Positions 1 to 64,000 of a stretch of DNA of 64,000 bases are shown here, piece by piece. The notes below the pieces were generated by a model. It made no database searches and was not told where the DNA came from. It was given only the letters and a program-made list of their open reading frames with translations. Each line of letters opens with the position of its first letter. Position 1 is the first letter of the stretch. Source of the DNA: an uncultured Clostridia bacterium (GTDB lineage: Bacteria; Bacillota; Clostridia; Christensenellales; Borkfalkiaceae); NCBI GenBank assembly GCA_944346885.1, contig CALVMR010000022.1, positions 5,924 to 69,923 on the forward strand, given 5' to 3'. A program made the translations under genes and the position numbers.

Positions 1-1248
1 CCCTTCGTACTTTGCATCGCCTGCATAATCGGAAACAATGCTCGTCCACAAGCCGAGCTGCTGCATCTCCTCATACGACGCGCCCTTGTTGTAATAGGAA
101 TCGAAGGCGATCCAATAACTGAACCCGGAAACGCCCGCATTCAGCCCGTTGATCATCGCGCGCGAGAGGAACACGCCGCGCTCGTATGCGTCGATATCCC
201 CCTGGCGGGAGGCGCTTACGAACTGGTTGCCGCCCAGCTCTCCCACAAAAAAGCGCATGCCCGCTTCCGCCGCCGTCTGCACGCAAAATTCGTACCAATC
301 GTTCATTGTGGAATTGGGCGTTTCGGACCCGAACCCGTAGCAGTGCGCATTCAGCTTGTCGGCAACGTCTGCCAGGTCGGAAGCCGCCTTGGGCAGCCAT
401 TCGCGCGAACGGTCAAACGTGGTATCGCTCAGGTTGAACTCCACTTTGTCACGGATGCCGTCCGCTTTGAACCGCCGATCCAGCTCCGTGCACAGCTTCA
501 CGTATTCGCCGTATTGGTTGCCCGCGCCGTCCACGATGTACTGCCCGTCCGGCTCGTTGATCGGCGTGACCTCTTTGATGCAGGTATATCCCTTCGTTTC
601 CAGCAGGTATTTCGTATAGACGGAAAAGTTTTCGCAAAATTCCGCGATCATCGCCTCGCCCTTCGGCCCGATCATCCAGCTGTCGGAACCGTTGTGGTTG
701 GAAGCCATCCAATACGAAGAGCTGACGTAACTGTCCGCCGCCAAAGATTTGTTCAGCGGCACCCCCCACAGCACAAGCGTGACGCGAATATCGTACTTTT
801 GCGCGATGTCGAGCACGCGGCAAACAGACTGCGTTTCCAGCGTATCGAAGTCGAACGCGTCGAGGTCGGCGGTATACGGGTCGTCGTTGTCGTTGTACTT
901 TTCGATCCAAGAGGGGTTCAGCATCACGCGGAAATTTTTAATGTTCAGCGCGGCAACGCGCTCTTCAACGGTCTCCCAAAGCGCTTCCGCCTCCGTCCTC
1001 GTCTTTTGCCCGTTCGCCTCCCAGCGCGGCAGCGCCTGCGACCAAAAATGCGGATCGAACTCCACCCCGATCCCGTCCTGCCGCACGCCGGTCTGCTCCC
1101 CCGCTTGCAGCAGCGCGTACCCTTCGGGCTGTTTGTACTCTTTTTCTTCTTCCCCCTCCTGCTTTGCGGGAGGCGCGCACGCCGCCGCGGAAAGCAGCGG
1201 CACCGCCATCAGCAGGGCGGCAAGCGCCTTTTTCCATCCTTTTCGCAT
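1..1248 (-). CDS. Secreted glycoside hydrolase, clan GH-A / GH5-like lipoprotein; the C-terminus runs off the left edge
   Basis: Absent from the supplied ORF track because it has no in-window stop. Manual translation from ATG 1248-1246, with GGAGGG just upstream, stays open down to nt 1. It begins MRKGWKKALAALLMAVPLLSAAAAC (signal peptide plus lipobox-like Cys). It also carries TPINEPDG (NEP acid/base motif) and FFVGELGG (candidate nucleophile Glu). Confidence 0.6.
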   Translation of the reverse strand, partial: MRKGWKKALAALLMAVPLLSAAACAPPAKQEGEEEKEYKQPEGYALLQAGEQTGVRQDGIGVEFDPHFWSQALPRWEANGQKTRTEAEALWETVEERVAALNIKNFRVMLNPSWIEKYNDNDDPYTADLDAFDFDTLETQSVCRVLDIAQKYDIRVTLVLWGVPLNKSLAADSYVSSSYWMASNHNGSDSWMIGPKGEAMIAEFCENFSVYTKYLLETKGYTCIKEVTPINEPDGQYIVDGAGNQYGEYVKLCTELDRRFKADGIRDKVEFNLSDTTFDRSREWLPKAASDLADVADKLNAHCYGFGSETPNSTMNDWYEFCVQTAAEAGMRFFVGELGGNQFVSASRQGDIDAYERGVFLSRAMINGLNAGVSGFSYWIAFDSYYNKGASYEEMQQLGLWTSIVSDYAGDAKYEG

Positions 1249-1865
1249 CCTTTTCCCTCCTTTGTGCATACTTCTGATTTTATATTACCGCATCAAAATC
1301 CGCTTTTCTACCTCAATCTGATCAAGAATATACTCTTTTTCATCATCTTTCCGCCGCGGGCACGGTGCGGGCGGCATGGCTACGTGCGGGCGGCGGATCG
1401 CTTTGCCGAAGCGCAGGGCAGTTTGCGAAGGGAGGCGGTTTGATAAAAATTTTTTGCGGTTTGTTATCCTGCGTTTGATGAAAAAAAGAAAAAAATTGCC
1501 GCAATCGCCTGTTTTGCGACTGCGGCAACCCCGCTTTTTCGGTTTTGCGGAAAATTTTTTCCCGTTTTTCCGCATGTAATTTTGTTTCTTTGCATTTTTA
1601 AAGAAAAATAGTTGCTTCTACGGTTTTGTATTTTTTGCATATTTTTAAAGCAACCGATTTTTTAAAAACATGCGGTATCTTTTCATCTAGGCGCAGCCCC
1701 CGCCTTTTTCCGCCGAAAGGGCGCGCCGCAAAACGCGCCGCCCCTTTGCCGCGGCGGCGCCGCGGCAGCGGCGCGCGGGGCGCCGAAAATATGCTTTTTT
1801 CTCTTGTTTGCATTCCGCTTGCTTTTCCCGCCGCGGCGTGGTATCATGGTGCGCAGGAGAAAGCC

Positions 1866-2345
1866 ATGGAAGACAAGACCAACGCGGTGCGCCTGTTCGA
1901 CCGAAACAAACTCCCCTACACGCTCTGCCGCTACGACCCCGAAGAGACGCGCGGGGAAGAGGTGGCGCGCCTGCTGGGGCAGGACCCTGCAAGCGTTTTC
2001 AAAACGCTGGTAACGGAGGGGGCGAGCCGCGCGCACTATGTATTTATGATCCCCGTCTGCCGCGAACTCGATTTGAAAAAGGCGGCGAAAGCGGTGGGCG
2101 AAAAGAGCGTACAGATGATAAAGGCGAAGGAACTGCTGCCGCTTACGGGCTATGTGCACGGCGGCTGCTCGCCCCTCGGCATGAAAAAGTTTTTTAAAAC
2201 GACGGCGGATCGCAGCGCGGAAAGGTTTGCCGCCATCGCGTTCAGCGCGGGCAGGCGCGGCTTGCAGATCCGCACCGACCTTGCTTCGCTCGCCGCGCTG
2301 ATCCCCCTTTCGCTCGCCGACCTGACGGCGGAAGAACAAAATTGA
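1866..2345 (+). CDS. ybaK: Cys-tRNA(Pro)/Cys-tRNA(Cys) deacylase, YbaK/EbsC family
   Basis: ORF 1626..2345 trimmed to ATG 1866 (MEDKTNAVRLFDRNKLPY...). YbaK-like segments are VFKTLV, YVFMIP and LTGYVHGGCSPLG. The upstream part of the ORF is Arg/Pro-rich junk. Confidence 0.75.
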   Translation: MEDKTNAVRLFDRNKLPYTLCRYDPEETRGEEVARLLGQDPASVFKTLVTEGASRAHYVFMIPVCRELDLKKAAKAVGEKSVQMIKAKELLPLTGYVHGGCSPLGMKKFFKTTADRSAERFAAIAFSAGRRGLQIRTDLASLAALIPLSLADLTAEEQN

Positions 2346-2411
2346 CCGCCGAACTTTTGCGGGCATATGAACTGTTGCGGGCATAAAAGCGGGCACGAAA
2401 GCGAACATGGA

Positions 2412-2459
2412 AAAAGAGGGGCGCCCTTCCGTTTAAACGGAAGGGCGCCCCTCTTTTTT
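2412..2459. terminator. Bidirectional intrinsic terminator between the convergent ybaK and cvpA-like genes
   Basis: Perfect hairpin AAAAGAGGGGCGCCCTTCCG-tttaaa-CGGAAGGGCGCCCCTCTTTT, with an A-run on one side and a T-run on the other. Confidence 0.85.
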
Positions 2460-2471
2460 GCGAAACAGCGC

Positions 2472-2987
2472 CTAGGAAAAGCGCACGGGGTTGTTTTCGT
2501 ACAGCGTGCCGAGAAAGCTGCCTTCCAGCGCCGCGGAGATATCCCCGCCGAAGAGGCGGATCAGCGCAAAAACCAGCAGCGTGAGCAGCAGCACCGCCGC
2601 CACCATCAGCACCATGCCGAGAACGCGGTTCACGATGCGCATCGCAAGCACGTCGATGGAAAAAATGCCCACGATGAACTTAACGATGAGGATGCGCAGC
2701 ACCTGCACCACCAAAAAGAGCACGATGTAATAGATGACCGTAGCCAAATGGATGGTCGCCAAAAAATCCCATGCATCGCCGAGAGACGCATTCAGCCCGC
2801 CGAGCCACTCCGCCACGGCAGGGATACCTTGGATCATCCCGCCGAACGTGGCGCAGACGAACACGGAGAGGATAAACCCGAAAATGCCTTTCGTAAAAAA
2901 TTTTAATGTTTTTCCGAATCCGACGGCAAGCCCCAACCCTGCAAGCAGGATGGCGGCAAGGAGGGTAACGGCATCGATCGTTCCCAT
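2472..2987 (-). CDS. Small polytopic membrane protein, CvpA-like
   Basis: 171 aa with about 4 hydrophobic helices (MGTIDAVTLLAAILLAGLGLAVGFG...). Size and topology resemble the CvpA family. The assignment rests on general resemblance only. Confidence 0.45.
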   Translation of the reverse strand: MGTIDAVTLLAAILLAGLGLAVGFGKTLKFFTKGIFGFILSVFVCATFGGMIQGIPAVAEWLGGLNASLGDAWDFLATIHLATVIYYIVLFLVVQVLRILIVKFIVGIFSIDVLAMRIVNRVLGMVLMVAAVLLLTLLVFALIRLFGGDISAALEGSFLGTLYENNPVRFS

Positions 2988-3137
2988 GTTATGACCCCGA
3001 ACGGCATAAGTATTGCCGCTTTACGGCGCAGTATACCACATCCGCGCCCCTTTTGCAAGCGGTTTGCACAGGGCGGGAGCGCGGCATGCCGCCGCGCCCC
3101 CGCTTCCCGCCGCAAACGGCGGATATTTTCCGAAAAA

Positions 3138-3743
3138 TCAGTCGCACAGCCGCGCGATCGCCTTGGCGAGCGCCTTGATCTCCTGCTGCGTCGTATTGAC
3201 GCACACATCGAAGTTGAGCGGATCTCCCCACTTGCGCCCCGTATAAAAGTAATAATAGTGCGCCCGCTCGGCGTCGATCTTTTTGATCATGCGCGCCAGC
3301 TTGCGGTCCGAATAGCGCGCTTCGCCCTCCGGCGCCTTTTGGCGGCAGCGGGCGATCTTGCTCGGCATATCCGCATAAACGAACAGCCGCAGCGGGTCCT
3401 TGTCGCGCAAGATGAAATCGGCGCAGCGCCCCACGATCACGCAATCCGAACGATCCGCCATTTCGCGGATGATCTCGTGCTGGCGGGCGTAGATCGCCGC
3501 ATTCTGTTCGGCGACCGTATCCAACGCGGGATAAAAGCTCCTGCCCACGTGGATGGGATAGAGCACGACGGGCTTGCGCTCGACGATGCTCTGCACGTAC
3601 TGCTCGGAAAGCTCGGTGCGCTTGGCGATCTCGGAAACGATCTCTTTGTCGTAATACGCCGCGCCCAGCTCTTCGGCGAGCCGCCTGCCCAACTCTCTTC
3701 CGCCGCTGCCGAACTCCCTGCCGATGGTCACGATCTTATTCAT
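3138..3743 (-). CDS. Cytidylate kinase-like family protein (P-loop)
   Basis: ORF trimmed to ATG 3743, with GGGGGAAAG upstream. The N-terminus MNKIVTIGREFGSGGRELGRRLAEELG is the characteristic P-loop-like start of this family. Confidence 0.7.
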   Translation of the reverse strand: MNKIVTIGREFGSGGRELGRRLAEELGAAYYDKEIVSEIAKRTELSEQYVQSIVERKPVVLYPIHVGRSFYPALDTVAEQNAAIYARQHEIIREMADRSDCVIVGRCADFILRDKDPLRLFVYADMPSKIARCRQKAPEGEARYSDRKLARMIKKIDAERAHYYYFYTGRKWGDPLNFDVCVNTTQQEIKALAKAIARLCD

Positions 3744-3883
3744 CTTTCCCCCTATGCGCGCGGCTCTCTCCGCGCTTTTCCTGCCAACAGTATACCACAC
3801 ATTTTCCGCGTTTGCAATACCCGCTTAAAAATTTACGCGCGAGCGCAAACATTCTCCCGCGCCGAAGCGTTTGCCCGCGCGCC

Positions 3884-5701
3884 TCAGCTTTCGCGGAACT
3901 GGTATTTGTACAGCTCGGCGTATTCGCCGCCGAGCGCCATCAGCTGTTCGTGCGTGCCGCGTTCGGTTACCTTCCCCGCGCGCAGCACCAAAATTTCGTC
4001 TGCGTTTTTCACGGTGGAGAGCCTGTGCGCAACGACCAAGCAGGTGCGCCCGCGCGAAAGTTCGGAAAGCGCGTGCTGGATCTGCATTTCGGTCATGTTG
4101 TCCAGCGCGCTGGTCGCCTCGTCCAAAATGAGGATGGGAGGGTCCTTTAAAAAGGCGCGGGCGATGGAGATGCGCTGCTTCTGCCCGCCCGAAAGTTTTA
4201 CGCCGCGCTCGCCGATCTCGGTATCGTACCCGTCGGGCAGCGTTTCCACAAACTCGTGCACGTTCGCGCGGCGCGCCGCCTCTTCGATCTGCGCATCGGA
4301 GGCGGCAAAATTTCCGTAGGCGATGTTTTCGCGCACGGTGCCGCCGTACAGGAACACATCCTGCGCGACGATGGCGATGCTGCGGCGCAGCGTTTTGCGC
4401 GTCACCTCGTCCACCCCGATGCCGCCGATGGTGATGCGCCCCGCGTCCGCGTCGTAAAAACGCGGAATGAGATGGCAAACGGTCGTTTTGCCGCCGCCCG
4501 AAGGCCCCACAAGCGCAACGGTCGTGCCCTCTTTGACCGTAAAGCTCAGGTGCGAAAGCACGTTCTCCCCGGCGGCGGTGCCGCCCGTCGTTTTATACGC
4601 AAAACTTACGTCGTCAAACACGATATCCCCGTGCATAACGTCTACGGGAACGGGGTCTTCGGGGTCGGCTTCGGGCGGCACGGCAAGCACCTCGCGGAAG
4701 CGGATAAAGCCCGAAAGCCCGTCTTGGATCTGTTCGAACAGGTTGATGAGGGTACGGATGGGGGTCAGGAGCATGGTGATATACAGAATGAACGCCGTAT
4801 AATCCCCGACCTCCGTGATGACCTCAAAATACAGCAGCAGCCCGCCCGCGACCAGGGCGATAAGGTACAAAAGGTCGTTAAAAAAGCTCATGCCGCCCTG
4901 AAAAATGCCCATGTAGCGGTACGCCTCGGAACGGGCGCGGCGAAATTCGCCGTTGGCGCGCTCAAACTTTTCCTCTTCGCGCTCTTCGGCGGTGTACGCC
5001 TTGGAAACGCGGATGCCCGAAACGGAGGATTCGACGCTCGCGTTCACTTCGGCGATCGTCTCGCGCGATTTGGTAAAGGCGGCCTGCATGCGGCGGCGCA
5101 TTTTTACGGCGAACAGCACCATCAGCGGCACATACAAAAAGACGATGAGCGACAGCCACGGATTGACGAACAGCAGCATGACGACCGCCCCGACGATGCT
5201 GATGAGCGAGGTAAACGTATCTTCGGGGCCGTGGTGCGCCAGTTCGGAGGTGTCAAACAGGTCGTTGACGATGCGCGAAACGATGGTGCCCGTTTTGGTT
5301 TCGTCAAAGTACGAAAAGGGAAGCCGCTCCACATGCGCAAAAAACTGCCTGCGCATATTCGCCTGGATGCGCACGCCCAAAACATGCCCCCAAAACCCGA
5401 CCACAAAGGTCAAAAGCGCCTTTACGGCATAGATCCCCAGCAGCACCGCCGCCCATACGAGGATGAGCTGCAATTCTTTGTTCGGCACGAGCTCGTTCAT
5501 CATCATGCGGGTGATGAACGGGTAAAACAGGTTGCACACGGCAATGGTGAACGAGCTGCACAAATCGAGCAAAAACAGCTTTTTGTGCGGCTTGTAGTAC
5601 GAAAAAAAGGCGCGGATGTTGCCCTTCATTTTTACGGCGGGCTCGCGCGTTTTGGCGCCCTTTGCGCCGCCGCGCTCCATTCTCCCTTCTCCCCTCGGCA
5701 T
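3884..5701 (-). CDS. ABC transporter, fused permease/ATP-binding protein (type I exporter, MsbA-like)
   Basis: Six-TM N-terminal half. Walker A GPSGGGKTT, signature LSGGQKQR, Walker B ILILDEATSALD. The start is set at ATG 5701 (MPRGEG...), which is preceded by GAGGAGGGG. The track start at 5737 is a GTG lying inside the -10 box. Confidence 0.85.
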   Translation of the reverse strand: MPRGEGRMERGGAKGAKTREPAVKMKGNIRAFFSYYKPHKKLFLLDLCSSFTIAVCNLFYPFITRMMMNELVPNKELQLILVWAAVLLGIYAVKALLTFVVGFWGHVLGVRIQANMRRQFFAHVERLPFSYFDETKTGTIVSRIVNDLFDTSELAHHGPEDTFTSLISIVGAVVMLLFVNPWLSLIVFLYVPLMVLFAVKMRRRMQAAFTKSRETIAEVNASVESSVSGIRVSKAYTAEEREEEKFERANGEFRRARSEAYRYMGIFQGGMSFFNDLLYLIALVAGGLLLYFEVITEVGDYTAFILYITMLLTPIRTLINLFEQIQDGLSGFIRFREVLAVPPEADPEDPVPVDVMHGDIVFDDVSFAYKTTGGTAAGENVLSHLSFTVKEGTTVALVGPSGGGKTTVCHLIPRFYDADAGRITIGGIGVDEVTRKTLRRSIAIVAQDVFLYGGTVRENIAYGNFAASDAQIEEAARRANVHEFVETLPDGYDTEIGERGVKLSGGQKQRISIARAFLKDPPILILDEATSALDNMTEMQIQHALSELSRGRTCLVVAHRLSTVKNADEILVLRAGKVTERGTHEQLMALGGEYAELYKYQFRES

Positions 5702-5741
5702 GGCAAACCCCTCCTCTCGTTTTTCATTGTAGCACACGCGG

Positions 5742-5777
5742 CAAAAAAAAGCAACCCGCGCGCCGAAGGGCGCGGGG
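5742..5777 (-). terminator. Intrinsic terminator downstream of the island's leftmost gene
   Basis: In minus sense, CCCCGCGCC-cttc-GGCGCGCGGG followed by ttgc and T8. It overlaps the -35 region of the ABC exporter promoter. Confidence 0.5.
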
Positions 5778-5856
5778 GCGCCGCCGCTTTTGCGCGGGCG
5801 CCCTCTGCGTTTGGGTGCGCAAAAAACACCACATCAATTTGCAAAAACAACGGCTT

Positions 5857-6654
5857 TCATTTGCATACAGCCTCGGTTTTCAAGACCTTTAGATTTATCG
5901 TGGTATGAAATTCAATTTTAGCATTGCTATTTTTATGAGTTTCACAATATTTATTAAATCTTGTCACAAGCCATAAATACTTTGTAATCAGTTTTTCTCT
6001 TTCCAGTATTTTGCTCGGATCAGTGAGATTTCTATATCGACAAGTTGTATTAACCAACTTTTTTATATTAGTTCTAAGAATTGTATCATCGCTATCTTTG
6101 CCAAAAGAATCAAAGAGTTGAACATAATAAAAATCATCTTCATCCTTTGAGATATAGCCTTGCCTTTCGAGCGCCTCTAAAACAGAAGAAGAAAATTTTT
6201 TGTTTTTGTTGTCTAAAATAATTCTGGGATATACGGCAAACTTATTTTCCAAGGTATATACATCAATAAGTCCTTTCCCAAATATAAAATCTTTGTTGAC
6301 ATAAAATTTACCTATTGTAATCCCGCCTCTAATCAAAATAGAATACTTTTCAAGAAGGCGTCTTTGTATTTGTTGGGTCAAGAATGAAAGTGCAGTCATT
6401 GCCCCCAACTCATTATTCTCATGTTTTATATAAAACAGAAAATTATCAGAATATGCTCTAAATTTGACATTCACATCATTTAATGAAAGAGTAATATTTA
6501 CGCTCTTTTTCATGTCTTCAATTGCACTTTGAATCACAGACAAAAAATCGTATGGATCACTTTCATTTTCAAAATATGATTTATAACCTAATATATCAAA
6601 ATAAGCGAGATAATAGTCCTGTAGTTCATCCTGTTTAAAATTAAAAAAGAACAT
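5857..6654 (-). CDS. Stand-alone palm-domain nucleotide cyclase-like protein (GGDEF / class III cyclase / minimal CRISPR-polymerase-like fold) with an uncharacterised C-terminal domain
   Basis: 265 aa, very AT-rich. Ordered motifs:
- YLAYFDILGYKSYF (first metal Asp, D20)
- VKFRAYSDNFLFYI (GGDEF-like position, D70)
- ILIRGGITIGKFY (R109-GG)
- FGKGLIDVYTLE (helix following the palm). Confidence 0.5.
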   Translation of the reverse strand: MFFFNFKQDELQDYYLAYFDILGYKSYFENESDPYDFLSVIQSAIEDMKKSVNITLSLNDVNVKFRAYSDNFLFYIKHENNELGAMTALSFLTQQIQRRLLEKYSILIRGGITIGKFYVNKDFIFGKGLIDVYTLENKFAVYPRIILDNKNKKFSSSVLEALERQGYISKDEDDFYYVQLFDSFGKDSDDTILRTNIKKLVNTTCRYRNLTDPSKILEREKLITKYLWLVTRFNKYCETHKNSNAKIEFHTTINLKVLKTEAVCK

Positions 6655-6702
6655 TGTTGGTATTTCCTATGTTATGTTTTTTATTCCTTAACGAATCAAG
6701 GT

Positions 6703-8145
6703 TTACTTTCTCCCATTCCTCACCTGCTCTACATAGCCGAGAAGGTACAGGAACGCTGGCGCGGGGATGCGGTAGACGCTCTTTTCGCCGTAGGAATGGA
6801 GCCCGAAATCTTCTGAACGCTTGGTTATGACAAGGTTTGGATACTTTGCGCCCGCCTCCGTCACAATGGCGTCATCCTCCGCGATCTTCGCCTGTTCGCG
6901 GTACTTGACCTCGATCATGATGGGCTCAAATCGTTCCGACTTGACAACGATATCGATCTCCTTGCCCTTCCCGCCGCCACGGTAGTAGCCGACCGTAGGC
7001 GCATCTTCATAATAAAACGCCTTGATATGCTTATAAACCGCCGTCTCGGCAATGAGACCGAGTTCTTCGTGGTCGTTGGTGATGTCGTCCTTCATCAGAA
7101 CGGCGTTGCGCATGGCGGCATCGGCAATGTAGATCTTGTTTTGGTTCTTCAAGACCTTCTTTGCGTCGAGCGTGACGAGCGGGCTCACATAGATAAGGCT
7201 GGCGCTCTCCAGATATCCGATATACTTTTCGATGGTCGTGCGGCTGACGCCGTCCATCTCCTTGCCCATCGTCTGCAAGTTGATAATATTGGAAGAATTG
7301 TAGCAGAGGTACAAAAAGATGCGCTCGATATCGGCGATATTGCGGATACCGTAGATGGCGGGGATATCGCGCTTCAATGCCTTATCGACGATATCCTCCC
7401 GGAGAACGCGCTGGGCGTACAGATCGTCCTTGCTCAATGCGAGTTCGGGGAATCCGCCCACTTGCAGATAGCGGATGAAATGCACTTGCAGCACGGAGAG
7501 CTTGCGCAAAATGTCCTGCTGTTCGCGCTCGTCGCGCAAGTACAGCTGCGTTGGCTTGATGTCCTGCGGCATCGGCGGCAAGGAAATTTGCAGTAGTTCG
7601 CAGTATTCGTAAAAGGAGAGCGTCGGCACATGAATGACCTTCCAACGCCCCAAACCGCTCTCGCTCGTCTTGTCCGAGAGGATGGGACTTGCCGAGCCCG
7701 TCGCCATGATCTTGATCTTCGGATCGGTGTCGTATAATATCTTCAGCCAGTTGTTCCAGTCGGCGGCGTATTGGATCTCGTCGAAGAAACAATACACCGT
7801 TTCACTGGCAGAGATGTTGGAGCGGAAGGTCTCCATGACGGTATTCACCGAACACAGCTTCAAAAGCGGATGATCGAAGGAGACAAAGAGGATGTCCTTG
7901 GGGGAAACTCCCTGCTCCAACAGCGCGGAGATCGCCTGATACATGATGGTCGTCTTACCCGTGCGCCGGGCGCCGCACAGAACGACGGAGCGACGGATAT
8001 CCTCGCGCATCATGCAGCGGAATGCCTCAAAGTAGGCAAAGCGGTGCATGGGCTTGACGAATTCCTTTTGAATAAAGCCCGTCCTCCACCACGGATTGTA
8101 GGAATACAGAAGATCTAAAACATTTTCACGGTTGACGATAGACAT
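6703..8145 (-). CDS. AAA+ ATPase (COG1373 / AAA_14-DUF4143 type) with a C-terminal PD-(D/E)xK-like motif
   Basis: Start set at ATG 8145 (MSIVNRENVLDLLYSYNPWW), with AGGAGGG upstream. Walker A GARRTGKTT, Walker B VYCFFDEIQY. The C-terminal GKEIDIVVKSERFEPIMIEVKY matches a D...E-x-K nuclease-fold pattern. Confidence 0.75.
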   Translation of the reverse strand: MSIVNRENVLDLLYSYNPWWRTGFIQKEFVKPMHRFAYFEAFRCMMREDIRRSVVLCGARRTGKTTIMYQAISALLEQGVSPKDILFVSFDHPLLKLCSVNTVMETFRSNISASETVYCFFDEIQYAADWNNWLKILYDTDPKIKIMATGSASPILSDKTSESGLGRWKVIHVPTLSFYEYCELLQISLPPMPQDIKPTQLYLRDEREQQDILRKLSVLQVHFIRYLQVGGFPELALSKDDLYAQRVLREDIVDKALKRDIPAIYGIRNIADIERIFLYLCYNSSNIINLQTMGKEMDGVSRTTIEKYIGYLESASLIYVSPLVTLDAKKVLKNQNKIYIADAAMRNAVLMKDDITNDHEELGLIAETAVYKHIKAFYYEDAPTVGYYRGGGKGKEIDIVVKSERFEPIMIEVKYREQAKIAEDDAIVTEAGAKYPNLVITKRSEDFGLHSYGEKSVYRIPAPAFLYLLGYVEQVRNGRK

Positions 8146-8164
8146 GGTTGCCCTCCTTGCGGAT

Positions 8165-8193
8165 AGTATAGCATAGAAATTTACTTCATGCAA
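8165..8193 (-). promoter_or_regulatory. Sigma-A-type promoter for the AAA+ ATPase gene
   Basis: In minus sense, TTGCAT-17 nt-TATACT with an upstream TGc (extended -10). It lies about 20 nt ahead of the AGGAGGG RBS. Confidence 0.6.
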
Positions 8194-8277
8194 GACTTTT
8201 AGCAATTATTCTTTATGAAATTGCTATTACAGTAGTAATTATTTGCCGAAAACGATTTATATATACTGATAACGCAC

Positions 8278-8309
8278 CATCCCCCGATCCGAAACCGGAT
8301 CGGGGGATG
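8278..8309 (-). terminator. Perfect 14-bp hairpin immediately downstream of the XRE gene
   Basis: CATCCCCCGATCCG-aaac-CGGATCGGGGGATG. No clear U-tract in minus sense (TGTTTT on the plus side). Confidence 0.45.
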
Positions 8310-8313
8310 TGTT

Positions 8314-8604
8314 TTACAAGCTCTTCAAAAAGGCGACCAAAAGTTGGCGTTGGGAGGGCGAGAGGGATGCGAGGCGGAATGTGTAATTTTCTTCCTCGTT
8401 GGGATAGTCGAAAAATTCTTTCAGCGTCACACCAAGCACATCGCAAATATTATCCAACACTTCTACCGTGGGACATTTTTTCCCTTTTTCCAAATCCGGA
8501 ATATAACTGGGCGACACGCCAGCTTCTGACGCAAGTTTACACTTTGAAATCCCCTTCTTTTGCCGCAACACTTGAATGCGCTTGCCTATTTCTTTTCGAT
8601 CCAT
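8314..8604 (-). CDS. XRE-family helix-turn-helix transcriptional regulator (candidate controller of the adjacent R-M-like operon)
   Basis: 96 aa. IGKRIQVLRQKKGISKCKLASEAGVSPSYIPDLEKGKKCPTVEVLDNICDVLGV is a canonical Cro/C1 HTH. GAGGGA RBS. It is divergent from the methyltransferase operon. Confidence 0.85.
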   Translation of the reverse strand: MDRKEIGKRIQVLRQKKGISKCKLASEAGVSPSYIPDLEKGKKCPTVEVLDNICDVLGVTLKEFFDYPNEEENYTFRLASLSPSQRQLLVAFLKSL

Positions 8605-8620
8605 AGCATCCCTCGCAATT

Positions 8621-8638
8621 AAACTATAGTCATAGTTT
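8621..8638. promoter_or_regulatory. Operator-like inverted repeat 1 (AAACTAT-N4-ATAGTTT)
   Basis: AAACTATAGTCATAGTTT lies between the XRE start codon and its promoter, and contains the palindromic core ACTATAGT. Confidence 0.5.
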
Positions 8639-8673
8639 ATATCTTTTTTTGCAAAATTACTTTCACTATGGTA

Positions 8674-8702
8674 TTGATATTATTATACTATTGTGATATA
8701 AT
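8674..8702 (+). promoter_or_regulatory. Sigma-A-type promoter of the methyltransferase/helicase operon
   Basis: TTGATA (8674-8679), a 17-nt spacer, then TATAAT (8697-8702) with TGa extended -10. A minus-strand TATAAT (8682-8687) sits back-to-back with it for the XRE gene. Confidence 0.65.
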
Positions 8703-8706
8703 GATT

Positions 8707-8718
8707 TAACTATAGTTA
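8707..8718. promoter_or_regulatory. Operator-like perfect palindrome 2 (TAACTATAGTTA)
   Basis: It shares the ACTATAGT core with operator 1 and sits at about the predicted transcription start of the methyltransferase operon. Confidence 0.5.
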
Positions 8719-8735
8719 TAACAAACCTTATCAAA

Positions 8736-9407
8736 ATGAAACATACGATCCAAACCAAATCAAAAGAGCGCGTGCGCGACCACGGGGAAGTATTCACGGC
8801 GGAACGGGAAGTAAAGGCGATGTGCGACCTCGTAAAAGACGAAACCGAGCGCATCGACAGCCGATTTTTAGAGCCTGCCTGCGGGGACGGCAACTTTTTG
8901 GCCGAAATTCTGACGCGCAAACTCGCCGTTGTGCGCAAAAAGTACGTCAAAAGCCATTTAGACTACGAAAAAAACGCCGTACTTGCGGCAAGCAGTATTT
9001 ACGGCGTGGATATTTTGCAAGACAATGTGATCGCCTGCCGCGAGCGGATGTTCGGGATATGGGATAAAGAGTACACCGCCGTATGCAAAAAAGATTGCAA
9101 CGACGAAACGCGCGCGGCGGTCAAATTTATCCTTTCCCGCAATATCGTATGCGGAAATGCGCTCACGCTTATGTGCGTGGACGAAAGCGGCAACGACACA
9201 AAAGAGCCGATCGTCTTTTCCGAATGGGCGTTTATCACGGGCAGCCAAATGCAGCGGTGCGATTATACGTTTGCGGAACTGCTCGCCCAAGATGACAACA
9301 AGCAAAAGTCAAAACAACAATCTATATTTGACGCTAAGCCGAGCGAAGAGGGCAAATTTTTGAAGCGGTATATTTCTCACTACAGGAAGGTGCAGGAAAA
9401 TGGCTGA
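8736..9407 (+). CDS. Methyltransferase-like protein: a SAM-binding half of a gamma-class N6A DNA methyltransferase, lacking the catalytic NPPY motif
   Basis: 223 aa. Motifs: HGEVFTAEREV (N-terminal GEVFTP-like), FLEPACGDGNFL (motif I), YGVDIL (motif II-like), NIVCGNALTL (motif III-like). There is no (D/N/S)PP(Y/F/W) anywhere. It overlaps the next ORF by 8 nt (ATGGCTGA). Confidence 0.6.
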   Translation: MKHTIQTKSKERVRDHGEVFTAEREVKAMCDLVKDETERIDSRFLEPACGDGNFLAEILTRKLAVVRKKYVKSHLDYEKNAVLAASSIYGVDILQDNVIACRERMFGIWDKEYTAVCKKDCNDETRAAVKFILSRNIVCGNALTLMCVDESGNDTKEPIVFSEWAFITGSQMQRCDYTFAELLAQDDNKQKSKQQSIFDAKPSEEGKFLKRYISHYRKVQENG

Positions 9408-10908
9408 AAGTCTGTTTAACAAGGTATATACCCCCGACGTACTATCCTGCCTTGCCAACCTTTCCAACGACGAAGTATTTACGCCGCCCGAAATCGTCAA
9501 TCAGATGCTGGATATGCTGCCGCAGGAACTGTTCAAAAACCCCGACACGACGTTTTTAGACCCTGCCTGCAAGACAGGCGTATTTTTGCGAGAGATCGCA
9601 AAACGGCTCATCAAGGGGTTAGAACCACAATTCCCCGATTTGCAGGAACGCATCGACCATATCTTCCACAAACAGCTCTTCGGCATCGCCATTACGGAAC
9701 TTACAAGCCTGCTATCCCGCCGCGGCATTTATTGCAGTAAGTACCCGAACAGCGAATTTTCGGTAAGCCGTTTTGATACTGCCGAAGGGAATATCCGCTA
9801 TAAGCGTATTCCGCATACATGGAAAGACGGCAAGTGCATCTATTGCGGCGCAAGCCAAAAGGAATACGACCGCGGCGGCGAGCTAGAAACGCACGCCTAC
9901 GAATTTATTCACACGATAACCCCGGAGAAACTTTTCGATATGAAATTTGATGTGATCATCGGCAACCCGCCCTATCAGTTGAGCGACGGCGGCGCACAAG
10001 CAAGTTCAATGCCGCTGTATCAAAAATTTGTCTCCCAGGCAAAAAAATTAAACCCGCGCTATTTAACCATGATAATCCCTGCTCGTTGGTACGCCGGCGG
10101 CAAAGGATTGGATGATTTCCGTAATAATATGTTACATGATAGACATATTAGTCATTTACATGATTTTCCCATATCTTCTGATTGTTTTCCAGGGGTACAA
10201 GTAGAGGGCGGCGTTTGTTTTTTTCTATGGGATAAAGAGTATAACGGAGATTGTTCCGTGATAACACATAACGGAAATAAAATAACCTCAATAGCGAAAA
10301 GACCTCTTTTACAAGAAGACAGCGCAACTTTTATCCGTTATAACGACGCAATTAACATCCTCAATAAAGTGAAAAAATTTGCCGCTCCTTCATTCTGCTC
10401 ATTAGTCAGCAGCAGAAAGCCTTTTGGACTAACCTCAACGTTTAATTCTTTTTTAGATAAACCTAATGTAGATAGTATAAAAATTTATGCCAATAAAAAA
10501 ATAGGCTATATTGAAAATATTTACATAACGACAAATAGAGACTGGCTAACACGGTACAAAGTCTATATAAGTTATGCTTATGGCATGGGCGATACTTTTC
10601 CTGTTCAAGTAATTAATAAACCTTTTATAGGAGAACCACAGACAGGCTGTACGGAAACATACTTATTGATAGGACCATTTGACACAAAAAAAATAGCGAA
10701 TAATGTTATAAGTTATATTAAGACTAAATTTTTTAGATTTTTAGTATTATTGATGAAAAATACGCAACATGCCACCAACAAAGTTTATCAATTCGTTCCC
10801 ATGCAAGACTTTTCAAAACCGTGGACAGACGAAGAACTATATCAAAAATACGATCTTTCGCAAGAGGAAATCGACTTTATCGAAAGCATGATAAAACCCA
10901 TGGAGTAG
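9400..10908 (+). CDS. Site-specific DNA adenine-N6 methyltransferase, Eco57I/TaqI-like gamma class, with a C-terminal recognition domain
   Basis: DEVFTPPEIVNQMLDMLP, FLDPACKTGVFL (motif I), DVIIGNPPYQ (motif IV). There is a Cys/His insert (CIYCG...HAYEFIH) and a conserved tail, WTDEELYQKYDLSQEEIDFIESMI. Confidence 0.85.
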   Translation: MAESLFNKVYTPDVLSCLANLSNDEVFTPPEIVNQMLDMLPQELFKNPDTTFLDPACKTGVFLREIAKRLIKGLEPQFPDLQERIDHIFHKQLFGIAITELTSLLSRRGIYCSKYPNSEFSVSRFDTAEGNIRYKRIPHTWKDGKCIYCGASQKEYDRGGELETHAYEFIHTITPEKLFDMKFDVIIGNPPYQLSDGGAQASSMPLYQKFVSQAKKLNPRYLTMIIPARWYAGGKGLDDFRNNMLHDRHISHLHDFPISSDCFPGVQVEGGVCFFLWDKEYNGDCSVITHNGNKITSIAKRPLLQEDSATFIRYNDAINILNKVKKFAAPSFCSLVSSRKPFGLTSTFNSFLDKPNVDSIKIYANKKIGYIENIYITTNRDWLTRYKVYISYAYGMGDTFPVQVINKPFIGEPQTGCTETYLLIGPFDTKKIANNVISYIKTKFFRFLVLLMKNTQHATNKVYQFVPMQDFSKPWTDEELYQKYDLSQEEIDFIESMIKPME

Positions 10909-10914
10909 CACGCC

Positions 10915-13815
10915 ATGCCACAAAACTTTTTCATTCAGCGGCCGAAGGTCACGCCAACCATTTACGCCTATCTCCTTATAGGCGTTTCCTCGCACGACGG
11001 GTACTTAAAAATCGGCTACACCGACCGCGATGCGGAAACGCGCGTCAAAGAGCAATTACATACAAGCGGCGTGCCGTATCAGATCGTCTTGAAAGAGAGC
11101 GCCATGCGTGCGGACGGCACTTGTTTTACCGACCATGATATTCATGCCGCCCTGCGCCGCAAAGGGTTTTACCAATTAAACGAAGGGCAGGATAAAAACG
11201 AATGGTTCCGCTGCGGCGAGCGCGACGTGCTTGCCGCCATCCATGAGGTGCGCGACGGCATCTTATCGCAGGAAAACCGCACGGCGACCTTCAAAATGCG
11301 CCCCGAACAGCAGCTCGCCGTGCAAAAGACGATGGACTATTTTGCTTCCGCAAAACAGGAAGAGCCGAACAAAGCCCCGAAATTTTTGTGGAACGCGAAA
11401 ATGCGCTTCGGCAAGACGTTCGCCGCCTATCAGCTCGCCAAAAAAATGGGCTTGAAGCGCGTTCTTGTGCTCACTTTCAAGCCCGCGGTTGAGAGCGCTT
11501 GGCGGGAAGACCTTTTAACGCACGTCGATTTTGAGGGCTGGCAGTTTATCTCCAACAAGGACGCACACGACAACAAAGTCAACATCGACCGCCAATACGA
11601 GCAGGCGGATAAAAGCCGCCCGATCGTTGTGTTCGGTTCTTTTCAAGACCTTTTGGGAACAAACGAAAACGGCGGCATCAAAGCAAAAAACGAGTTCATT
11701 CACAGCGACAACTGGGATCTCGTCGTGTTCGACGAATACCACTTCGGAGCATGGCGCGAAAACGCGAAAAAGCTGTTTGATAACCCTGACGAAGAAGCGG
11801 ACAGCGACTTCGATATGGAAAAATACAAGCGCGATGAGGCGGATAACGCTTATAACGAGACCTTTCTGCCCATCACGACGGACTATTACCTCTTTTTATC
11901 GGGCACGCCCTTCCGCGCCATTAACAGCGGCGAATTTATCGAAGATCAGATCTACAACTGGACGTATTCGGACGAACAGCGCGCCAAAGAGAGTTGGATA
12001 GGCTCGAACAACCCCTACCTGTCTTTGCCGCGCATGGTGATGCTCACCTACCGCATCCCCGAAAGCATCCGCCAGATCGCCATACAGGGCGAATACGACG
12101 AATTCGACCTCAACGTGTTCTTTTCCGCAAAGGGTAAGGGCGACGACGCGCATTTTATCTACGAGAATGAAGTGCAAAAATGGCTCGACCTCATCCGCGG
12201 CGCCTATTTGCCTTCGAGCATCGACGACTTGAAATTGGGGCAGGACAAGCGCCCTCCCATGCCCTATTCGGACGTGCGGCTGCTGAACGTTTTGACGCAT
12301 ACCCTATGGTTTTTGCCCAATGTGGCGAGCTGCCAGGCGATGGCAAACCTCTTAAAACAGCGGCAGAACGCCTTCTATCACGATTATACCGTCAACGTGT
12401 GCGCGGGCACGGCGGCGGGCATCGGGCTGGACGCATTGCGTCCCGTACAGGCTTCCATGCAGGACCCGCTGCAAAGCAAGACGATCACTCTCTCCTGCGG
12501 CAAATTGACGACGGGCGTCACCATCCGTCCGTGGACGGGCATCTTTATGCTGCGCAACTTAAAATCGCCCGAAACGTATTTTCAGGCGGCGTTCCGCGTG
12601 CAGAGCCCGTGGGAAATCACCGACGACAACGGCGACAAGCGCATCATAAAGCAGGAATGTTATGTGTTCGACTTCGCGCTCGACAGGGCACTTAGGCAGA
12701 TCTCCGACTATTCCTGCCGCCTCAACGTCGAGGAGAGCAACCCCGAAAAGAAGGTGGCGGAGTTCATTCACTTCCTGCCCGTGCTTGCCTACGACGGCAG
12801 CACGATGAAGCAGGTAGACGCGCAGGACATCCTCGACATCGCCATGGCGGGAACGAGCGCAACGCTGCTTGCCAAGCGTTGGGAATCGGCTTTGCTCGTC
12901 AATGTGGATAACGAAACGCTCGCCCGCTTGTTGAGCAATCAGGACGCGTTGGACGCACTCATGCGTATCGAGGGTTTCCGCTCGCTCAATCAGGATATTG
13001 AAACTATCATTAATAAGTCCGAACACGTCAAAAAGGCGAAAAAAGAAAACGACGGGAAAATTTCGGCCAAAGAGAAAAAGGAACTTTCCGACGAAGAAAA
13101 GGAATATAAGTCCAAACGCAAGGAGATCCAGGAAAAACTCATCAAGTTCGCCACGCGCGTGCCGGTGTTTATGTATCTGACCGATTACCGCGAACGCTCG
13201 CTCAAAGACGTAATCACGCAGTTGGAGCCGGGGCTTTTCAAAAAGGTAACGGGGCTGAACGTCAAAGATTTTGAACTTTTGTGTTCTCTCGGCGTGTTCA
13301 ATGCTCCGCTGATGAACGACGCGATCTTTAAATTCAAACGCTACGAAGATTCGAGCCTTTCCTATACGGGCATTGAAAAGCATATTTCCGACGAGATCGG
13401 CGGCTGGGATACTACGATCCGCCGCGAGGAATACGAAAAGCTGTTCTATAATCAACAAGCCACGATGGAGACGCCCGCCTTTGATGAAGAGATCGCGGCG
13501 GCTGCGGTCAGCGCCCGCGTTTCGGAAAAAGAGGGCGATTTTGAGAATGCAATGAAAGCCGATACCGCGACCGTCGATGCCGCACCGCCTGCCGTCTACA
13601 CGACCATTGCCGAAGTAACGCCCGAAAAACAGGCGCCAGCATTCGATCTTTCCGCTCTTGCGGAAGGAGACACAGTTCTGCACGCCAAGTTCGGCGAAGG
13701 GAAGATCGTCAAGCTCGACAAGTCGGGGAAATATATTCACGTCACTTTCTCCGTCGGCGAAAAAACCTTTGCAAACAACGCCTTTGAACAGGGATTTTTG
13801 AGATTGAAGGAATAA
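10915..13815 (+). CDS. Restriction-type SF2 helicase with an N-terminal GIY-YIG/T5orf172-like nuclease domain and a C-terminal UvrD/PcrA Tudor-like domain
   Basis: N-terminus: TIYAYLL...GYLKIGYTDRDAETRVKEQL...NEWF (GIY-YIG/T5orf172 pattern). Helicase motifs: I AKMRFGKTF, II VVFDEYHF, III FLSGTPF, VI-like FQAAFRVQSP. C-terminus: GDTVLHAKFGEGKIVKLDKSGKYIHVTF. Confidence 0.8.
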   Translation: MPQNFFIQRPKVTPTIYAYLLIGVSSHDGYLKIGYTDRDAETRVKEQLHTSGVPYQIVLKESAMRADGTCFTDHDIHAALRRKGFYQLNEGQDKNEWFRCGERDVLAAIHEVRDGILSQENRTATFKMRPEQQLAVQKTMDYFASAKQEEPNKAPKFLWNAKMRFGKTFAAYQLAKKMGLKRVLVLTFKPAVESAWREDLLTHVDFEGWQFISNKDAHDNKVNIDRQYEQADKSRPIVVFGSFQDLLGTNENGGIKAKNEFIHSDNWDLVVFDEYHFGAWRENAKKLFDNPDEEADSDFDMEKYKRDEADNAYNETFLPITTDYYLFLSGTPFRAINSGEFIEDQIYNWTYSDEQRAKESWIGSNNPYLSLPRMVMLTYRIPESIRQIAIQGEYDEFDLNVFFSAKGKGDDAHFIYENEVQKWLDLIRGAYLPSSIDDLKLGQDKRPPMPYSDVRLLNVLTHTLWFLPNVASCQAMANLLKQRQNAFYHDYTVNVCAGTAAGIGLDALRPVQASMQDPLQSKTITLSCGKLTTGVTIRPWTGIFMLRNLKSPETYFQAAFRVQSPWEITDDNGDKRIIKQECYVFDFALDRALRQISDYSCRLNVEESNPEKKVAEFIHFLPVLAYDGSTMKQVDAQDILDIAMAGTSATLLAKRWESALLVNVDNETLARLLSNQDALDALMRIEGFRSLNQDIETIINKSEHVKKAKKENDGKISAKEKKELSDEEKEYKSKRKEIQEKLIKFATRVPVFMYLTDYRERSLKDVITQLEPGLFKKVTGLNVKDFELLCSLGVFNAPLMNDAIFKFKRYEDSSLSYTGIEKHISDEIGGWDTTIRREEYEKLFYNQQATMETPAFDEEIAAAAVSARVSEKEGDFENAMKADTATVDAAPPAVYTTIAEVTPEKQAPAFDLSALAEGDTVLHAKFGEGKIVKLDKSGKYIHVTFSVGEKTFANNAFEQGFLRLKE

Positions 13816-13875
13816 ATTGCAAATTTTATCAGATCATCAGGTTGCGCCGAAACTCATAAACCTTGATCAACGGCT

Positions 13876-13911
13876 ACGGCGGGGGCTTCGTATGAAGCCC
13901 CCGCCGTTTTT
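13876..13911 (+). terminator. Intrinsic terminator of the methyltransferase/helicase operon
   Basis: ACGGCGGGGGCTTC-gtat-GAAGCCCCCGCCGT followed by TTTT. It abuts the stop codon of the convergent 148-aa gene. Confidence 0.8.
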
Positions 13912-14356
13912 ACAACTTCTTGTTTTTGAATATATCTGGATAATTATCTCTTAATAATTTTTCGTTTTTAGCAATATTTTTACATAATATTGCGCCATAA
14001 ATTACTTTTCTACTATTAAGATACTTGCGCCTGTTTAATTGAAGGGTAGCCGTTGATTTGCGACTTTTCATATGATCATACAACCGAAATCCTAGATCGC
14101 TATCTTTACCCCAATATAACGGATAAATATTTCCATCTATAGGCTTCCATTCATTAAAACTTAAAGATGAATTTTTATTATGTTTCTCAAAAAAATCTTC
14201 TTTTTCATCATCCGCTAATTCAATAGCTATACCATAAACCCCACCCCGTTCTTCTAATTTACACCCATCGTCTGAAAATGTAATAGTTCCGGCTAAACAA
14301 TCTAAATAATCATCTTTAATTAGTCTTTTCATTAACAAAGTAATCGCATTGTCCAT
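13910..14356 (-). CDS. Hypothetical small protein with possible GIY-YIG-like motifs
   Basis: 148 aa, very AT-rich. GVYGIAIE ... PLYWGKDSDLGFRLYDHM ... NEKLLRDNYPDIF loosely follows the GIY / YIG-K-x-x-L-x-x-R / E...P pattern, but with an unusually long GIY-to-YIG spacer. Confidence 0.35.
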   Translation of the reverse strand: MDNAITLLMKRLIKDDYLDCLAGTITFSDDGCKLEERGGVYGIAIELADDEKEDFFEKHNKNSSLSFNEWKPIDGNIYPLYWGKDSDLGFRLYDHMKSRKSTATLQLNRRKYLNSRKVIYGAILCKNIAKNEKLLRDNYPDIFKNKKL

Positions 14357-14381
14357 GGCTTTCTCCTTTTAAATAAATTTT

Positions 14382-14421
14382 AAAGGCGAATCCGTCTCCT
14401 AATGGAAACGGGTTCGCCTTT
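14382..14421 (-). terminator. Terminator of the tRNA operon
   Basis: 14-bp stem AAAGGCGAATCCGT / ACGGGTTCGCCTTT (one G-U pair), followed in minus sense by TAAAATTTATTT. Confidence 0.65.
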
Positions 14422-14429
14422 AACTTGTT

Positions 14430-14504
14430 TGGTGACCCCACCGGGACTCGAACCCGGGTTACCGCCGTGAAAGGGCGATGTCTTAACCGCTTGACCATGG
14501 GGCC
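14430..14504 (-). tRNA. tRNA-Glu (anticodon UUC), CCA encoded
   Basis: In minus sense, GGCCCCATGGTCAAGCGGTTAAGACATCGCCCTTTCACGGCGGTAACCCGGGTTCGAGTCCCGGTGGGGTCACCA. It has a 7-bp acceptor stem, anticodon loop CTTTCAC and a GGTTCGAGTCC T-arm. Confidence 0.93.
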
Positions 14505-14564
14505 GTATGAAACCGCGTTGCCGCGGGGTTGTGCGCTCTTTGCCGCAAGTGCCGCAAAGATCTT

Positions 14565-14641
14565 TGGTAGCGGCGGTGGGACTCGAACCTACGACCTATC
14601 GGGTATGAACCGATCGCTATAACCAACTAAGCTACGCCGCC
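14565..14641 (-). tRNA. tRNA with CAU anticodon: elongator tRNA-Met. A lysidine-modified tRNA-Ile2 cannot be excluded by eye.
   Basis: In minus sense, GGCGGCGTAGCTTAGTTGGTTATAGCGATCGGTTCATACCCGATAGGTCGTAGGTTCGAGTCCCACCGCCGCTACCA. G1-C72 is paired, and the anticodon stem lacks the three G-C pairs typical of an initiator. Confidence 0.85.
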
Positions 14642-14817
14642 ATAAAAAACGCCTTTGTAGCCGCGCCGCAAAGGCTGTTTTCCGTTTCCGCTTTTCAGCA
14701 GGGTCCCCGAAAATCGCAGGGCACAGCCTAGGATTTTTGGGAAAAAGGAGGAACCGATGCCGATGCAAAGAGTTTACGCACAGCGCAGACTCTTGCAAAA
14801 CGCATCGCGTTCCGACG

Positions 14818-14894
<77 letters not shown>

Positions 14895-14924
14895 ATAAGA
14901 CCCCTTCCGAGGAAACGCTATATA

Positions 14925-14953
14925 ATTTTATAGCAAGACGGCGGGTTTGTCAA
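14925..14953 (-). promoter_or_regulatory. Strong sigma-A-type promoter of the tRNA operon
   Basis: In minus sense, TTGACA-17 nt-TAAAAT, about 30 nt upstream of tRNA-fMet. Confidence 0.65.
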
Positions 14954-15263
14954 CTGTTTTTGCGCCGCTTTTTCTTCGGGGCGCACAATTTTATGCAAAA
15001 GGTTCTGCCGCGCCGAACCGCACGGCTTCCCCGAAGGGCTAGAACCGAAGATCGAAGGCTGAGCCGCCCGCGGCGGCAACAAACGGCGAAGCAGCCCGCT
15101 CGCCCGCGCGGCACACGCCCGCGGCGTATTTGCGCCGCCGCGCAGGAGAATGCACGCGCAGCCGTTCCCCTTTCGGGAAAAGCAACAAAGAAAAAACCGA
15201 ACCGATGCGCCGCGGCACACATGTGCCGCGGCGCAATGCCCGTTGCGGCGCAGCCCGCCGCCG

Positions 15264-15296
15264 TGAAAACAGCCTTTCCGCACTGCGGAAAGGCTG
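15264..15296 (-). terminator. Intrinsic terminator after the hydrogenase gene
   Basis: 12-bp stem CAGCCTTTCCGC / GCGGAAAGGCTG with a 3-nt loop, followed in minus sense by TTTT. Confidence 0.6.
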
Positions 15297-15338
15297 AAAA
15301 ACGATACGCCGCACCAACGCGGCAACGCCCTTTTCCGT

Positions 15339-16787
15339 TTATTTTTCCGAATCCAAACTCAATTGGTACAGCTTTACCGAATTGCCGATGGTCTTTTCCT
15401 TGGCGGATGCGCCGTATTTATCCACGTCCACCACGTTTTTGGGTCCGTGGTTCAAACACAGCGCGCCGTTGAGACAGCCCCCGTCGCACGCCATGCCCTC
15501 GAAAAAGTTTTCCGTTGCGCGGTTGAATTTGAGCCTTGTAAGCGCGGCGCGGCATTCGTCTATGCCGTTCATGGCGAGCGGTTTTACGCCCTCCACGCCC
15601 ATTTCTTGGGCGACGTCTGCAATGCCCTGCGCGATGCCGCCGCTCTTGGCAAAGATGCGCCCGTAAAACGAGGCGTTGTCCAGCACCGTTTCTTCCAGCG
15701 AGGCGACGTCGATATCCCGCGCGTCCAAAAACGCCTGCAATTCTTCAAACGAGAGCACGCAGTCGATCGCGCCCTTTGTTTTGGGCAGGCGGAACTCCGC
15801 CTTTTTGCTGGAACAAGGCCCGATAAAGATGACCTTGCCCGCAGGGTCCGTGCGCTTGATGAGCATCGCCGCTTCGACCATGGGAGAAACAGAGTGCGAA
15901 ACGTATTTGGCAAGTTCGGGGAAATTCTTTTCCACGAACATCACGAACGAGGGGCAGCAAGACGTGGTCAAAACGCCCTTCTCCTTCCATTCCTGCGCCT
16001 CGTGGTACAGGGTGATATCCGCACCGAGCGCAGCCTCCACCACCTGATGAAAGCCCAGCCTGCGGATCCCGGAGACGACTTGCTCGATCTTGGCGTATTT
16101 GAACTGGCTGACGATGGAGGGCGCGATGACGGCGTACACATGGTACTTTTGCCCGTTTTCGCTCTCCTTTAAAATGCGGATGGCGTCCATCACAAAGGAT
16201 TTATCGACGACGGCGCCGAAGGGGCACTGGTAGACGCACGCGCCGCACATGATGCATTTATCGTTGTCGATGACCGCCTTTTTATCCTCGCCGACGGAGA
16301 TCGCCTTGACCTTGCAGGAGGCGACGCACGGGCGTTTTTGCGCAATGATCGCGCCGTACGGGCACGCCTGCGTGCACTTGCCGCATTCGATGCACTTGGA
16401 TTTATCCACCACCGCACGATGGTCGATGATCTGGATCGCCTCTTTCGGGCACACTTCCTGACAGCGGTGCACGATGCAGCCGCGGCAGGCAGGGGTCACG
16501 AAAATGCCGCCGATGGGGCACTCGTCGCAGGCGATATCGATGACTTCCACCACGTTCGGGTTGCTCTTGTTGCCGCCGAGGGCGAGCTTGATGCGTTCCT
16601 GCACGATGGCGCGCTCTTTGAACACGCAGCAGCGCATGGTGGCTTTGGGACCGGGAGAGATCTCCTTGGGCACGTCTATGTACAAATTTTCATAGCAATG
16701 CTCGTACTCGTTGCGGATGACCGCTTTAAGCACGTCGTATTTCAGCTTTTGTACCGCTGTATCGAAAATACGTTTGTTATCGGGCAT
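15339..16787 (-). CDS. [FeFe]-hydrogenase, monomeric ferredoxin-type (group B-like), with multiple 4Fe-4S ferredoxin motifs
   Basis: Start set at ATG 16787 (MPDNKRIF...). CxxCxxCxxxCP clusters are CIECGKCTQACP and CIMCGACVYQCP. H-cluster motifs are TTSCCPSF (P1), GPCSSKKAE (P2) and EGMACDGGCLNG (P3). Confidence 0.8.
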   Translation of the reverse strand: MPDNKRIFDTAVQKLKYDVLKAVIRNEYEHCYENLYIDVPKEISPGPKATMRCCVFKERAIVQERIKLALGGNKSNPNVVEVIDIACDECPIGGIFVTPACRGCIVHRCQEVCPKEAIQIIDHRAVVDKSKCIECGKCTQACPYGAIIAQKRPCVASCKVKAISVGEDKKAVIDNDKCIMCGACVYQCPFGAVVDKSFVMDAIRILKESENGQKYHVYAVIAPSIVSQFKYAKIEQVVSGIRRLGFHQVVEAALGADITLYHEAQEWKEKGVLTTSCCPSFVMFVEKNFPELAKYVSHSVSPMVEAAMLIKRTDPAGKVIFIGPCSSKKAEFRLPKTKGAIDCVLSFEELQAFLDARDIDVASLEETVLDNASFYGRIFAKSGGIAQGIADVAQEMGVEGVKPLAMNGIDECRAALTRLKFNRATENFFEGMACDGGCLNGALCLNHGPKNVVDVDKYGASAKEKTIGNSVKLYQLSLDSEK

Positions 16788-16921
16788 GATACACCTACCA
16801 AAAAAACTTATCGTTTGGATCGTCCGTTTTGCCTGCCGCGCCGCATACGGTCTGCGCGGAGATTTTGCAAAGCTCTCTCCGCTTGCCTGCACCCGATCGA
16901 AGCGGCACGGAATATACCTTT

Positions 16922-18082
16922 TTAGTCATAGTCGATGACGACGTTTTTCCCCATCTTTTTCAGGTTTGCCGCCAGCGATTCGACGAGCTTCAATTTCATC
17001 GTGATATCGATGGGCAGCCCCTCGTGCGCGGCGTTGACGCTCTGCCCCACAAAAAAGTGCACGTCGCTCGCCTCTTCGAACAGCAGCTGCGCCAACAGCG
17101 AAGCACCGTCCTTTTTGGTAAACGTTTTGGGCGCCAGATCCTTTTCGGAGACATACTTTTCGGAAAGCTCCAACAGCCTGCGCATGGTCAGCACCCCCTC
17201 GGTGGTGAGGTCGATGCCGTCGATATACCCGATGGGCGGCACGTCACGGTCGGGGAAGTCCATCGAAGAGCGCACGTCCGTTTTCAGGTACCGCGCCACG
17301 ATCTGCGAGCTTGTGCCCCCGCACACCGCCTTTTTTCCTTCTCCCGCCAAAAAGCGCTCCACATAAAAATCGTCTCTCGCCTTATCCACGGGCGGACCGA
17401 TCATGATATTGACGTTGAGCTGCTCGCGCACCTTGACGGCGGCAACGGTGGTATCGTCTCCGGGGTCGCCGAGGTACAGATCGTTGCAGGCGCCCGCCAG
17501 CAGGCAGGCGACCGCCCGCGCGCTCATATCCGCACGGACGTTCCGGTTCAAAAAATCGACCACTTCGGGGCGCTGCCAGCCGAGGTTCATAGTCATGCCG
17601 ATGCCCGCATGGATCACACCGTCGCTCATCACGACGACGATATCCCCCGCCTTTAATTTGAGCGGAGAGCGGTACACCGTTTTGCCCAAAATGTGCATCG
17701 CCTCCCGCGGAAGGTCTTGGCATGCCAGATCGCGGATGAGGATCGCCTGCGGGTTATCAAATTCGAACAAGCTCCCCTCCCCCTCGTTGTTGACGTGGAT
17801 GACCGAAAAGGTGGAATACGCCACGCCGCGCACCTTGCAGACGGGCAGTGACTGCACGATGGTTTCGATGCAGTCTTCAATGGAGACCTCGCTGGATACC
17901 ATCGTGCACAGGATCTTGGAGGTGAGCGTGGAGAGAATGTTTGCCTTTACGCCGCTTCCGAGCCCGTCGGCAAGCACCAGCGTGGTATATTCGCCGACAA
18001 CGGTGCTCTCCACACGGTCGCCGCACAATTCCTCGCCGTGCTTGTTGAGGGAGGTGTAGCCGCTTTCCAGCCGCAGCGCCAT
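16922..18082 (-). CDS. PP2C/SpoIIE-family serine phosphatase associated with the sensory hydrogenase
   Basis: GDRVE...LVLADGLGSGVKANILS...VVVMSDGV...GDDTTV are PP2C metal-binding Asp motifs. The start codon directly abuts the HydS stop (18082/18083). Confidence 0.8.
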   Translation of the reverse strand: MALRLESGYTSLNKHGEELCGDRVESTVVGEYTTLVLADGLGSGVKANILSTLTSKILCTMVSSEVSIEDCIETIVQSLPVCKVRGVAYSTFSVIHVNNEGEGSLFEFDNPQAILIRDLACQDLPREAMHILGKTVYRSPLKLKAGDIVVVMSDGVIHAGIGMTMNLGWQRPEVVDFLNRNVRADMSARAVACLLAGACNDLYLGDPGDDTTVAAVKVREQLNVNIMIGPPVDKARDDFYVERFLAGEGKKAVCGGTSSQIVARYLKTDVRSSMDFPDRDVPPIGYIDGIDLTTEGVLTMRRLLELSEKYVSEKDLAPKTFTKKDGASLLAQLLFEEASDVHFFVGQSVNAAHEGLPIDITMKLKLVESLAANLKKMGKNVVIDYD

Positions 18083-19783
18083 TTACTTCTCCTCCCTGCC
18101 GCTTTGCAGCGTCTTTTTCAATTTTAACAGCGCCACCTTGGTTTCGGCGGTGGTTTCGCCGAGCAGCGAGGCGATCTCCTGTGCAACGCGCATCTGCTTT
18201 TCGATCACGCTGTCGGTGGTGGCAAGCGTTTCGCTGCGCACTTTATCCAGCTGTTCCTCCGCCTCCGTTTCCTGCGTAACGTCTTTCATGACGGCGTAAG
18301 TGCCCTTGTTGTCTTTGAGCACGATGACGGTCATTTCGATGTGCCGCGCCGTTTTTTCGACAAAGATCTTTTTGTTGTAAATGTTCTTTTTATCCGCCTG
18401 CGCGAGCACGAAATCCGTCGGGTTGAAAAATTCGAAGATCCCCCTGCCCTTTACGTTGCTCTCCTTGATGCCGAAGATCTCCGCCGCCTTTGCGTTGATC
18501 TCCAAAATGTTGAGGTCGTTATCCAAGAGCACGATGCCGTTGGGGCTGGTGCGGATGATCTCGTACGACATGCTCTCCGCGCGTTCGCGCATGTAGGGCA
18601 CGCACATTTCGATGCTGGCGTACCCGTTGGCGACCGCCCACGCCTTTTCCAAACAAGTATCGTACCCGCACGCGCCGCAGTTGAGCATATCCGCTTCGGT
18701 AAACTTTCCCGTTTTTGCGAGGATCTCGGCGAGCTGGCGCTGCGTCGGCTCAAAATCTTCGGTACGCTTGCGTTCGTGCACGCAGGTAAAATCGATGTTT
18801 TTTGCCGGCTCGTACGGCGCGGAGGCGTTTTTTTGCAGGTCCGCGTTCACATAGCGGCGGATATCCGCGTTCGCGCGCAGCGCGCCCGCCTTTAACGCAA
18901 GCGAGCACGGCCCGTTGACGCAGGCGGAATCGCAGCTGTTCATCTCGATGAACATGCCCGAAAGGCTTTCGATGTTGGCAAGCACTTCCTTGCATTTTTC
19001 CGCGCCGTCTACGGCGACAAATTCGTACCCGTCTATGTAATGCTCGAACGATTTGATGATGCCGCGGCTGATGGGATAATATTTTGCGCGGTTGACGCCG
19101 CCCGCCGCCTCTTGCTGCGGGGCAAAGGCGGAGAGGTCCGTGCCGCGCTCTTCAAAAATGGCGGCGAGGTCTTCAAAGGTGAGCACGCCGTCTACCTGCC
19201 CGCTCTCCGCCCCCTCCCGCTTTTTTGCGATGCAGGGGCCGATGAACACGACTTTCGCCCTCTTGCTGCGGGCACGGATCATTTTGGCGTGCGCCACCAT
19301 GGGCGAATCGACGGGCGCAAGATAGGGCAGCGCCTGCGGATAATACAGCTCGATCATGCGGTTTACGGCGGGGCAGCAGGACGTGATAAAGTTTTTGTAA
19401 CTTCCCCCTTCGAGCAGCTTTTTATACTGCGCGGTCACTTCGCGCGCGCCGACGGAGGTCTCCTCCGCATCCGCGAACCCGATGCTTTTGAGTGCCGCGC
19501 GCATGACCGAAAAATCCTGCAAATTGAAGCTGGATACGAAGGAAGGCGCCACCGAAGCGATCACCTCGCCGCCGCGCAGCAGCTTTTCCACCTCCTCCCG
19601 CTCGCTGTGCACGCTCTTTGCGTTCTGCGGGCAAACTTTGGTGCAGTGCCCGCAGAGGATGCAGCGGTCGTCGATGATCTTTGCGTGGCGGTCCACCACT
19701 TTGATCGCCTTTACGGGGCACTCGCGCAGGCATTTGTAGCAATCCTTGCAGCGTGCGTCCTTAAAATCCAAAAAACCAGCCAT
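18083..19783 (-). CDS. Sensory [FeFe]-hydrogenase-like protein (HydS / HfsB type) with a C-terminal PAS domain
   Basis: Start set at ATG 19783 (MAGFLDFKDARCKDCYKCLRECP). H-domain motifs are TSCCPAV, GPCIAKKRE and the divergent P3 EMNSCDSACVNGP. There is an extra Cys cluster (CGACGYDTC), then a PAS-like region (IVLLDNDLNILEINAKAAEIFG). Confidence 0.8.
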   Translation of the reverse strand: MAGFLDFKDARCKDCYKCLRECPVKAIKVVDRHAKIIDDRCILCGHCTKVCPQNAKSVHSEREEVEKLLRGGEVIASVAPSFVSSFNLQDFSVMRAALKSIGFADAEETSVGAREVTAQYKKLLEGGSYKNFITSCCPAVNRMIELYYPQALPYLAPVDSPMVAHAKMIRARSKRAKVVFIGPCIAKKREGAESGQVDGVLTFEDLAAIFEERGTDLSAFAPQQEAAGGVNRAKYYPISRGIIKSFEHYIDGYEFVAVDGAEKCKEVLANIESLSGMFIEMNSCDSACVNGPCSLALKAGALRANADIRRYVNADLQKNASAPYEPAKNIDFTCVHERKRTEDFEPTQRQLAEILAKTGKFTEADMLNCGACGYDTCLEKAWAVANGYASIEMCVPYMRERAESMSYEIIRTSPNGIVLLDNDLNILEINAKAAEIFGIKESNVKGRGIFEFFNPTDFVLAQADKKNIYNKKIFVEKTARHIEMTVIVLKDNKGTYAVMKDVTQETEAEEQLDKVRSETLATTDSVIEKQMRVAQEIASLLGETTAETKVALLKLKKTLQSGREEK

Positions 19784-20073
19784 AATGACCCCCCGGTAAT
19801 ACCGAAGCCGCCGAACGGCGCTCCCTCTCTTCCCGAACCCCCGCAACGCCTGTGCGCGCTGCGGCATTCGGAGACCTTCTTACAATCCTAAACCGCCTTA
19901 AACCGCGCGCCGAAAGCACGCTTTTTTTGCTGCGCTGCCCGATTTAGCGCATGCTTACGCCTCTTGCGGGAGCAGGGTGCGGCATTTTTATAAAAATGCG
20001 CCCCGAAAACCGCCGCAGCGGGGAATCCCTCCGCGCGCGGCGGCAAATGCCGCCCGCGGGGCTGCCCCCAAAC

Positions 20074-20099
20074 CGCAAAAACCGCAGGCAGCCGCCTGC
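20074..20099 (-). terminator. Short intrinsic terminator after the 2Fe-2S gene
   Basis: In minus sense, GCAGGC-ggct-GCCTGC followed by GGTTTTTG. Confidence 0.4.
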
Positions 20100-20120
20100 C
20101 CGCATTTTTACAAGGCGCCT

Positions 20121-20369
20121 CTATCCTTTTATTTTCGGCAGCACCTGCGTTAAAAACAGCTCTTCGCAGTTCTCCTTGTTGGCGTTGTGCAACAGCACTT
20201 CGTCCGCCTTTAAAGAGACGCCGTTTTGGCAGTTCCCCATGCAAAAACTTGCTTGCAGGTCGATCTTGCCCTCCATCCCGTGTTCGCGGATGAGCCGCTT
20301 CATCTCTTCGATCACGTCATACGATCCGCGCAGATGGCAGGAGCTGCCCACACATACCTTTAAAACCAT
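20121..20369 (-). CDS. Thioredoxin-like [2Fe-2S] ferredoxin (NuoE/HfsA-like small protein)
   Basis: 82 aa with the Cys pattern CVGSSC...(31 aa)...CMGNC (C-x4-C ... C-x3-C). Confidence 0.7.
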   Translation of the reverse strand: MVLKVCVGSSCHLRGSYDVIEEMKRLIREHGMEGKIDLQASFCMGNCQNGVSLKADEVLLHNANKENCEELFLTQVLPKIKG

Positions 20370-20576
20370 GTTTCCCTACCTCGCCTTAATCGATAAAAAA
20401 TTATCGATAGTATTATACTATAAACGGACGCGCGCGTCAATGATTTTGCGCGCCCCTTTTTGCACAGTATACCATACTTTTTTTGCGCTTTCAAGCCCGA
20501 TGCGAAATTTTCCGCGCGCATTTTTCGGCGCATAACAGGCGGAAAGCGGGCGATACTATGCGCGGGAGTGTATGCG

Positions 20577-22127
20577 ATGCATAAAAGAGCGACGCTGTAT
20601 TGGATCATCTTCGGCGTGTGGTCGGCTTGCCTTGCCCTGCTTGCCGCGGGCACGGTGCAGATCTGCCTGCGGGCGCAGGGCACGGGCGGCGCCAAGGACG
20701 CCGCCGCCATCGTTTTGCTTTCGGTCAACGCGCTCATCCTCGGTATCCTGTGGCTGGGCAGCATAAAAGACCTTGTGTTTTCCATCGCCTATGCCGCGAT
20801 GCAGCGGCGGCTGCACGGGCGGTACAAAACGATCAAACGGCGCGCCCTGCCCGCGCGGGCGCCGCGCTTTGTGCTGCTGTACTGCACCTGCAACGACTTC
20901 AACGCCAAGGCGCTTTCCATCAGCTGCAAACAGCGCTACCCGAACTTTCAAACGGTCATCTTGGACGACAGCACCAAGGAAGGCTACCGCCGCGAGATCG
21001 ACGCCTTTGCAAAACAGCGCGGCATCGAAGTGGTGCGCCGCGCAAAGCGGGAGGGATTTAAAGCGGGGAATTTGAACCACTACTTAGCGGGAAGAACGGA
21101 TTACGATTATTTCGTGGTGCTCGACAGCGACGAAGTGATCCCGCCCTCCTTTTTGCGCCGCGCGTACGATTACTTCGCCGCCGACCCGCGCTTCGGCGCG
21201 GTGCAGGCGCGGCACGTGGCAACGGCGGGTAAAAACGTGTTCCAGCGCCTTTTGGGCATGAGCGTGCGCGCCAACGGGAGCACGGCGCAGATCATAAAAA
21301 ACTTTTACGGCGCCAACGCCCTGCTCGGCCACGGCATGGCGATCAGCCGCCCCTGTTTTGAGGCGACAAAGGGGTTCCCCCTCGTTGTGGCGGAAGACAT
21401 TTCCTTTGCGGTAGACATCAAAAACGCGGGATACGAGATCGTATACGCGCCCGATATCCGCTGCGTGGAAGAATTCCCCGTGGACTATGTGGCGCTCAAA
21501 AAACGGCAGTGCAAATGGGTGCAGGGCAACCTCGAATACATGCGCAAATACGACAAAGACATCAACGCCTCGCGCATGCGCTGGTTTGAAAAAACGGATA
21601 TCAAACTTTCGCATTACGCCCTGCCCGTCGTGCCCGTGCTGGGGCTGCTGCTCGTTGCGTGCACGGCGGCGCTCGGCTTTTTGGGGTACCCCGTTGTGCG
21701 CTATTCGCTGCTCGTGTACGCGATGATGCTGCTGTTTTTGTGCTCGCCGCTCATCCCGGACCTCTTTGTATACGGCGCAAGCCGAAACGCCCTGTTGCTA
21801 CTGCCCGCCTTTTTCGTAAACATTGCCACCTACGCCTCGCTGGCGCCCATGATGCTGCGCACCATGGCGCTGGGCGTATTCGGCAAAAAGGCGACCTTTA
21901 CGGTGACGCCGAAAACGGGGCAAAAGTTTTCCTTCGGGCAGATCGTGCGCCATTCTTGGGGCTCGGTGCTCTTCGGGCTGACCATCGGCGCGCTGTGCTA
22001 TTTTGCCTGCGGCAACGTTTTGCCCGTTGCGTTCCTCGGCGGCGGCTGCCTGCTTACGCCGCTGCTCGTTTTGCTCTCCAACTTCACGCTCGAAAGGCGC
22101 CGCGCGCCCCGCCCCGCCAAAGCGTAG
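20577..22127 (+). CDS. Processive family-2 glycosyltransferase (cellulose/chitin/hyaluronan-synthase-like), membrane-integrated
   Basis: Start set at ATG 20577 (MHKRATLYWIIFGV...). Motifs: VILDDST, VVLDSDE (DxD), VAEDISF and RQCKWVQG (Q-x-x-R-W-like). TM helices flank the catalytic domain. Confidence 0.75.
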   Translation: MHKRATLYWIIFGVWSACLALLAAGTVQICLRAQGTGGAKDAAAIVLLSVNALILGILWLGSIKDLVFSIAYAAMQRRLHGRYKTIKRRALPARAPRFVLLYCTCNDFNAKALSISCKQRYPNFQTVILDDSTKEGYRREIDAFAKQRGIEVVRRAKREGFKAGNLNHYLAGRTDYDYFVVLDSDEVIPPSFLRRAYDYFAADPRFGAVQARHVATAGKNVFQRLLGMSVRANGSTAQIIKNFYGANALLGHGMAISRPCFEATKGFPLVVAEDISFAVDIKNAGYEIVYAPDIRCVEEFPVDYVALKKRQCKWVQGNLEYMRKYDKDINASRMRWFEKTDIKLSHYALPVVPVLGLLLVACTAALGFLGYPVVRYSLLVYAMMLLFLCSPLIPDLFVYGASRNALLLLPAFFVNIATYASLAPMMLRTMALGVFGKKATFTVTPKTGQKFSFGQIVRHSWGSVLFGLTIGALCYFACGNVLPVAFLGGGCLLTPLLVLLSNFTLERRRAPRPAKA

Positions 22128-22245
22128 CGCCGTAAAAAAACGGAGGGCGGCAGGCAATGCACCAAAAGAGCCTCCGCCCGAAAAACAGACGGCTATGAAG
22201 GCGCGCCGCGGGTCTTCCCGCGGCGCGTTCATGCTCTGTATTTTT

Positions 22246-24924
22246 TTATTGCAAACGCGCGCCGCGCCGCACGCGGCGGCGGGCGATGCGCCCGAACAGC
22301 TTTACGAGTTCGTCCAGCGCCACAACGGAGAGCGCCATGCCCACGAGCTTTACCCAATCGAGCGCGGAGAGCGCAACGGTATCGAACAGCGTGCCGCCGA
22401 ACTGCGTGATCACGATCTGCAACGCGAACGCCGCGGCAAAGGCGATGAACATCATCCGGTTTTTGAACAGATGCGGGAAGGCGCTTTCGTTGCCGAGTTC
22501 GCGGCAGTTGAACGCGTTAAAGAGCTGGAACAGAACGAACAGCGTAAAGACGGACGTGTGCACCGCCTCTTCGCTCCCTTTCACACCCAAAAAATTCCAA
22601 AGATACTGCGCCAAACAGACCGCGCACATAAACACGCCCGTGACGGCGATGCGCGCCAGCATGCGTTTTGACACGATGCTCTCGCTCCTTGCGGTGGGTT
22701 TGCGCTTCATCAAGCCGTCGCGGATGGGTTCCAGCCCCAGCGTAAGGGCGGGCGGGCCGTCCATGATGATGTTGATCCACAAGAGGTCCAGCGCGGAAAA
22801 AGGAGGCTCGACCCCCTCGGCAAACAGCCCGATCACCGTACACAGGAGCACGAGCAGCACAGACGCCACGTTGACGGTGAGCTGGAATTGGATGAACCGC
22901 TTAAAATTTTCGTAAATGCCCCTGCCCCATTTGACGGAGGTGACGATGGTGGAAAAGGAATCGTTCAAAAGCACGATCTCCGCCGCCTCTTTGGAGACCT
23001 CCGTGCCCGAAATGCCCATGGCGATGCCGACGTCCGCGTTTTTGAGGGCGGGCGCGTCGTTGATGCCGTCTCCGGTGACGGCGACGACGTTCCCCTCCGC
23101 TTTCAGCTGCTTTACGACGCGCATTTTCAAAAGCGGGGTGGAGCGGGCGATGACGCGGATACGGGGCAAAAGCCCCGCAAACTCCTCGTCGGAGAGCGCT
23201 TCTAGATACGACGCCTCCACGGCGATGTGCTCGCCGTCTAAAATGCCGAGCTCTTCGGCAATGGCGGTGGCGGTGACGATGTTATCCCCCGTGAGCATTT
23301 TGATCTCGATGCCGGCGGTGCGGCACTGCTGCACCGCGCCGTACACCTCGGCGCGCAGCGGGTCTGCAATGCCCGCAAACCCGTCAAACCGCATGCCCTC
23401 CTCCGCCTCTTCGCGGCTTGCGGGCAGGGCGGCGACGCGCTTGTGCGCAAACGCCAGCACGCGGCGGGCGCGCTGCTGCAATTTTTCGATCTCCGCCTCC
23501 GCCGCGGCGCGCTCGCCCCCCTCCGCCTTGCACAAAGACAAGATCTTTTCGGGGCTGCCCTTCGTATAAACGATGTAGCCCGCGCCGTCCCGTACGACCG
23601 TCGTCATGTTTTTGAGTTCGGACGAAAAGGGATACAGCGCGGCAACGCGCGCCTCGGCGCGCATGGCGCGGTAATCAGCGCCGCACGCCGCGGCGGCAAC
23701 GAGCAGTGCCCCCTCCGTGGGGTTGCCGACAAAGCGCACGCCGCCCTCTTCTTCGTACAGGTCTGCCGTGCCGTTGAGGCAAAAGTTGCGCAGCATCTCC
23801 CGATCGGAGAGCGAAGAAACTTCGCAAAAGGCGCCGTGTACCCAAACATCGGTGACGGTCATGCGGTTTTCGGTCAACGTGCCCGTCTTATCCGAACAGA
23901 TCACGTTGACGCAGCCGACCGTTTCGCAGGCGACCATCTTTTTGACGAGCGCGTTTTTGCGCGCCATCCTTGCGATGTTGATGGAGAGGGAGATCGCCAT
24001 GATCGTGGGCAGCCCTTCCGGTACGGCGGCGACCATGAGCACGATGCTGCCGATGAACGCTTCGGAGATGCTTTCAAAGGACACGCCGCCCTGCACGAGG
24101 GAAAAGACGAGGCGGATGACAAAGATGAGCGCCGCACACGCCGCGCCGATAACGGTGATGACCTTGCCCAGCCTGCCCATCTTTTCCTGCAAGGGCGTTT
24201 TGCCCTCCCGCTCCGTTTGGATCTCGCGCGCGATCAGCCCGAACTGCGTTTGGTCTCCCACCTCGGTGACGACCATTTTGCCCGTTCCGCCCGTGATGAA
24301 ACAGCCCGAATAGACCATGTTGGCGCGTTCGGCAACGGGCGCTTCGGCAGAAAAAGAAGCGGCGGCGTCCTTTTTGACGGGCGCCGATTCGCCGGTCAGC
24401 GAAGATTCGTCGCTCTGCAAAGCCATGCTCTCGATCAGCCTGCCGTCGGCGGCGACCTTGTTGCCCGTTTCCAAAAAGACGATATCGCCGACAACGAGCT
24501 CGCTTTGCGGCACATACTGCACCACGCCGCCGCGCACGACCTTGATCTCGACCCCTTCTTTGATCTTGTTCAGCTCTTCAAACGCCTTGGCGCTCCTGCC
24601 CTCCATGACGACGGTGAGCACGACGGAGAGCACGATGGCAACGAAGATGCCCGCGCATTCGTACACGTCGAAGGATTCGCCCTGCGTGACGTTGACGACG
24701 TTCACCGCGATGGTGATGAGCCATGCGAAAAACAGAAGCAGGAGCATCGGCTCGGTGGAAGCCTCCCAAACGCGGCGCAAAAGCGACTTCTTTTTTGCCT
24801 GCGTAAAGGCGTTTTTTCCGTAGCGGGCGCGGTTTTCCTCCGCCTGCGCCGCCGTAAGCCCCGCCGCCGCATCGCTGCCGAGTTCGCGGAGCGTTTCCTC
24901 CGCCGTCTTCCTGTAAAATTCCAT
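22246..24924 (-). CDS. P2-type cation-transporting ATPase (Ca2+/Mn2+-type)
   Basis: Start set at ATG 24924 (MEFYRKTAEETLRELGSD). Motifs: TGES, VPEGLP (TM4), CSDKTGTLT (phosphorylation site), TGDN, GDGINDAPAL. Confidence 0.88.
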   Translation of the reverse strand: MEFYRKTAEETLRELGSDAAAGLTAAQAEENRARYGKNAFTQAKKKSLLRRVWEASTEPMLLLLFFAWLITIAVNVVNVTQGESFDVYECAGIFVAIVLSVVLTVVMEGRSAKAFEELNKIKEGVEIKVVRGGVVQYVPQSELVVGDIVFLETGNKVAADGRLIESMALQSDESSLTGESAPVKKDAAASFSAEAPVAERANMVYSGCFITGGTGKMVVTEVGDQTQFGLIAREIQTEREGKTPLQEKMGRLGKVITVIGAACAALIFVIRLVFSLVQGGVSFESISEAFIGSIVLMVAAVPEGLPTIMAISLSINIARMARKNALVKKMVACETVGCVNVICSDKTGTLTENRMTVTDVWVHGAFCEVSSLSDREMLRNFCLNGTADLYEEEGGVRFVGNPTEGALLVAAAACGADYRAMRAEARVAALYPFSSELKNMTTVVRDGAGYIVYTKGSPEKILSLCKAEGGERAAAEAEIEKLQQRARRVLAFAHKRVAALPASREEAEEGMRFDGFAGIADPLRAEVYGAVQQCRTAGIEIKMLTGDNIVTATAIAEELGILDGEHIAVEASYLEALSDEEFAGLLPRIRVIARSTPLLKMRVVKQLKAEGNVVAVTGDGINDAPALKNADVGIAMGISGTEVSKEAAEIVLLNDSFSTIVTSVKWGRGIYENFKRFIQFQLTVNVASVLLVLLCTVIGLFAEGVEPPFSALDLLWINIIMDGPPALTLGLEPIRDGLMKRKPTARSESIVSKRMLARIAVTGVFMCAVCLAQYLWNFLGVKGSEEAVHTSVFTLFVLFQLFNAFNCRELGNESAFPHLFKNRMMFIAFAAAFALQIVITQFGGTLFDTVALSALDWVKLVGMALSVVALDELVKLFGRIARRRVRRGARLQ

Positions 24925-24984
24925 ACCTGCCTCCGTACGCGCCCTAAGCGGCGCGGCGCATTTGCCGAACCGGGCGCGCCGCCG

Positions 24985-25026
24985 CGAAAAATCGCACAAA
25001 AACGCCCCGCGTTTTTACGCGGGGCG
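24985..25026 (-). terminator. Leader terminator (expression platform) upstream of the P-type ATPase
   Basis: In minus sense, CGCCCCGCG-uaaaaa-CGCGGGGCG followed by UUUUUGUGCGAUUUUU. It starts directly after the 3' strand of the putative aptamer P1 and ends about 60 nt before the ATG. Confidence 0.7.
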
Positions 25027-25182
25027 GAAGACCTTTCTAAAAAAGAGACAAGACCACGACACCGCGCGCAAAAAACGCCTGTGCCCGAATCTCATCATTT
25101 CAGACAAGCCTATCCCAAGCGGGACGTGATTGTAGACTTGCCGCGCAGAGAAAAGACCCTGCGCCGACTACTCCTTCCAAGC
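25026..25182 (-). ncRNA. Candidate yybP-ykoY (Mn2+) riboswitch aptamer
   Basis: In minus sense, the 5' end is UUGGAAGGAGUAGUC. A hairpin GCGCAG/CUGCGC follows. Next comes CAAGUCU-[ACAAUCAC]-GUCCC gcuu GGGAU-AGGCUUG (a stem with an asymmetric internal loop). A long hairpin follows, and the 3' end is UUUAGAAAGGUCUUCC. From memory, both ends resemble the conserved GGGGAGUAGC and UUUAGCAAGACCUUUCC elements of the L. lactis yoaB riboswitch. Confidence 0.5.
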
Positions 25183-25207
25183 AGAACTCTGTTTTGTTTA
25201 CCGTTCC

Positions 25208-25236
25208 ATTATAAAAAACAGGGAACGGTTTGTCAA
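25208..25236 (-). promoter_or_regulatory. Consensus sigma-A promoter driving the riboswitch-ATPase transcript
   Basis: In minus sense, TTGACA-17 nt-TATAAT, just downstream of the niaR stop. It implies a leader of about 275 nt. Confidence 0.7.
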
Positions 25237-25253
25237 ACGTTTGGCAGAAAAAA

Positions 25254-25757
25254 TCAATCCGGTTCCACAAAAAAACCGTGTTCGCGCAGCCCGCGCTCGA
25301 TGGCGGCGAGCGCCTCTTCGCTCTCTGCCGATACGGTGTGGTAATGATACCCGCCCGTCACGTTTTTGAGCGGGCGCGAAACGCCCGCCGCGATCTGCGC
25401 CAAAAACGCCTCCGCCTGCGCGCGCGAACGCACGCCCATGGGCGCGGCGATCCTGCCGTATGCCTTGTGCCAAACGAACACATCCTCCACGCAGCCGCCC
25501 GCATCGACGATGAGGAACAGCTCTTCGCGGATCTGCTCGTCGCTGTGGCGCACTTTGAACACCCGCCGCACGCCCGCGCGCTGCGCAACGTACCCGCGGT
25601 TGGTGGAGAGGATGTGCGCGCCCTCCGCGCGCAGGAGCGCGATATCCTGCACGATGACTTGGCGGCTCACCCCCAGTTCGCGCGCGAGCGCCGTTGCCGA
25701 TACGGGCTGCGCGCCGATGCGCTCTTTCAGTTTTTTTCTCCTCTCTTCCCCGTGCAT
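25254..25757 (-). CDS. niaR: Transcriptional repressor NiaR (YrxA/NadR-like, HTH + 3H domain)
   Basis: Start set at ATG 25757 (MHGEERRKKLKERI...). The HTH is SATALARELGVSRQVIVQDIALLRAEG. The 3H-type His-containing C-terminus includes FKVRHSD and GGYHYHTV. It is the last gene of the nad operon. Confidence 0.8.
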   Translation of the reverse strand: MHGEERRKKLKERIGAQPVSATALARELGVSRQVIVQDIALLRAEGAHILSTNRGYVAQRAGVRRVFKVRHSDEQIREELFLIVDAGGCVEDVFVWHKAYGRIAAPMGVRSRAQAEAFLAQIAAGVSRPLKNVTGGYHYHTVSAESEEALAAIERGLREHGFFVEPD

Positions 25758-25761
25758 GCCG

Positions 25762-26613
25762 TCACCCTTTGTGCTCCGCCACGGGGTGCAGGTGTTTGAG
25801 CGAAAGATCCAAAATGCCCGCCGAATGGGTAAGCGCGCCGCTGGATACGATATCCGCCCCGATCCCGCACAGCCGCGCAAGGTTCTCCTCGGTCACGTTG
25901 CCGGAGATCTCCACGAGCGCCCTGCCGCCGATGCGCCGCACCGCCTCTTTCATCTCGGCGTCGCTCATGTTATCCAGCATGATGATATCCGCGCCCGCCT
26001 CCAACGCCTCCTGCACCTGGGCGAGCGTTTCGGTTTCCACTTCCACTTTCATCGTAAAAGGCGCATGCCGCTTTGCCGCTTCCACCGCCTTGCGCACGCC
26101 GCCCGCCGCGCCGATGTGGTTATCCTTTAACAGCACCGCGTCCGAAAGGTTGTAGCGGTGGTTCCCGCCCCCGCCCACGCGCACGGCGTACTTTTCACCC
26201 AGGCGCATGTTGGGCGTGGTCTTGCGCGTATCCACAAGGCGCAGCCCGCTGCCTTGCAGCAGCGCGCACATGCGCGCCGTTTCGGTGGCGATGCCGCTCA
26301 TGCGCTGCAAAAAGTTGAGCGCGGTGCGCTCCGCCGTAAGAATGGCGCGCATATCCCCCGTAACGGAAGCGAGCAGCTGCCCCGCTTCCACGCGGTCTCC
26401 GTCGGCGGCGAAAAATTTGATCTCGATTTGCTCGTCCAAGATCGCAAACGTGCGCGCAAAGACGGGCAGCCCCGCCACGACGCCCGCCTGCTTGGCGATA
26501 AGATCCGCCGTGCCGCGCACGTACGCGGGCAGCACCGACGCGGTGGAAACATCCTCCCCCGTCACGTCCTCGGCAAGCGCCATGCGGATCAGTTTTTCCG
26601 CCTGTATCTTCAT
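25762..26613 (-). CDS. nadC: Nicotinate-nucleotide diphosphorylase (quinolinate phosphoribosyltransferase)
   Basis: Start set at ATG 26613 (MKIQAEKLIRMALAEDVTGEDVST). Motifs: TERTALNFLQRMSGIAT, DTRKTTPNMR, GGGNHR, IMLDNM. Confidence 0.88.
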   Translation of the reverse strand: MKIQAEKLIRMALAEDVTGEDVSTASVLPAYVRGTADLIAKQAGVVAGLPVFARTFAILDEQIEIKFFAADGDRVEAGQLLASVTGDMRAILTAERTALNFLQRMSGIATETARMCALLQGSGLRLVDTRKTTPNMRLGEKYAVRVGGGGNHRYNLSDAVLLKDNHIGAAGGVRKAVEAAKRHAPFTMKVEVETETLAQVQEALEAGADIIMLDNMSDAEMKEAVRRIGGRALVEISGNVTEENLARLCGIGADIVSSGALTHSAGILDLSLKHLHPVAEHKG

Positions 26614-26623
26614 GGAAATATCG

Positions 26624-27916
26624 TCAATCACAGCATTCCTCCCTTTCCGCCTCTTCCCGAACGGCGTCGGCATACGCCTGTTTGAGCGCGGTATAATTTT
26701 GGTACATACGTTTATCGGAAACGGGGAACCGCCCGATCCCCAGCCCGCGCACCGCCGCCATCGCCTTTGCCGCCCGCTTTGCCCAAATCAAACTTTCGAG
26801 CAGCGAATTGCTTGCCAGGCGATTGCGCCCGTGCACGCCGTTGCACGCCGTTTCCCCCGCGGCGAACAGCCGCTTCATGCTTGTTTTTCCGTTTAGGTCT
26901 ACCTTAACGCCTCCCATAAAATAGTGCTGGGCGGGCACGACGGGAACGGGTTCTTTGAGTACGTCGAAGCCCTTTTCGCGGCAGTGCGCGCAGATGGTGG
27001 GAAAATGCTCTTCCAGCACCGTTTTCCCGACGGGGCGCATATCCAGCCAAACATGGTCGGTACCGTCCTTTTGCATCTGCTCGCGGATCTCGCCCGTCAC
27101 CACGTCGCGCGGCATGAGCTCGTTGCAAAAGCGGTTCCCGTTTTTATCCAAAAGCACCGCGCCTTCCCCGCGGACCGATTCCGAGATGAGAAAGCGCCGC
27201 CCCTCTTCCGCCGTGTAAAACGTGGTGGGATGGATCTGCACATAGTTTACATGCTCCACATGCACGCCGCGGCGCAGCGCAATGGCGAGCGCATCCCCCG
27301 TAAGGTGGCGGAAATTGGTCGAATCTTTGTACAGCCCGCCCACGCCGCCCGTGGCGAGCAGGGTAAAATCCGCGTAAATATCCTCCGTGCCGCCCGTTGC
27401 CGCATCGCGCACGACGCCGCCGAAGCACTCGTTGCCTTCGGCGAGCAGGTCGATAAGCTCCGCGTTTTCGCGGACGGTCACGTTGGGCAGGGCGCGCACC
27501 GCGGCAAGCAGGTGCGACGTGATCTCTTTGCCCGTTTCGTCTCCGTGGAAGAGGATGCGCGGCCGCCTGTGCCCGCCCTCGCGGGTAAAGCGGAAGTTCC
27601 CCGCCCCGTCCCGCGCGAAGCGCACCCCGTAGGAGACGAGCTCCGCGATCATGGCGGGCGAACTTTCGATCATCGTCCGCACGGCGGCGGGGTCGTTTTC
27701 GTAATGCCCCGCGCGGACGGTATCTTCAAAATAGCCGAAAAAATCCTCTTTTCCGCGCAGCATGCAGATGCCGCCCTGCGCCAAAAAGGAATCGCTTTCG
27801 TCCGCCTTTGCCTTGCTCAGCAGCAAGACCTGCATATCCGCAGGCAAATTGAGCGCACAGCAAAGCCCCGCTACGCCCGTGCCTGCGATCAGTACATTGT
27901 AATCCGCTTTTCTCAT
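26624..27916 (-). CDS. nadB: L-aspartate oxidase
   Basis: Start set at ATG 27916 (MRKADYNVLIAGTGVAGL, an FAD dinucleotide fold). Also AQGGI, HPTT..., RGEGAVL and GLFAAGE-like LFAAGETACNGVHGRNRLASNSLLE. Confidence 0.88.
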   Translation of the reverse strand: MRKADYNVLIAGTGVAGLCCALNLPADMQVLLLSKAKADESDSFLAQGGICMLRGKEDFFGYFEDTVRAGHYENDPAAVRTMIESSPAMIAELVSYGVRFARDGAGNFRFTREGGHRRPRILFHGDETGKEITSHLLAAVRALPNVTVRENAELIDLLAEGNECFGGVVRDAATGGTEDIYADFTLLATGGVGGLYKDSTNFRHLTGDALAIALRRGVHVEHVNYVQIHPTTFYTAEEGRRFLISESVRGEGAVLLDKNGNRFCNELMPRDVVTGEIREQMQKDGTDHVWLDMRPVGKTVLEEHFPTICAHCREKGFDVLKEPVPVVPAQHYFMGGVKVDLNGKTSMKRLFAAGETACNGVHGRNRLASNSLLESLIWAKRAAKAMAAVRGLGIGRFPVSDKRMYQNYTALKQAYADAVREEAEREECCD

Positions 27917-27998
27917 TTTTTGCCGTTTTTTGCTCCTTTCCCCGCCTCGCCGCCCCGCGGCGGGGCTGCCGAAAGCATTTTTGCCTGCCCGCGCGCCC

Positions 27999-28895
27999 TC
28001 AGCCGCCCAATTCGAGCATGCGCTGCAAAGGCAGGCGGGCGCGGGCAGCAAGCTCTTCGGAAACGAACACTTCGCCGGAGCCCTCTTTCAGGCAGGCGAG
28101 CACCCCCTCCGCCGTGATCTTTTTCATATCCGCGCAGACGGGCGCGGCGGGATAAAACCGCTTGCCGGGGCACTGTCGCCGAAGCTCGTACAAAACGCCC
28201 GGTTCGGTGACGACGATAAATTCGGGAAGATCGCTCGCCTTGGCGGCGGCGATCAGCTGCGCCGTGCTGCCCAAAAAGTCTGCCTGCGCGCGCACTTCGG
28301 CAACGCACTCCGGGTGCGCGAGAACGCAGGCGCGCGGGTGCGCGCGCCGCGCCGCCTGCACGCCCTCCTCCGTAACGGCGGCATGCACGGGGCAATACCC
28401 GCCCGAAAAAAAGAAGTTTTTGCCCGGCACCTGCGCGCGCACATAGGCGCCGAGGTTCGCATCCGGGATGAACAAAATGTTTCGGTTAGGAAGGGCAGAA
28501 ACGATCTTTACCGCATTGGAAGAGGTGACGCACACGTCGCTCTCCGCCTTCAACGCCGCGTCCGAATTGACATAGCACACAACGGCAAGGTCGCGCACGC
28601 TGCGGCGCAGTTCTTCGATCCGCGCAACGTCCGCCATGTGCGCCATGGGGCAATCCGCCGCGGGTGCGGGCATAAAGACGCGCGCGGCGGGGCTTAGGAT
28701 CTTGGCGCTCTCCGCCATAAACCGCACCCCGCAGAACACGACGCTGCTCCTCTTTTCACGCGCGGCGAGCTTGGCAAGATAGTAGCTATCCCCCACGAAG
28801 TCGGCAAGCGCCTGCACCTCTTCGGGCGCGTAATAGTGCGCCAAAATGAGCGCGCCGCGCTCTTTTTTGTACCTCTGTATCTCTTCCGTGACCAT
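27999..28895 (-). CDS. nadA: Quinolinate synthase
   Basis: Start set at ATG 28895 (MVTEEIQRYKKERGALILAHYY). Also DFVGDSY, FCGVRFMAESAKIL, VCYVNS, ILFIPDANLG and the cluster-ligand context CPVHA. Confidence 0.88.
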   Translation of the reverse strand: MVTEEIQRYKKERGALILAHYYAPEEVQALADFVGDSYYLAKLAAREKRSSVVFCGVRFMAESAKILSPAARVFMPAPAADCPMAHMADVARIEELRRSVRDLAVVCYVNSDAALKAESDVCVTSSNAVKIVSALPNRNILFIPDANLGAYVRAQVPGKNFFFSGGYCPVHAAVTEEGVQAARRAHPRACVLAHPECVAEVRAQADFLGSTAQLIAAAKASDLPEFIVVTEPGVLYELRRQCPGKRFYPAAPVCADMKKITAEGVLACLKEGSGEVFVSEELAARARLPLQRMLELGG

Positions 28896-28983
28896 ACCGA
28901 TGCTCCTGCCGGCTCTGCGCAGACCCTGCCTGTTTTGCGGCGTGACGCAAAACAGGCAGCCGCGCGGGCTGAAAAGTACACTC

Positions 28984-29012
28984 ACTATACACAAAATATT
29001 GACAGGTGTCAA
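28984..29012 (-). promoter_or_regulatory. nadA operon promoter overlapped by a candidate NiaR operator
   Basis: In minus sense, TTGACA-17 nt-TATAGT. The -35 hexamer is half of the inverted repeat TTGACA-CC-TGTCAA (28999-29012). Confidence 0.6.
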
Positions 29013-29032
29013 GACAATGCGCGCACAAAAAA

Positions 29033-29062
29033 GAAAAAAGCCGCCGTGCGGCGGTTTTTTCA
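29033..29062. terminator. Bidirectional intrinsic terminator downstream of the response-regulator gene
   Basis: AAAAAAGCCGCC-gtgc-GGCGGTTTTTT. Confidence 0.75.
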
Positions 29063-29228
29063 AATTCTGAAAGCCGAAAACGTTTGCGGCGGCGGTTTTA
29101 TTAAGCGGCGGCGGTTTTATCCGGCGGCGCTTCGTAAAAAAGCGCCCGCCCTTTGCCGCACGCGGCGCGCTTTGTGCCCGCACGATCCGATAGCCGCGGC
29201 GCTTTGCGCCCCGCCGAGCGAACCCGCG

Positions 29229-29876
29229 TCAGCCGTTGAGCGCCTCCTTCATCTTTGCGATGGCTTCCGCGCGGTTGTCGCAGCCCAGCTTCAAATAGAT
29301 GGCGGAAATGTAGTTGCGCGCCGTGCCGTCCGAAAGGTTGAGCGCCGAAGCGATCTGGCGGTTGTTGAACCCGTCGAAGAGCATGACGGCGATCTCCGTT
29401 TCCCTTTCCGAAAACCCGAACTCTTTGCGCAGGCGGATCTCGCGGCCGGAGGTGACCATGCGCGCCGCGTCCGTGATCTTGCGGGCGATCTTGGCGGGGA
29501 GGATGGTATCCCCCGCATGGGCGTTTTTCACCGCGTCGATCAGCGCGGGCGCGCTGATATCCTTTAACAAATAGCCGCATGCGCCGTTGTTGAGCGCGCT
29601 CAAAATATAGTCGCTGTCGTCAAACGTGGTCAAGATGAGCACTTTCACGTTCGGGTAGCGTTTTTTGATCTCCCCCGTGGTGACGACGCCGTTCATGACG
29701 GGCATGCGGATATCGAGCAGCACCACATCCGGCACCTCTTTTTGCATGCTTTCCAGCGCTTTTTGCCCGTTTTCCGCAATGGCGATGACTTCCAGCTCAC
29801 CCGAAGAGGCAAGCACGCTGCGGATCCCCTCGGCAAGGATCGCCTGATCGTCTACGATCATAACTTTGATCTTCAT
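29229..29876 (-). CDS. Response regulator, NarL/LuxR (DegU/LiaR-like) family
   Basis: REC domain MKIKVMIVDDQ...VVLLDIRMP...KVLILT. The LuxR HTH is FSERETEIAVMLFDGFNNRQIASALNLSDGTARNYISAIYLKLG. Confidence 0.88.
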   Translation of the reverse strand: MKIKVMIVDDQAILAEGIRSVLASSGELEVIAIAENGQKALESMQKEVPDVVLLDIRMPVMNGVVTTGEIKKRYPNVKVLILTTFDDSDYILSALNNGACGYLLKDISAPALIDAVKNAHAGDTILPAKIARKITDAARMVTSGREIRLRKEFGFSERETEIAVMLFDGFNNRQIASALNLSDGTARNYISAIYLKLGCDNRAEAIAKMKEALNG

Positions 29877-31183
29877 ACGCTTTCGCTCCCTAACTTATCC
29901 CGTTTGACGCTGCGCGGCAGGCTGAGCCGTATTTCAAACCCCTCCCCCTCCTCGGAGGAGAAGTTGACCATGCCGCCCAGCGCCTCCGCTTTGGCGCGCA
30001 TACCGCTGAGCCCGAACCCCTCTTTAAACTTTGTTTTTTCCACGCCCTTTCCGTTATCCGAAAAGAAAAACTCTATAAAATTCCCTTCGTCTTTGAGTTC
30101 AAACAAAAATGCCGTGCCGCCGCCGTGGCGGATGCCGTTGGCAAGGCACTCGTGCAGCGTGCTCGCCAAAAACCGCTCCGCCTCGTCGGAGAGTTCTACG
30201 TCGTCGATAATGCTGCGGATGCGCAGGTCCGTCCCCGCGACCGACTCTTCCAAAATGGTCTCCAAATATTCTTTGAACGTAACGTTTTCGCGCTTGCCGG
30301 ATAAAAGGTGCACGCTTGCGCGCAGCTGTTCGAGGCAGTTTTTTGCCTGCACGTTCGCCGCGGAGATGCATTGCAGCGCCTTGTTTTGGTCCTTGCCGAG
30401 GGCAAGGCGCGCCGCCTCCGTTTGCACGATCACGGTGGTGAGCGAATGCCCCGCCGTATCGTGGATCTCCTTGGCGATGCGGTTGCGCTCTTCGATGACG
30501 GTCGCCTCTTCCAATTTATCGTAGGCGCGCAGCAGTTCGTTGCGGTTTTCTTCCAGCTCGCGCAGGTTTTCTTCGATCTGCTTGTTTTTGCGCACGACGA
30601 TCATCGCAAAATTGAAGATGACGAAGTGCAGCACGCACACCGTGAGCGCCGTAAAATACTCCGAAGAAATGGCGAAGGCGTTGGCAAGCTCGCGCCGAAT
30701 GGCAAAAAACACGACGTTTGTAAGGGTATACAGCCCGAAATTCACGCCGAACATGGCGGCGTCGTCACGAAGAGAGGGCGCGGAGAGGTAGAACTCGGAG
30801 AGCACCACGGCGTACGAAAGGTAGGCGTACGCCTCCGAAAAGAGGGTGAGCGCCGTCAACAGCACCGAATCCGCCACATACCAGCCGATCTTTCCACGAA
30901 AACTTTTGCAGACGAAAATTTTCATCGCCAAGGAAAAGAGCAGCGCCGCCGAAATGCCGACGGTGATATAGGCGAAAACAACGCCCTCCCAATGCCGCCC
31001 TTCCACGACGGGGAACGCGGCAAACGACCCGAAGGACGTAAGCGAAACGACCAGCCCCGCCAAAGCCAGCAACACCAGCAAGATGATGCGGATCAGCCGC
31101 ATCATGTTCCGCTCGGTGATCCGTTTTTTATGCGGGCGCTCTTCCGCTACGGGCGAGGCGCCCGCCTGTTTCGGCGCGCTCAT
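29873..31183 (-). CDS. Sensor histidine kinase, HisKA_3 (DesK/LiaS-like) with a polytopic N-terminal domain
   Basis: H-box IAKEIHDTAGHSLT. The ATPase motifs are NGIRHGG, DNGKG and GFGLSGMR. A start at ATG 31183 overlaps the gltX stop (ATGA). An alternative start is MMRLIRI at 31105. There is a 4-nt overlap with the response regulator (29873-29876). Confidence 0.8.
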   Translation of the reverse strand: MSAPKQAGASPVAEERPHKKRITERNMMRLIRIILLVLLALAGLVVSLTSFGSFAAFPVVEGRHWEGVVFAYITVGISAALLFSLAMKIFVCKSFRGKIGWYVADSVLLTALTLFSEAYAYLSYAVVLSEFYLSAPSLRDDAAMFGVNFGLYTLTNVVFFAIRRELANAFAISSEYFTALTVCVLHFVIFNFAMIVVRKNKQIEENLRELEENRNELLRAYDKLEEATVIEERNRIAKEIHDTAGHSLTTVIVQTEAARLALGKDQNKALQCISAANVQAKNCLEQLRASVHLLSGKRENVTFKEYLETILEESVAGTDLRIRSIIDDVELSDEAERFLASTLHECLANGIRHGGGTAFLFELKDEGNFIEFFFSDNGKGVEKTKFKEGFGLSGMRAKAEALGGMVNFSSEEGEGFEIRLSLPRSVKRDKLGSESV

Positions 31184-32625
31184 GCTTCGCCGCGCAGCCA
31201 TGCCTGCGCCTTTTGAAGCCGTGCAAGGCTCTCTTCCTGCCCCAAAAGCTCCGCCATTTCGCTGGCGCCGCCGGGCGTGCTCTCCCTGCCGGTGAGCGCG
31301 ATGCGCACGCACCAAAGCACCTGCCCGTTTTTCATGCCGAGGCGCTGCGCCAGCGCCACGAGCGCCTCATAAACGGGCGTGTTTGTGAAGTCGGAGAGAG
31401 AAGCCAGCACCCGTTCCGCCTCCGGCAAAACGGCGCGCGCCACGTCTGCATCCGTCTTCATCTTTTTGTTTTGGTACAGAGCGGGGTCGAACGGTTGGTA
31501 TGCGGCAAGAAAATCCAGCTTTTCGGGGATCTCGCTCAAAATTTCGACGCGCGGCTGCACGAGGCGCAGCAGCGCCGCCGCATCGAACTTGCCGTACGCC
31601 TTGCTCTGCCTTAAAAACGGCTCCGCGGCTTCGGCAAACCGCTCCGCGCTCATGGCGCGCACATATTCACCCGAAAGCCAGCGCAGCTTCGGCTCGTCGA
31701 AAATGGAGGGCGCTTTGTGCAGCCCGGAGAGCGAAAAGGCTTCGATCATTTCGGCAAGGCTCATCTTTTCGCGGTTGCCGCCGGGGTTCCAGCCCAGCAG
31801 CGCGATGTAATTTACGATCGCCTCGCGTATGTAGCCCTTTGCCACCAAGTCCTGAAAACTTGCGTCTCCATTGCGTTTGGAGAGCTTTTCGCGGGCGTTT
31901 TTCATGATGGGCGGCAGATGGATGTAGGCGGGCCGCTCCCAGCCGAACGCATCGTAGATCAAATTGTATTTGGGTGTAGACGAGAGGTATTCGCTGCCGC
32001 GGATGACGTGCGTGATGCCCATCAGATGATCGTCTACCACGTTGGCGAAATTGTAGGTGGGCAGCCCGTCGCTTTTGAGCAGAACGCCGTCCTCGATCTC
32101 TTTGTACTCCACGGTGACGGCGCCGTACACGAGATCTTCGTAGCTGCCGACGCCCTCTTCGGGCACGTTTTGGCGGATCACATAGGGCTCGCCCGCGGCA
32201 AGCCGCGCCGCCACTTCCTCTTTGGAGAGGTGCAGGCAGTGCTTATCGTACCGCCCGACGCCGTTTTCGTCCTTTAACGAATCCAGCCGCTCTTTTCCGC
32301 AAAAACAATAGTACGCCCCGCCCAGTTCTACCAGCTTTTGCGCATATTCCTTGTAAATAGCGGCGCGCTCGCTTTGGATGTACGGGCCGCAGTTTCCGCC
32401 CATGCCGGGGCCTTCGTCACAGGCGATGCCCGCCTCGGCAAGGGTCTCGTAAATGACGCGCACCGCGTCCTCCACATAGCGGCTGCTATCCGTATCTTCG
32501 ATGCGCAGGATGAATTTTCCGCCCGCCTTTTTGGCGAACAGATACCCGTACAGCGCCGTGCGCAGGTTTCCGATATGCATGTACCCCGTGGGGCTGGGCG
32601 CAAAGCGCGTTCTTACTTCCTTCAT
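31180..32625 (-). CDS. gltX: Glutamate--tRNA ligase
   Basis: Start set at ATG 32625 (MKEVRTRFAPSPTGYMHIGNLRTALY, the HIGH motif). The KMSKS-like motif is KLSKRNG. Confidence 0.92.
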   Translation of the reverse strand: MKEVRTRFAPSPTGYMHIGNLRTALYGYLFAKKAGGKFILRIEDTDSSRYVEDAVRVIYETLAEAGIACDEGPGMGGNCGPYIQSERAAIYKEYAQKLVELGGAYYCFCGKERLDSLKDENGVGRYDKHCLHLSKEEVAARLAAGEPYVIRQNVPEEGVGSYEDLVYGAVTVEYKEIEDGVLLKSDGLPTYNFANVVDDHLMGITHVIRGSEYLSSTPKYNLIYDAFGWERPAYIHLPPIMKNAREKLSKRNGDASFQDLVAKGYIREAIVNYIALLGWNPGGNREKMSLAEMIEAFSLSGLHKAPSIFDEPKLRWLSGEYVRAMSAERFAEAAEPFLRQSKAYGKFDAAALLRLVQPRVEILSEIPEKLDFLAAYQPFDPALYQNKKMKTDADVARAVLPEAERVLASLSDFTNTPVYEALVALAQRLGMKNGQVLWCVRIALTGRESTPGGASEMAELLGQEESLARLQKAQAWLRGEA

Positions 32626-33323
32626 TTTCTTCCTCCTTGCCCCGGCTCGTACCCGCCGAGCAGGCGCTCCAATCTGCCGCTGCAATAATAACTGAACGAA
32701 CCCTTTTCGGTATAAACGACGCTGTCACACAGCCGCGTGCCGTTTGCGGCGCACAGCCGCCCGATCTCGCACACGGCGGCATCGTCCTCTTCGGACGGGT
32801 GCATGTCTCCGCTGGGATGGTTGTGCGCCACGATCAGCCCATACGGATGCATCTGCGAAAGCAAAAAGCTGATGAACCTTGCGTTTACGCGCACCGCTTC
32901 GAACGAAGTATCGCGCACCGATTCGAGGTAGGTCATTTCCCCTCTCTCGTTCAGGCAATACAGTTCCAGCTTCTCTTTTTCCGCACCCTTGAACCGCCGC
33001 GCGATAAAGGCGCCTGTATCCGAAAAGTTGAAAAATCGCGGGCGGGAGGACGCCGCGCGGATGCGGCGGTACACCGTGCCGACCAGCGAAAGAAACTCTG
33101 CCGTGCGCGTGCCGACGCCTTTGAGCGTGCCCAACAGCGCCACGGGCGCTTCCAGCACGCCGGAAAGATCGCAAAACGCTTCCAGCAGGCTGTGCGCTAC
33201 GGGGTTGGTATCCCGCCTGTCGATGCAATAATACAGCAAGATCTCCAAAAGTTCGTGATCGGTCAGAGATCCTTCGTCCGCAAAGAGTTTGTCGCGCATG
33301 CGCTCCCTGTGCCCTTCGTGCAT
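32622..33323 (-). CDS. radC: RadC-family JAB/MPN domain protein
   Basis: N-terminal HhH-like region (LTDHELLEILL). The JAMM motif is IVAHNHPSGDMHPSEED. There is a 4-nt overlap with the gltX start. Confidence 0.8.
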   Translation of the reverse strand: MHEGHRERMRDKLFADEGSLTDHELLEILLYYCIDRRDTNPVAHSLLEAFCDLSGVLEAPVALLGTLKGVGTRTAEFLSLVGTVYRRIRAASSRPRFFNFSDTGAFIARRFKGAEKEKLELYCLNERGEMTYLESVRDTSFEAVRVNARFISFLLSQMHPYGLIVAHNHPSGDMHPSEEDDAAVCEIGRLCAANGTRLCDSVVYTEKGSFSYYCSGRLERLLGGYEPGQGGRK

Positions 33324-33546
33324 AGACCCTTCCTCTGCCGTAAACAGTCGCCCGAAAACGGACCTCGATAAAACACGCTTATTTTAGCATATCCGCCGCC
33401 GTTTGTAAACTTTTTCGCACCGCCGTGCCCGATTTCGGAGAAACCGCCCCGCACCGCGCCCGAACGCGGCACGGGCAAAGCGGGGCGCCCAAGAGCGCGC
33501 AAACGGCGCTTTATGCAGTAGAAACGGCGCTTTAACTGGCGCAAAC

Positions 33547-33585
33547 GGAAAAATGCGGGGCGGGCGCCTGCCGCGCCCGCCCCGC
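33547..33585 (-). terminator. Intrinsic terminator after the M23 peptidase gene
   Basis: 13-bp GC stem GCGGGGCGGGCGC / GCGCCCGCCCCGC, followed in minus sense by ATTTTTCC. Confidence 0.75.
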
Positions 33586-33607
33586 GATAAGGAGGGAGAA
33601 TGAACGT

Positions 33608-34285
33608 TTATTTTTCCTCGTAATCGAGGTACGAGGCAGGGTCTATCTGCTTTTCGCCCTGCAACACTTCAAAGTGCAGGTGCGGGCCTTCGGCGTATTC
33701 GTTGCCCATCACGTCCGCCGCGGCGGAAACGGTGCCGATGGCCTCGCCCTGCGCAACGCTATCTCCCGCGCGCAGCCCCGAAGCCGCATCGACGGAGGCG
33801 TACACGGTGCACAGCCCGTTGCCGTGGTCGAGCACGATCTTGCCCCCTTCGAGAATGTTTTCGGTGACGCTTTTAACGGTGCCCGCATACGCCGCCGTCA
33901 CTTCGGTGCCCGCCTCGGCGGCAAAATCGACGCCCGTGTGCAGGCAGTAGCGGTTGAGCGTGGAATTGAACCAAAACGCGAACGATTCGCTGACCTGCGC
34001 CTCTTCGACGGGCATAGAGAACACGACTTCGGTCACGGTACCCTGCCCGTCGTCCTCCTCATCGTCGTCCGGCGGGGCGGGCTGTTCCTCGTCCGCAGGG
34101 TCGTCTGCAAAGTCGTTGCCCTGCGGCGCCAAAAACACCGCCATGAGCACCACTGCCGCCACGAGCACGAGCGCGCACGCCGCCACCGCGGCGTAGTACA
34201 GCTTTCCGTGCCTGTTTTTTGCCTTTTCTGCCGCCGCCTCTTCCTGTGCGGGCTCGGCAAACGTTTCCGTCTTTTTGCGTTTCAT
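33608..34285 (-). CDS. M23/LytM-family metallopeptidase, membrane-anchored
   Basis: An N-terminal TM helix and an acidic linker, then HTGVDFAAEAGTEV and GPHLHFEV (the HxxxD and HxH zinc motifs). Confidence 0.82.
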   Translation of the reverse strand: MKRKKTETFAEPAQEEAAAEKAKNRHGKLYYAAVAACALVLVAAVVLMAVFLAPQGNDFADDPADEEQPAPPDDDEEDDGQGTVTEVVFSMPVEEAQVSESFAFWFNSTLNRYCLHTGVDFAAEAGTEVTAAYAGTVKSVTENILEGGKIVLDHGNGLCTVYASVDAASGLRAGDSVAQGEAIGTVSAAADVMGNEYAEGPHLHFEVLQGEKQIDPASYLDYEEK

Positions 34286-34361
34286 AACCTATCCTCCAAA
34301 GATTTGTGCTCTGATTGTTCCCCGCTTTTTCCCCGCTTATACCTGCGCCGGAAAAATTTTT

Positions 34362-34814
34362 TCAGTATCCGCCGAAAATAAGGGGATAGCCCACGCTTGC
34401 GCTCTGCCCGCGCACGGCAACGTGCAGGTTGACGCGCATGCCGCCGAGCACGACCCCGCCCGCAAGCCGCGGGGTATAGTAATAATAGTCGTGCACGTCC
34501 GCGCTCTTTTGTTCCAAAACGAGTTCCGCGCCGTATTTTTCCGCCTGCGAAAAGGCGTCGGCGGCGTCGGCAAAGCGGGCGCTTTCTCCCGTATAGTTTT
34601 GCAGCGTCAGCCGCACGAGCGCCGCCTCTTCGGGGGAGGCGGACGTGATCTTCGCCTGCGAACTTGCGCTCTGCGAATAAAAGGTGTAGCGCTCCGCGCC
34701 CAGAAACAGCAGCGGCTTATCCAGCCACTGCGGCAAAAACAGCAAAAATGCGCAGACGAGCGCAGACAAAAAAACGGCGGCGCACCAAGCGGCGCGCCTT
34801 GTTTTGGCGGACAT
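34362..34814 (-). CDS. Hypothetical membrane-anchored protein
   Basis: 150 aa with one N-terminal TM helix (AAWCAAVFLSALVCAFLLFL) and a GGAGG RBS. No motif recognised. Confidence 0.5.
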   Translation of the reverse strand: MSAKTRRAAWCAAVFLSALVCAFLLFLPQWLDKPLLFLGAERYTFYSQSASSQAKITSASPEEAALVRLTLQNYTGESARFADAADAFSQAEKYGAELVLEQKSADVHDYYYYTPRLAGGVVLGGMRVNLHVAVRGQSASVGYPLIFGGY

Positions 34815-35040
34815 ACAAAAACGCCTCCTTCCGGAAGCGTTTATTGCCTGCTTTGCGGGGATCTATACCCGCCGGCGGTTTTTTAAAGAAAAGGGGTGGG
34901 TTTGCCCTCAAATCGCAGGATCGCGGCGGCTGCGCCGCCGTCAACTTCGCCGATTTTGTATAAATTCCTGCATGCAGCCGCTTCGCAAAACCGGCTTCGT
35001 TAGCCGCAGCATCTTTGTGCGAGAAACGCGCGGACCCCTT

Positions 35041-36108
35041 TCACTGTTTCCCTTTCCGCCCCAGCGGGATGTGCGCGCAGGCGTTGAGGGTGAGCGGCGC
35101 AAAGTTTTTCGCGCGGTACTGCACCAGTCCTTCGGCGGCGATCATCGCCGCGTTGTCGGTGCAGTATTTTTTTTCGGGCAGGACGAGCCGCAGCCCCGCC
35201 CGCGCGCACTCCTTGGCAAGCAATTCGCGCAAATACCCGTTGGCGATGACCCCGCCGCCCGCGGCAACCGTACGGCAGCCCTTTGCCTTTGCAGCGGCAA
35301 CGGCGCGTTCGGCAAGCACGCTGCACGCCGCGTGCTGAAAGGAGCTTGCAACATCCGCGCGGCTGTACGCTTCGCCGCGCTGCTCCTTGTTGTGGCAATA
35401 GTTCAAAACCGCCGTTTTTAGGCCGCTGTACGAAAAATCGTACCCGCCGCCCGCAAACATTTTGGGGAGCGGGATATTCGGCTCTCCCTCGCGCGCGAGC
35501 CGCTCCACCGAGGGTCCGCCGGGGTACGGAAGCCCCAAAATGCGCGCCGCCTTGTCAAATGCTTCGCCCGCGGCGTCGTCACGGGTGGAGCCCATGATCT
35601 CAAAATCGGTGTAACTTTTTGTGTACAAAACGGCGGTGTGCCCGCCGCTGGCAAGCAGGGTGACGAAGGGCGGTTCGAGCGCGGGGTCGGCAAGGTATGC
35701 CGCCGCCATGTGCCCGCGGATGTGATCGACGGCGATGAGCGGCAAACCGAGCGAATAAGCGTACGCCTTGGCAAAAGAGAGCCCGACCAAAAGCGCGCCC
35801 AACAGCCCCGCGCCGTAGGTGACGGCAACGGCGGAGAGCTGCTCTCCCCGTACGCCCGCCTCCGCCAAAGCCTCGCGCACGACCCGTTCCACCGCATCGG
35901 TGTGCGCGCGCGAAGCGACTTCGGGCACCACCCCGCCGTACTTTGCCTGTTCGGCGGCGGAGGAGATGACCGCGTTCGACAAAAGCCGCCGCCCGCAAAC
36001 GACGGCGGCGCACGTTTCGTCGCACGAGCTTTCAATGCCCAAAATGAGCGGCGTTTGCCTGTACCCGCGCTCCTGCACGCGCGCGGGATAGGGGCGGTAC
36101 TGTGCCAT
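35041..36108 (-). CDS. tsaD: tRNA N6-adenosine threonylcarbamoyltransferase
   Basis: ILGIESSCDETCAAVV, GVVPEVASRAH, GGHT. The start at ATG 36108 leaves an N-terminal extension of about 20 aa, so a nearer non-ATG start is possible. Confidence 0.85.
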   Translation of the reverse strand: MAQYRPYPARVQERGYRQTPLILGIESSCDETCAAVVCGRRLLSNAVISSAAEQAKYGGVVPEVASRAHTDAVERVVREALAEAGVRGEQLSAVAVTYGAGLLGALLVGLSFAKAYAYSLGLPLIAVDHIRGHMAAAYLADPALEPPFVTLLASGGHTAVLYTKSYTDFEIMGSTRDDAAGEAFDKAARILGLPYPGGPSVERLAREGEPNIPLPKMFAGGGYDFSYSGLKTAVLNYCHNKEQRGEAYSRADVASSFQHAACSVLAERAVAAAKAKGCRTVAAGGGVIANGYLRELLAKECARAGLRLVLPEKKYCTDNAAMIAAEGLVQYRAKNFAPLTLNACAHIPLGRKGKQ

Positions 36109-36234
36109 GGCTCCCTTCCTCTGCGGCGGGGCGCATATGCGCCCCGCCGCACCTGTGCGAACTTTTTGCGCGCGCGGCGGCGTTTTTGGCTTAGCTGCGC
36201 GCGCAGACATATGTTTCAAACAAAAAACGAGGGG

Positions 36235-36900
36235 CTACCCCTCATTTTTCGGCAAATTTCCCTGCTTTTGCAGCGTTTTGAACGCGGCGGGGATGCGGTC
36301 GTACACTTCCAGCCGCTCCTTTCCGACCAATTCGTCCAGCACGCGCCGATACATGCCGTACACCCGTTCGGAGACGTATACCTTCCCCGCAAAGGAAGAC
36401 TGCATGAGATCACCCAAAAAATCGAGATCGAGCAATGCGTCGAAGAGCACCTGCCCCTTGTGCACGATCTTCGCCTGCGTGCGCGTTTCGCACAGGTCCA
36501 GCTCCTCCGCACACACCTGCCGCAGCAGCAGCACGGCGGGCAGCGACACCGCGCCCTCCGCGTAATTGCGGTCGGACAGCGCGGGCACATATCCCTTCAT
36601 CCCGCGGTATTCGTCGTGCACGCACAGGAGCGCCGCCTGCGCCGCCGAAACGGGCGCCTTGCGCGGAATGCCCTTGCTCGTATAGTACAGCGTATCCCCC
36701 TCTACCCCGTAGCGGGAATAGATGACGAACTGCGGCAGCACGGCGATGAGCGCGCCGACGGCGGCGAGCACCCCGCACCACACGGCGCCGCCCGCCAAAT
36801 AGAAATACGCCAAAACGCCCAACGCGGCAACAACCAGCCCGATGGTGATGTACCGCGCCGATTCGACGCGGCGGCGGGTAAAGCGGTAATATTTTTTCAT
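36235..36900 (-). CDS. Hypothetical membrane protein (two N-terminal TM helices)
   Basis: Start set at ATG 36900 (MKKYYRFTRRRVESARYITIGLVVAALGVLAYF...), 2 nt after the prfB stop. No recognised motif. Confidence 0.5.
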   Translation of the reverse strand: MKKYYRFTRRRVESARYITIGLVVAALGVLAYFYLAGGAVWCGVLAAVGALIAVLPQFVIYSRYGVEGDTLYYTSKGIPRKAPVSAAQAALLCVHDEYRGMKGYVPALSDRNYAEGAVSLPAVLLLRQVCAEELDLCETRTQAKIVHKGQVLFDALLDLDFLGDLMQSSFAGKVYVSERVYGMYRRVLDELVGKERLEVYDRIPAAFKTLQKQGNLPKNEG

Positions 36901-36902
36901 GC

Positions 36903-38000
36903 TCAGCTCTTTTTGAGGTAATCGATGATAAAGGGTTGCAGATCGCCGTCCATCACCGCCTGGATGTTGCCCGTTTCGCAGCGCGTGCGGTGGTCCTTTA
37001 CGAGGGTGTATGGGCAAAAGACGTAGGAACGGATCTGGCTGCCCCATTCGATCTTTTTGATCTCGCCCTTTAAGTTCTGCTCGTTGGCGAGCCGCTCGCT
37101 CTCGCGCAGTTCGATGAGTTTGGAGCGGAGCATCTTCATCGCCATTTCACGGTTTTGCATCTGCGAACGCTCGTTTTGGCAGGAGACGACGATGCCCGTG
37201 GGCAAATGCTGGATGCGGATGGCAGACTCCGTTTTGTTGATGTGCTGCCCGCCCGCGCCCGAAGAGCGGTACGTGGTCACTTTCAGATCCTCCGCGCGGA
37301 TCTCCACGTCGCCCTCGTCCTCGATCTCCGGCATCACTTCCAGCGAGGCAAAGGAGGTGTGGCGGCGCTTGTTCGCATCAAAAGGGGAAATGCGCACCAA
37401 ACGGTGCACCCCCTTTTCCGCTTTCAGGTAGCCGTACGCGTTTTCGCCCTCGATCTTGAAATCCACGCTTTTGATGCCCGCCTCGTCGCCGTCCAAACGG
37501 TCCAGCTCGGTAACGCGGAAGTTGTTGCGCTCGGCATAGCGGGTGTACATGCGGTACAGCATGGAGACCCAATCGCAGCTTTCGGTGCCGCCCGCGCCCG
37601 AATGCAGCGTAAGCAGCGCGTTGTTCGCATCGTACTTGCCGCGCAGCAGCGAGCGGATGCGCATATCTTCCAGATCCGCTTCCGCCGTGGCGAACATTTG
37701 GTCCAATTCGGGGATGAGTTCCTCTTCGCCCGTCTCTTCGATGAGGTCGATGACCTCGTTCACCTCTTCCAGCGCCTTTTTGCCCTTGTCATAGGCGCCG
37801 ATCTTGCCCTCAACGACGGCGATCTCCCGCCCCAGCTTGGCGGAACGCTCGATATCCTGCCACACTTCCGGCTTTTCCTGCTCCGCTTTGAGCTCGGCAA
37901 GTTTGCCGCGCAAAACGCAGATATCCAGCGCCTCTTTTGTCTCTTCCAGCGTATCGGCGAGCGCCTTCGCCTTCAAACGGTAGTCGTCTGCTCGGAACAT
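36903..38000 (-). CDS. prfB: Peptide chain release factor 2 (uninterrupted, no programmed frameshift)
   Basis: SPF tripeptide (RISPFD), GGQ motif (SSGAGGQHINKTESA), and 365 aa in one frame. Confidence 0.92.
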   Translation of the reverse strand: MFRADDYRLKAKALADTLEETKEALDICVLRGKLAELKAEQEKPEVWQDIERSAKLGREIAVVEGKIGAYDKGKKALEEVNEVIDLIEETGEEELIPELDQMFATAEADLEDMRIRSLLRGKYDANNALLTLHSGAGGTESCDWVSMLYRMYTRYAERNNFRVTELDRLDGDEAGIKSVDFKIEGENAYGYLKAEKGVHRLVRISPFDANKRRHTSFASLEVMPEIEDEGDVEIRAEDLKVTTYRSSGAGGQHINKTESAIRIQHLPTGIVVSCQNERSQMQNREMAMKMLRSKLIELRESERLANEQNLKGEIKKIEWGSQIRSYVFCPYTLVKDHRTRCETGNIQAVMDGDLQPFIIDYLKKS

Positions 38001-38009
38001 ATCCTATCC

Positions 38010-40892
<2,883 letters not shown>

Positions 40893-41079
40893 GCGGGCAC
40901 CTCCCTTCGGCGGGAACGAGCGCCCGCCCTGCGGACACGCGCCCCGAAACGGCGCATTCCGCCACTGTGATCGTAAACAGATTCATTTTACTATATTTGC
41001 GCCGAAATGTAAAAGAAAAACTTCCCGTTTCGGAAAAAAAGTTCGTTCCCGCAAACGTTTCCCCAAAAAAACAGCGTTT

Positions 41080-41823
41080 TCACCCCTCGCTTTCTCCGCG
41101 CGGGCGAGCGTCCGGCACGCTTGCCGCCGTCAGCAGGCAGACCTTGCGCGCACCCGCGCGCAGCAATGCCAGCGCGGCGGCGTCTGCCGTGGCGCCCGTC
41201 GTCATCACGTCGTCTACGATCAAAATGTTTTTTCCGCGGCATTTGGTGCGCTCGTGCACGCGGAAGCTGCCGCGCAGGTTTTCCGCGCGCTCTCTGCGCG
41301 AAAGTTCCTTTTGCGCCGCGGTATCCCGCGTTTTTACGAGCACGCCCGCCTCCGCGGGGATGCCCGCCCGCGCGGAGAGCGCTTCGGCGAGCAGCTGGCT
41401 TTGGTTGTACCCTCTGCGCCGCCGCGCACGCGCCGTCATCGGAACGGGCAGCAGAAAATCCGTATCCGCAAACGCCTCGGCGAGGAGCGGCAGCATCGAA
41501 TCGGCAAAAAACGCGGCGAGATACCGCGCGCCCGTTTTAAAACGTTTGACGAGCCGCACGATCTCCCCTTCGTAGCGGAACGCGCTGCGCGCTTTGTGGT
41601 ACGAGGGCATCGCCGCCTTGCACTCCAAGCACACGGGCGCCTGTTCGCGCATCGCCCTGCCGCACTTGGAACACAGGTACCCGCCGTTTACGGGAAGGCA
41701 CGCGCGACAGCGCGGGCACACGTACGAATCTTCGTACAATTCTTCCCCGCAGCAGACGCAGGTAAACTTTTCCGGAAACAAAAACCGTTTCAGCCGCCGC
41801 AGCAGCCCCGCCGTCCGCGCCAT
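41080..41823 (-). CDS. comFC: ComF-family protein (phosphoribosyltransferase-like, N-terminal zinc ribbon)
   Basis: Start set at ATG 41823 with AGGAGG. Motifs: CVCCGEEL...CPRC...CSKCG and the PRTase motif ILIVDDVMTTGAT. Confidence 0.78.
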   Translation of the reverse strand: MARTAGLLRRLKRFLFPEKFTCVCCGEELYEDSYVCPRCRACLPVNGGYLCSKCGRAMREQAPVCLECKAAMPSYHKARSAFRYEGEIVRLVKRFKTGARYLAAFFADSMLPLLAEAFADTDFLLPVPMTARARRRRGYNQSQLLAEALSARAGIPAEAGVLVKTRDTAAQKELSRRERAENLRGSFRVHERTKCRGKNILIVDDVMTTGATADAAALALLRAGARKVCLLTAASVPDARPRGESEG

Positions 41824-41948
41824 CTTTCCCCTCCTTGCAAAGCGCCTCCCTGCGGCACGGAACGCTCCTCTTTTCCGCGCGCGGGCGCTCTCCGCCCTTT
41901 TTATGAAAGCGCGGAGCGGGGCAAGACCGCCCCGCTCCGAAAACCCGT

Positions 41949-43112
41949 TTACAGATACTTTTTGAGAACTTCCGCCGCGTCGGTGCGCTCCCAAGGAAAT
42001 TCTTCCCGCCCGAAGTGCCCGTATGCCGCCGTCGCCTTGAAAACAGGGCGGCGCAGCCCCAGCTTTTCGATGATCGCCTGCGGACGCAGATCGAAATTCT
42101 CGCGGATGATCTGCACCAGCTTTTCCTCCGATACCCTGCCCGTTCCGTAGGTATTGACGTAGACGGAGACGGGGTTAGCCACGCCGATGGCGTAAGCGAG
42201 CTCGATCTCGCACTCGTCGGCGAGATGTGCCGCCACGATGTTTTTGCAGATATAGCGCGCCATATACGCGGCGCTGCGGTCCACTTTGGTCGCGTCCTTG
42301 CCCGAAAACGCGCCGCCGCCGTGCGCGCACCGCCCGCCGTAGGTATCGACGATGATCTTCCTGCCCGTCAGCCCGCTGTCTCCTGCGGGGCCGCCGATCT
42401 CGAACCTGCCCGTGGGGTTGATATAATACTTTGTGTCGCCGTCCAGCCACTGTTTGCCGACGACGGGCAGGATAACGTGCGCCTTGATATCGGCGCGCAG
42501 CCGCTCCTGCGTGACCTTTTCGTCGTGCTGCGCGGAGACAACGACGGTATCCACGCGCACGGGCCTTCCGCCGTCGTATTCGACGGTGACCTGCGTCTTC
42601 CCGTCCGGGCGAAGATAGGGCAGCGTGCCGTTTTTGCGCACTTCGGCGAGGCGTTTGGCAAGTTTTTGCGCGAGCATGTACGGCAGCGGCATGAGTTCGG
42701 GCGTTTCGTTGACGGCGTAGCCGAACATCATGCCCTGATCCCCCGCGCCGATCTGGTCGTACGCGTCTCCGCCCTCTTTGCGTTCGACGGAGGCATCCAC
42801 CCCCATGGCGATATCCGCGCTCTGCGCGTGGATGGCGGTGATGACGGCGAGCGAATTGGCGGAAAAGCCCTGCCCCGCGGTATAACCGATCTCCTTTACC
42901 GTATCTTTGACGATGCGCGGGATATCGACGTAGCAATTTGTGGAGAGCTCGCCCATCACCAGCACCATGCCCGTGGTGGCGCAGCACTCGATCGCGGCGC
43001 GCGCCATGCCGTCTTGCGCGAGCACCGCATCCAACACCGCATCCGAGATCTGGTCGCACACCTTATCGGGGTGCCCTTCCGTTACGCTTTCGCTGGTAAA
43101 AAACTTCTTCAT
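41949..43112 (-). CDS. metK: S-adenosylmethionine synthase
   Basis: [45 protein letters not shown]. The start at 43112 is preceded by GGTGAGG. Confidence 0.95.
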
Positions 43113-43147
43113 TTGCCTCACCGCTCTTTCTTGCTTTTTGCCGCTCT

Positions 43148-43176
43148 ATTATATCGCATTGCGGAAAGGTTGTCAA
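43148..43176 (-). promoter_or_regulatory. metK promoter
   Basis: In minus sense, TTGACA-17 nt-TATAAT. It leaves a 5' UTR of only about 35 nt. Confidence 0.65.
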
Positions 43177-43198
43177 TGTTTTTAAAATGTGCTACAAT
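43169..43198 (+). promoter_or_regulatory. Promoter of the radical SAM gene, with its -35 overlapping the metK -35
   Basis: TTGTCA-17 nt-TACAAT with TGc extended -10. The -10 ends 7 nt before ATG 43206. Confidence 0.55.
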
Positions 43199-43205
43199 TT
43201 GAAGC

Positions 43206-44081
43206 ATGAGCAAAGGCTGTCGCCTCTGCCCCCTTGCCTGCGGGGCGGAGCGAACAAAAGAACGGGGCGCGTGCGGCGCAAAGGACAAGGTGCTGCTTGT
43301 AAAATACGGGCTGCACCCCTACGAAGAGCCGTGCATCTCGTACAAAAACGGATCGGGCACCGTCTTCTTCGGCGGGTGCGCGCTGCGCTGCGTCTTCTGC
43401 CAAAACTACGCGCTCTCGCGCGCGCAGACGGGCACGGAGATCGACGCGAAGCGGCTTGCCGCCGTCTTTGCCGAGCTGGAAGAACGCGGAGCGGAAAACA
43501 TCAATCTCGTGACCCCTTCGCACTTTGCGGCGCAGCTTTTGGAGACCTTTCGCCTGTACCGCCCGAAGATCCCCGTCGTATACAACACGCACGGCTACGA
43601 AACCGAAGCGGTGCTGCGCGCATTGGATAAATACATCGACGTATGGCTGCCCGACCTGAAATTTTTCTCCCCCGCGCTCTCCGCGCGCTATACGGGCAGG
43701 GAAAATTACTTTGCCGTGGCGTCTCGCGCGGTCTCCTTTATGGCGCGGCGCGCGCCCGACGTGCGCGAAGGCAAGATGTTTTCCGGCTGCATCGTGCGGC
43801 ACCTGATCCTGCCGCTGTGCACGGACGACAGCCTGCGTATCATCGGTTGGTTTGCCGCCCTGCGCTCGCCCGCATATTTTTCGCTGATGGCGCAGTACAC
43901 GCCCTGCGGCGAAGCGGCGGCGTACCCCGAACTGACCCGCCGCATCACGCCGCGCGAATACAAACGGGTGCGCGGCTTCCTCGAACAGAGCGGCGTCCGA
44001 AACGCCTTTGTGCAGAGCCTCTCCGCCGCGGACGAGGCGTTCATCCCCGATTTTTCGCGGAAAAACGCCTCCCTCTTTTAA
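43206..44081 (+). CDS. Radical SAM protein, PflX/pyruvate formate-lyase-activase-like
   Basis: N-terminal CRLCPLACGAER, the radical SAM triad CALRCVFCQNY (C-x3-C-x2-C), and ENINLVTPSHF. Confidence 0.78.
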   Translation: MSKGCRLCPLACGAERTKERGACGAKDKVLLVKYGLHPYEEPCISYKNGSGTVFFGGCALRCVFCQNYALSRAQTGTEIDAKRLAAVFAELEERGAENINLVTPSHFAAQLLETFRLYRPKIPVVYNTHGYETEAVLRALDKYIDVWLPDLKFFSPALSARYTGRENYFAVASRAVSFMARRAPDVREGKMFSGCIVRHLILPLCTDDSLRIIGWFAALRSPAYFSLMAQYTPCGEAAAYPELTRRITPREYKRVRGFLEQSGVRNAFVQSLSAADEAFIPDFSRKNASLF

Positions 44082-44256
44082 GCCCTGCCCGCGGCGGGCG
44101 GCAGGTGCATAAACCGCCGTTTCAGCCGCACCAGCTTGCGTACGAGCGGGGCGCAGGCGGAGGGCGGCGCGGCGGCGAGCTTTTTTTCAAGCGCGGCAAT
44201 GCGCGCTTTCAGATCCCCTTTCACGGCGATTAGTTTTTGCGGGAAATCGATAAAGT

Positions 44257-46143
44257 ATGCTCATTCAACTGGAAAACGTAACATTCGGATACGACGGGGA
44301 CCCCCTGTTCAAAGACGTGAACCTGACCCTCTCCGAAGGGGAGCGCGCGGGATTTATCGGCGCGAACGGCGAAGGGAAGACCACGCTTTTGCGCATTTTG
44401 GCGGGAACGCTTGCCCCGGACGCGGGCAAGGCGACCCGTAAGAGCGGGCTGCGGCTGGGCGTGTTTGAACAGACCGGCGGGTTGGAGAGCGGGCGCACCG
44501 TTTGGGAGGAGATGGAGAGCGTGTTTGCGGACGTATACGCCGCCATCGACGCCCTGCGCGAAACCGAACAGGCGCTCGCCCGCGCCGAGGGCGACGCCCT
44601 GCGCGCCCTTACCGAGCGGCACGAAAAGCTGGAAAAGCGCATCGCCGCGGCGGACGGGTACAACGTTGCCGTGCGCATCCGCACCGTTTTGAGCGGCATG
44701 GGCTTCGACGGCTGTGCCGACCGCATCGTCTCCTCCATGAGCGGCGGGGAAAAGACGCGGCTCAAACTGTGCCGCCTGCTTTTGGAAGAGCCCGAACTGC
44801 TGCTGTTGGACGAACCGACCAACCATTTGGACGAGCGGACGATGTTTTGGCTGGAAGACTACCTCAAACGGTACCGCGGGGCGGTGTTCGCCGTTTCGCA
44901 CGACCGCTGGTTCCTCGATTCGCTGATGGGAAAGATCTACGAACTGGAAAACAAAACGGTGCATTGCTACCGCGGCAACTACTCCAAATACAAAGCGTTG
45001 AAGGCGGAGCGCGTGCTTGCCTTGCAGCGCGCCTACGAAAAACAGCAGCGCGAGATCGCGCAGCTGAAAGACTATGTGGCGCGCAACATCGTGCGCGCCA
45101 CAACGGCGAGCAGCGCGCAGTCGCGGGTGAAAAAGCTGGAAAACATGGAGCTTGCGGAAAAACCGCTGCCGCCGCCCGCGCCGCCCGTGTTCCGCTTTGA
45201 AACGGACGCGGAGAGCGAAGAGCGCACCCTCGAAGTTTCGCACCTGCGCCTGTGCGCGGGAGAGCGAGAGCTGTTCGATGACGTGAACTTTACCCTCCGC
45301 CGCGGCGAAAAAGCGGCGCTGCTCGGCGAAAACGGAGCGGGGAAATCCACCCTCGCCCGCACGCTGGCGGACGGGCGCAGCCCCGCCGTACGCTGGGGAA
45401 GGTATGCCAAGATCGGCTATTACGACCAAGAAAACGCCGCGCTCGCGGGCGAAGAGACGGTGCTCGGCGCCCTCTGGGGCAAGCACCGCGGCATGAGCCA
45501 GACGCAGGCGCGGGCGCTTTTGGCGCGCGCGCAGCTCAAAGAGGAGGATATCGGCAAAACGGTGGCGCAGCTTTCGGGCGGAGAACGGGCGAAGCTCGCG
45601 CTCGTGCTGCTGGAAGCGGAGCGGGCGAACGTGCTCGTTTTAGACGAACCGACCAACCATTTGGACCTGCAAGCGCGCGAAGCGCTGGAAGAGGCGCTCA
45701 AAGCGTATACGGGCACGCTGCTGTTTGTTTCGCACGACCGCTGGTTCACCGCCGCCTTGGCGGGAAAGATCTTGGAGGCGGCGCAGGGGAACATCGTATG
45801 CTATCCCTGCGGGTACGCCGAATACGCCGAACAAAAAAACCGCGCCGCGCGGGAAGCGGCGGCGGAAAAAACGGCGGCAAAGGCGCAAGAGCGCGCAAAG
45901 CTGGGGCAGGCGGCACACCGCAGCCGCGCCGACCGCGCCGAAGAGGCGAGGCGCAAACAGAAGCTGAAAGAGACCGAAGCGCGCATCGGCGCCCTCGAAG
46001 CGGAGGAGGCGGCGCTCAACGCCTCCCTCGCCGACCCCGCCGTTACCGCCGATTACCGGCGCGTAAACGAGATCTGCGCCCGCCTCGAAGCGCTGCGCGC
46101 CGAGCTGGACGAACGCTACCGCGAATACGAAACGCTTCTGTAA
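44257..46143 (+). CDS. ABC-F family ATPase (translation-associated, two ABC domains, no TM)
   Basis: The two Walker A motifs are GANGEGKTT and GENGAGKST. The two signatures are MSGGEKTR and LSGGERAK. There is a linker and a C-terminal coiled coil. Confidence 0.85.
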   Translation: MLIQLENVTFGYDGDPLFKDVNLTLSEGERAGFIGANGEGKTTLLRILAGTLAPDAGKATRKSGLRLGVFEQTGGLESGRTVWEEMESVFADVYAAIDALRETEQALARAEGDALRALTERHEKLEKRIAAADGYNVAVRIRTVLSGMGFDGCADRIVSSMSGGEKTRLKLCRLLLEEPELLLLDEPTNHLDERTMFWLEDYLKRYRGAVFAVSHDRWFLDSLMGKIYELENKTVHCYRGNYSKYKALKAERVLALQRAYEKQQREIAQLKDYVARNIVRATTASSAQSRVKKLENMELAEKPLPPPAPPVFRFETDAESEERTLEVSHLRLCAGERELFDDVNFTLRRGEKAALLGENGAGKSTLARTLADGRSPAVRWGRYAKIGYYDQENAALAGEETVLGALWGKHRGMSQTQARALLARAQLKEEDIGKTVAQLSGGERAKLALVLLEAERANVLVLDEPTNHLDLQAREALEEALKAYTGTLLFVSHDRWFTAALAGKILEAAQGNIVCYPCGYAEYAEQKNRAAREAAAEKTAAKAQERAKLGQAAHRSRADRAEEARRKQKLKETEARIGALEAEEAALNASLADPAVTADYRRVNEICARLEALRAELDERYREYETLL

Positions 46144-46182
46144 ACGCCACGCGCAATGCAGAAAAAACCGATGCGGCAAAAT

Positions 46183-46224
46183 CAAGCGGGGGCTGCGCTT
46201 TGGCAAAAGCGCAGCCCCCGCTTG
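46183..46224. repeat. Perfect 19-bp stem hairpin in the convergent intergenic region
   Basis: CAAGCGGGGGCTGCGCTTT-ggca-AAAGCGCAGCCCCCGCTTG. Confidence 0.8.
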
Positions 46225-46321
46225 CCTGCCTTTGCGCGCCCGCGCGCGGGCGCGCTTTCGCCGCAAGCCCCCGCCGCACCGCCGCAAGCCCCCCGCACCG
46301 CTGCAAGCCCCGAACAAACGG

Positions 46322-46349
46322 AAAAACGCCGCGATTTGCGGCGTTTTTT
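46322..46349. terminator. Bidirectional terminator between the ABC-F gene and rseP
   Basis: AAAAACGCCGC-gattt-GCGGCGTTTTTT. The T-run overlaps the rseP stop codon. Confidence 0.75.
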
Positions 46350-47484
46350 AAAACAGATGCAGCAGATCCGCCAGCAGCGCGAACGCGAGCAGCAGCACGA
46401 ACCCGACGGCGTGGACGATCGCCTCGGCTTTGCGGTTCACGGGCTTGCCGCGGATCCACTCGATGAGCGTGAAGACCACCTTCGAACCGTCCAGCGCGGG
46501 GATGGGGAGCAAGTTGAACACGGCGAGGTTGACGCCGATATAGGCGGCGATCTCCAAAAACGGCTGCACCCCGCGGGAGGCGATCTGCGACGTGACGCGG
46601 ATGGTCGTGACCGGACCGCCGAGGGCGGAGAGCCCCAGATCGCCCGTAAGAAGCTGCCCCAGCACCTTAAAAATACTGCCCCCGATGCGGAACGAATAGG
46701 CGACGCCGCGCGCCGCCGTTTCAAAAAAACCGAAGCGGACGGGCACGGAGGCAACGGCGAAGCCGCCTCCCTCCTCCGCCGTATACGCGCGGACGCCGAG
46801 CGCCCTCCACAGCGCGGCGGTATCGGTAAGGCCGGAAAAGACGGCGTCCGTGCGCAGCATGACGGAAACGGTTTGCACGCTGCGCCCCTCCCCGCCCTTG
46901 CGCGAGAGAGTGAAGGATACAAGGTCGCCCTCCCGCCTGCCCGCAAGCGCCTCCATCAAGTCGGAAACGAGGTACAGCTGCCGCCCTTCGCAGGAAAGCA
47001 GGATATCCCCCTCTTGCAGCGTATAGCCCGCCAGCGGAATGCCGCTCTGCGTTGCGGCGGCGCCGTCCGTCTGCCGCACCGAAAGCAGCAGCTGCCCGAA
47101 CCCGAAAAAGGAGAGCAGCAGCAGGACCAGCGCCAAAAGGTAGTTCATGGCGGCGCCCGCAAGCAACACGACGATGCGCTGCCACGGCTTTTTCCGCGAA
47201 AAGGCGTCCGGATGAACGGTTTCCCGCTCCTCCCCTTCAAAGGCGCAGTACCCGCCCAGCGGAACGGCGCGGATACAGAAGAGTTCGCCGTTCTTTTTGC
47301 GCTTTTTGAAAAGCGCGGGGCCGAACCCGACCGAAAATTCGTTGATCTTAAAATGAAAGAGCCTGCCCGCGAGGTAGTGCCCGAATTCGTGCACGGTGAT
47401 CATCAAAAGCAGGATAAACACTGCCAAAAGCACCGCGCCGATGCCGCCGAGCACCGAAAAAGCCGCGAGCAGATCTCTTCCCAT
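46348..47484 (-). CDS. rseP: RIP metalloprotease RseP (site-2 protease, M50 family)
   Basis: HEFGHY zinc motif in TM1, a central PDZ-like region, and NLLPIPALDG. Confidence 0.88.
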   Translation of the reverse strand: MGRDLLAAFSVLGGIGAVLLAVFILLLMITVHEFGHYLAGRLFHFKINEFSVGFGPALFKKRKKNGELFCIRAVPLGGYCAFEGEERETVHPDAFSRKKPWQRIVVLLAGAAMNYLLALVLLLLSFFGFGQLLLSVRQTDGAAATQSGIPLAGYTLQEGDILLSCEGRQLYLVSDLMEALAGRREGDLVSFTLSRKGGEGRSVQTVSVMLRTDAVFSGLTDTAALWRALGVRAYTAEEGGGFAVASVPVRFGFFETAARGVAYSFRIGGSIFKVLGQLLTGDLGLSALGGPVTTIRVTSQIASRGVQPFLEIAAYIGVNLAVFNLLPIPALDGSKVVFTLIEWIRGKPVNRKAEAIVHAVGFVLLLAFALLADLLHLF

Positions 47485-47493
47485 ACCCCTCCT

Positions 47494-48627
47494 CTACGGC
47501 AGCAGCTCCTTTGCCGCCGCGCGCGCGGCGCGGTCCGCTTCGGCAAGCTGCCCGTAGCTTACCGCCTCTTCGCGCACGGTGCGCGCGAGCACGGCATCTA
47601 TAATTTCCGCAATTTGCGTGTATTTTATTTGCCCGTTCAAAAAAGCGGAGACGGCAACTTCGCCCGCGGCGTTGAGCGCGCAGGGCACCGTGCCGCCCGC
47701 CCGCGCCGCGGCGAGCGCGAGCGTAAAGCAGGGATAGCGCGCCGCCTGCACCTCTTTAAAGTGCAGCGCGCCGATTTTGCAAAAATCGACGGGCGGCAGA
47801 CCGCAGGAGAGCCGCTGCGGATAGGTAAAAGCCAGTTGAATGGGAAGCTCCATCGAGGGCACGCCCATCTGCGCGAGCACGGCGCCGTCTGCAAACTCCA
47901 CCATCGAATGCACGATGCTTTCGCGGTGGAGCAGCACTCGTATCTGCGGAAGCGCCGCGCCGAACAGGTGCATCGCCTCGATCACTTCAAACCCCTTGTT
48001 GAGCATGGTGGCGCAGTCGATGGTGATCTTATCCCCCATGCGCCAATTCGGGTGTGCCAGCGCCTGTTTGGCGGTGACGCGGGAAAGGTCTTTGAGCGGC
48101 ACGTCGCGCAGCGCGCCGCCGCTTGCCGTGAGCAGGATGCGCGAAAAGGGCGCGCGGCGCGAAAAGCCCAAACACTGCCAGATCGCGGAATGCTCGCTGT
48201 CTACCGGCAAGATGCGCGCCCCTTTTTTTTCGGCGAGCGCGTTTACGAGCGCGCCGCCCGCGACCAAACTCTCTTTGTTGGCGAGCGCCACGTCTTTTCC
48301 CGCCTCCAAGGCGAGCAGCGTTGCTTTCAGCCCCGCAAACCCCGTAACGGCGACGAGCACGATATCCGCTTCGGCAAAGGCGCACGCCTCTTCAAACGCC
48401 GCTTCGCCGTAGGCGAAGCGGCAGCCTGCGGGCACTTCCGCCGCGGCGCCCTCCTGCCGCAGTACGGCAAGGCGGGGGCGCAGGCGCGCCGCCTGCGCGG
48501 ATAACATCGCCGCGCCCGTGTTTGCGGCGACGGCAACCACCTCGAATTGCTGCGGATGGCGGAGCACCACCTGCTCCGCCTGCCTTCCGATCGAACCAGT
48601 GCTGCCGATGAGCGCGATCTTTTTCAT
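47494..48627 (-). CDS. dxr: 1-deoxy-D-xylulose 5-phosphate reductoisomerase
   Basis: Start set at ATG 48627 (MKKIALIGSTGSIGRQ). Also LANKESLV, PVDSEHSAI and HPNWRMG. Confidence 0.92.
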   Translation of the reverse strand: MKKIALIGSTGSIGRQAEQVVLRHPQQFEVVAVAANTGAAMLSAQAARLRPRLAVLRQEGAAAEVPAGCRFAYGEAAFEEACAFAEADIVLVAVTGFAGLKATLLALEAGKDVALANKESLVAGGALVNALAEKKGARILPVDSEHSAIWQCLGFSRRAPFSRILLTASGGALRDVPLKDLSRVTAKQALAHPNWRMGDKITIDCATMLNKGFEVIEAMHLFGAALPQIRVLLHRESIVHSMVEFADGAVLAQMGVPSMELPIQLAFTYPQRLSCGLPPVDFCKIGALHFKEVQAARYPCFTLALAAARAGGTVPCALNAAGEVAVSAFLNGQIKYTQIAEIIDAVLARTVREEAVSYGQLAEADRAARAAAKELLP

Positions 48628-48832
48628 ACCGTCTTCTCCTCTACTGTATGCGCGCCGCCGCCCGCTTATGCGGCGGACGCGCGGTCCCCCCCCTGCGGGG
48701 ATCGGGCGTACGGTTCCCCCTGCGGGGATCGGGCGCGGCGCTTCGTTCCGCGCCGCACCGCCGTGCACAAAACAAAAAATACCAAAACCCGCTTCAAAGA
48801 CAAAAGATACCCGCGCGGGGTATCTTCTTTTT

Positions 48833-49876
48833 TTATGCCGTTGCCACGGGCGTGATGAGCAGGGCAAACAGGATGTACACGATCATGCTGGCAAACAGCG
48901 TGCCGTCGATCCGATCGAGCACACCGCCGTGCCCCGGCAAAAGCCGCCCCATGTCTTTAACGCCCAAGCGGCGTTTGATGACGCTCTCCACGAGGTCCCC
49001 GAATTCGGTGAGCAGCGACGTGACCAACCCCAGCACCACGAACAGGACCCAGCTCGTTCCTGCCCAAGCGGCGCCCACGCCCGCGTACTCGTACCCCGTG
49101 CACACGGTGTACAGCCAGTACAAAAGCACGCTTGCCGCCGTGCCGAACACCACCCCGCCGACGGCGCCCGAAACCGTTTTGTGCGGGCTGATGGAGGGGC
49201 AGAGTTTTTTGCCTTTGAATAAGCTGCCCGTGAGGTACGCAAACGTATCGGCGACGGGCGAAATGACGAAGATGAGCAGCAGCGCCAGCGTAGACGCGGT
49301 ATGCAATTCGTTGGCGAGCATCATTGTGGCGAGGATCGCCGTAGGATAGATGCCGCACAGCAGCGAAGCGCCCGTGCCCGCCAGCGTGGTGTGGCGGAAA
49401 TCGATGACCAACAGGCACAGCAGCACCACGGCGAACGCAAACGAAAAAATGAGCGCGCCGCGGTATCCGGACCCGTCTTCCAGCCATTCGCACAGATAAA
49501 ACAGCGGCGTGAAAACGCCCGCAAATACCCATACGGCGATCTTTTGCGAGAGGCTGAGCGTGGAAGACGGTGCGGCAGACGCGACCTGCGCGCCCGTTTG
49601 CACTTTCGCCGCATTAGTTTCCTCGCCCGTTTGCGCTTTCGCCGCATCGGTTTTTGTATGCTCCTGCGCTTTCACCGCGCCGTTTTCTACACCCGTCTGC
49701 GGCAGCGACGCGCCGTTTTCCCGCCCGTGCGAAAAGGCGTGCAGCATCTCATAGGTGCCGAACAGAGAAAAGGCGTAAATGAGGATCCCGAACAGGCGGT
49801 GATCCACATACCGCAAAAAGAAAAAGCCGACGAGCACCGCCACATAGCAGATGCCCGTTATCAATCGTTTGATCAT
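48833..49876 (-). CDS. cdsA: Phosphatidate cytidylyltransferase, with a repeat-containing insert of about 65 aa
   Basis: Start set at ATG 49876 (MIKRLITGICYVAVL). The C-terminal signature is SVIKRRLGVKDMGRLLPGHGGVLDRIDG. There is a 4-nt overlap with the uppS stop. Confidence 0.88.
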   Translation of the reverse strand: MIKRLITGICYVAVLVGFFFLRYVDHRLFGILIYAFSLFGTYEMLHAFSHGRENGASLPQTGVENGAVKAQEHTKTDAAKAQTGEETNAAKVQTGAQVASAAPSSTLSLSQKIAVWVFAGVFTPLFYLCEWLEDGSGYRGALIFSFAFAVVLLCLLVIDFRHTTLAGTGASLLCGIYPTAILATMMLANELHTASTLALLLIFVISPVADTFAYLTGSLFKGKKLCPSISPHKTVSGAVGGVVFGTAASVLLYWLYTVCTGYEYAGVGAAWAGTSWVLFVVLGLVTSLLTEFGDLVESVIKRRLGVKDMGRLLPGHGGVLDRIDGTLFASMIVYILFALLITPVATA

Positions 49877-50577
49877 GCCTGCTCCTTGCCGCGCAGCCCG
49901 CCGAAACGGCGACTGCGCGACGCATAGTTCACCAGCGCCTTTTCCAGATCCCGCCGCGAAAATTCCGGCCACATTTTCGGGGAAAAGTACAGCTCGGCAT
50001 ACGCCGCCTGGTAAAGCAAAAAATTGCTCAGACGCATTTCGTTGCCCGTGCGGATGATCAGATCCGGGTCGGGCACGCCCGCCGTAAGCAGCAGCGCATG
50101 AAAACTTGCGTCGTCTACAAACCTGCCCAGCGCCACGGCGCGGTTGACCGCCTGCAACACGTCTTGCCGGGCGCCGTAATTGACGCAGATGTTTAAGAGA
50201 GAAGCGGTCCTTTGCGCCGTTTCTTCCATGAGCGCGCGCATGCTTACCTGCACATCGGCAGGCAGCGCGGAAAGATCGCCGATGACGTTGATGCGGGCGC
50301 CCAATTCCAGCAATTTATCCTTTTTTTTGTCAAAAAACGTGCGGAACAGCCCGTACAGCTCGTCCAATTCTTCCTGCGGGCGCGTGAGGTTTTCCGCCGA
50401 AAGCGCAAACACCGTAACGATCTGCACGCCCAAATGAAAGGCGTGCCCGCAGATGCGGAACATGTTCTGCACCCCCGCCCTGTGCCCGAATGCGCGCGGA
50501 CGCAGGCGGCGCGTAGCCCATCTGCCGTTGCCGTCCATGATCAGCGCGAGGTGCACGGGCAATTTGATCTCTTTCAT
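49873..50577 (-). CDS. uppS: Isoprenyl transferase (undecaprenyl-diphosphate synthase)
   Basis: HLALIMDGNGRWA, FALSAENLTRPQEE, IRTGNEMRLSNFLLYQAAYAELYF. Confidence 0.93.
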   Translation of the reverse strand: MKEIKLPVHLALIMDGNGRWATRRLRPRAFGHRAGVQNMFRICGHAFHLGVQIVTVFALSAENLTRPQEELDELYGLFRTFFDKKKDKLLELGARINVIGDLSALPADVQVSMRALMEETAQRTASLLNICVNYGARQDVLQAVNRAVALGRFVDDASFHALLLTAGVPDPDLIIRTGNEMRLSNFLLYQAAYAELYFSPKMWPEFSRRDLEKALVNYASRSRRFGGLRGKEQA

Positions 50578-50580
50578 GCG

Positions 50581-51147
50581 TTATACGGACATCAGTTCCT
50601 TTTCTTTGTCGGCGGCGTGCTTTTCAATGCTCTCGATGCTCTTGGAGAGCGCTTTTTCCACCTGCTTTTCGTAGGAAGCGCACTCATCCTCCGAAAGTTC
50701 CTTCGCCGTTTTCATCTTTTTGAGCGCTTCCATCGTATCGCGGCGCACGTTGCGCGCGGCGACTTTTGCCTCTTCGGAGAGCTGTTTGACCTGTTTTGCA
50801 AGGTCGCGGCGGCGCTCCTCGGTGAGGTCGGGGAACACGAGGCGGATCACCTTGCCGTCGTTGACGGGGTTGAGCCCGATGTTGGAGGCAAGGATCGCCT
50901 TTTCGATGTTTTTGAGCATGCTCGCCTCCCACGGACTGATGGTGAGGCACTTTGCATCCGTTACGGCGATGTTGCCCACTTGGTTGACGGGCGTGGGCGC
51001 CCCGTAGTAATCGACCAGCACTTTATCCAGCACGTGCGGGTTTGCCCTGCCTGCGCGGATGTTGGTGAACGACTCGCGCAATACGCTTGCCGTTTTATCC
51101 AGCTTGTCTTCGAGCACGAGCAAGAGCTCTTCTGCCTTTTCGTTCAT
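50581..51147 (-). CDS. frr: Ribosome recycling factor
   Basis: 188 aa with IRAGRANPHVLD and LTEERRRDLAKQVK. Confidence 0.93.
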   Translation of the reverse strand: MNEKAEELLLVLEDKLDKTASVLRESFTNIRAGRANPHVLDKVLVDYYGAPTPVNQVGNIAVTDAKCLTISPWEASMLKNIEKAILASNIGLNPVNDGKVIRLVFPDLTEERRRDLAKQVKQLSEEAKVAARNVRRDTMEALKKMKTAKELSEDECASYEKQVEKALSKSIESIEKHAADKEKELMSV

Positions 51148-51875
51148 GCCTGTTCCCTCCCTGTTGATTCGTTGGTGATGAGTGTGCCGATGCGTTCGCC
51201 GCAGATAGCGCGCACGATTGCGTCCTTATCCGACAGCGCGAACACGAGCACGGGGATATCGTTATCCATGCACATGGTGATGGCGGTGGTATCCATCGCC
51301 TTCAACCCGCGGTTGATCACTTCCATGTGCGTGATGGTATCGAACTTTTTCGCGTTCGGGTTTTTGCGGGGATCGTCGTCGTATACGCCGTCGATGTTTT
51401 TGGCGAGCAGCAAAATATCCGCATTGGTCTCTGCCGTGCGCAGCGCCGCGCCCGTATCCGTCGAGCAATACGGGTTGCCCGTACCGCAGGCGAAGATGAC
51501 TACCCGCCCCAGCTCGAAATGCCGCAGCGCCTTGCGCAAAATAAACGGCTCCGCCACGGAAACCATGTTCAGCGCCGTCTGCACCCGCACGGGCACGCCG
51601 CGCTGTTCGATGGCGTCCTGCATGGCAAGCGAATTGATGACCGTTGCCAGCATGCCCATGTGATCGGCGGTGGTGCGGTCCATGTTGGTGCCCTGCCTGC
51701 CCCGCCAAAAGTTGCCCCCGCCGAGCACGATGCCGATCTCTACGCCCATCTCGTGGATACGGATGAGCTGATCCACCACCTGCGCGATGATCTTTTCGTC
51801 CAGCCCGAAGCCCGCCTCGCCCGCGAGCGCCTCGCCGGAAAGTTTGAGTACGATCCTCTTGTATTTCGGCTGCAT
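51144..51875 (-). CDS. pyrH: UMP kinase
   Basis: YKRIVLKLSGEAL, GGGNFWRG, TDTGAALRAAE-like CSTDTGAALRTAE. There is a 4-nt overlap with frr. Confidence 0.93.
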   Translation of the reverse strand: MQPKYKRIVLKLSGEALAGEAGFGLDEKIIAQVVDQLIRIHEMGVEIGIVLGGGNFWRGRQGTNMDRTTADHMGMLATVINSLAMQDAIEQRGVPVRVQTALNMVSVAEPFILRKALRHFELGRVVIFACGTGNPYCSTDTGAALRTAETNADILLLAKNIDGVYDDDPRKNPNAKKFDTITHMEVINRGLKAMDTTAITMCMDNDIPVLVFALSDKDAIVRAICGERIGTLITNESTGREQA

Positions 51876-51958
51876 GGCCGCCCCCTTGTTGTTTCCGCTC
51901 TGCGGTTTTTAAAAAAAGGCGCACAAATGCTTTTCAGATCCGTGCGCCTGCGTGTTTG

Positions 51959-52618
51959 TTACTCTTTCATCTTTGCAACTTGCTTATCGACTTCCGCCTG
52001 CAAGTCTTCCTTTCTCTTTTCGATGCCCTCGCCCATCTCGTAACGGGTAAAGCGGCGGACGGTGATCTTTTCGCCGATGGAGGCGATCGCCTCGGTGATC
52101 AGCTGCCCCACCGTTTTGGAAGAATCTTTTACGAAGGGCTGTTCGAGCAGGCAGAACTCTTCATAGTACTTTTTGATCCTGCCCTGCACCATCTTTTCGG
52201 CAATGGCTTCGGGCTTGCCCTCGTTCATCGCCTGCACCTTCAAAATCTCCTTTTCCTTATCGAGCACCTCTTCGGGCACCTCTTCCTTTGCCACATACAG
52301 GGGCTTGGACGCCGCGATCTGCAACGCGATGTCGTGCACGAGCGCTTTGAACTGCTCGCCGCGCGCCACAAAGTCTGTTTCGCAGTTGACTTCGACGAGC
52401 ACGCCGACTTTGCCGCCCATGTGGATATAACTGTCCACAACGCCTTCGGCGGCGATGCGCCCCGCCTTTTTCGCGGCGGACGCCATGCCTTTTTCGCGCA
52501 AGATCTCGATCGCCTTCTCCATGTCTCCGTCGGCTTCGGTCAGCGCCTTTTTGCAATCCATCATGCCCACGCCCGTCCTCTGGCGCAGCGCGTTTACGTC
52601 GCTTGCGGTAATTGCCAT
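51959..52618 (-). CDS. tsf: Translation elongation factor Ts (short form)
   Basis: [44 protein letters not shown]. Confidence 0.93.
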
Positions 52619-52657
52619 GATATACGCACCTCTCTTGTTTTTGTTTTTATAGGAGCC

Positions 52658-53461
52658 TTATTCCGCGGCTTCCTCGGCGGGCGCTTCCGCGGCTTCCTCC
52701 GCGGCTTCTTCCGCCGCCTCAGCGGGCGCTTCCGCCTCTTCGGCGGGCGCTTCCTCTGCGGATTCGGCATTAAACGCCTCGCCCTGGTTTGCTTCGAGCA
52801 CCGCGTTGGCGATGACCGAAGAAAGCAGTTTGACCGCACGGATCGCGTCGTCGTTGCCGGGGATCACATAATCGATGAGATCGGGGTCGCAGTTGGTATC
52901 CGTAATGGCGACGATGGGGATGTGCAGCTTGCGCGCCTCCTGCACGGCGATATCCTCGTTGTGCGGATCGACGACGAACAGCGCGCCCGGCAGCGTGCGC
53001 ATCTCTTTGATGCCGCCCAGGTTTGCGTTCAGCTTTGCCATCTCCTTTTTGAGGCCCAGCACTTCCTTTTTGGGCAAAAGGTCGAACTCGCCGCTCTCTT
53101 CCATCTTTTCCAAACGGGTCAAACGGTCGATGCGGGAGCGGATGGTCTTAAAGTTGGTGAGCGTGCCGCCCAGCCAGCGGGAGTTGATGTAGAACTGCCC
53201 GCAGCGCTCCGCCTCCTCGCGGATCGCCTCCTGCGCCTGCTTTTTGGTGCCGACGAACAGGATGCTCTTGCCCGCTTTGACCGTATCGACGACAAAGCGG
53301 TACGCCTTTTCGACAAGACCGACCGTAAGTTGCAGGTCGATGATGTGGATGTCGTTCCTCGCGGCGAAGATATACTTCTTCATCTTCGGGTTCCATTTCC
53401 GCGTTTGGTGGCCGAAATGAACGCCCGCTTCGAGGAGCTGCTTCATTGTGATCACTGCCAT
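52658..53461 (-). CDS. rpsB: 30S ribosomal protein S2, with an Ala/Glu-rich C-terminal tail
   Basis: [52 protein letters not shown]. The tail is [25 protein letters not shown]. Confidence 0.95.
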
Positions 53462-53581
53462 AATGATTCCTCCGTTTTTTCCTCCCCCGCCCGCTGTTTG
53501 CCCGCCCAGCCTGCCGCTGAAACAAATTTCGGCAGGAACGGAATGCGGAACGCACGGGGTGTGAATTTTTACAGCTTTCCT

Positions 53582-53610
53582 ATTTTAGCACAAGAAGGCG
53601 GTTTTGGCAA
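53582..53610 (-). promoter_or_regulatory. rpsB-tsf promoter
   Basis: In minus sense, TTGCCA-17 nt-TAAAAT with TGc extended -10. The leader of about 120 nt contains the hairpin CUGCCG...CGGCAG. Confidence 0.55.
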
Positions 53611-53763
53611 CCGATTTTGCCCGCATTTGCCCGCTTTTTCAAGGCGGCGCAAAGAAAGCCGCGCGTTTTTTAAACCGGGCGGGCAGCCGCAGCGCGGCGC
53701 GCCCGCCCGCGGGCGCGCCGCTTGGGAAACGTTTTTACCCGGTCCAAAACTTTTTCCGCGCGC

Positions 53764-54582
53764 TTACCGTTTTTTATGGTCGTGGTGCTTGCACCCGCAC
53801 CCGCAGCCCTCTTCGTAATCGGTATCGAGGGAGGCGGCTTCGTCGGCGTCGTCGTCCTCTTCCATCACGCGGCAAAACTCGTCGAACACCTCGTCCAGCA
53901 GCTTTTCGTCTTCAACGGGCACGAGCTCTTCGCTCCCCTCGTCGCCGACGATCTGCAAGATGGTCACTTCGTCGCTCTCCTCCTCGCCCTCTTCGGCGGA
54001 TTGGAAAAAGGCGTACCAACCGTCTTTGTACTCGATGGTGCCGATGTGGTAGCACTTATGCGTTTTGCTCTCGTCGTCGATGAGTTCGACGAGGTTGCTC
54101 TCTTCCTCTTCGCAGTCGCATTCGGCTTCATGCAGTTTCTTTTCTTCGCTCATGGTCCTCTCCTTTTTGGTTTTATTTAGATACCCTTCCAAAATGTAGG
54201 AAGCGGCAATGCTATCGATGCTCTCTTTCCGCTTTTCGCGGCGGACGCCGCCCGCAATGAGCACGCCCTCCGCCTCCGTTGTGGTGCAGCGCTCGTCCTC
54301 AAACACGACGGGAAGGGGCGTGCACGCCGCCAAAAGCGCGGCAAAACGGCGCACTTTGCCCGTCTGCTCCGATTCGCTGCCGTCCGCGTTCAGCGGCAGC
54401 CCGCACACGATAAGCCCCGCGCCCTTTTCCGCGGCGATGCGCGCCAGCGCCTTTGCGTCCTCCTCCGCGTTTTTGGTGCGGAAGTACGTTTGCCCCGGAA
54501 GGGCATAGGTATTGAACGGGTCGCTTGCGGCAACGCCGATCCGTTTATCGCCTATATCGAACGCTACGATACGCTTTTCCAT
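53764..54582 (-). CDS. ruvX: Holliday-junction-resolvase-like RuvX (YqgF) fused in frame to a DUF1292-like acidic domain
   Basis: The RuvX part is aa 1-140 (VAFDIGDKRIGVAASD...DERCTT...SIDSIAASYILEGYL). There is no stop. Then MSEEKKLHEAE...NLVELIDDESKTHKCYHIGTIEYKDGWYAFF...VTILQIVGDEGSEELVPVED (DUF1292-like). The internal ATG at 54153 is preceded by AAGGAGAGG. Confidence 0.7.
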   Translation of the reverse strand: MEKRIVAFDIGDKRIGVAASDPFNTYALPGQTYFRTKNAEEDAKALARIAAEKGAGLIVCGLPLNADGSESEQTGKVRRFAALLAACTPLPVVFEDERCTTTEAEGVLIAGGVRREKRKESIDSIAASYILEGYLNKTKKERTMSEEKKLHEAECDCEEEESNLVELIDDESKTHKCYHIGTIEYKDGWYAFFQSAEEGEEESDEVTILQIVGDEGSEELVPVEDEKLLDEVFDEFCRVMEEDDDADEAASLDTDYEEGCGCGCKHHDHKKR

Positions 54583-54754
54583 GCAATTTCCTTTGCGGTG
54601 CCCGTTTTGTAAAAGTATACCACACGCGCGGCGCGCCGTCTACCCTTTTTCCGAAAATTGTGCGCCGCGCACAAAAGTTCCGCCGCAATTCCGCCGCGCG
54701 CACGCACGGCGCACACAAAAAAAACGGCCCGCCCGCTTTGCGGGCGGCGCGGCG

Positions 54755-55522
54755 CTACCCCCGCCCTTTTTTGCGGGCGCGGAGCAAGCGCACGGCAAGC
54801 ACCGCCCCGCCCAGCACGATAAGCGCGAGGGAGAGGATCTGCGAGGGAGAAAGGAGCGCGCCGAACAGAGAACCGCGGTCGTCTGCGCGCAAAAATTCGA
54901 TGCAGAACCGCCCTATGCCGTACAGAATGCAATAAAAGGGCAGCGCGTCCTTTTTCAGCCAAAAAAAGAGCACGAAGAACAGCGCCAGCAAAAACGCCGC
55001 CTCGTACAGCTGGGTGGGGTGGACCGCCGCTTCCCCGCCGTAGAACGCATAGGCGTCCGAGCCTTCGGGGAAGACAACGCCCCACGCCCCGCCCGTTGGC
55101 TTGCCGAAGCAGCATCCGCCCAAAAAACAGCCGATCCGCCCCAAACAGTGCCCCGCGGGGATGCATGCCGCCAGCTCGCACAAGCGGGTGTAGACCGGCA
55201 CCGTTCTGTTTTTGATGAGCAGCAGCGCCGGCGGATACAGCGCCAAAGCGCACAAAAGCCCGCCGTAAAAGGTGGCGCCGGAAATCTTAAAGGCGCCGCG
55301 CTCGCCCCATTTGAGCAGCGCGTCCAGCACGGCGGCGCCGCCGAGAGAGAGCAGCGCCACAACGACAAACGCGATGAGGACGAACAGGTTTTCGTTGAAA
55401 CAGCCCTTATGCCTGCGCAGCGTAACAAGGAGCAGCAGCACAAAGCACAGCACCGCCCCCGCCGCAAACAGCAGCGCATAGGGGCGGAACGTGACGCCGA
55501 ACAGCGTAAACGACGCGCACAT
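54755..55522 (-). CDS. lgt: Prolipoprotein diacylglyceryl transferase
   Basis: Start set at ATG 55522 (MCASFTLFGVTFRPYALLFA). Motifs: GRIGCFLGGCCFGKPT, HPTQLYEA, GIGRFCIEFLRADD. Confidence 0.85.
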   Translation of the reverse strand: MCASFTLFGVTFRPYALLFAAGAVLCFVLLLLVTLRRHKGCFNENLFVLIAFVVVALLSLGGAAVLDALLKWGERGAFKISGATFYGGLLCALALYPPALLLIKNRTVPVYTRLCELAACIPAGHCLGRIGCFLGGCCFGKPTGGAWGVVFPEGSDAYAFYGGEAAVHPTQLYEAAFLLALFFVLFFWLKKDALPFYCILYGIGRFCIEFLRADDRGSLFGALLSPSQILSLALIVLGGAVLAVRLLRARKKGRG

Positions 55523-55527
55523 ACGCC

Positions 55528-56160
55528 CTATCGGCGCCCGTCCTCGTTGTGTTCGCCCTGTTGCGGCTGCGCACCCTGCTGCGGCTGCGTGCCCTGTTGC
55601 GACTGCATACCCTGCTGCGGCTGCGTGCCCTGCTGCGGGCGGGGCTGCCCGCCGTACGGAGGCTGCCCGTAATACGGCTGCTGCGGGATGCCGTACGGGG
55701 GCTGCCCGTAATACGGAGGGGTGTACGGGGGCTGCCCGTAATACGGTTGCTGCGGGGCGGGCGCCTCTTTGGGCGCCTTGCGGAAACCGAAGCAGACCGC
55801 GACCAAAAACAGAATGAGCGCGAAAATCGTAAACATTTCGCCGACAAAGGTGAACATGCCCTCCGTATACAGCATCGTGACGACGATATGCCCGATGCAA
55901 AACAGCATTGCAAACAAAAGCAATACGCCGCCCGCGCGTTTAAACCCGAACGCCAAGATCGAGCCGATCAACCCGATCACGGGGCCGCCCAGCCCGAAAA
56001 CGATAAACAGCACCATCCAGATCGTTTCCGCTCTTCCGACCTCGGCGACCTCGTTCATCGTTCCCCAAAAATCTGCGCAGGACACCCAAAAAAATCCGCC
56101 GATCAGCCCGAAAAAGGTGCCTATGATGCCGCATACCAGCGGCGCAATGTTCTTTTTCAT
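55528..56160 (-). CDS. Polytopic membrane protein with a Pro/Gln/Tyr-rich repetitive C-terminal tail
   Basis: Four TM helices (MKKNIAPLVCGIIGTFFGLIGGFFW...), then repeats of YYGQPPY and QPQQG(T/M/A). It is a paralog of 56465-56887. Confidence 0.65.
   Translation of the reverse strand: MKKNIAPLVCGIIGTFFGLIGGFFWVSCADFWGTMNEVAEVGRAETIWMVLFIVFGLGGPVIGLIGSILAFGFKRAGGVLLLFAMLFCIGHIVVTMLYTEGMFTFVGEMFTIFALILFLVAVCFGFRKAPKEAPAPQQPYYGQPPYTPPYYGQPPYGIPQQPYYGQPPYGGQPRPQQGTQPQQGMQSQQGTQPQQGAQPQQGEHNEDGRR
55556..55645. repeat. Five tandem 18-bp coding repeats (QPQQGx hexapeptides)
   Basis: Units such as CCCTGTTGCGGCTGCGCA / CCCTGCTGCGGCTGCGTG, followed at 55646-55760 by reiterated GGGGGCTGCCCGTAATACGG units. 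Confidence 0.85.
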
Positions 56161-56319
56161 CCTTCTCTCCTTTCTCCGCGCGTTTGCACGGAACGGTTAT
56201 AGTATACCGTATACGGTGCATTTTGTCAATCTTTTCGGAAAAACCCGAAAAAAAGAAGCGGAAAAACCCCGCGTTTTTGCCCGTTTTTTGCGCCTTTTCG
56301 GAAAAACACGGCAATTTTT

Positions 56320-56353
56320 TACAAAAAAAGCGCCCGCAGGCATGCCTGCGGGC
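56320..56353 (-). terminator. Intrinsic terminator after the 140-aa membrane protein gene
   Basis: Perfect 22-bp palindrome GCCCGCAGGCATGCCTGCGGGC, followed in minus sense by GCTTTTTTTGT. Confidence 0.75.
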
Positions 56354-56464
56354 AAGCGGACGCGCCGCGAAAAAAAATTCCGCTCGCAACAAACGCGCCG
56401 CGGAAAAAATTTCCGCTTTCGGCGCACCCGCTTCCGCCCTTTTCGCGGCGCGGAAAAACCGCGC

Positions 56465-56887
56465 TCATTCGTCGTCCTCTTCGCCGTCGCCTTCTTCCGC
56501 CTGCTGCTTCACCCATTCGGGCGCGTGTTCGAACGCCAAGGCGGCGGCAAGCCCCGAAACGGCGGCGCAGATGAGCGGAAACAGCTCTCCGACGACGCGG
56601 AACTCGCCCGCGTACACGCACGAGAGCGGCACAAGCGCCACAGCAAACAGCGCGGCAACGGAAAGCAGCACGCCGCCGCTGCGGTGCCAGCCAAAACCGA
56701 GCATGCCGCCCACAAGCCCGATCAGCGGGCCGACCATGCCGAGCACGATAAAACAGAGAATGTAGACGGCGCTCTGCGGGTGATGCACGTTGGAAAACGC
56801 CACCCAATAAATGCCGCCCGCCAGCCCGACGGGCACGGCAATGATCGCCGCCGCCAACGCCGGTCCGTTTTTGCGTCTTTTTTTCAT
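56465..56887 (-). CDS. Polytopic membrane protein, a paralog of 55528-56160 with an acidic tail
   Basis: Start set at ATG 56887 (MKKRRKNGPALAAAIIAVPVGLAGGIYW). VGPLIGLVGGMLGFGWHRSGGVLL parallels GGPVIGLIGSILAFGFKRAGGVLL in the neighbour. Confidence 0.6.
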   Translation of the reverse strand: MKKRRKNGPALAAAIIAVPVGLAGGIYWVAFSNVHHPQSAVYILCFIVLGMVGPLIGLVGGMLGFGWHRSGGVLLSVAALFAVALVPLSCVYAGEFRVVGELFPLICAAVSGLAAALAFEHAPEWVKQQAEEGDGEEDDE

Positions 56888-56989
56888 ACCGATCTCCCGC
56901 GCGCCCTTCAAGCTCCTCCGCTTCGGCGCGCCGAACGCCGCGGCGAAGCGCCGCGGCGAAAACACATCGCTTTTTCCTATTCCGCCGCC

Positions 56990-59785
56990 CTATGCAAGCG
57001 GTTCGGTTTTTCCCTTTTTGCGGCAAACGAGCCTGCCGATCAATTTGTAGATCTCCACCGCCAAGAGCGGGAACAGGGCGAGCGCGATGCTCGTGAGCCA
57101 CTCCTGCCAAGTGAGGTCGTTGGTAAGTTTGAAGAACCCGTACACGCCCGGCACGAGCACGACGATCAGCACGATCGCCAGCGATACGGCAATGGCGCCC
57201 CACAGATACGGGTTGTGCCCCTGCCCGCGCTTAAAGACGGAATCGGTGTTCGACCGCTGGTTGAGCGCGTGCGCCAACTGCGAAACGGAGAGCACGATAA
57301 AGGTCATCGTCATCGCGCGCGTGTGCACCAGCTCGTGCGGCAGCCCCTCGCCCGCAAACGCAAAAGTGCCCAACAGATACGCCGCCCACGCCGCCGCCGA
57401 AATGAACAGGCCGTGCACGGCGATCCGTACGACCATGCCCTTATCGAACAGCGTTCCACTCTTGACGGGCGGGTGTTTCATGATGTTCGCGCTGGCGGGA
57501 TCGACGCCCAGCGCCACGGCGGGCAGCGAATCGGTAGCAAGATTGATGAGCAGGATGTGCACCGCCTCGATGGGCATTTCCGAAAGCCCCACGCACACGG
57601 CGATGAACAGGATGAGGATCTCGGCGATGTTGCCCGCCACAAGGAATTGGATGACCTTTTGGATGTTGCGGTACACGCGCCGCCCCTCGCGGATCGCGCT
57701 TTCGATGGTGGCAAAGTTATCGTCGAGCAAGATCATATCCGCCGCGTCTTTGGCGACGTCTGTGCCCGTGATGCCCATCGCCACGCCGATATCCGCCTCT
57801 TTGAGGGCGGGAGAATCGTTTACGCCGTCTCCCGTCATGGCGGCAACTTCTCCGCCGGCGCGGATGGCGCGGATGATGCGCAGCTTATCCGACGGCGAAA
57901 CGCGCGCGAACACGACGCAGTTTTTGACCGCCTCTTTGAGCTGCTCGTCGTCCATCGCATTGAGTTCGGCGCCGGAGATCACGGTATTCCCCTCGCGGAA
58001 AATGTGCAGCTCGCGCGCGATCGCCATGGCGGTGATCTTGTGGTCGCCCGTGATCATGACCACGCGGATGCCCGCCGTATGGCACGCCTCCACCGCTTGG
58101 ATGACCTCCTTGCGGGGCGGGTCGATCATGCCCGTAACGCCGACAAAGGTGAGCTGCTCTTCGATATCCGCCCCCTCGTCTTCGGGCGCGGCGGCAAGCC
58201 CGCGCACGGCAAAACCGAGCACGCGCAGCGCCTTTTCGCTCATTTTCGCCGTCAAAGCCAGCACGCGCGCGCGGTCCTCCTCGGTGATGGGGCGAACGCC
58301 CTGCGCGGTGCGGATGTGCGTGCAAAGCGGCAGCATTTCGTCTACGGCGCCCTTGGTATAGGCGACGAGCTTCCCGCCCATGTCGTTGACGACGCTCATG
58401 CGCTTGCGGTCGGAATCGAAGGGCTGTTCGAACAGCCGCTCGTGTTTTTCTTCGTATTCTTCGGGGTCGATGCCCATGCTCTGGGCAAAGAGCACCAGCG
58501 CGCCCTCGGTAGGGTCGCCCAAAATGTTGCCGGGCGTATCGGGGTCGAGCTTGGCGTTGACGCACAGCGCGCAGCCGTCCAAAAGATCGCGGTACACGTC
58601 CTGCGCGTACTTGCCCGCAAGGGAAGAGACGGGCGTCTCCTGCCCTGCCGCAAAATCGTCTCCGACGGCGACGCAGGTCACCGTCATTTTATTGAGGGTG
58701 AGCGTGCCCGTTTTGTCGCAGCAGACGACGGAGGCGCTGCCCAGCGTTTCCACGGCGGGCAGGCTCTTTACGAGCGCATTCTTCTTTGCCATGCGCTGCA
58801 CGCCCAGCGCCATGATGATGGTGCTCGTGGCGGGCAGCCCTTCGGGGATGATGGAAATGGCAAGCGAGATCGCCGTCATGATCATGGATACCCACTGCGT
58901 CCAATCGCGGATGAGGCTGATGCCCAAAACCAGCACGCACACGATCAGCCCGACGAGGCTGAGCATCTTGCCCACCGAATTGAGCTTGCGCTTGATGGGG
59001 GTATCGAAGTCGTCCTGTTCGTCCAAAAGGTCGGCGATCTTGCCCACTTCGGTATCCATGCCCGTGCCGACGACGTAGCCGCGCGCGTTGCCGTACATCA
59101 CGATGGAAGAGCTGTACGCCATGTTCACGCGGTCGCCCAAGGGCGCGTCTTCGGGCAGAACGGTCGGCCCGTCCTTTTCGGCGGGCACGCTCTCGCCCGT
59201 GAGCGCCGCTTCCTGCACCTTCATGTTGCTGTCTTCAATGATGCGGATATCGGCGGGCACGATGGCGCCGTCCTCCAAATAAATGAGGTCGCCGGGCACC
59301 AGCTCGCTTGCGGGCACCACGCTCTCCTCCCCCTCGCGCAGCACGCGCGCGGTGGGCGCCGTCATGTTTTTAAGTGCTTCGAGCGCGTTCGCCGCTTTCT
59401 TTTCCTGCACGACGCCGACGGTGGCGTTGAGCGCGATGACGACGAGGATGACGATGCACTCCGCCAGCCCCTCACGCTCGCCGCCGCCCGGATTGACGAA
59501 GTACATCACCAGCGAAAACACGGCGGCAACGAACAAAATGATGACCATGACGTCCGTCAGCTCTTCCCAGATCATCTTCCAAACGCTCTTGGGCTTTTTT
59601 TGGCGCAGGTTGTTTTTGCCGTACTTGGCAAGCCGCGCCGCCGCCTCCGCGTCGGAGAGCCCCTCTTCGCTCGTATCGAGCAGACGCGCCGTCTCCTCTA
59701 CCGAAAGAGAGTGCCATGGCTTGTGCGCAGGCTGCCCTTCTTCGGCTGCCTGCCGCACCGTTGGTTTGCTTTTTTTCTTTCCCAT
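56990..59785 (-). CDS. P2-type cation-transporting ATPase (Ca2+-type), second paralog
   Basis: Start set at ATG 59785 (MGKKKSKPTVRQ...). Motifs: TGES, IPEGLP, CCDKTGTLT, TGDH, GDGVNDSPAL. Confidence 0.88.
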   Translation of the reverse strand: MGKKKSKPTVRQAAEEGQPAHKPWHSLSVEETARLLDTSEEGLSDAEAAARLAKYGKNNLRQKKPKSVWKMIWEELTDVMVIILFVAAVFSLVMYFVNPGGGEREGLAECIVILVVIALNATVGVVQEKKAANALEALKNMTAPTARVLREGEESVVPASELVPGDLIYLEDGAIVPADIRIIEDSNMKVQEAALTGESVPAEKDGPTVLPEDAPLGDRVNMAYSSSIVMYGNARGYVVGTGMDTEVGKIADLLDEQDDFDTPIKRKLNSVGKMLSLVGLIVCVLVLGISLIRDWTQWVSMIMTAISLAISIIPEGLPATSTIIMALGVQRMAKKNALVKSLPAVETLGSASVVCCDKTGTLTLNKMTVTCVAVGDDFAAGQETPVSSLAGKYAQDVYRDLLDGCALCVNAKLDPDTPGNILGDPTEGALVLFAQSMGIDPEEYEEKHERLFEQPFDSDRKRMSVVNDMGGKLVAYTKGAVDEMLPLCTHIRTAQGVRPITEEDRARVLALTAKMSEKALRVLGFAVRGLAAAPEDEGADIEEQLTFVGVTGMIDPPRKEVIQAVEACHTAGIRVVMITGDHKITAMAIARELHIFREGNTVISGAELNAMDDEQLKEAVKNCVVFARVSPSDKLRIIRAIRAGGEVAAMTGDGVNDSPALKEADIGVAMGITGTDVAKDAADMILLDDNFATIESAIREGRRVYRNIQKVIQFLVAGNIAEILILFIAVCVGLSEMPIEAVHILLINLATDSLPAVALGVDPASANIMKHPPVKSGTLFDKGMVVRIAVHGLFISAAAWAAYLLGTFAFAGEGLPHELVHTRAMTMTFIVLSVSQLAHALNQRSNTDSVFKRGQGHNPYLWGAIAVSLAIVLIVVLVPGVYGFFKLTNDLTWQEWLTSIALALFPLLAVEIYKLIGRLVCRKKGKTEPLA

Positions 59786-59971
59786 ACCGCGGAAAAGACC
59801 TCCCGATAAAAATTCGTAAAACGCAAAAAGACATAGCCGAGCGGGCAATGCGCCCCTGCGGTTATGCCTGTTTTTCCGTACGTATGATCGATTGTCGGTT
59901 ACTTGGGCCGGCTATACTACCGTCGGCTCCGTCCATGATCGCTGTTCCCCTTGTCCGAAAAATGCGTTTGT
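59786..59971 (-). promoter_or_regulatory. Long structured 5' leader with an internal intrinsic terminator (unclassified attenuator/riboswitch candidate)
   Basis: The leader is about 186 nt from the predicted start. The imperfect hairpin CAUAACCGCAGGGGC-GCAUU-GCCCGCUCGGCUAUG (59832-59866) is followed by UCUUUUUGCGUUUUACGAAUUUUU, then the GGGAGG RBS. Confidence 0.5.
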
Positions 59972-59977
59972 GCTGTC

Positions 59978-60006
59978 ATTATACCGTATCGCGGGGGCGA
60001 TGTCAA
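59978..60006 (-). promoter_or_regulatory. Consensus sigma-A promoter for the second P-type ATPase
   Basis: In minus sense, TTGACA-17 nt-TATAAT. Confidence 0.7.
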
Positions 60007-60052
60007 CCGGAATGCGTGCCTTTTGCCCGCCGCGGCAAAAAATTGCAGCCGT

Positions 60053-61273
60053 TCACTCTCCGACGATGCGCGCCGCCGCCATGGCGCGCGCTTCGGCGGC
60101 GCCCTGCGGCAGGTACAGCTCCTCCCCGTAGCGGCGCAGGCTCATCGCCCTGCCGCCCGCGTATACCTCCACGGCGGAACCGTCTATGTAAATATCCGCC
60201 GCGCCGCCCGCAAAGGGCATGGAGAGCGGCTTCTCCGCCGCGCCGCCCTGCCGCCGCACCGTAAGAACGCCGCCGCCCGCCGCAAAGCAAAGCGCTTCGC
60301 CCGCGGCGCCGCGCAGCGTAAGTTCCCCGCCCGAAAAGCGGATATGCGCGCGCGAAACAGGGTCTCCCGCCGCCAAAAGCTCCCCTTCCAGCTGCGAAAA
60401 CGCGGGTACGGGAGAAAAGACGGGCGTAAAACCGCGCAGTTTTGCAAAGCGCGGCATGGCGAGGCAGCCGCTGTACCCGCAGGGCACGGGCGCCGTTTCC
60501 GGCATCCAGCCGTACAGCACGGTGCCGCCCGAAGCGCTGCCCGAAAGATTGGTCGCGTAAAAAGCGTCGCCGTAGTCTGCCAAGCCCTCTTCCCGCACCG
60601 AAAGCGCGGCGCCGTCAAACTCGCCGCAGGCATAGTGCACGCCGTCGCCTCCCACCGAATACAGGAGCAGCATCTTGTTCCCGAACAGCGCCGCGTTGGG
60701 GCACTCTACGAGCGCGCCCTCCTTGCCGAACAGCTCTCCGACGTACGAAAAACGCTCTAAGTTTCCCTCATCCGCGTACAAAAACACGCACCCGCGCCCG
60801 CCGCGCTTGCCGGCGAGCAGCAAATACGTTTTGCCGCAAAACGAAAACAAAAAGGGATCGCGCCATTCCCGCACGGGGAACGGATTGACCTGCGCGCCGA
60901 TCACGGCGCGGCGGGTTATTGCGGTAAAATCTTTGTTTGCCGCGCACACCGCCTGCACCGCGCGCTCGGCGGCGGCGTTTGCGCCGAACCCGACCGACGT
61001 ATAGAGCAGTTTGTACCCGTCCGCATGCGGATACACGCAGCCGGAAAAGCAATGCTCCTCCCCCGCCTCGTGCCGCGGGGAGAGGCGGATGCCGCCGCGT
61101 TCCCAATTTACCAGATCGCGGCTGCGCGCATACGCCCAGTGGATGTTCCCCCATTCGCTGCCGAACGGGTTGTATTGATAAAACAGATGGTAGTACACCC
61201 CGTCGAACACGGTGCCGTTGGGATCGTTCATCCAGTTCTTTGCGGGCGCAAAATGATAGACGGGTCTTTGCAT
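60053..61273 (-). CDS. Glycoside hydrolase family 32 (beta-fructofuranosidase / sucrose-6-phosphate hydrolase-like)
   Basis: NWMNDPNG (nucleophile motif), WRDPF (RDP) and VECP (EC acid/base). Confidence 0.85.
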   Translation of the reverse strand: MQRPVYHFAPAKNWMNDPNGTVFDGVYYHLFYQYNPFGSEWGNIHWAYARSRDLVNWERGGIRLSPRHEAGEEHCFSGCVYPHADGYKLLYTSVGFGANAAAERAVQAVCAANKDFTAITRRAVIGAQVNPFPVREWRDPFLFSFCGKTYLLLAGKRGGRGCVFLYADEGNLERFSYVGELFGKEGALVECPNAALFGNKMLLLYSVGGDGVHYACGEFDGAALSVREEGLADYGDAFYATNLSGSASGGTVLYGWMPETAPVPCGYSGCLAMPRFAKLRGFTPVFSPVPAFSQLEGELLAAGDPVSRAHIRFSGGELTLRGAAGEALCFAAGGGVLTVRRQGGAAEKPLSMPFAGGAADIYIDGSAVEVYAGGRAMSLRRYGEELYLPQGAAEARAMAAARIVGE

Positions 61274-61453
61274 AGTCTTACTCCTCTTTTTATTATATCA
61301 GTTCCGAACAAAAAGAGCAAGCGCAATGCCCCGCCGCGGCGCACCTTTCCGCGCAAATGCCACGGTTTGCACGCATTTTTCCGAAAAAAACACCCCTGCC
61401 GCGCGCCGTTTGCCGCAAAAGCCCCCTCCGCCGCGGCGGAGGGGGCTGCCCGT

Positions 61454-63295
61454 TTAAACGCTTTCAAACTGCGAATTGTACAGGTCGGCATAGAAGCCGC
61501 CCGCCGCAAGCAGCCGTTCGTGGTCTCCCTTTTCAAGGATGTCTCCGTCCTTCATGACCAAGATCAGATCGGCGTTGCGGATGGTGGAGAGCCTGTGCGC
61601 GATGATAAAGGATGTGCGCCCCGCCGTCAGCGCGTCCATCGCCCTTTGAATGAGCTCTTCGGTGCGGGTATCGACGGAGGAAGTTGCCTCGTCTAAGATG
61701 AGCATGGGCGCGTTTTCGATCATGGCGCGGGCAATGGTGACCAGCTGTTTTTGCCCTGCGGAGAGGTTTGCCTTATCGTCTAAAACGGTATCGTACCCCT
61801 TGGGCAGCGTCTTTATGAAGTGGTGCAGCCCGACGGCGCGGCAGGCGCGTTCGACCTGTTCGTCGCTGACCCCTTTCTTTTCGTACACGATGTTTTCGCG
61901 GATGGTGCCTTCAAAGAGCCATGTATCCTGCAAGACCATGCAAAACAAATCGTGCACGTTTTCGCGGGTGAGCTCGCTCGTCGGGATGCCGTCGATGCGG
62001 ATGCAGCCGCCGTCCAGCTCGTAAAAGCGCATCAGCAGGTTGACCATCGTGGTCTTGCCCGCCCCGGTGGGACCGACGATGGCGATCTTTTGCCCCGCTT
62101 TTGCCGCGGCGGAAAAATCGCGGATGATGATCTTATCCGGGTCGTAGCCGAAGCGGACGTGCTCGAACGAGACGTCTCCGCGCACCTTGGAGGGATCCAA
62201 ATACGCCGTTTTGCCGCTCTCGTCGGCAAGCTGCGGCTGCTCTAAAAAGCGAAAGACCCGTTCGCCCGCCGCCGCGGCAGACTGGATGCTCGTAAACGCC
62301 TGCGCCAGCTGCGAAAGGGGCGAGGTAAACAGACGGACGTAGATCATAAAGGCGACGATCTCGCCCGATCCGACGGTTCCGTTTGCAAAGAGCACCGCCC
62401 CGACGACGCACACCGCCACATAGCCGAAATTGCCGATAAAATTCATCAGCGGCATCATGATGCCGGAGAGGAACTGCGATTTCCACGCGCTGGCGTACAG
62501 GCGGTAATTGATCTCGTTAAAGGCGTTTTTGACCTTGCGTTCGGCATTGTACGCTTTGACGACGTTGTGCCCCGCGTATGTCTCCTCGATGTGCCCGTTG
62601 AGCTCGCCCAAATACGTCTGTTGGCGCGCGAAATACTTTTGCGACCTGCCCATGATCAGGAACATGAACACGAAGCCGACGAGGCTTGCGCCGATGGCGG
62701 TAAGCGCCAAGATCCAATCGGTGACGAACATCATGATCACGCAGCCGAGCAGCATCACGGTGGCGGTGACGAGCGTGGAAACGGACTGGTTGAGCGTCTG
62801 CCCGATGGTATCCACGTCGTTGGTGACAAGAGAGAGCGTATCGCCCACCGTGTGCGAATCGTAGTATTTGAGGGGAAGGTCGTTGATCTTTTGCGAAACG
62901 GCGCGGCGCAGGTTGCGCGAATTTTTTTGCGTGACGCCCGCCATCAGCCAACTTTGCACAAACGAACACACCAGCGACGCGGCGTAGATGCCGAGCAGCA
63001 GAAAGCAATAAAAGAGTACCTTCTGCATATCCAATACAAGCCCTTCCGCGAGCGCGCCGTTTACCAAAAAGCTATCCTGAATGGTGTTGGTCAGCTCCTG
63101 TATGAGCGTGGGGCCCGCCACGCTGCAAACGGTGGCGAGCGCCGCAAACACGAGCGCGACGATCACGGGAAGATAAAAGGGCTTTAAAAAGGCGAGCAGG
63201 TTTTTTACGGCTTTGCCGAACTGTTCGGGCTTTTCCGCAACGCGCGGGCCGTGCCCCATCGGTCCGCGGCGGGGCGCATGACGGGTTTCACTCAT
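61454..63295 (-). CDS. ABC transporter, fused permease/ATP-binding protein (heterodimer partner B)
   Basis: Start set at ATG 63295 (MSETRHAP...), overlapping the upstream stop by 8 nt. Walker A GPTGAGKTT, signature LSAGQKQL, Walker B LILDEATSSVD. Confidence 0.85.
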   Translation of the reverse strand: MSETRHAPRRGPMGHGPRVAEKPEQFGKAVKNLLAFLKPFYLPVIVALVFAALATVCSVAGPTLIQELTNTIQDSFLVNGALAEGLVLDMQKVLFYCFLLLGIYAASLVCSFVQSWLMAGVTQKNSRNLRRAVSQKINDLPLKYYDSHTVGDTLSLVTNDVDTIGQTLNQSVSTLVTATVMLLGCVIMMFVTDWILALTAIGASLVGFVFMFLIMGRSQKYFARQQTYLGELNGHIEETYAGHNVVKAYNAERKVKNAFNEINYRLYASAWKSQFLSGIMMPLMNFIGNFGYVAVCVVGAVLFANGTVGSGEIVAFMIYVRLFTSPLSQLAQAFTSIQSAAAAGERVFRFLEQPQLADESGKTAYLDPSKVRGDVSFEHVRFGYDPDKIIIRDFSAAAKAGQKIAIVGPTGAGKTTMVNLLMRFYELDGGCIRIDGIPTSELTRENVHDLFCMVLQDTWLFEGTIRENIVYEKKGVSDEQVERACRAVGLHHFIKTLPKGYDTVLDDKANLSAGQKQLVTIARAMIENAPMLILDEATSSVDTRTEELIQRAMDALTAGRTSFIIAHRLSTIRNADLILVMKDGDILEKGDHERLLAAGGFYADLYNSQFESV

Positions 63296-64000
63296 GAGCG
63301 CGCACCTCCTTTCCCATCCCCGCAAGCTCCTCTTCCGAAAGCTGCGAACGGGCGATCTCGCGGTATACTTCGCAGGAGCGCATCAGCTCTTCGTGCGTGC
63401 CCTGCCCGACCGCTCTGCCCTCGTCGAGCACGACGATGCGATCCGCCTCGCGGATGGTGCCGATGCGCTGGGCGACGATGAGCGACGTGGCGCCGCCCGT
63501 CCGCTCTTTGAGCGCCGAGCGCAGGAGGCGGTCCGTTTTATAATCGAGCGCGGAAAAAGAATCGTCGAAGATATAAATTTCGGGCAGACGGTACACGGCG
63601 CGCGCAATGGCGAGGCGCTGCTTTTGCCCGCCCGAAAAATTGCTGCCGCCCTGCGCCACATGCGCCGCGATCCCCTCCTCCTTTTCCGCGATAAATTCCT
63701 GCGCCTGCGCGACGCCGAGCGCCTCCCGCACCCGCTCTTCGCTGTAAGCGAGCCCCGCCCTTTCGCCATAGGCTACGTTGCCCGCCACCGTGCCCGAAAA
63801 GAGCACGGCGCGCTGGGGCACGTACCCGATCTTATCGTGCAGGGCGGCGAGGGTGTATTCCTTTACGTTAACGCCGTCTACCAGCACCTCGCCCTCCGTG
63901 GCGTCGTAAAAGCGGGGCACGAGGTTGATGACCGTGGATTTACCGCTGCCCGTCGAGCCGATGAAGGCAACGATCTGCCCCGCTTCCGCCTTGAAGCTGA
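63288..64000 (-). CDS. ABC transporter, fused permease/ATP-binding protein (partner A). Only the C-terminal ATPase part is in the window.
   Basis: The reading frame stays open to the right edge. It shows FSGGQKQRLAIARA and IFDDSFSALD, and the Walker A region (GSTGSGKST, read from 63940-63970) is visible. Confidence 0.8.
   Translation of the reverse strand, partial: SFKAEAGQIVAFIGSTGSGKSTVINLVPRFYDATEGEVLVDGVNVKEYTLAALHDKIGYVPQRAVLFSGTVAGNVAYGERAGLAYSEERVREALGVAQAQEFIAEKEEGIAAHVAQGGSNFSGGQKQRLAIARAVYRLPEIYIFDDSFSALDYKTDRLLRSALKERTGGATSLIVAQRIGTIREADRIVVLDEGRAVGQGTHEELMRSCEVYREIARSQLSEEELAGMGKEVRAHE

What the first reader, a model, noticed from the sequence alone, without database searches (positions are those of the whole stretch)
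8736..13815. Atypical ATP-dependent restriction-modification-like operon with a GIY-YIG + SF2 helicase + Tudor protein
This is a three-gene plus-strand operon.
- Gene 1 is a methyltransferase-like half protein.
- Gene 2 is a gamma-class N6A methyltransferase (DPACKTG, GNPPYQ) with its own recognition domain.
- Gene 3 is a 966-aa protein.

In gene 3, the nuclease module is an N-terminal GIY-YIG/T5orf172-like domain (IYAYLL...YLKIGYT...R...E...NEWF). That differs from the C-terminal PD-(D/E)xK nuclease of classical Type III Res or Type I HsdR. The nuclease is followed by DExH helicase motifs (GKT, DEYH, SGTP). The protein ends in a GxVxHxxFGxGxV motif like the RNA-polymerase-binding Tudor domain of UvrD/PcrA. 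A Tudor tail on a restriction-type translocase suggests coupling to transcription complexes, which would be unusual.
Basis: partly seen in the sequence, partly recalled or inferred. Interest (0 to 1): 0.7.

Follow-up and report, generated by a model that had tools for sequence, protein, structure and literature searches.

The report
GIY-YIG motor restriction-modification operon
This is an intact copy of a very widespread but biochemically unstudied ATP-driven restriction-modification system: a DNA methylase that picks the target site, a DNA motor with a GIY-YIG-type nuclease, and a small methylase-like helper. In this lineage the motor also carries a tail like the RNA-polymerase-binding domain of the repair helicase UvrD.

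Summary
Three translationally coupled + strand genes sit at 8736-13815.

- g1 (223 aa) keeps only the N-terminal SAM-binding motifs of a gamma-class adenine methyltransferase.
- g2 (502 aa) is an Eco57I-family N6A methyltransferase with invariant NPPY and a hypervariable recognition domain.
- g3 (966 aa) reads T5orf172/GIY-YIG nuclease, SF2 dsDNA translocase, helical domain, disordered linker, PcrA/UvrD-type Tudor domain.

The trio is syntenic in nearly all of about 65 informative loci from many phyla. At least 598 species genomes encode a g3 relative. It lies in defence islands, plasmids and a phage. Abortive-infection cargo is often inserted between g2 and g3, and recognition-domain swaps occur between strains. 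Single-chain nuclease-motor-methylase relatives exist on Enterococcus and Lactococcus plasmids.

Best reading: an ATP-dependent restriction-modification system that works like Type ISP or Type I, but with a GIY-YIG nuclease and an extra pseudo-methylase subunit. Systems of this sort were predicted in 2009 and 2012. I found no biochemical characterisation.

The Tudor tail is real and restricted to one subclade. It keeps all four residues that PcrA uses to bind RNA polymerase, but binding is untested. Tudor domains on defence motors already have precedent in BREX-related helicases.

Verdict: new variant of a known kind, moderate interest.

The parts
8314..8604 (-). Divergent Cro/C1-type HTH regulator (96 aa), probably a C-protein-like controller of the operon
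   Evidence: HTH_3 matches at E=6e-13. The PADLOC 'Control_protein' model matches at 3.9e-10. A homologue lies divergently upstream of g1 in L004, L005, L007, L011, L042 and L055, with a weak match in L068.
8620..8718 (+). Promoter and operator region. It holds palindromic boxes TAAACTATAGTCATAGTTTA (8620-8639) and TAACTATAGTTA (8707-8718), which flank a near-consensus extended -10 promoter (TTGATA-17-TATAAT, 8674-8702).
   Evidence: The promoter scan scores 11/12 with a TG extension. The sequence was read directly. The same (A/C)ACTATAGT(G/T) boxes recur in the equivalent intergenic regions of L004, L005, L011 and L055.
8736..9407 (+). g1: a small, conserved methyltransferase-like subunit. 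It keeps motif X (GEVFT), motif I (EPACGxGNF) and motif II (YGV[D/E]). It has no NPPY; an invariant PI(V/I)FxEW stands in its place.
   Evidence: Family matches, alignments and motif counts. The AF2 model has pLDDT 76. The best structural matches are the CamA and LlaBIII methyltransferase domains, and they are weak. More than 8000 homologues were scored and all 240 listed are about 195-250 aa. It always sits directly upstream of g2, or of the fused protein.
9400..10908 (+). g2: Eco57I-family gamma-class N6-adenine DNA methyltransferase with its own target-recognition domain
   Evidence: PF07669 matches at 3e-36. PADLOC MTase_II PDLC03375 matches at 4.5e-65, and PDLC03626 positions 863-1359 are also covered. 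The catalytic motifs are invariant.
10225..10824 (+). Hypervariable target-recognition domain of g2 (residues about 276-475)
   Evidence: Mean pairwise identity is 0.14-0.42 here, against 0.56-0.84 in residues 1-275. There is no DNA similarity to L004 across 10139-10688, although the flanks are 88-90% identical.
10915..13815 (+). g3: 966-aa nuclease-translocase
10936..11259 (+). T5orf172 (GIY-YIG superfamily) nuclease domain, residues about 8-115
   Evidence: PF10544 matches at E=1.7e-8 and MUG113 at 1.5e-5. Y17, K32, G34, R43, D73 and E96 are conserved in 62-67 of 67 ungapped sequences in A3, and in 81-82 of 82 in the locus set. pLDDT is about 90. T5orf172 is a proven nuclease domain in ICP1 Odn (PMC8263062).
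11290..12714 (+). SF2 helicase-like ATPase core, with motif I GKT, motif II DEYH, motif III SGT and motif VI QxxFR
   Evidence: ResIII matches at 4e-7. The motifs are invariant. Foldseek matches are Snf2 remodellers (Chd1, ISWI), EcoR124I HsdR, ZorD and LlaBIII, at E=1e-8 to 1e-11.
12715..13449 (+). Conserved helical C-terminal domain of the motor (residues about 601-845), function unknown
   Evidence: It is mostly helical in the AF2 model. Mean pairwise identity is 0.6-0.84. It is present in Tudor-less relatives.
13450..13632 (+). Disordered, unconserved linker (residues 846-906)
   Evidence: pLDDT is below 50. Mean pairwise identity is 0.06.
13633..13812 (+). PcrA/UvrD-type Tudor domain (residues 907-966)
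   Evidence: G918, H923, F926, G927, G929, F945, K950 and G960 are invariant in 17 diverse tails. H923, F926, K950 and F952 align with PcrA H681, W684, K712 and L714, and K950 aligns with UvrD K708 (PMC5397179).

Best explanation
An ATP-dependent restriction-modification (R-M) system made of three proteins, under a C-protein-like HTH controller.

- g2 (methylase plus a single recognition domain) binds a short, probably asymmetric DNA site. It N6-methylates one adenine to mark host DNA.
- At unmethylated sites it engages g3. The Snf2/HsdR-like motor of g3 pulls double-stranded DNA using ATP. Its N-terminal GIY-YIG/T5orf172 domain cuts DNA away from the site, probably when translocation stalls or two motors collide, as in Type ISP and Type I enzymes.
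- g1 is a non-catalytic methylase-like subunit that probably still binds SAM. It is an obligatory partner, either an adaptor or licensing subunit between methylase and motor, or a co-activator of methylation.
- The C-terminal Tudor domain on a flexible ~60-residue linker is a lineage-specific tether. It most likely binds the TGE beta-hairpin of RNA polymerase beta (or UvrB) that PcrA/UvrD use.

Shown here: domain identities, intact catalytic motifs, conserved three-gene synteny, hypervariable recognition domain, defence-island and mobile-element context.

Inferred: hemimethylation, translocation-coupled cleavage, the role of g1, and the Tudor partner.
For: -
- Active-site motifs of all three proteins are invariant across 58-82 homologues.
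- The g1-g2-g3 order is kept in nearly every locus with enough upstream DNA, in Clostridia, Bacteroidales, Fibrobacter, Anaerolineae, Coriobacteriia, Negativicutes, Proteobacteria, Deinococcus and Actinobacteria.
- A fused T5orf172-helicase-Eco57I methylase protein of 1319-1464 aa exists and is still preceded by a g1-like gene. This shows that motor and methylase act as one machine. One PADLOC model, PDLC03626, spans both g3 and g2.
- The variable region is confined to g2 residues 276-475. A recognition-domain swap separates the window from its near-identical island in L004.
- Cargo between g2 and g3 includes HEPN_Apea, Abi_2, AAA_21+DUF4276, DUF2971 and Schlafen. This resembles what I recall of cargo inside Type I R-M loci.
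- Neighbours include CBASS and a PDC-S01 defence candidate. The system is also carried by a phage and by plasmids.
- The g3 motor is structurally closest to dsDNA translocases: Chd1/ISWI, EcoR124I HsdR, ZorD and LlaBIII.
- T5orf172 has demonstrated nuclease activity elsewhere (PMC8263062).
- The Tudor contact residues are conserved (PMC5397179, PMC8318588).
- An operator and promoter arrangement is shared with relatives.
Against: - No biochemical or genetic data exist for this family.
- The loosely analogous B. subtilis DnmA-YeeB-YeeC cluster gave no restriction or phage-defence phenotype (PMC9973331), although that paper reports that the Vibrio crassostreae homologues did.
- T5orf172 domains can also act as DNA-binding modules.
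- g1 has no convincing structural match (best Foldseek E=0.12), so its role is a guess.
- The Tudor domain falls below Pfam's gathering score as a single sequence.
- No helicase-interaction motif was found in the window to point to a partner.
- The recognition sequence and the strandedness of methylation are unknown.
Confidence: 0.75

Rival explanations
1. The system is methylation-based defence that does not cleave in the classical way, like BREX or DISARM. g3 would act as a translocase that blocks replication or remodels invading DNA. The T5orf172 domain would serve mainly as a DNA-binding or nicking module.
For: The motor is closest to Snf2-type remodellers. T5orf172 has been discussed as a DNA-binding domain (PMC9973331). 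Extra non-catalytic partners are typical of BREX-like systems, and MANTIS needs co-regulators for methylation (bioRxiv 10.64898/2026.09.23.753747).
Against: There are no PglZ, BrxC, BrxL or DrmB-type partners in the window or in the related loci. The GIY-YIG Tyr, Arg and Glu residues are invariant, which argues for catalysis.
Confidence: 0.12
2. The Tudor tail does not couple restriction to transcription. It would instead bind UvrB or another host protein with a TGE hairpin, bind DNA, or dock back on the complex as an autoinhibitory or assembly element.
For: The PcrA/UvrD C-terminal domain uses the same surface for UvrB and RNAP (PMC8318588). The tail is missing in most family members, and other members carry different tails such as GYF_2. 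So it is dispensable for the core mechanism. A few tails have lost the His or Phe (L022, L077).
Against: H923, F926 and K950 are invariant, and F952 is conservatively kept, in 17 diverse tails. The long disordered linker mirrors that of PcrA (PMC8318588). The isolated PcrA C-terminal domain does not bind DNA (PMC5397179). There is no TGE motif in g1-g3.
Confidence: 0.4
3. The window copy is a decaying or domesticated relic. g2 would act as an orphan epigenetic methylase, and g1 and g3 would be inactive, as proposed for B. subtilis DnmA-YeeB-YeeC.
For: The B. subtilis precedent (PMC9973331). The island has no recognisable integrase or attachment repeats in the window.
Against: All three ORFs are full length compared with their homologues, and every catalytic motif is intact. 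A near-consensus promoter and operator are present. The closely related L004 allele has swapped its recognition domain, which suggests ongoing selection.
Confidence: 0.08

Closest known systems
Type ISP restriction-modification enzymes (LlaGI, LlaBIII)
   Same: Both have an N-terminal nuclease, an SF2 dsDNA motor, a gamma-class N6A methylase and a single recognition domain. Fused relatives of g3+g2 have exactly this domain order. LlaBIII is a structural hit for both g3 (E=7e-9) and g1 (weak).
   Different: The nuclease is T5orf172/GIY-YIG, not Mrr-type PD-(D/E)xK. In the window the motor and the methylase are separate proteins, and the methylase gene comes first. There is an extra conserved g1 subunit. 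There is no sequence-level match to LlaGI or LlaBIII. The Tudor tail is absent from Type ISP.
Type I R-M (HsdR of EcoR124I)
   Same: The motor subunit has an N-terminal nuclease, an SF2 translocase and a helical C-terminal region. It is separate from the methylase (Foldseek 2w00_B E=5e-10 over ~800 columns). From my recollection of Type I R-M loci, defence cargo is inserted between the methylase and motor genes in the same way.
   Different: There is no HsdS; the recognition domain is built into the methylase. The nuclease fold differs. The methylase is Eco57I-family rather than HsdM.
DnmA(YeeA)-YeeB-YeeC clusters (MmeI-like methylase + SF2 helicase + T5orf172 protein)
   Same: The parts list is the same: a gamma-class N6A methylase with its own recognition domain, an SF2 helicase and a T5orf172/GIY-YIG domain. 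Morgan et al. 2009 predicted these to act as a helicase-dependent R-M system (PMC2731913). PMC9973331 reports that the Vibrio homologues affect phage sensitivity.
   Different: Here nuclease and helicase are one polypeptide with the nuclease at the N-terminus. The methylase is Eco57I-type. g1 is an additional conserved gene.
MANTIS (Gao_RL) and BREX-related systems
   Same: Both are methylation-based defences. The effector is an N-terminal nuclease plus an SF2 motor. Accessory proteins are needed alongside the methylase. Tudor domains occur on the Snf2-type helicases of BREX type 3 and BREX-related systems (PMC12839542; bioRxiv 10.64898/2026.09.23.753747).
   Different: MANTIS uses a PLD nuclease, an AAA+ loader (MtsA) and MtsB. 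The BREX-related Tudor is N-terminal and RapA-like, not a C-terminal PcrA/UvrD type. No BREX core genes are present here.
PcrA/UvrD C-terminal Tudor domain
   Same: Both are a five-strand Tudor fold at the extreme C-terminus behind a disordered linker. The His, aromatic, Lys and hydrophobic residues of the RNAP/UvrB-binding face are conserved (PMC5397179).
   Different: Here it is attached to an SF2 restriction-type motor rather than an SF1 repair helicase. Partner binding has not been tested.

Membership tests
Type ISP R-M | All activities in a single polypeptide | tested here: not met
   The window has separate g2 and g3 genes. Fused relatives do exist.
Type ISP R-M | Mrr-family PD-(D/E)xK nuclease at the N-terminus | tested here: not met
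   The N-terminus is T5orf172/MUG113, of the GIY-YIG clan.
Type ISP R-M | SF2 dsDNA translocase plus a gamma N6A methylase with one recognition domain | tested here: met
Type ISP R-M | Sequence homology to LlaGI or LlaBIII | tested here: not met
   phmmer of g3 and of g2 against PDB sequences found no LlaBIII or LlaGI chain at E<1. Only fold-level similarity was found.
Type I R-M | Separate HsdS specificity subunit with two recognition domains | tested here: not met
   No HsdS-like ORF was found in the operon or its relatives. The variable region lies inside g2.
Type I R-M | HsdR-like motor (nuclease, SF2, helical domain) separate from the methylase | tested here: inconclusive
   The architecture and fold resemble EcoR124I HsdR, but the nuclease fold differs and TM-scores are low (about 0.3).
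Type III R-M | Beta-class Mod with an inserted recognition domain, and Res with a C-terminal PD-(D/E)xK nuclease | tested here: not met
   g2 has gamma-class motif order (X, I, then IV NPPY) with a C-terminal recognition domain. The g3 nuclease is N-terminal and GIY-YIG.
Type IIG/IIL (Eco57I, MmeI) | Nuclease and methylase in one chain, ATP-independent cleavage at a fixed distance | tested here: not met
   g2 has no nuclease domain. The partner g3 carries intact ATPase motifs.
DnmA-YeeB-YeeC type clusters | MmeI-family methylase lacking a nuclease, with a separate SF2 helicase and a separate T5orf172 protein | tested here: not met
   g2 is Eco57I-family, not MmeI_Mtase. Helicase and T5orf172 are fused in g3. 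Homology of g3 to YeeB or YeeC was not tested because no sequences were available.
GIY-YIG superfamily / T5orf172 | Profile match above the curated threshold | tested here: met
   PF10544 scores 35.3 bits against a cutoff of 20, and PF13455 scores 25.9 against 22.3.
GIY-YIG superfamily / T5orf172 | Catalytic Tyr (GIY), Arg and metal-binding Glu retained | tested here: met
   Y17, R43 and E96 are present in 62-67 of 67 ungapped sequences and in 81-82 of 82 sequences. The assignment of these residues follows PMC8263062.
GIY-YIG superfamily / T5orf172 | Nuclease activity | not testable with these tools
   This needs biochemistry.
PcrA/UvrD Tudor domain (PF21196) | Profile match | tested here: inconclusive
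   The single sequence scores 16.9-21.5 bits, below the cutoff of 23.9. The family profile hits solved UvrD C-terminal domains at 1.3e-7, and all 17 tails hit PF21196.
PcrA/UvrD Tudor domain (PF21196) | Five-strand Tudor fold at the extreme C-terminus behind a flexible linker | tested here: met
   AF2 places strands at 920-923, 927-934, 940-945, 948-953 and 962-964 with pLDDT >90. The linker at 845-906 has pLDDT <50.
PcrA/UvrD Tudor domain (PF21196) | Conserved partner-binding residues (PcrA H681, W684, K712, L714) | tested here: met
   H923, F926 and K950 are invariant, and F952 is hydrophobic (PMC5397179).
PcrA/UvrD Tudor domain (PF21196) | Binds RNAP beta or the UvrB TGE hairpin | not testable with these tools
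   This needs a pull-down. The host rpoB and uvrB genes are not in the window.
BREX / BREX-related / MANTIS | PglZ, BrxC/MtsA AAA+, BrxA/B/L or MtsB partners | tested here: not met
   None were found in PADLOC or Pfam scans of the operon and its neighbours. PglX matches only weakly through shared methylase motifs.
C-protein-controlled R-M | Small HTH gene next to the operon, with palindromic boxes at the promoter | tested here: met
   The HTH is linked in only a minority of loci, and actual regulation is untested.

The most novel reading that the evidence does not exclude
Two linked readings remain open.

1. The UvrD-type Tudor tail physically tethers a restriction translocase-nuclease to host RNA polymerase, through the conserved TGE hairpin of the beta subunit. 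Restriction would then be recruited to, or triggered by collision with, transcription complexes on newly entered DNA. That would be a transcription-coupled R-M system.

2. g1 would be a dead methyltransferase that senses SAM or adenine methylation state and licenses the motor, playing the role METTL14 plays for METTL3.
Probability: 0.25. Interest if true: 0.75.

Novelty: new variant of a known kind. Interest (0 to 1): 0.5.

Why it matters
ATP-dependent restriction enzymes studied so far (Types I, ISP and III) all use PD-(D/E)xK nucleases. This family is present in hundreds of species, on plasmids of Enterococcus and Lactococcus, and in gut phages. It pairs the same kind of motor with a GIY-YIG nuclease and adds an obligatory pseudo-methylase.

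- Characterising it would fill a gap flagged since 2009.
- It would give new methylation specificities for gut anaerobes.
- It could explain barriers to genetic manipulation of these organisms.
- If the Tudor tail really binds RNA polymerase, it would be a clean, mutationally testable case of a defence motor using the host transcription machinery.

Tried and rejected
- **Sequence search against solved structures.** For g3 and g2 it gave only the UvrD tail, with nothing for the motor or the methylase. Homology to Type ISP is therefore not demonstrable at the sequence level.
- **NCBIfam.** It has no model for g3 and only weak N-terminal hits for g1 and g2.
- **PADLOC.** It gives no named system, only a generic 'Type IIG' model and PDC-S57.
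- **Fold search of g1.** It returned no significant match; the best was CamA at E=0.12. The 'half methylase' call therefore rests on motifs.
- **Attachment-site repeats.** A search for repeats bounding the low-GC island found nothing convincing.
- **PcrA helicase-interaction motif.** A search in g1-g3 and in the whole window found none.
- **Tails of Tudor-less relatives.** Tails such as P0122 look like PD-(D/E)xK by eye, but Pfam gives only E=0.25, so I make no claim.
- **Direct comparison with B. subtilis YeeB and YeeC.** This was not possible because I had no access to those sequences.
- **Artefact check.** I considered and rejected the idea that g1 is a gene fragment or a frameshift artefact. 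It is a conserved short protein, about 195-250 aa in all 240 listed homologues, with invariant motifs across phyla.

Full report
**Observation.** g1 is 8736-9407 (223 aa). g2 is 9400-10908 (502 aa) and overlaps g1 by 8 nt. g3 is 10915-13815 (966 aa) and starts 6 nt after g2. They lie in a low-GC stretch (about 44-52% against about 60%, roughly 5850-14400) that abuts a tRNA-Glu/Met/Met cluster. A near-consensus extended -10 promoter (TTGATA-17-TATAAT, 8674-8702) sits 33 nt upstream of g1. A Cro/C1-type HTH gene is transcribed divergently at 8314-8604.

**Domain identities, g1 and g2.**
- g2 is an Eco57I-family gamma-class N6-adenine methyltransferase (PF07669 E=3e-36; PADLOC MTase_II 4.5e-65).
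- Its EVFTPP, DPxxK(S/T)G and NPPY motifs are invariant in 69 homologues.
- g1 keeps motif X (GEVFT), motif I (EPACGxGNF) and motif II (YGV[D/E]). It is homologous to g2 only over those 53 columns (hhalign 97%).
- g1 has no NPPY. An invariant PI(V/I)FxEW stands where motif IV would be.
- Its AlphaFold2 model (pLDDT 76) has only weak fold matches, to the CamA and LlaBIII methylase domains.

**Domain identities, g3.**
- It carries a T5orf172 domain (PF10544 E=1.7e-8, above threshold) and MUG113. I know both as members of the GIY-YIG clan.
- It also matches ResIII, plus a sub-threshold PcrA_UvrD_tudor hit.
- Across 71 and 82 homologues the putative catalytic Tyr17, Arg43 and Glu96 are essentially invariant. 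So are helicase motifs I (GKT), II (DEYH), III (SGT) and VI (QxxFR).
- T5orf172 is a demonstrated nuclease domain in phage ICP1 Odn (PMC8263062).
- The AlphaFold2 model of g3 (pLDDT 81.7, pTM 0.75) shows a compact N-terminal alpha/beta domain, two RecA-like lobes and a helical domain to about 845. A disordered linker (845-906) and a five-strand beta domain (907-966, pLDDT >90) follow.
- Foldseek places the motor among dsDNA translocases: Chd1, ISWI, SNF2h, EcoR124I HsdR, ZorD and LlaBIII (E about 1e-8 to 1e-11).

**The Tudor tail.**
- A profile of 17 diverse tails hits the solved UvrD C-terminal Tudor domains at E=1.3e-7 (7egs_B, 6yi2_A). It hits D. radiodurans UvrD at 3.8e-5 and PcrA more weakly.
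- All 17 tails hit PF21196, and 11 also hit CarD_TRCF_RID.
- The invariant residues of the tails are G918, H923, F926, G927, G929, F945, K950 and G960.
- In the HMMER alignment, H923, F926, K950 and F952 correspond to PcrA H681, W684, K712 and L714, and K950 to UvrD K708. Mutation of those PcrA/UvrD residues weakens RNA polymerase binding (PMC5397179).
- The PcrA/UvrD surface binds a TGE beta-hairpin in RpoB SI1 and in UvrB (PMC8318588). No such motif occurs in g1-g3 or anywhere in the window.
- The tail is not a family feature. Most full-length relatives are 800-870 aa and end at about residue 845. A few have other tails, such as a GYF_2 insert or unidentified extensions.
- Within the subclade closest to the window, about 60 of 82 sequences carry the tail. 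Their hosts include Clostridia, Bacteroidales, Fibrobacter, Anaerolineae, Negativicutes and others.

**Comparative evidence for a single machine.**
- g3 relatives number 4293 clusters at 50% identity (1153 at E<1e-30). They occur in at least 598 species genomes.
- In the 80 fetched loci, plus plasmid and metagenome examples, g1-g2-g3 are adjacent in that order wherever enough upstream DNA is present.
- On Enterococcus, Lactococcus, Lactiplantibacillus and Staphylococcus plasmids the motor and methylase are fused into one T5orf172-helicase-Eco57I protein of 1319-1464 aa. A g1-like gene still precedes it. One PADLOC 'Type IIG' profile (PDLC03626) spans both g3 and g2.
- Variation is concentrated in g2 residues 276-475 (pairwise identity 0.14-0.42 against 0.56-0.84 elsewhere).
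- The same island in a related strain (L004) has a flanking gene 97.6% identical, g3 93% and g1 91%. Its recognition domain has been replaced, with no DNA similarity across 10139-10688.
- About 20 loci carry cargo between g2 and g3: HEPN_Apea, Abi_2, AAA_21+DUF4276, DUF2971 and Schlafen/AlbA_2.
- Neighbours include CBASS and PDC-S01. A Heliusvirales gut phage carries the whole trio.
- These are the hallmarks of a mobile restriction-modification system under diversifying selection for specificity.

**Regulation.**
- Palindromic boxes of the form (A/C)ACTATAGT(G/T) flank the promoter at 8620-8639 and 8707-8718.
- The same boxes recur two to four times in the equivalent regions of L004, L005, L011 and L055.
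- The HTH matches PADLOC control-protein models and is linked to the operon in seven loci.
- This fits C-protein-type control, although most family members lack the HTH.

**Mechanism proposed.**
- g2 recognises a short site through its single recognition domain and methylates one adenine. The likely hemimethylation of an asymmetric site is inferred from the single-domain architecture it shares with Eco57I/MmeI/Type ISP/BREX methylases.
- At unmodified sites g2 engages g3. g3 then translocates dsDNA with ATP and cuts with its N-terminal GIY-YIG domain when it stalls or collides. This is inferred by analogy with Type ISP and Type I.
- g1 is an obligatory non-catalytic partner. My preferred guess is an adaptor or licensing subunit, a vestigial 'second M' that docks the motor, or a co-activator of methylation as MANTIS needs MtsA and MtsB (bioRxiv 10.64898/2026.09.23.753747). 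This step is the weakest.
- The Tudor tail on its ~60-residue tether most likely binds the RpoB or UvrB TGE hairpin. Whether that recruits the enzyme to transcribed invader DNA, handles motor-RNAP collisions or links to repair cannot be decided here.

**Relation to known systems.**
- It works like a Type ISP or Type I enzyme but is a member of neither. The nuclease fold differs, it is split, it has an extra subunit, and no sequence-level homology to LlaGI or LlaBIII is detectable.
- It shares its parts list with the DnmA-YeeB-YeeC clusters that Morgan et al. predicted to be helicase-dependent R-M systems (PMC2731913). The B. subtilis copy is phenotypically silent (PMC9973331). The methylase family, the fusion state and g1 all differ.
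- Sisakova et al. 2012 noted uncharacterised relatives 'which utilize different endonuclease families (e.g. GIY-YIG)' (PMC3553950).
- Tudor domains on defence Snf2-type helicases are described for BREX type 3 and BREX-related systems, but there they are N-terminal and RapA-like (PMC12839542).
- I found no paper that characterises this family.

**Verdict.** The R-M reading is strongly supported by comparative genomics, and the transcription-coupling idea is plausible but untested. The system is a new variant of a known kind. It is widespread, annotated piecemeal and conceptually anticipated, but mechanistically unexplored. Two testable features stand out: the pseudo-methylase g1 and the UvrD-type Tudor tail.

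Noticed in passing
window 8620-8639 and 8707-8718; L004, L005, L011, L055 intergenic regions: Conserved palindromic (A/C)ACTATAGT(G/T) boxes flank the g1 promoter next to a divergent HTH gene. They look like C-protein operators.
   Followed up: partly
window 10139-10688 compared with L004: The same chromosomal island in a related strain has near-identical flanks but a completely replaced g2 recognition domain. This is an allelic specificity swap.
   Followed up: yes
L001 6954-7982; L013 2058-3996; L014 3846-4874; L061 6096-6947; L079 1309-2754 and others: The g2-g3 junction is a hotspot for inserted defence cargo: HEPN_Apea, AAA_21+DUF4276, Abi_2, DUF2971 and Schlafen/AlbA_2+HATPase_c_4. Several other inserted ORFs have no Pfam match.
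   Followed up: partly
L084 (PV036449.1, phage NatCom_35866) 6685-11916: A complete Heliusvirales phage genome from human faeces carries the g1-g2-g3 trio. Its g3 is 74% identical to the window's and includes the tail.
   Followed up: partly
window 6703-8205 (-): A 500-aa AAA_14/DUF4143 ATPase matches the PADLOC candidate system PDC-S01 (E=1.5e-65). It lies directly upstream of the operon and is 97.6% identical in L004.
   Followed up: no
window 5857-6654 (-) and 13910-14356 (-): Two ORFs (265 aa and 148 aa) inside the low-GC island have no match in Pfam, NCBIfam or PADLOC, and no counterpart in the related loci.
   Followed up: partly
window 9058-9078 and 10226-10246: A 21-nt near-repeat (19/21 identical) lies in g1 and g2, and both copies encode WDKEY. 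It could be chance or a trace of gene conversion between the two methylase-like genes.
   Followed up: no
P0122 and P0153 C-terminal ~270 residues; P0177 residues 693-737: Tudor-less g3 relatives carry other C-terminal modules. One has a D..D-x-K...Q...Y motif reminiscent of RecB-type PD-(D/E)xK nucleases (Pfam only E=0.25). Another has a GYF_2 insert. The C-terminus looks like a swappable accessory slot.
   Followed up: partly
L001 1-4184: A CBASS operon (Cap2-like ThiF, SMODS cyclase, SAVED effector) lies immediately upstream of the homologous trio. It sits on an element that also carries Mob_Pre and a phage-type integrase.
   Followed up: no
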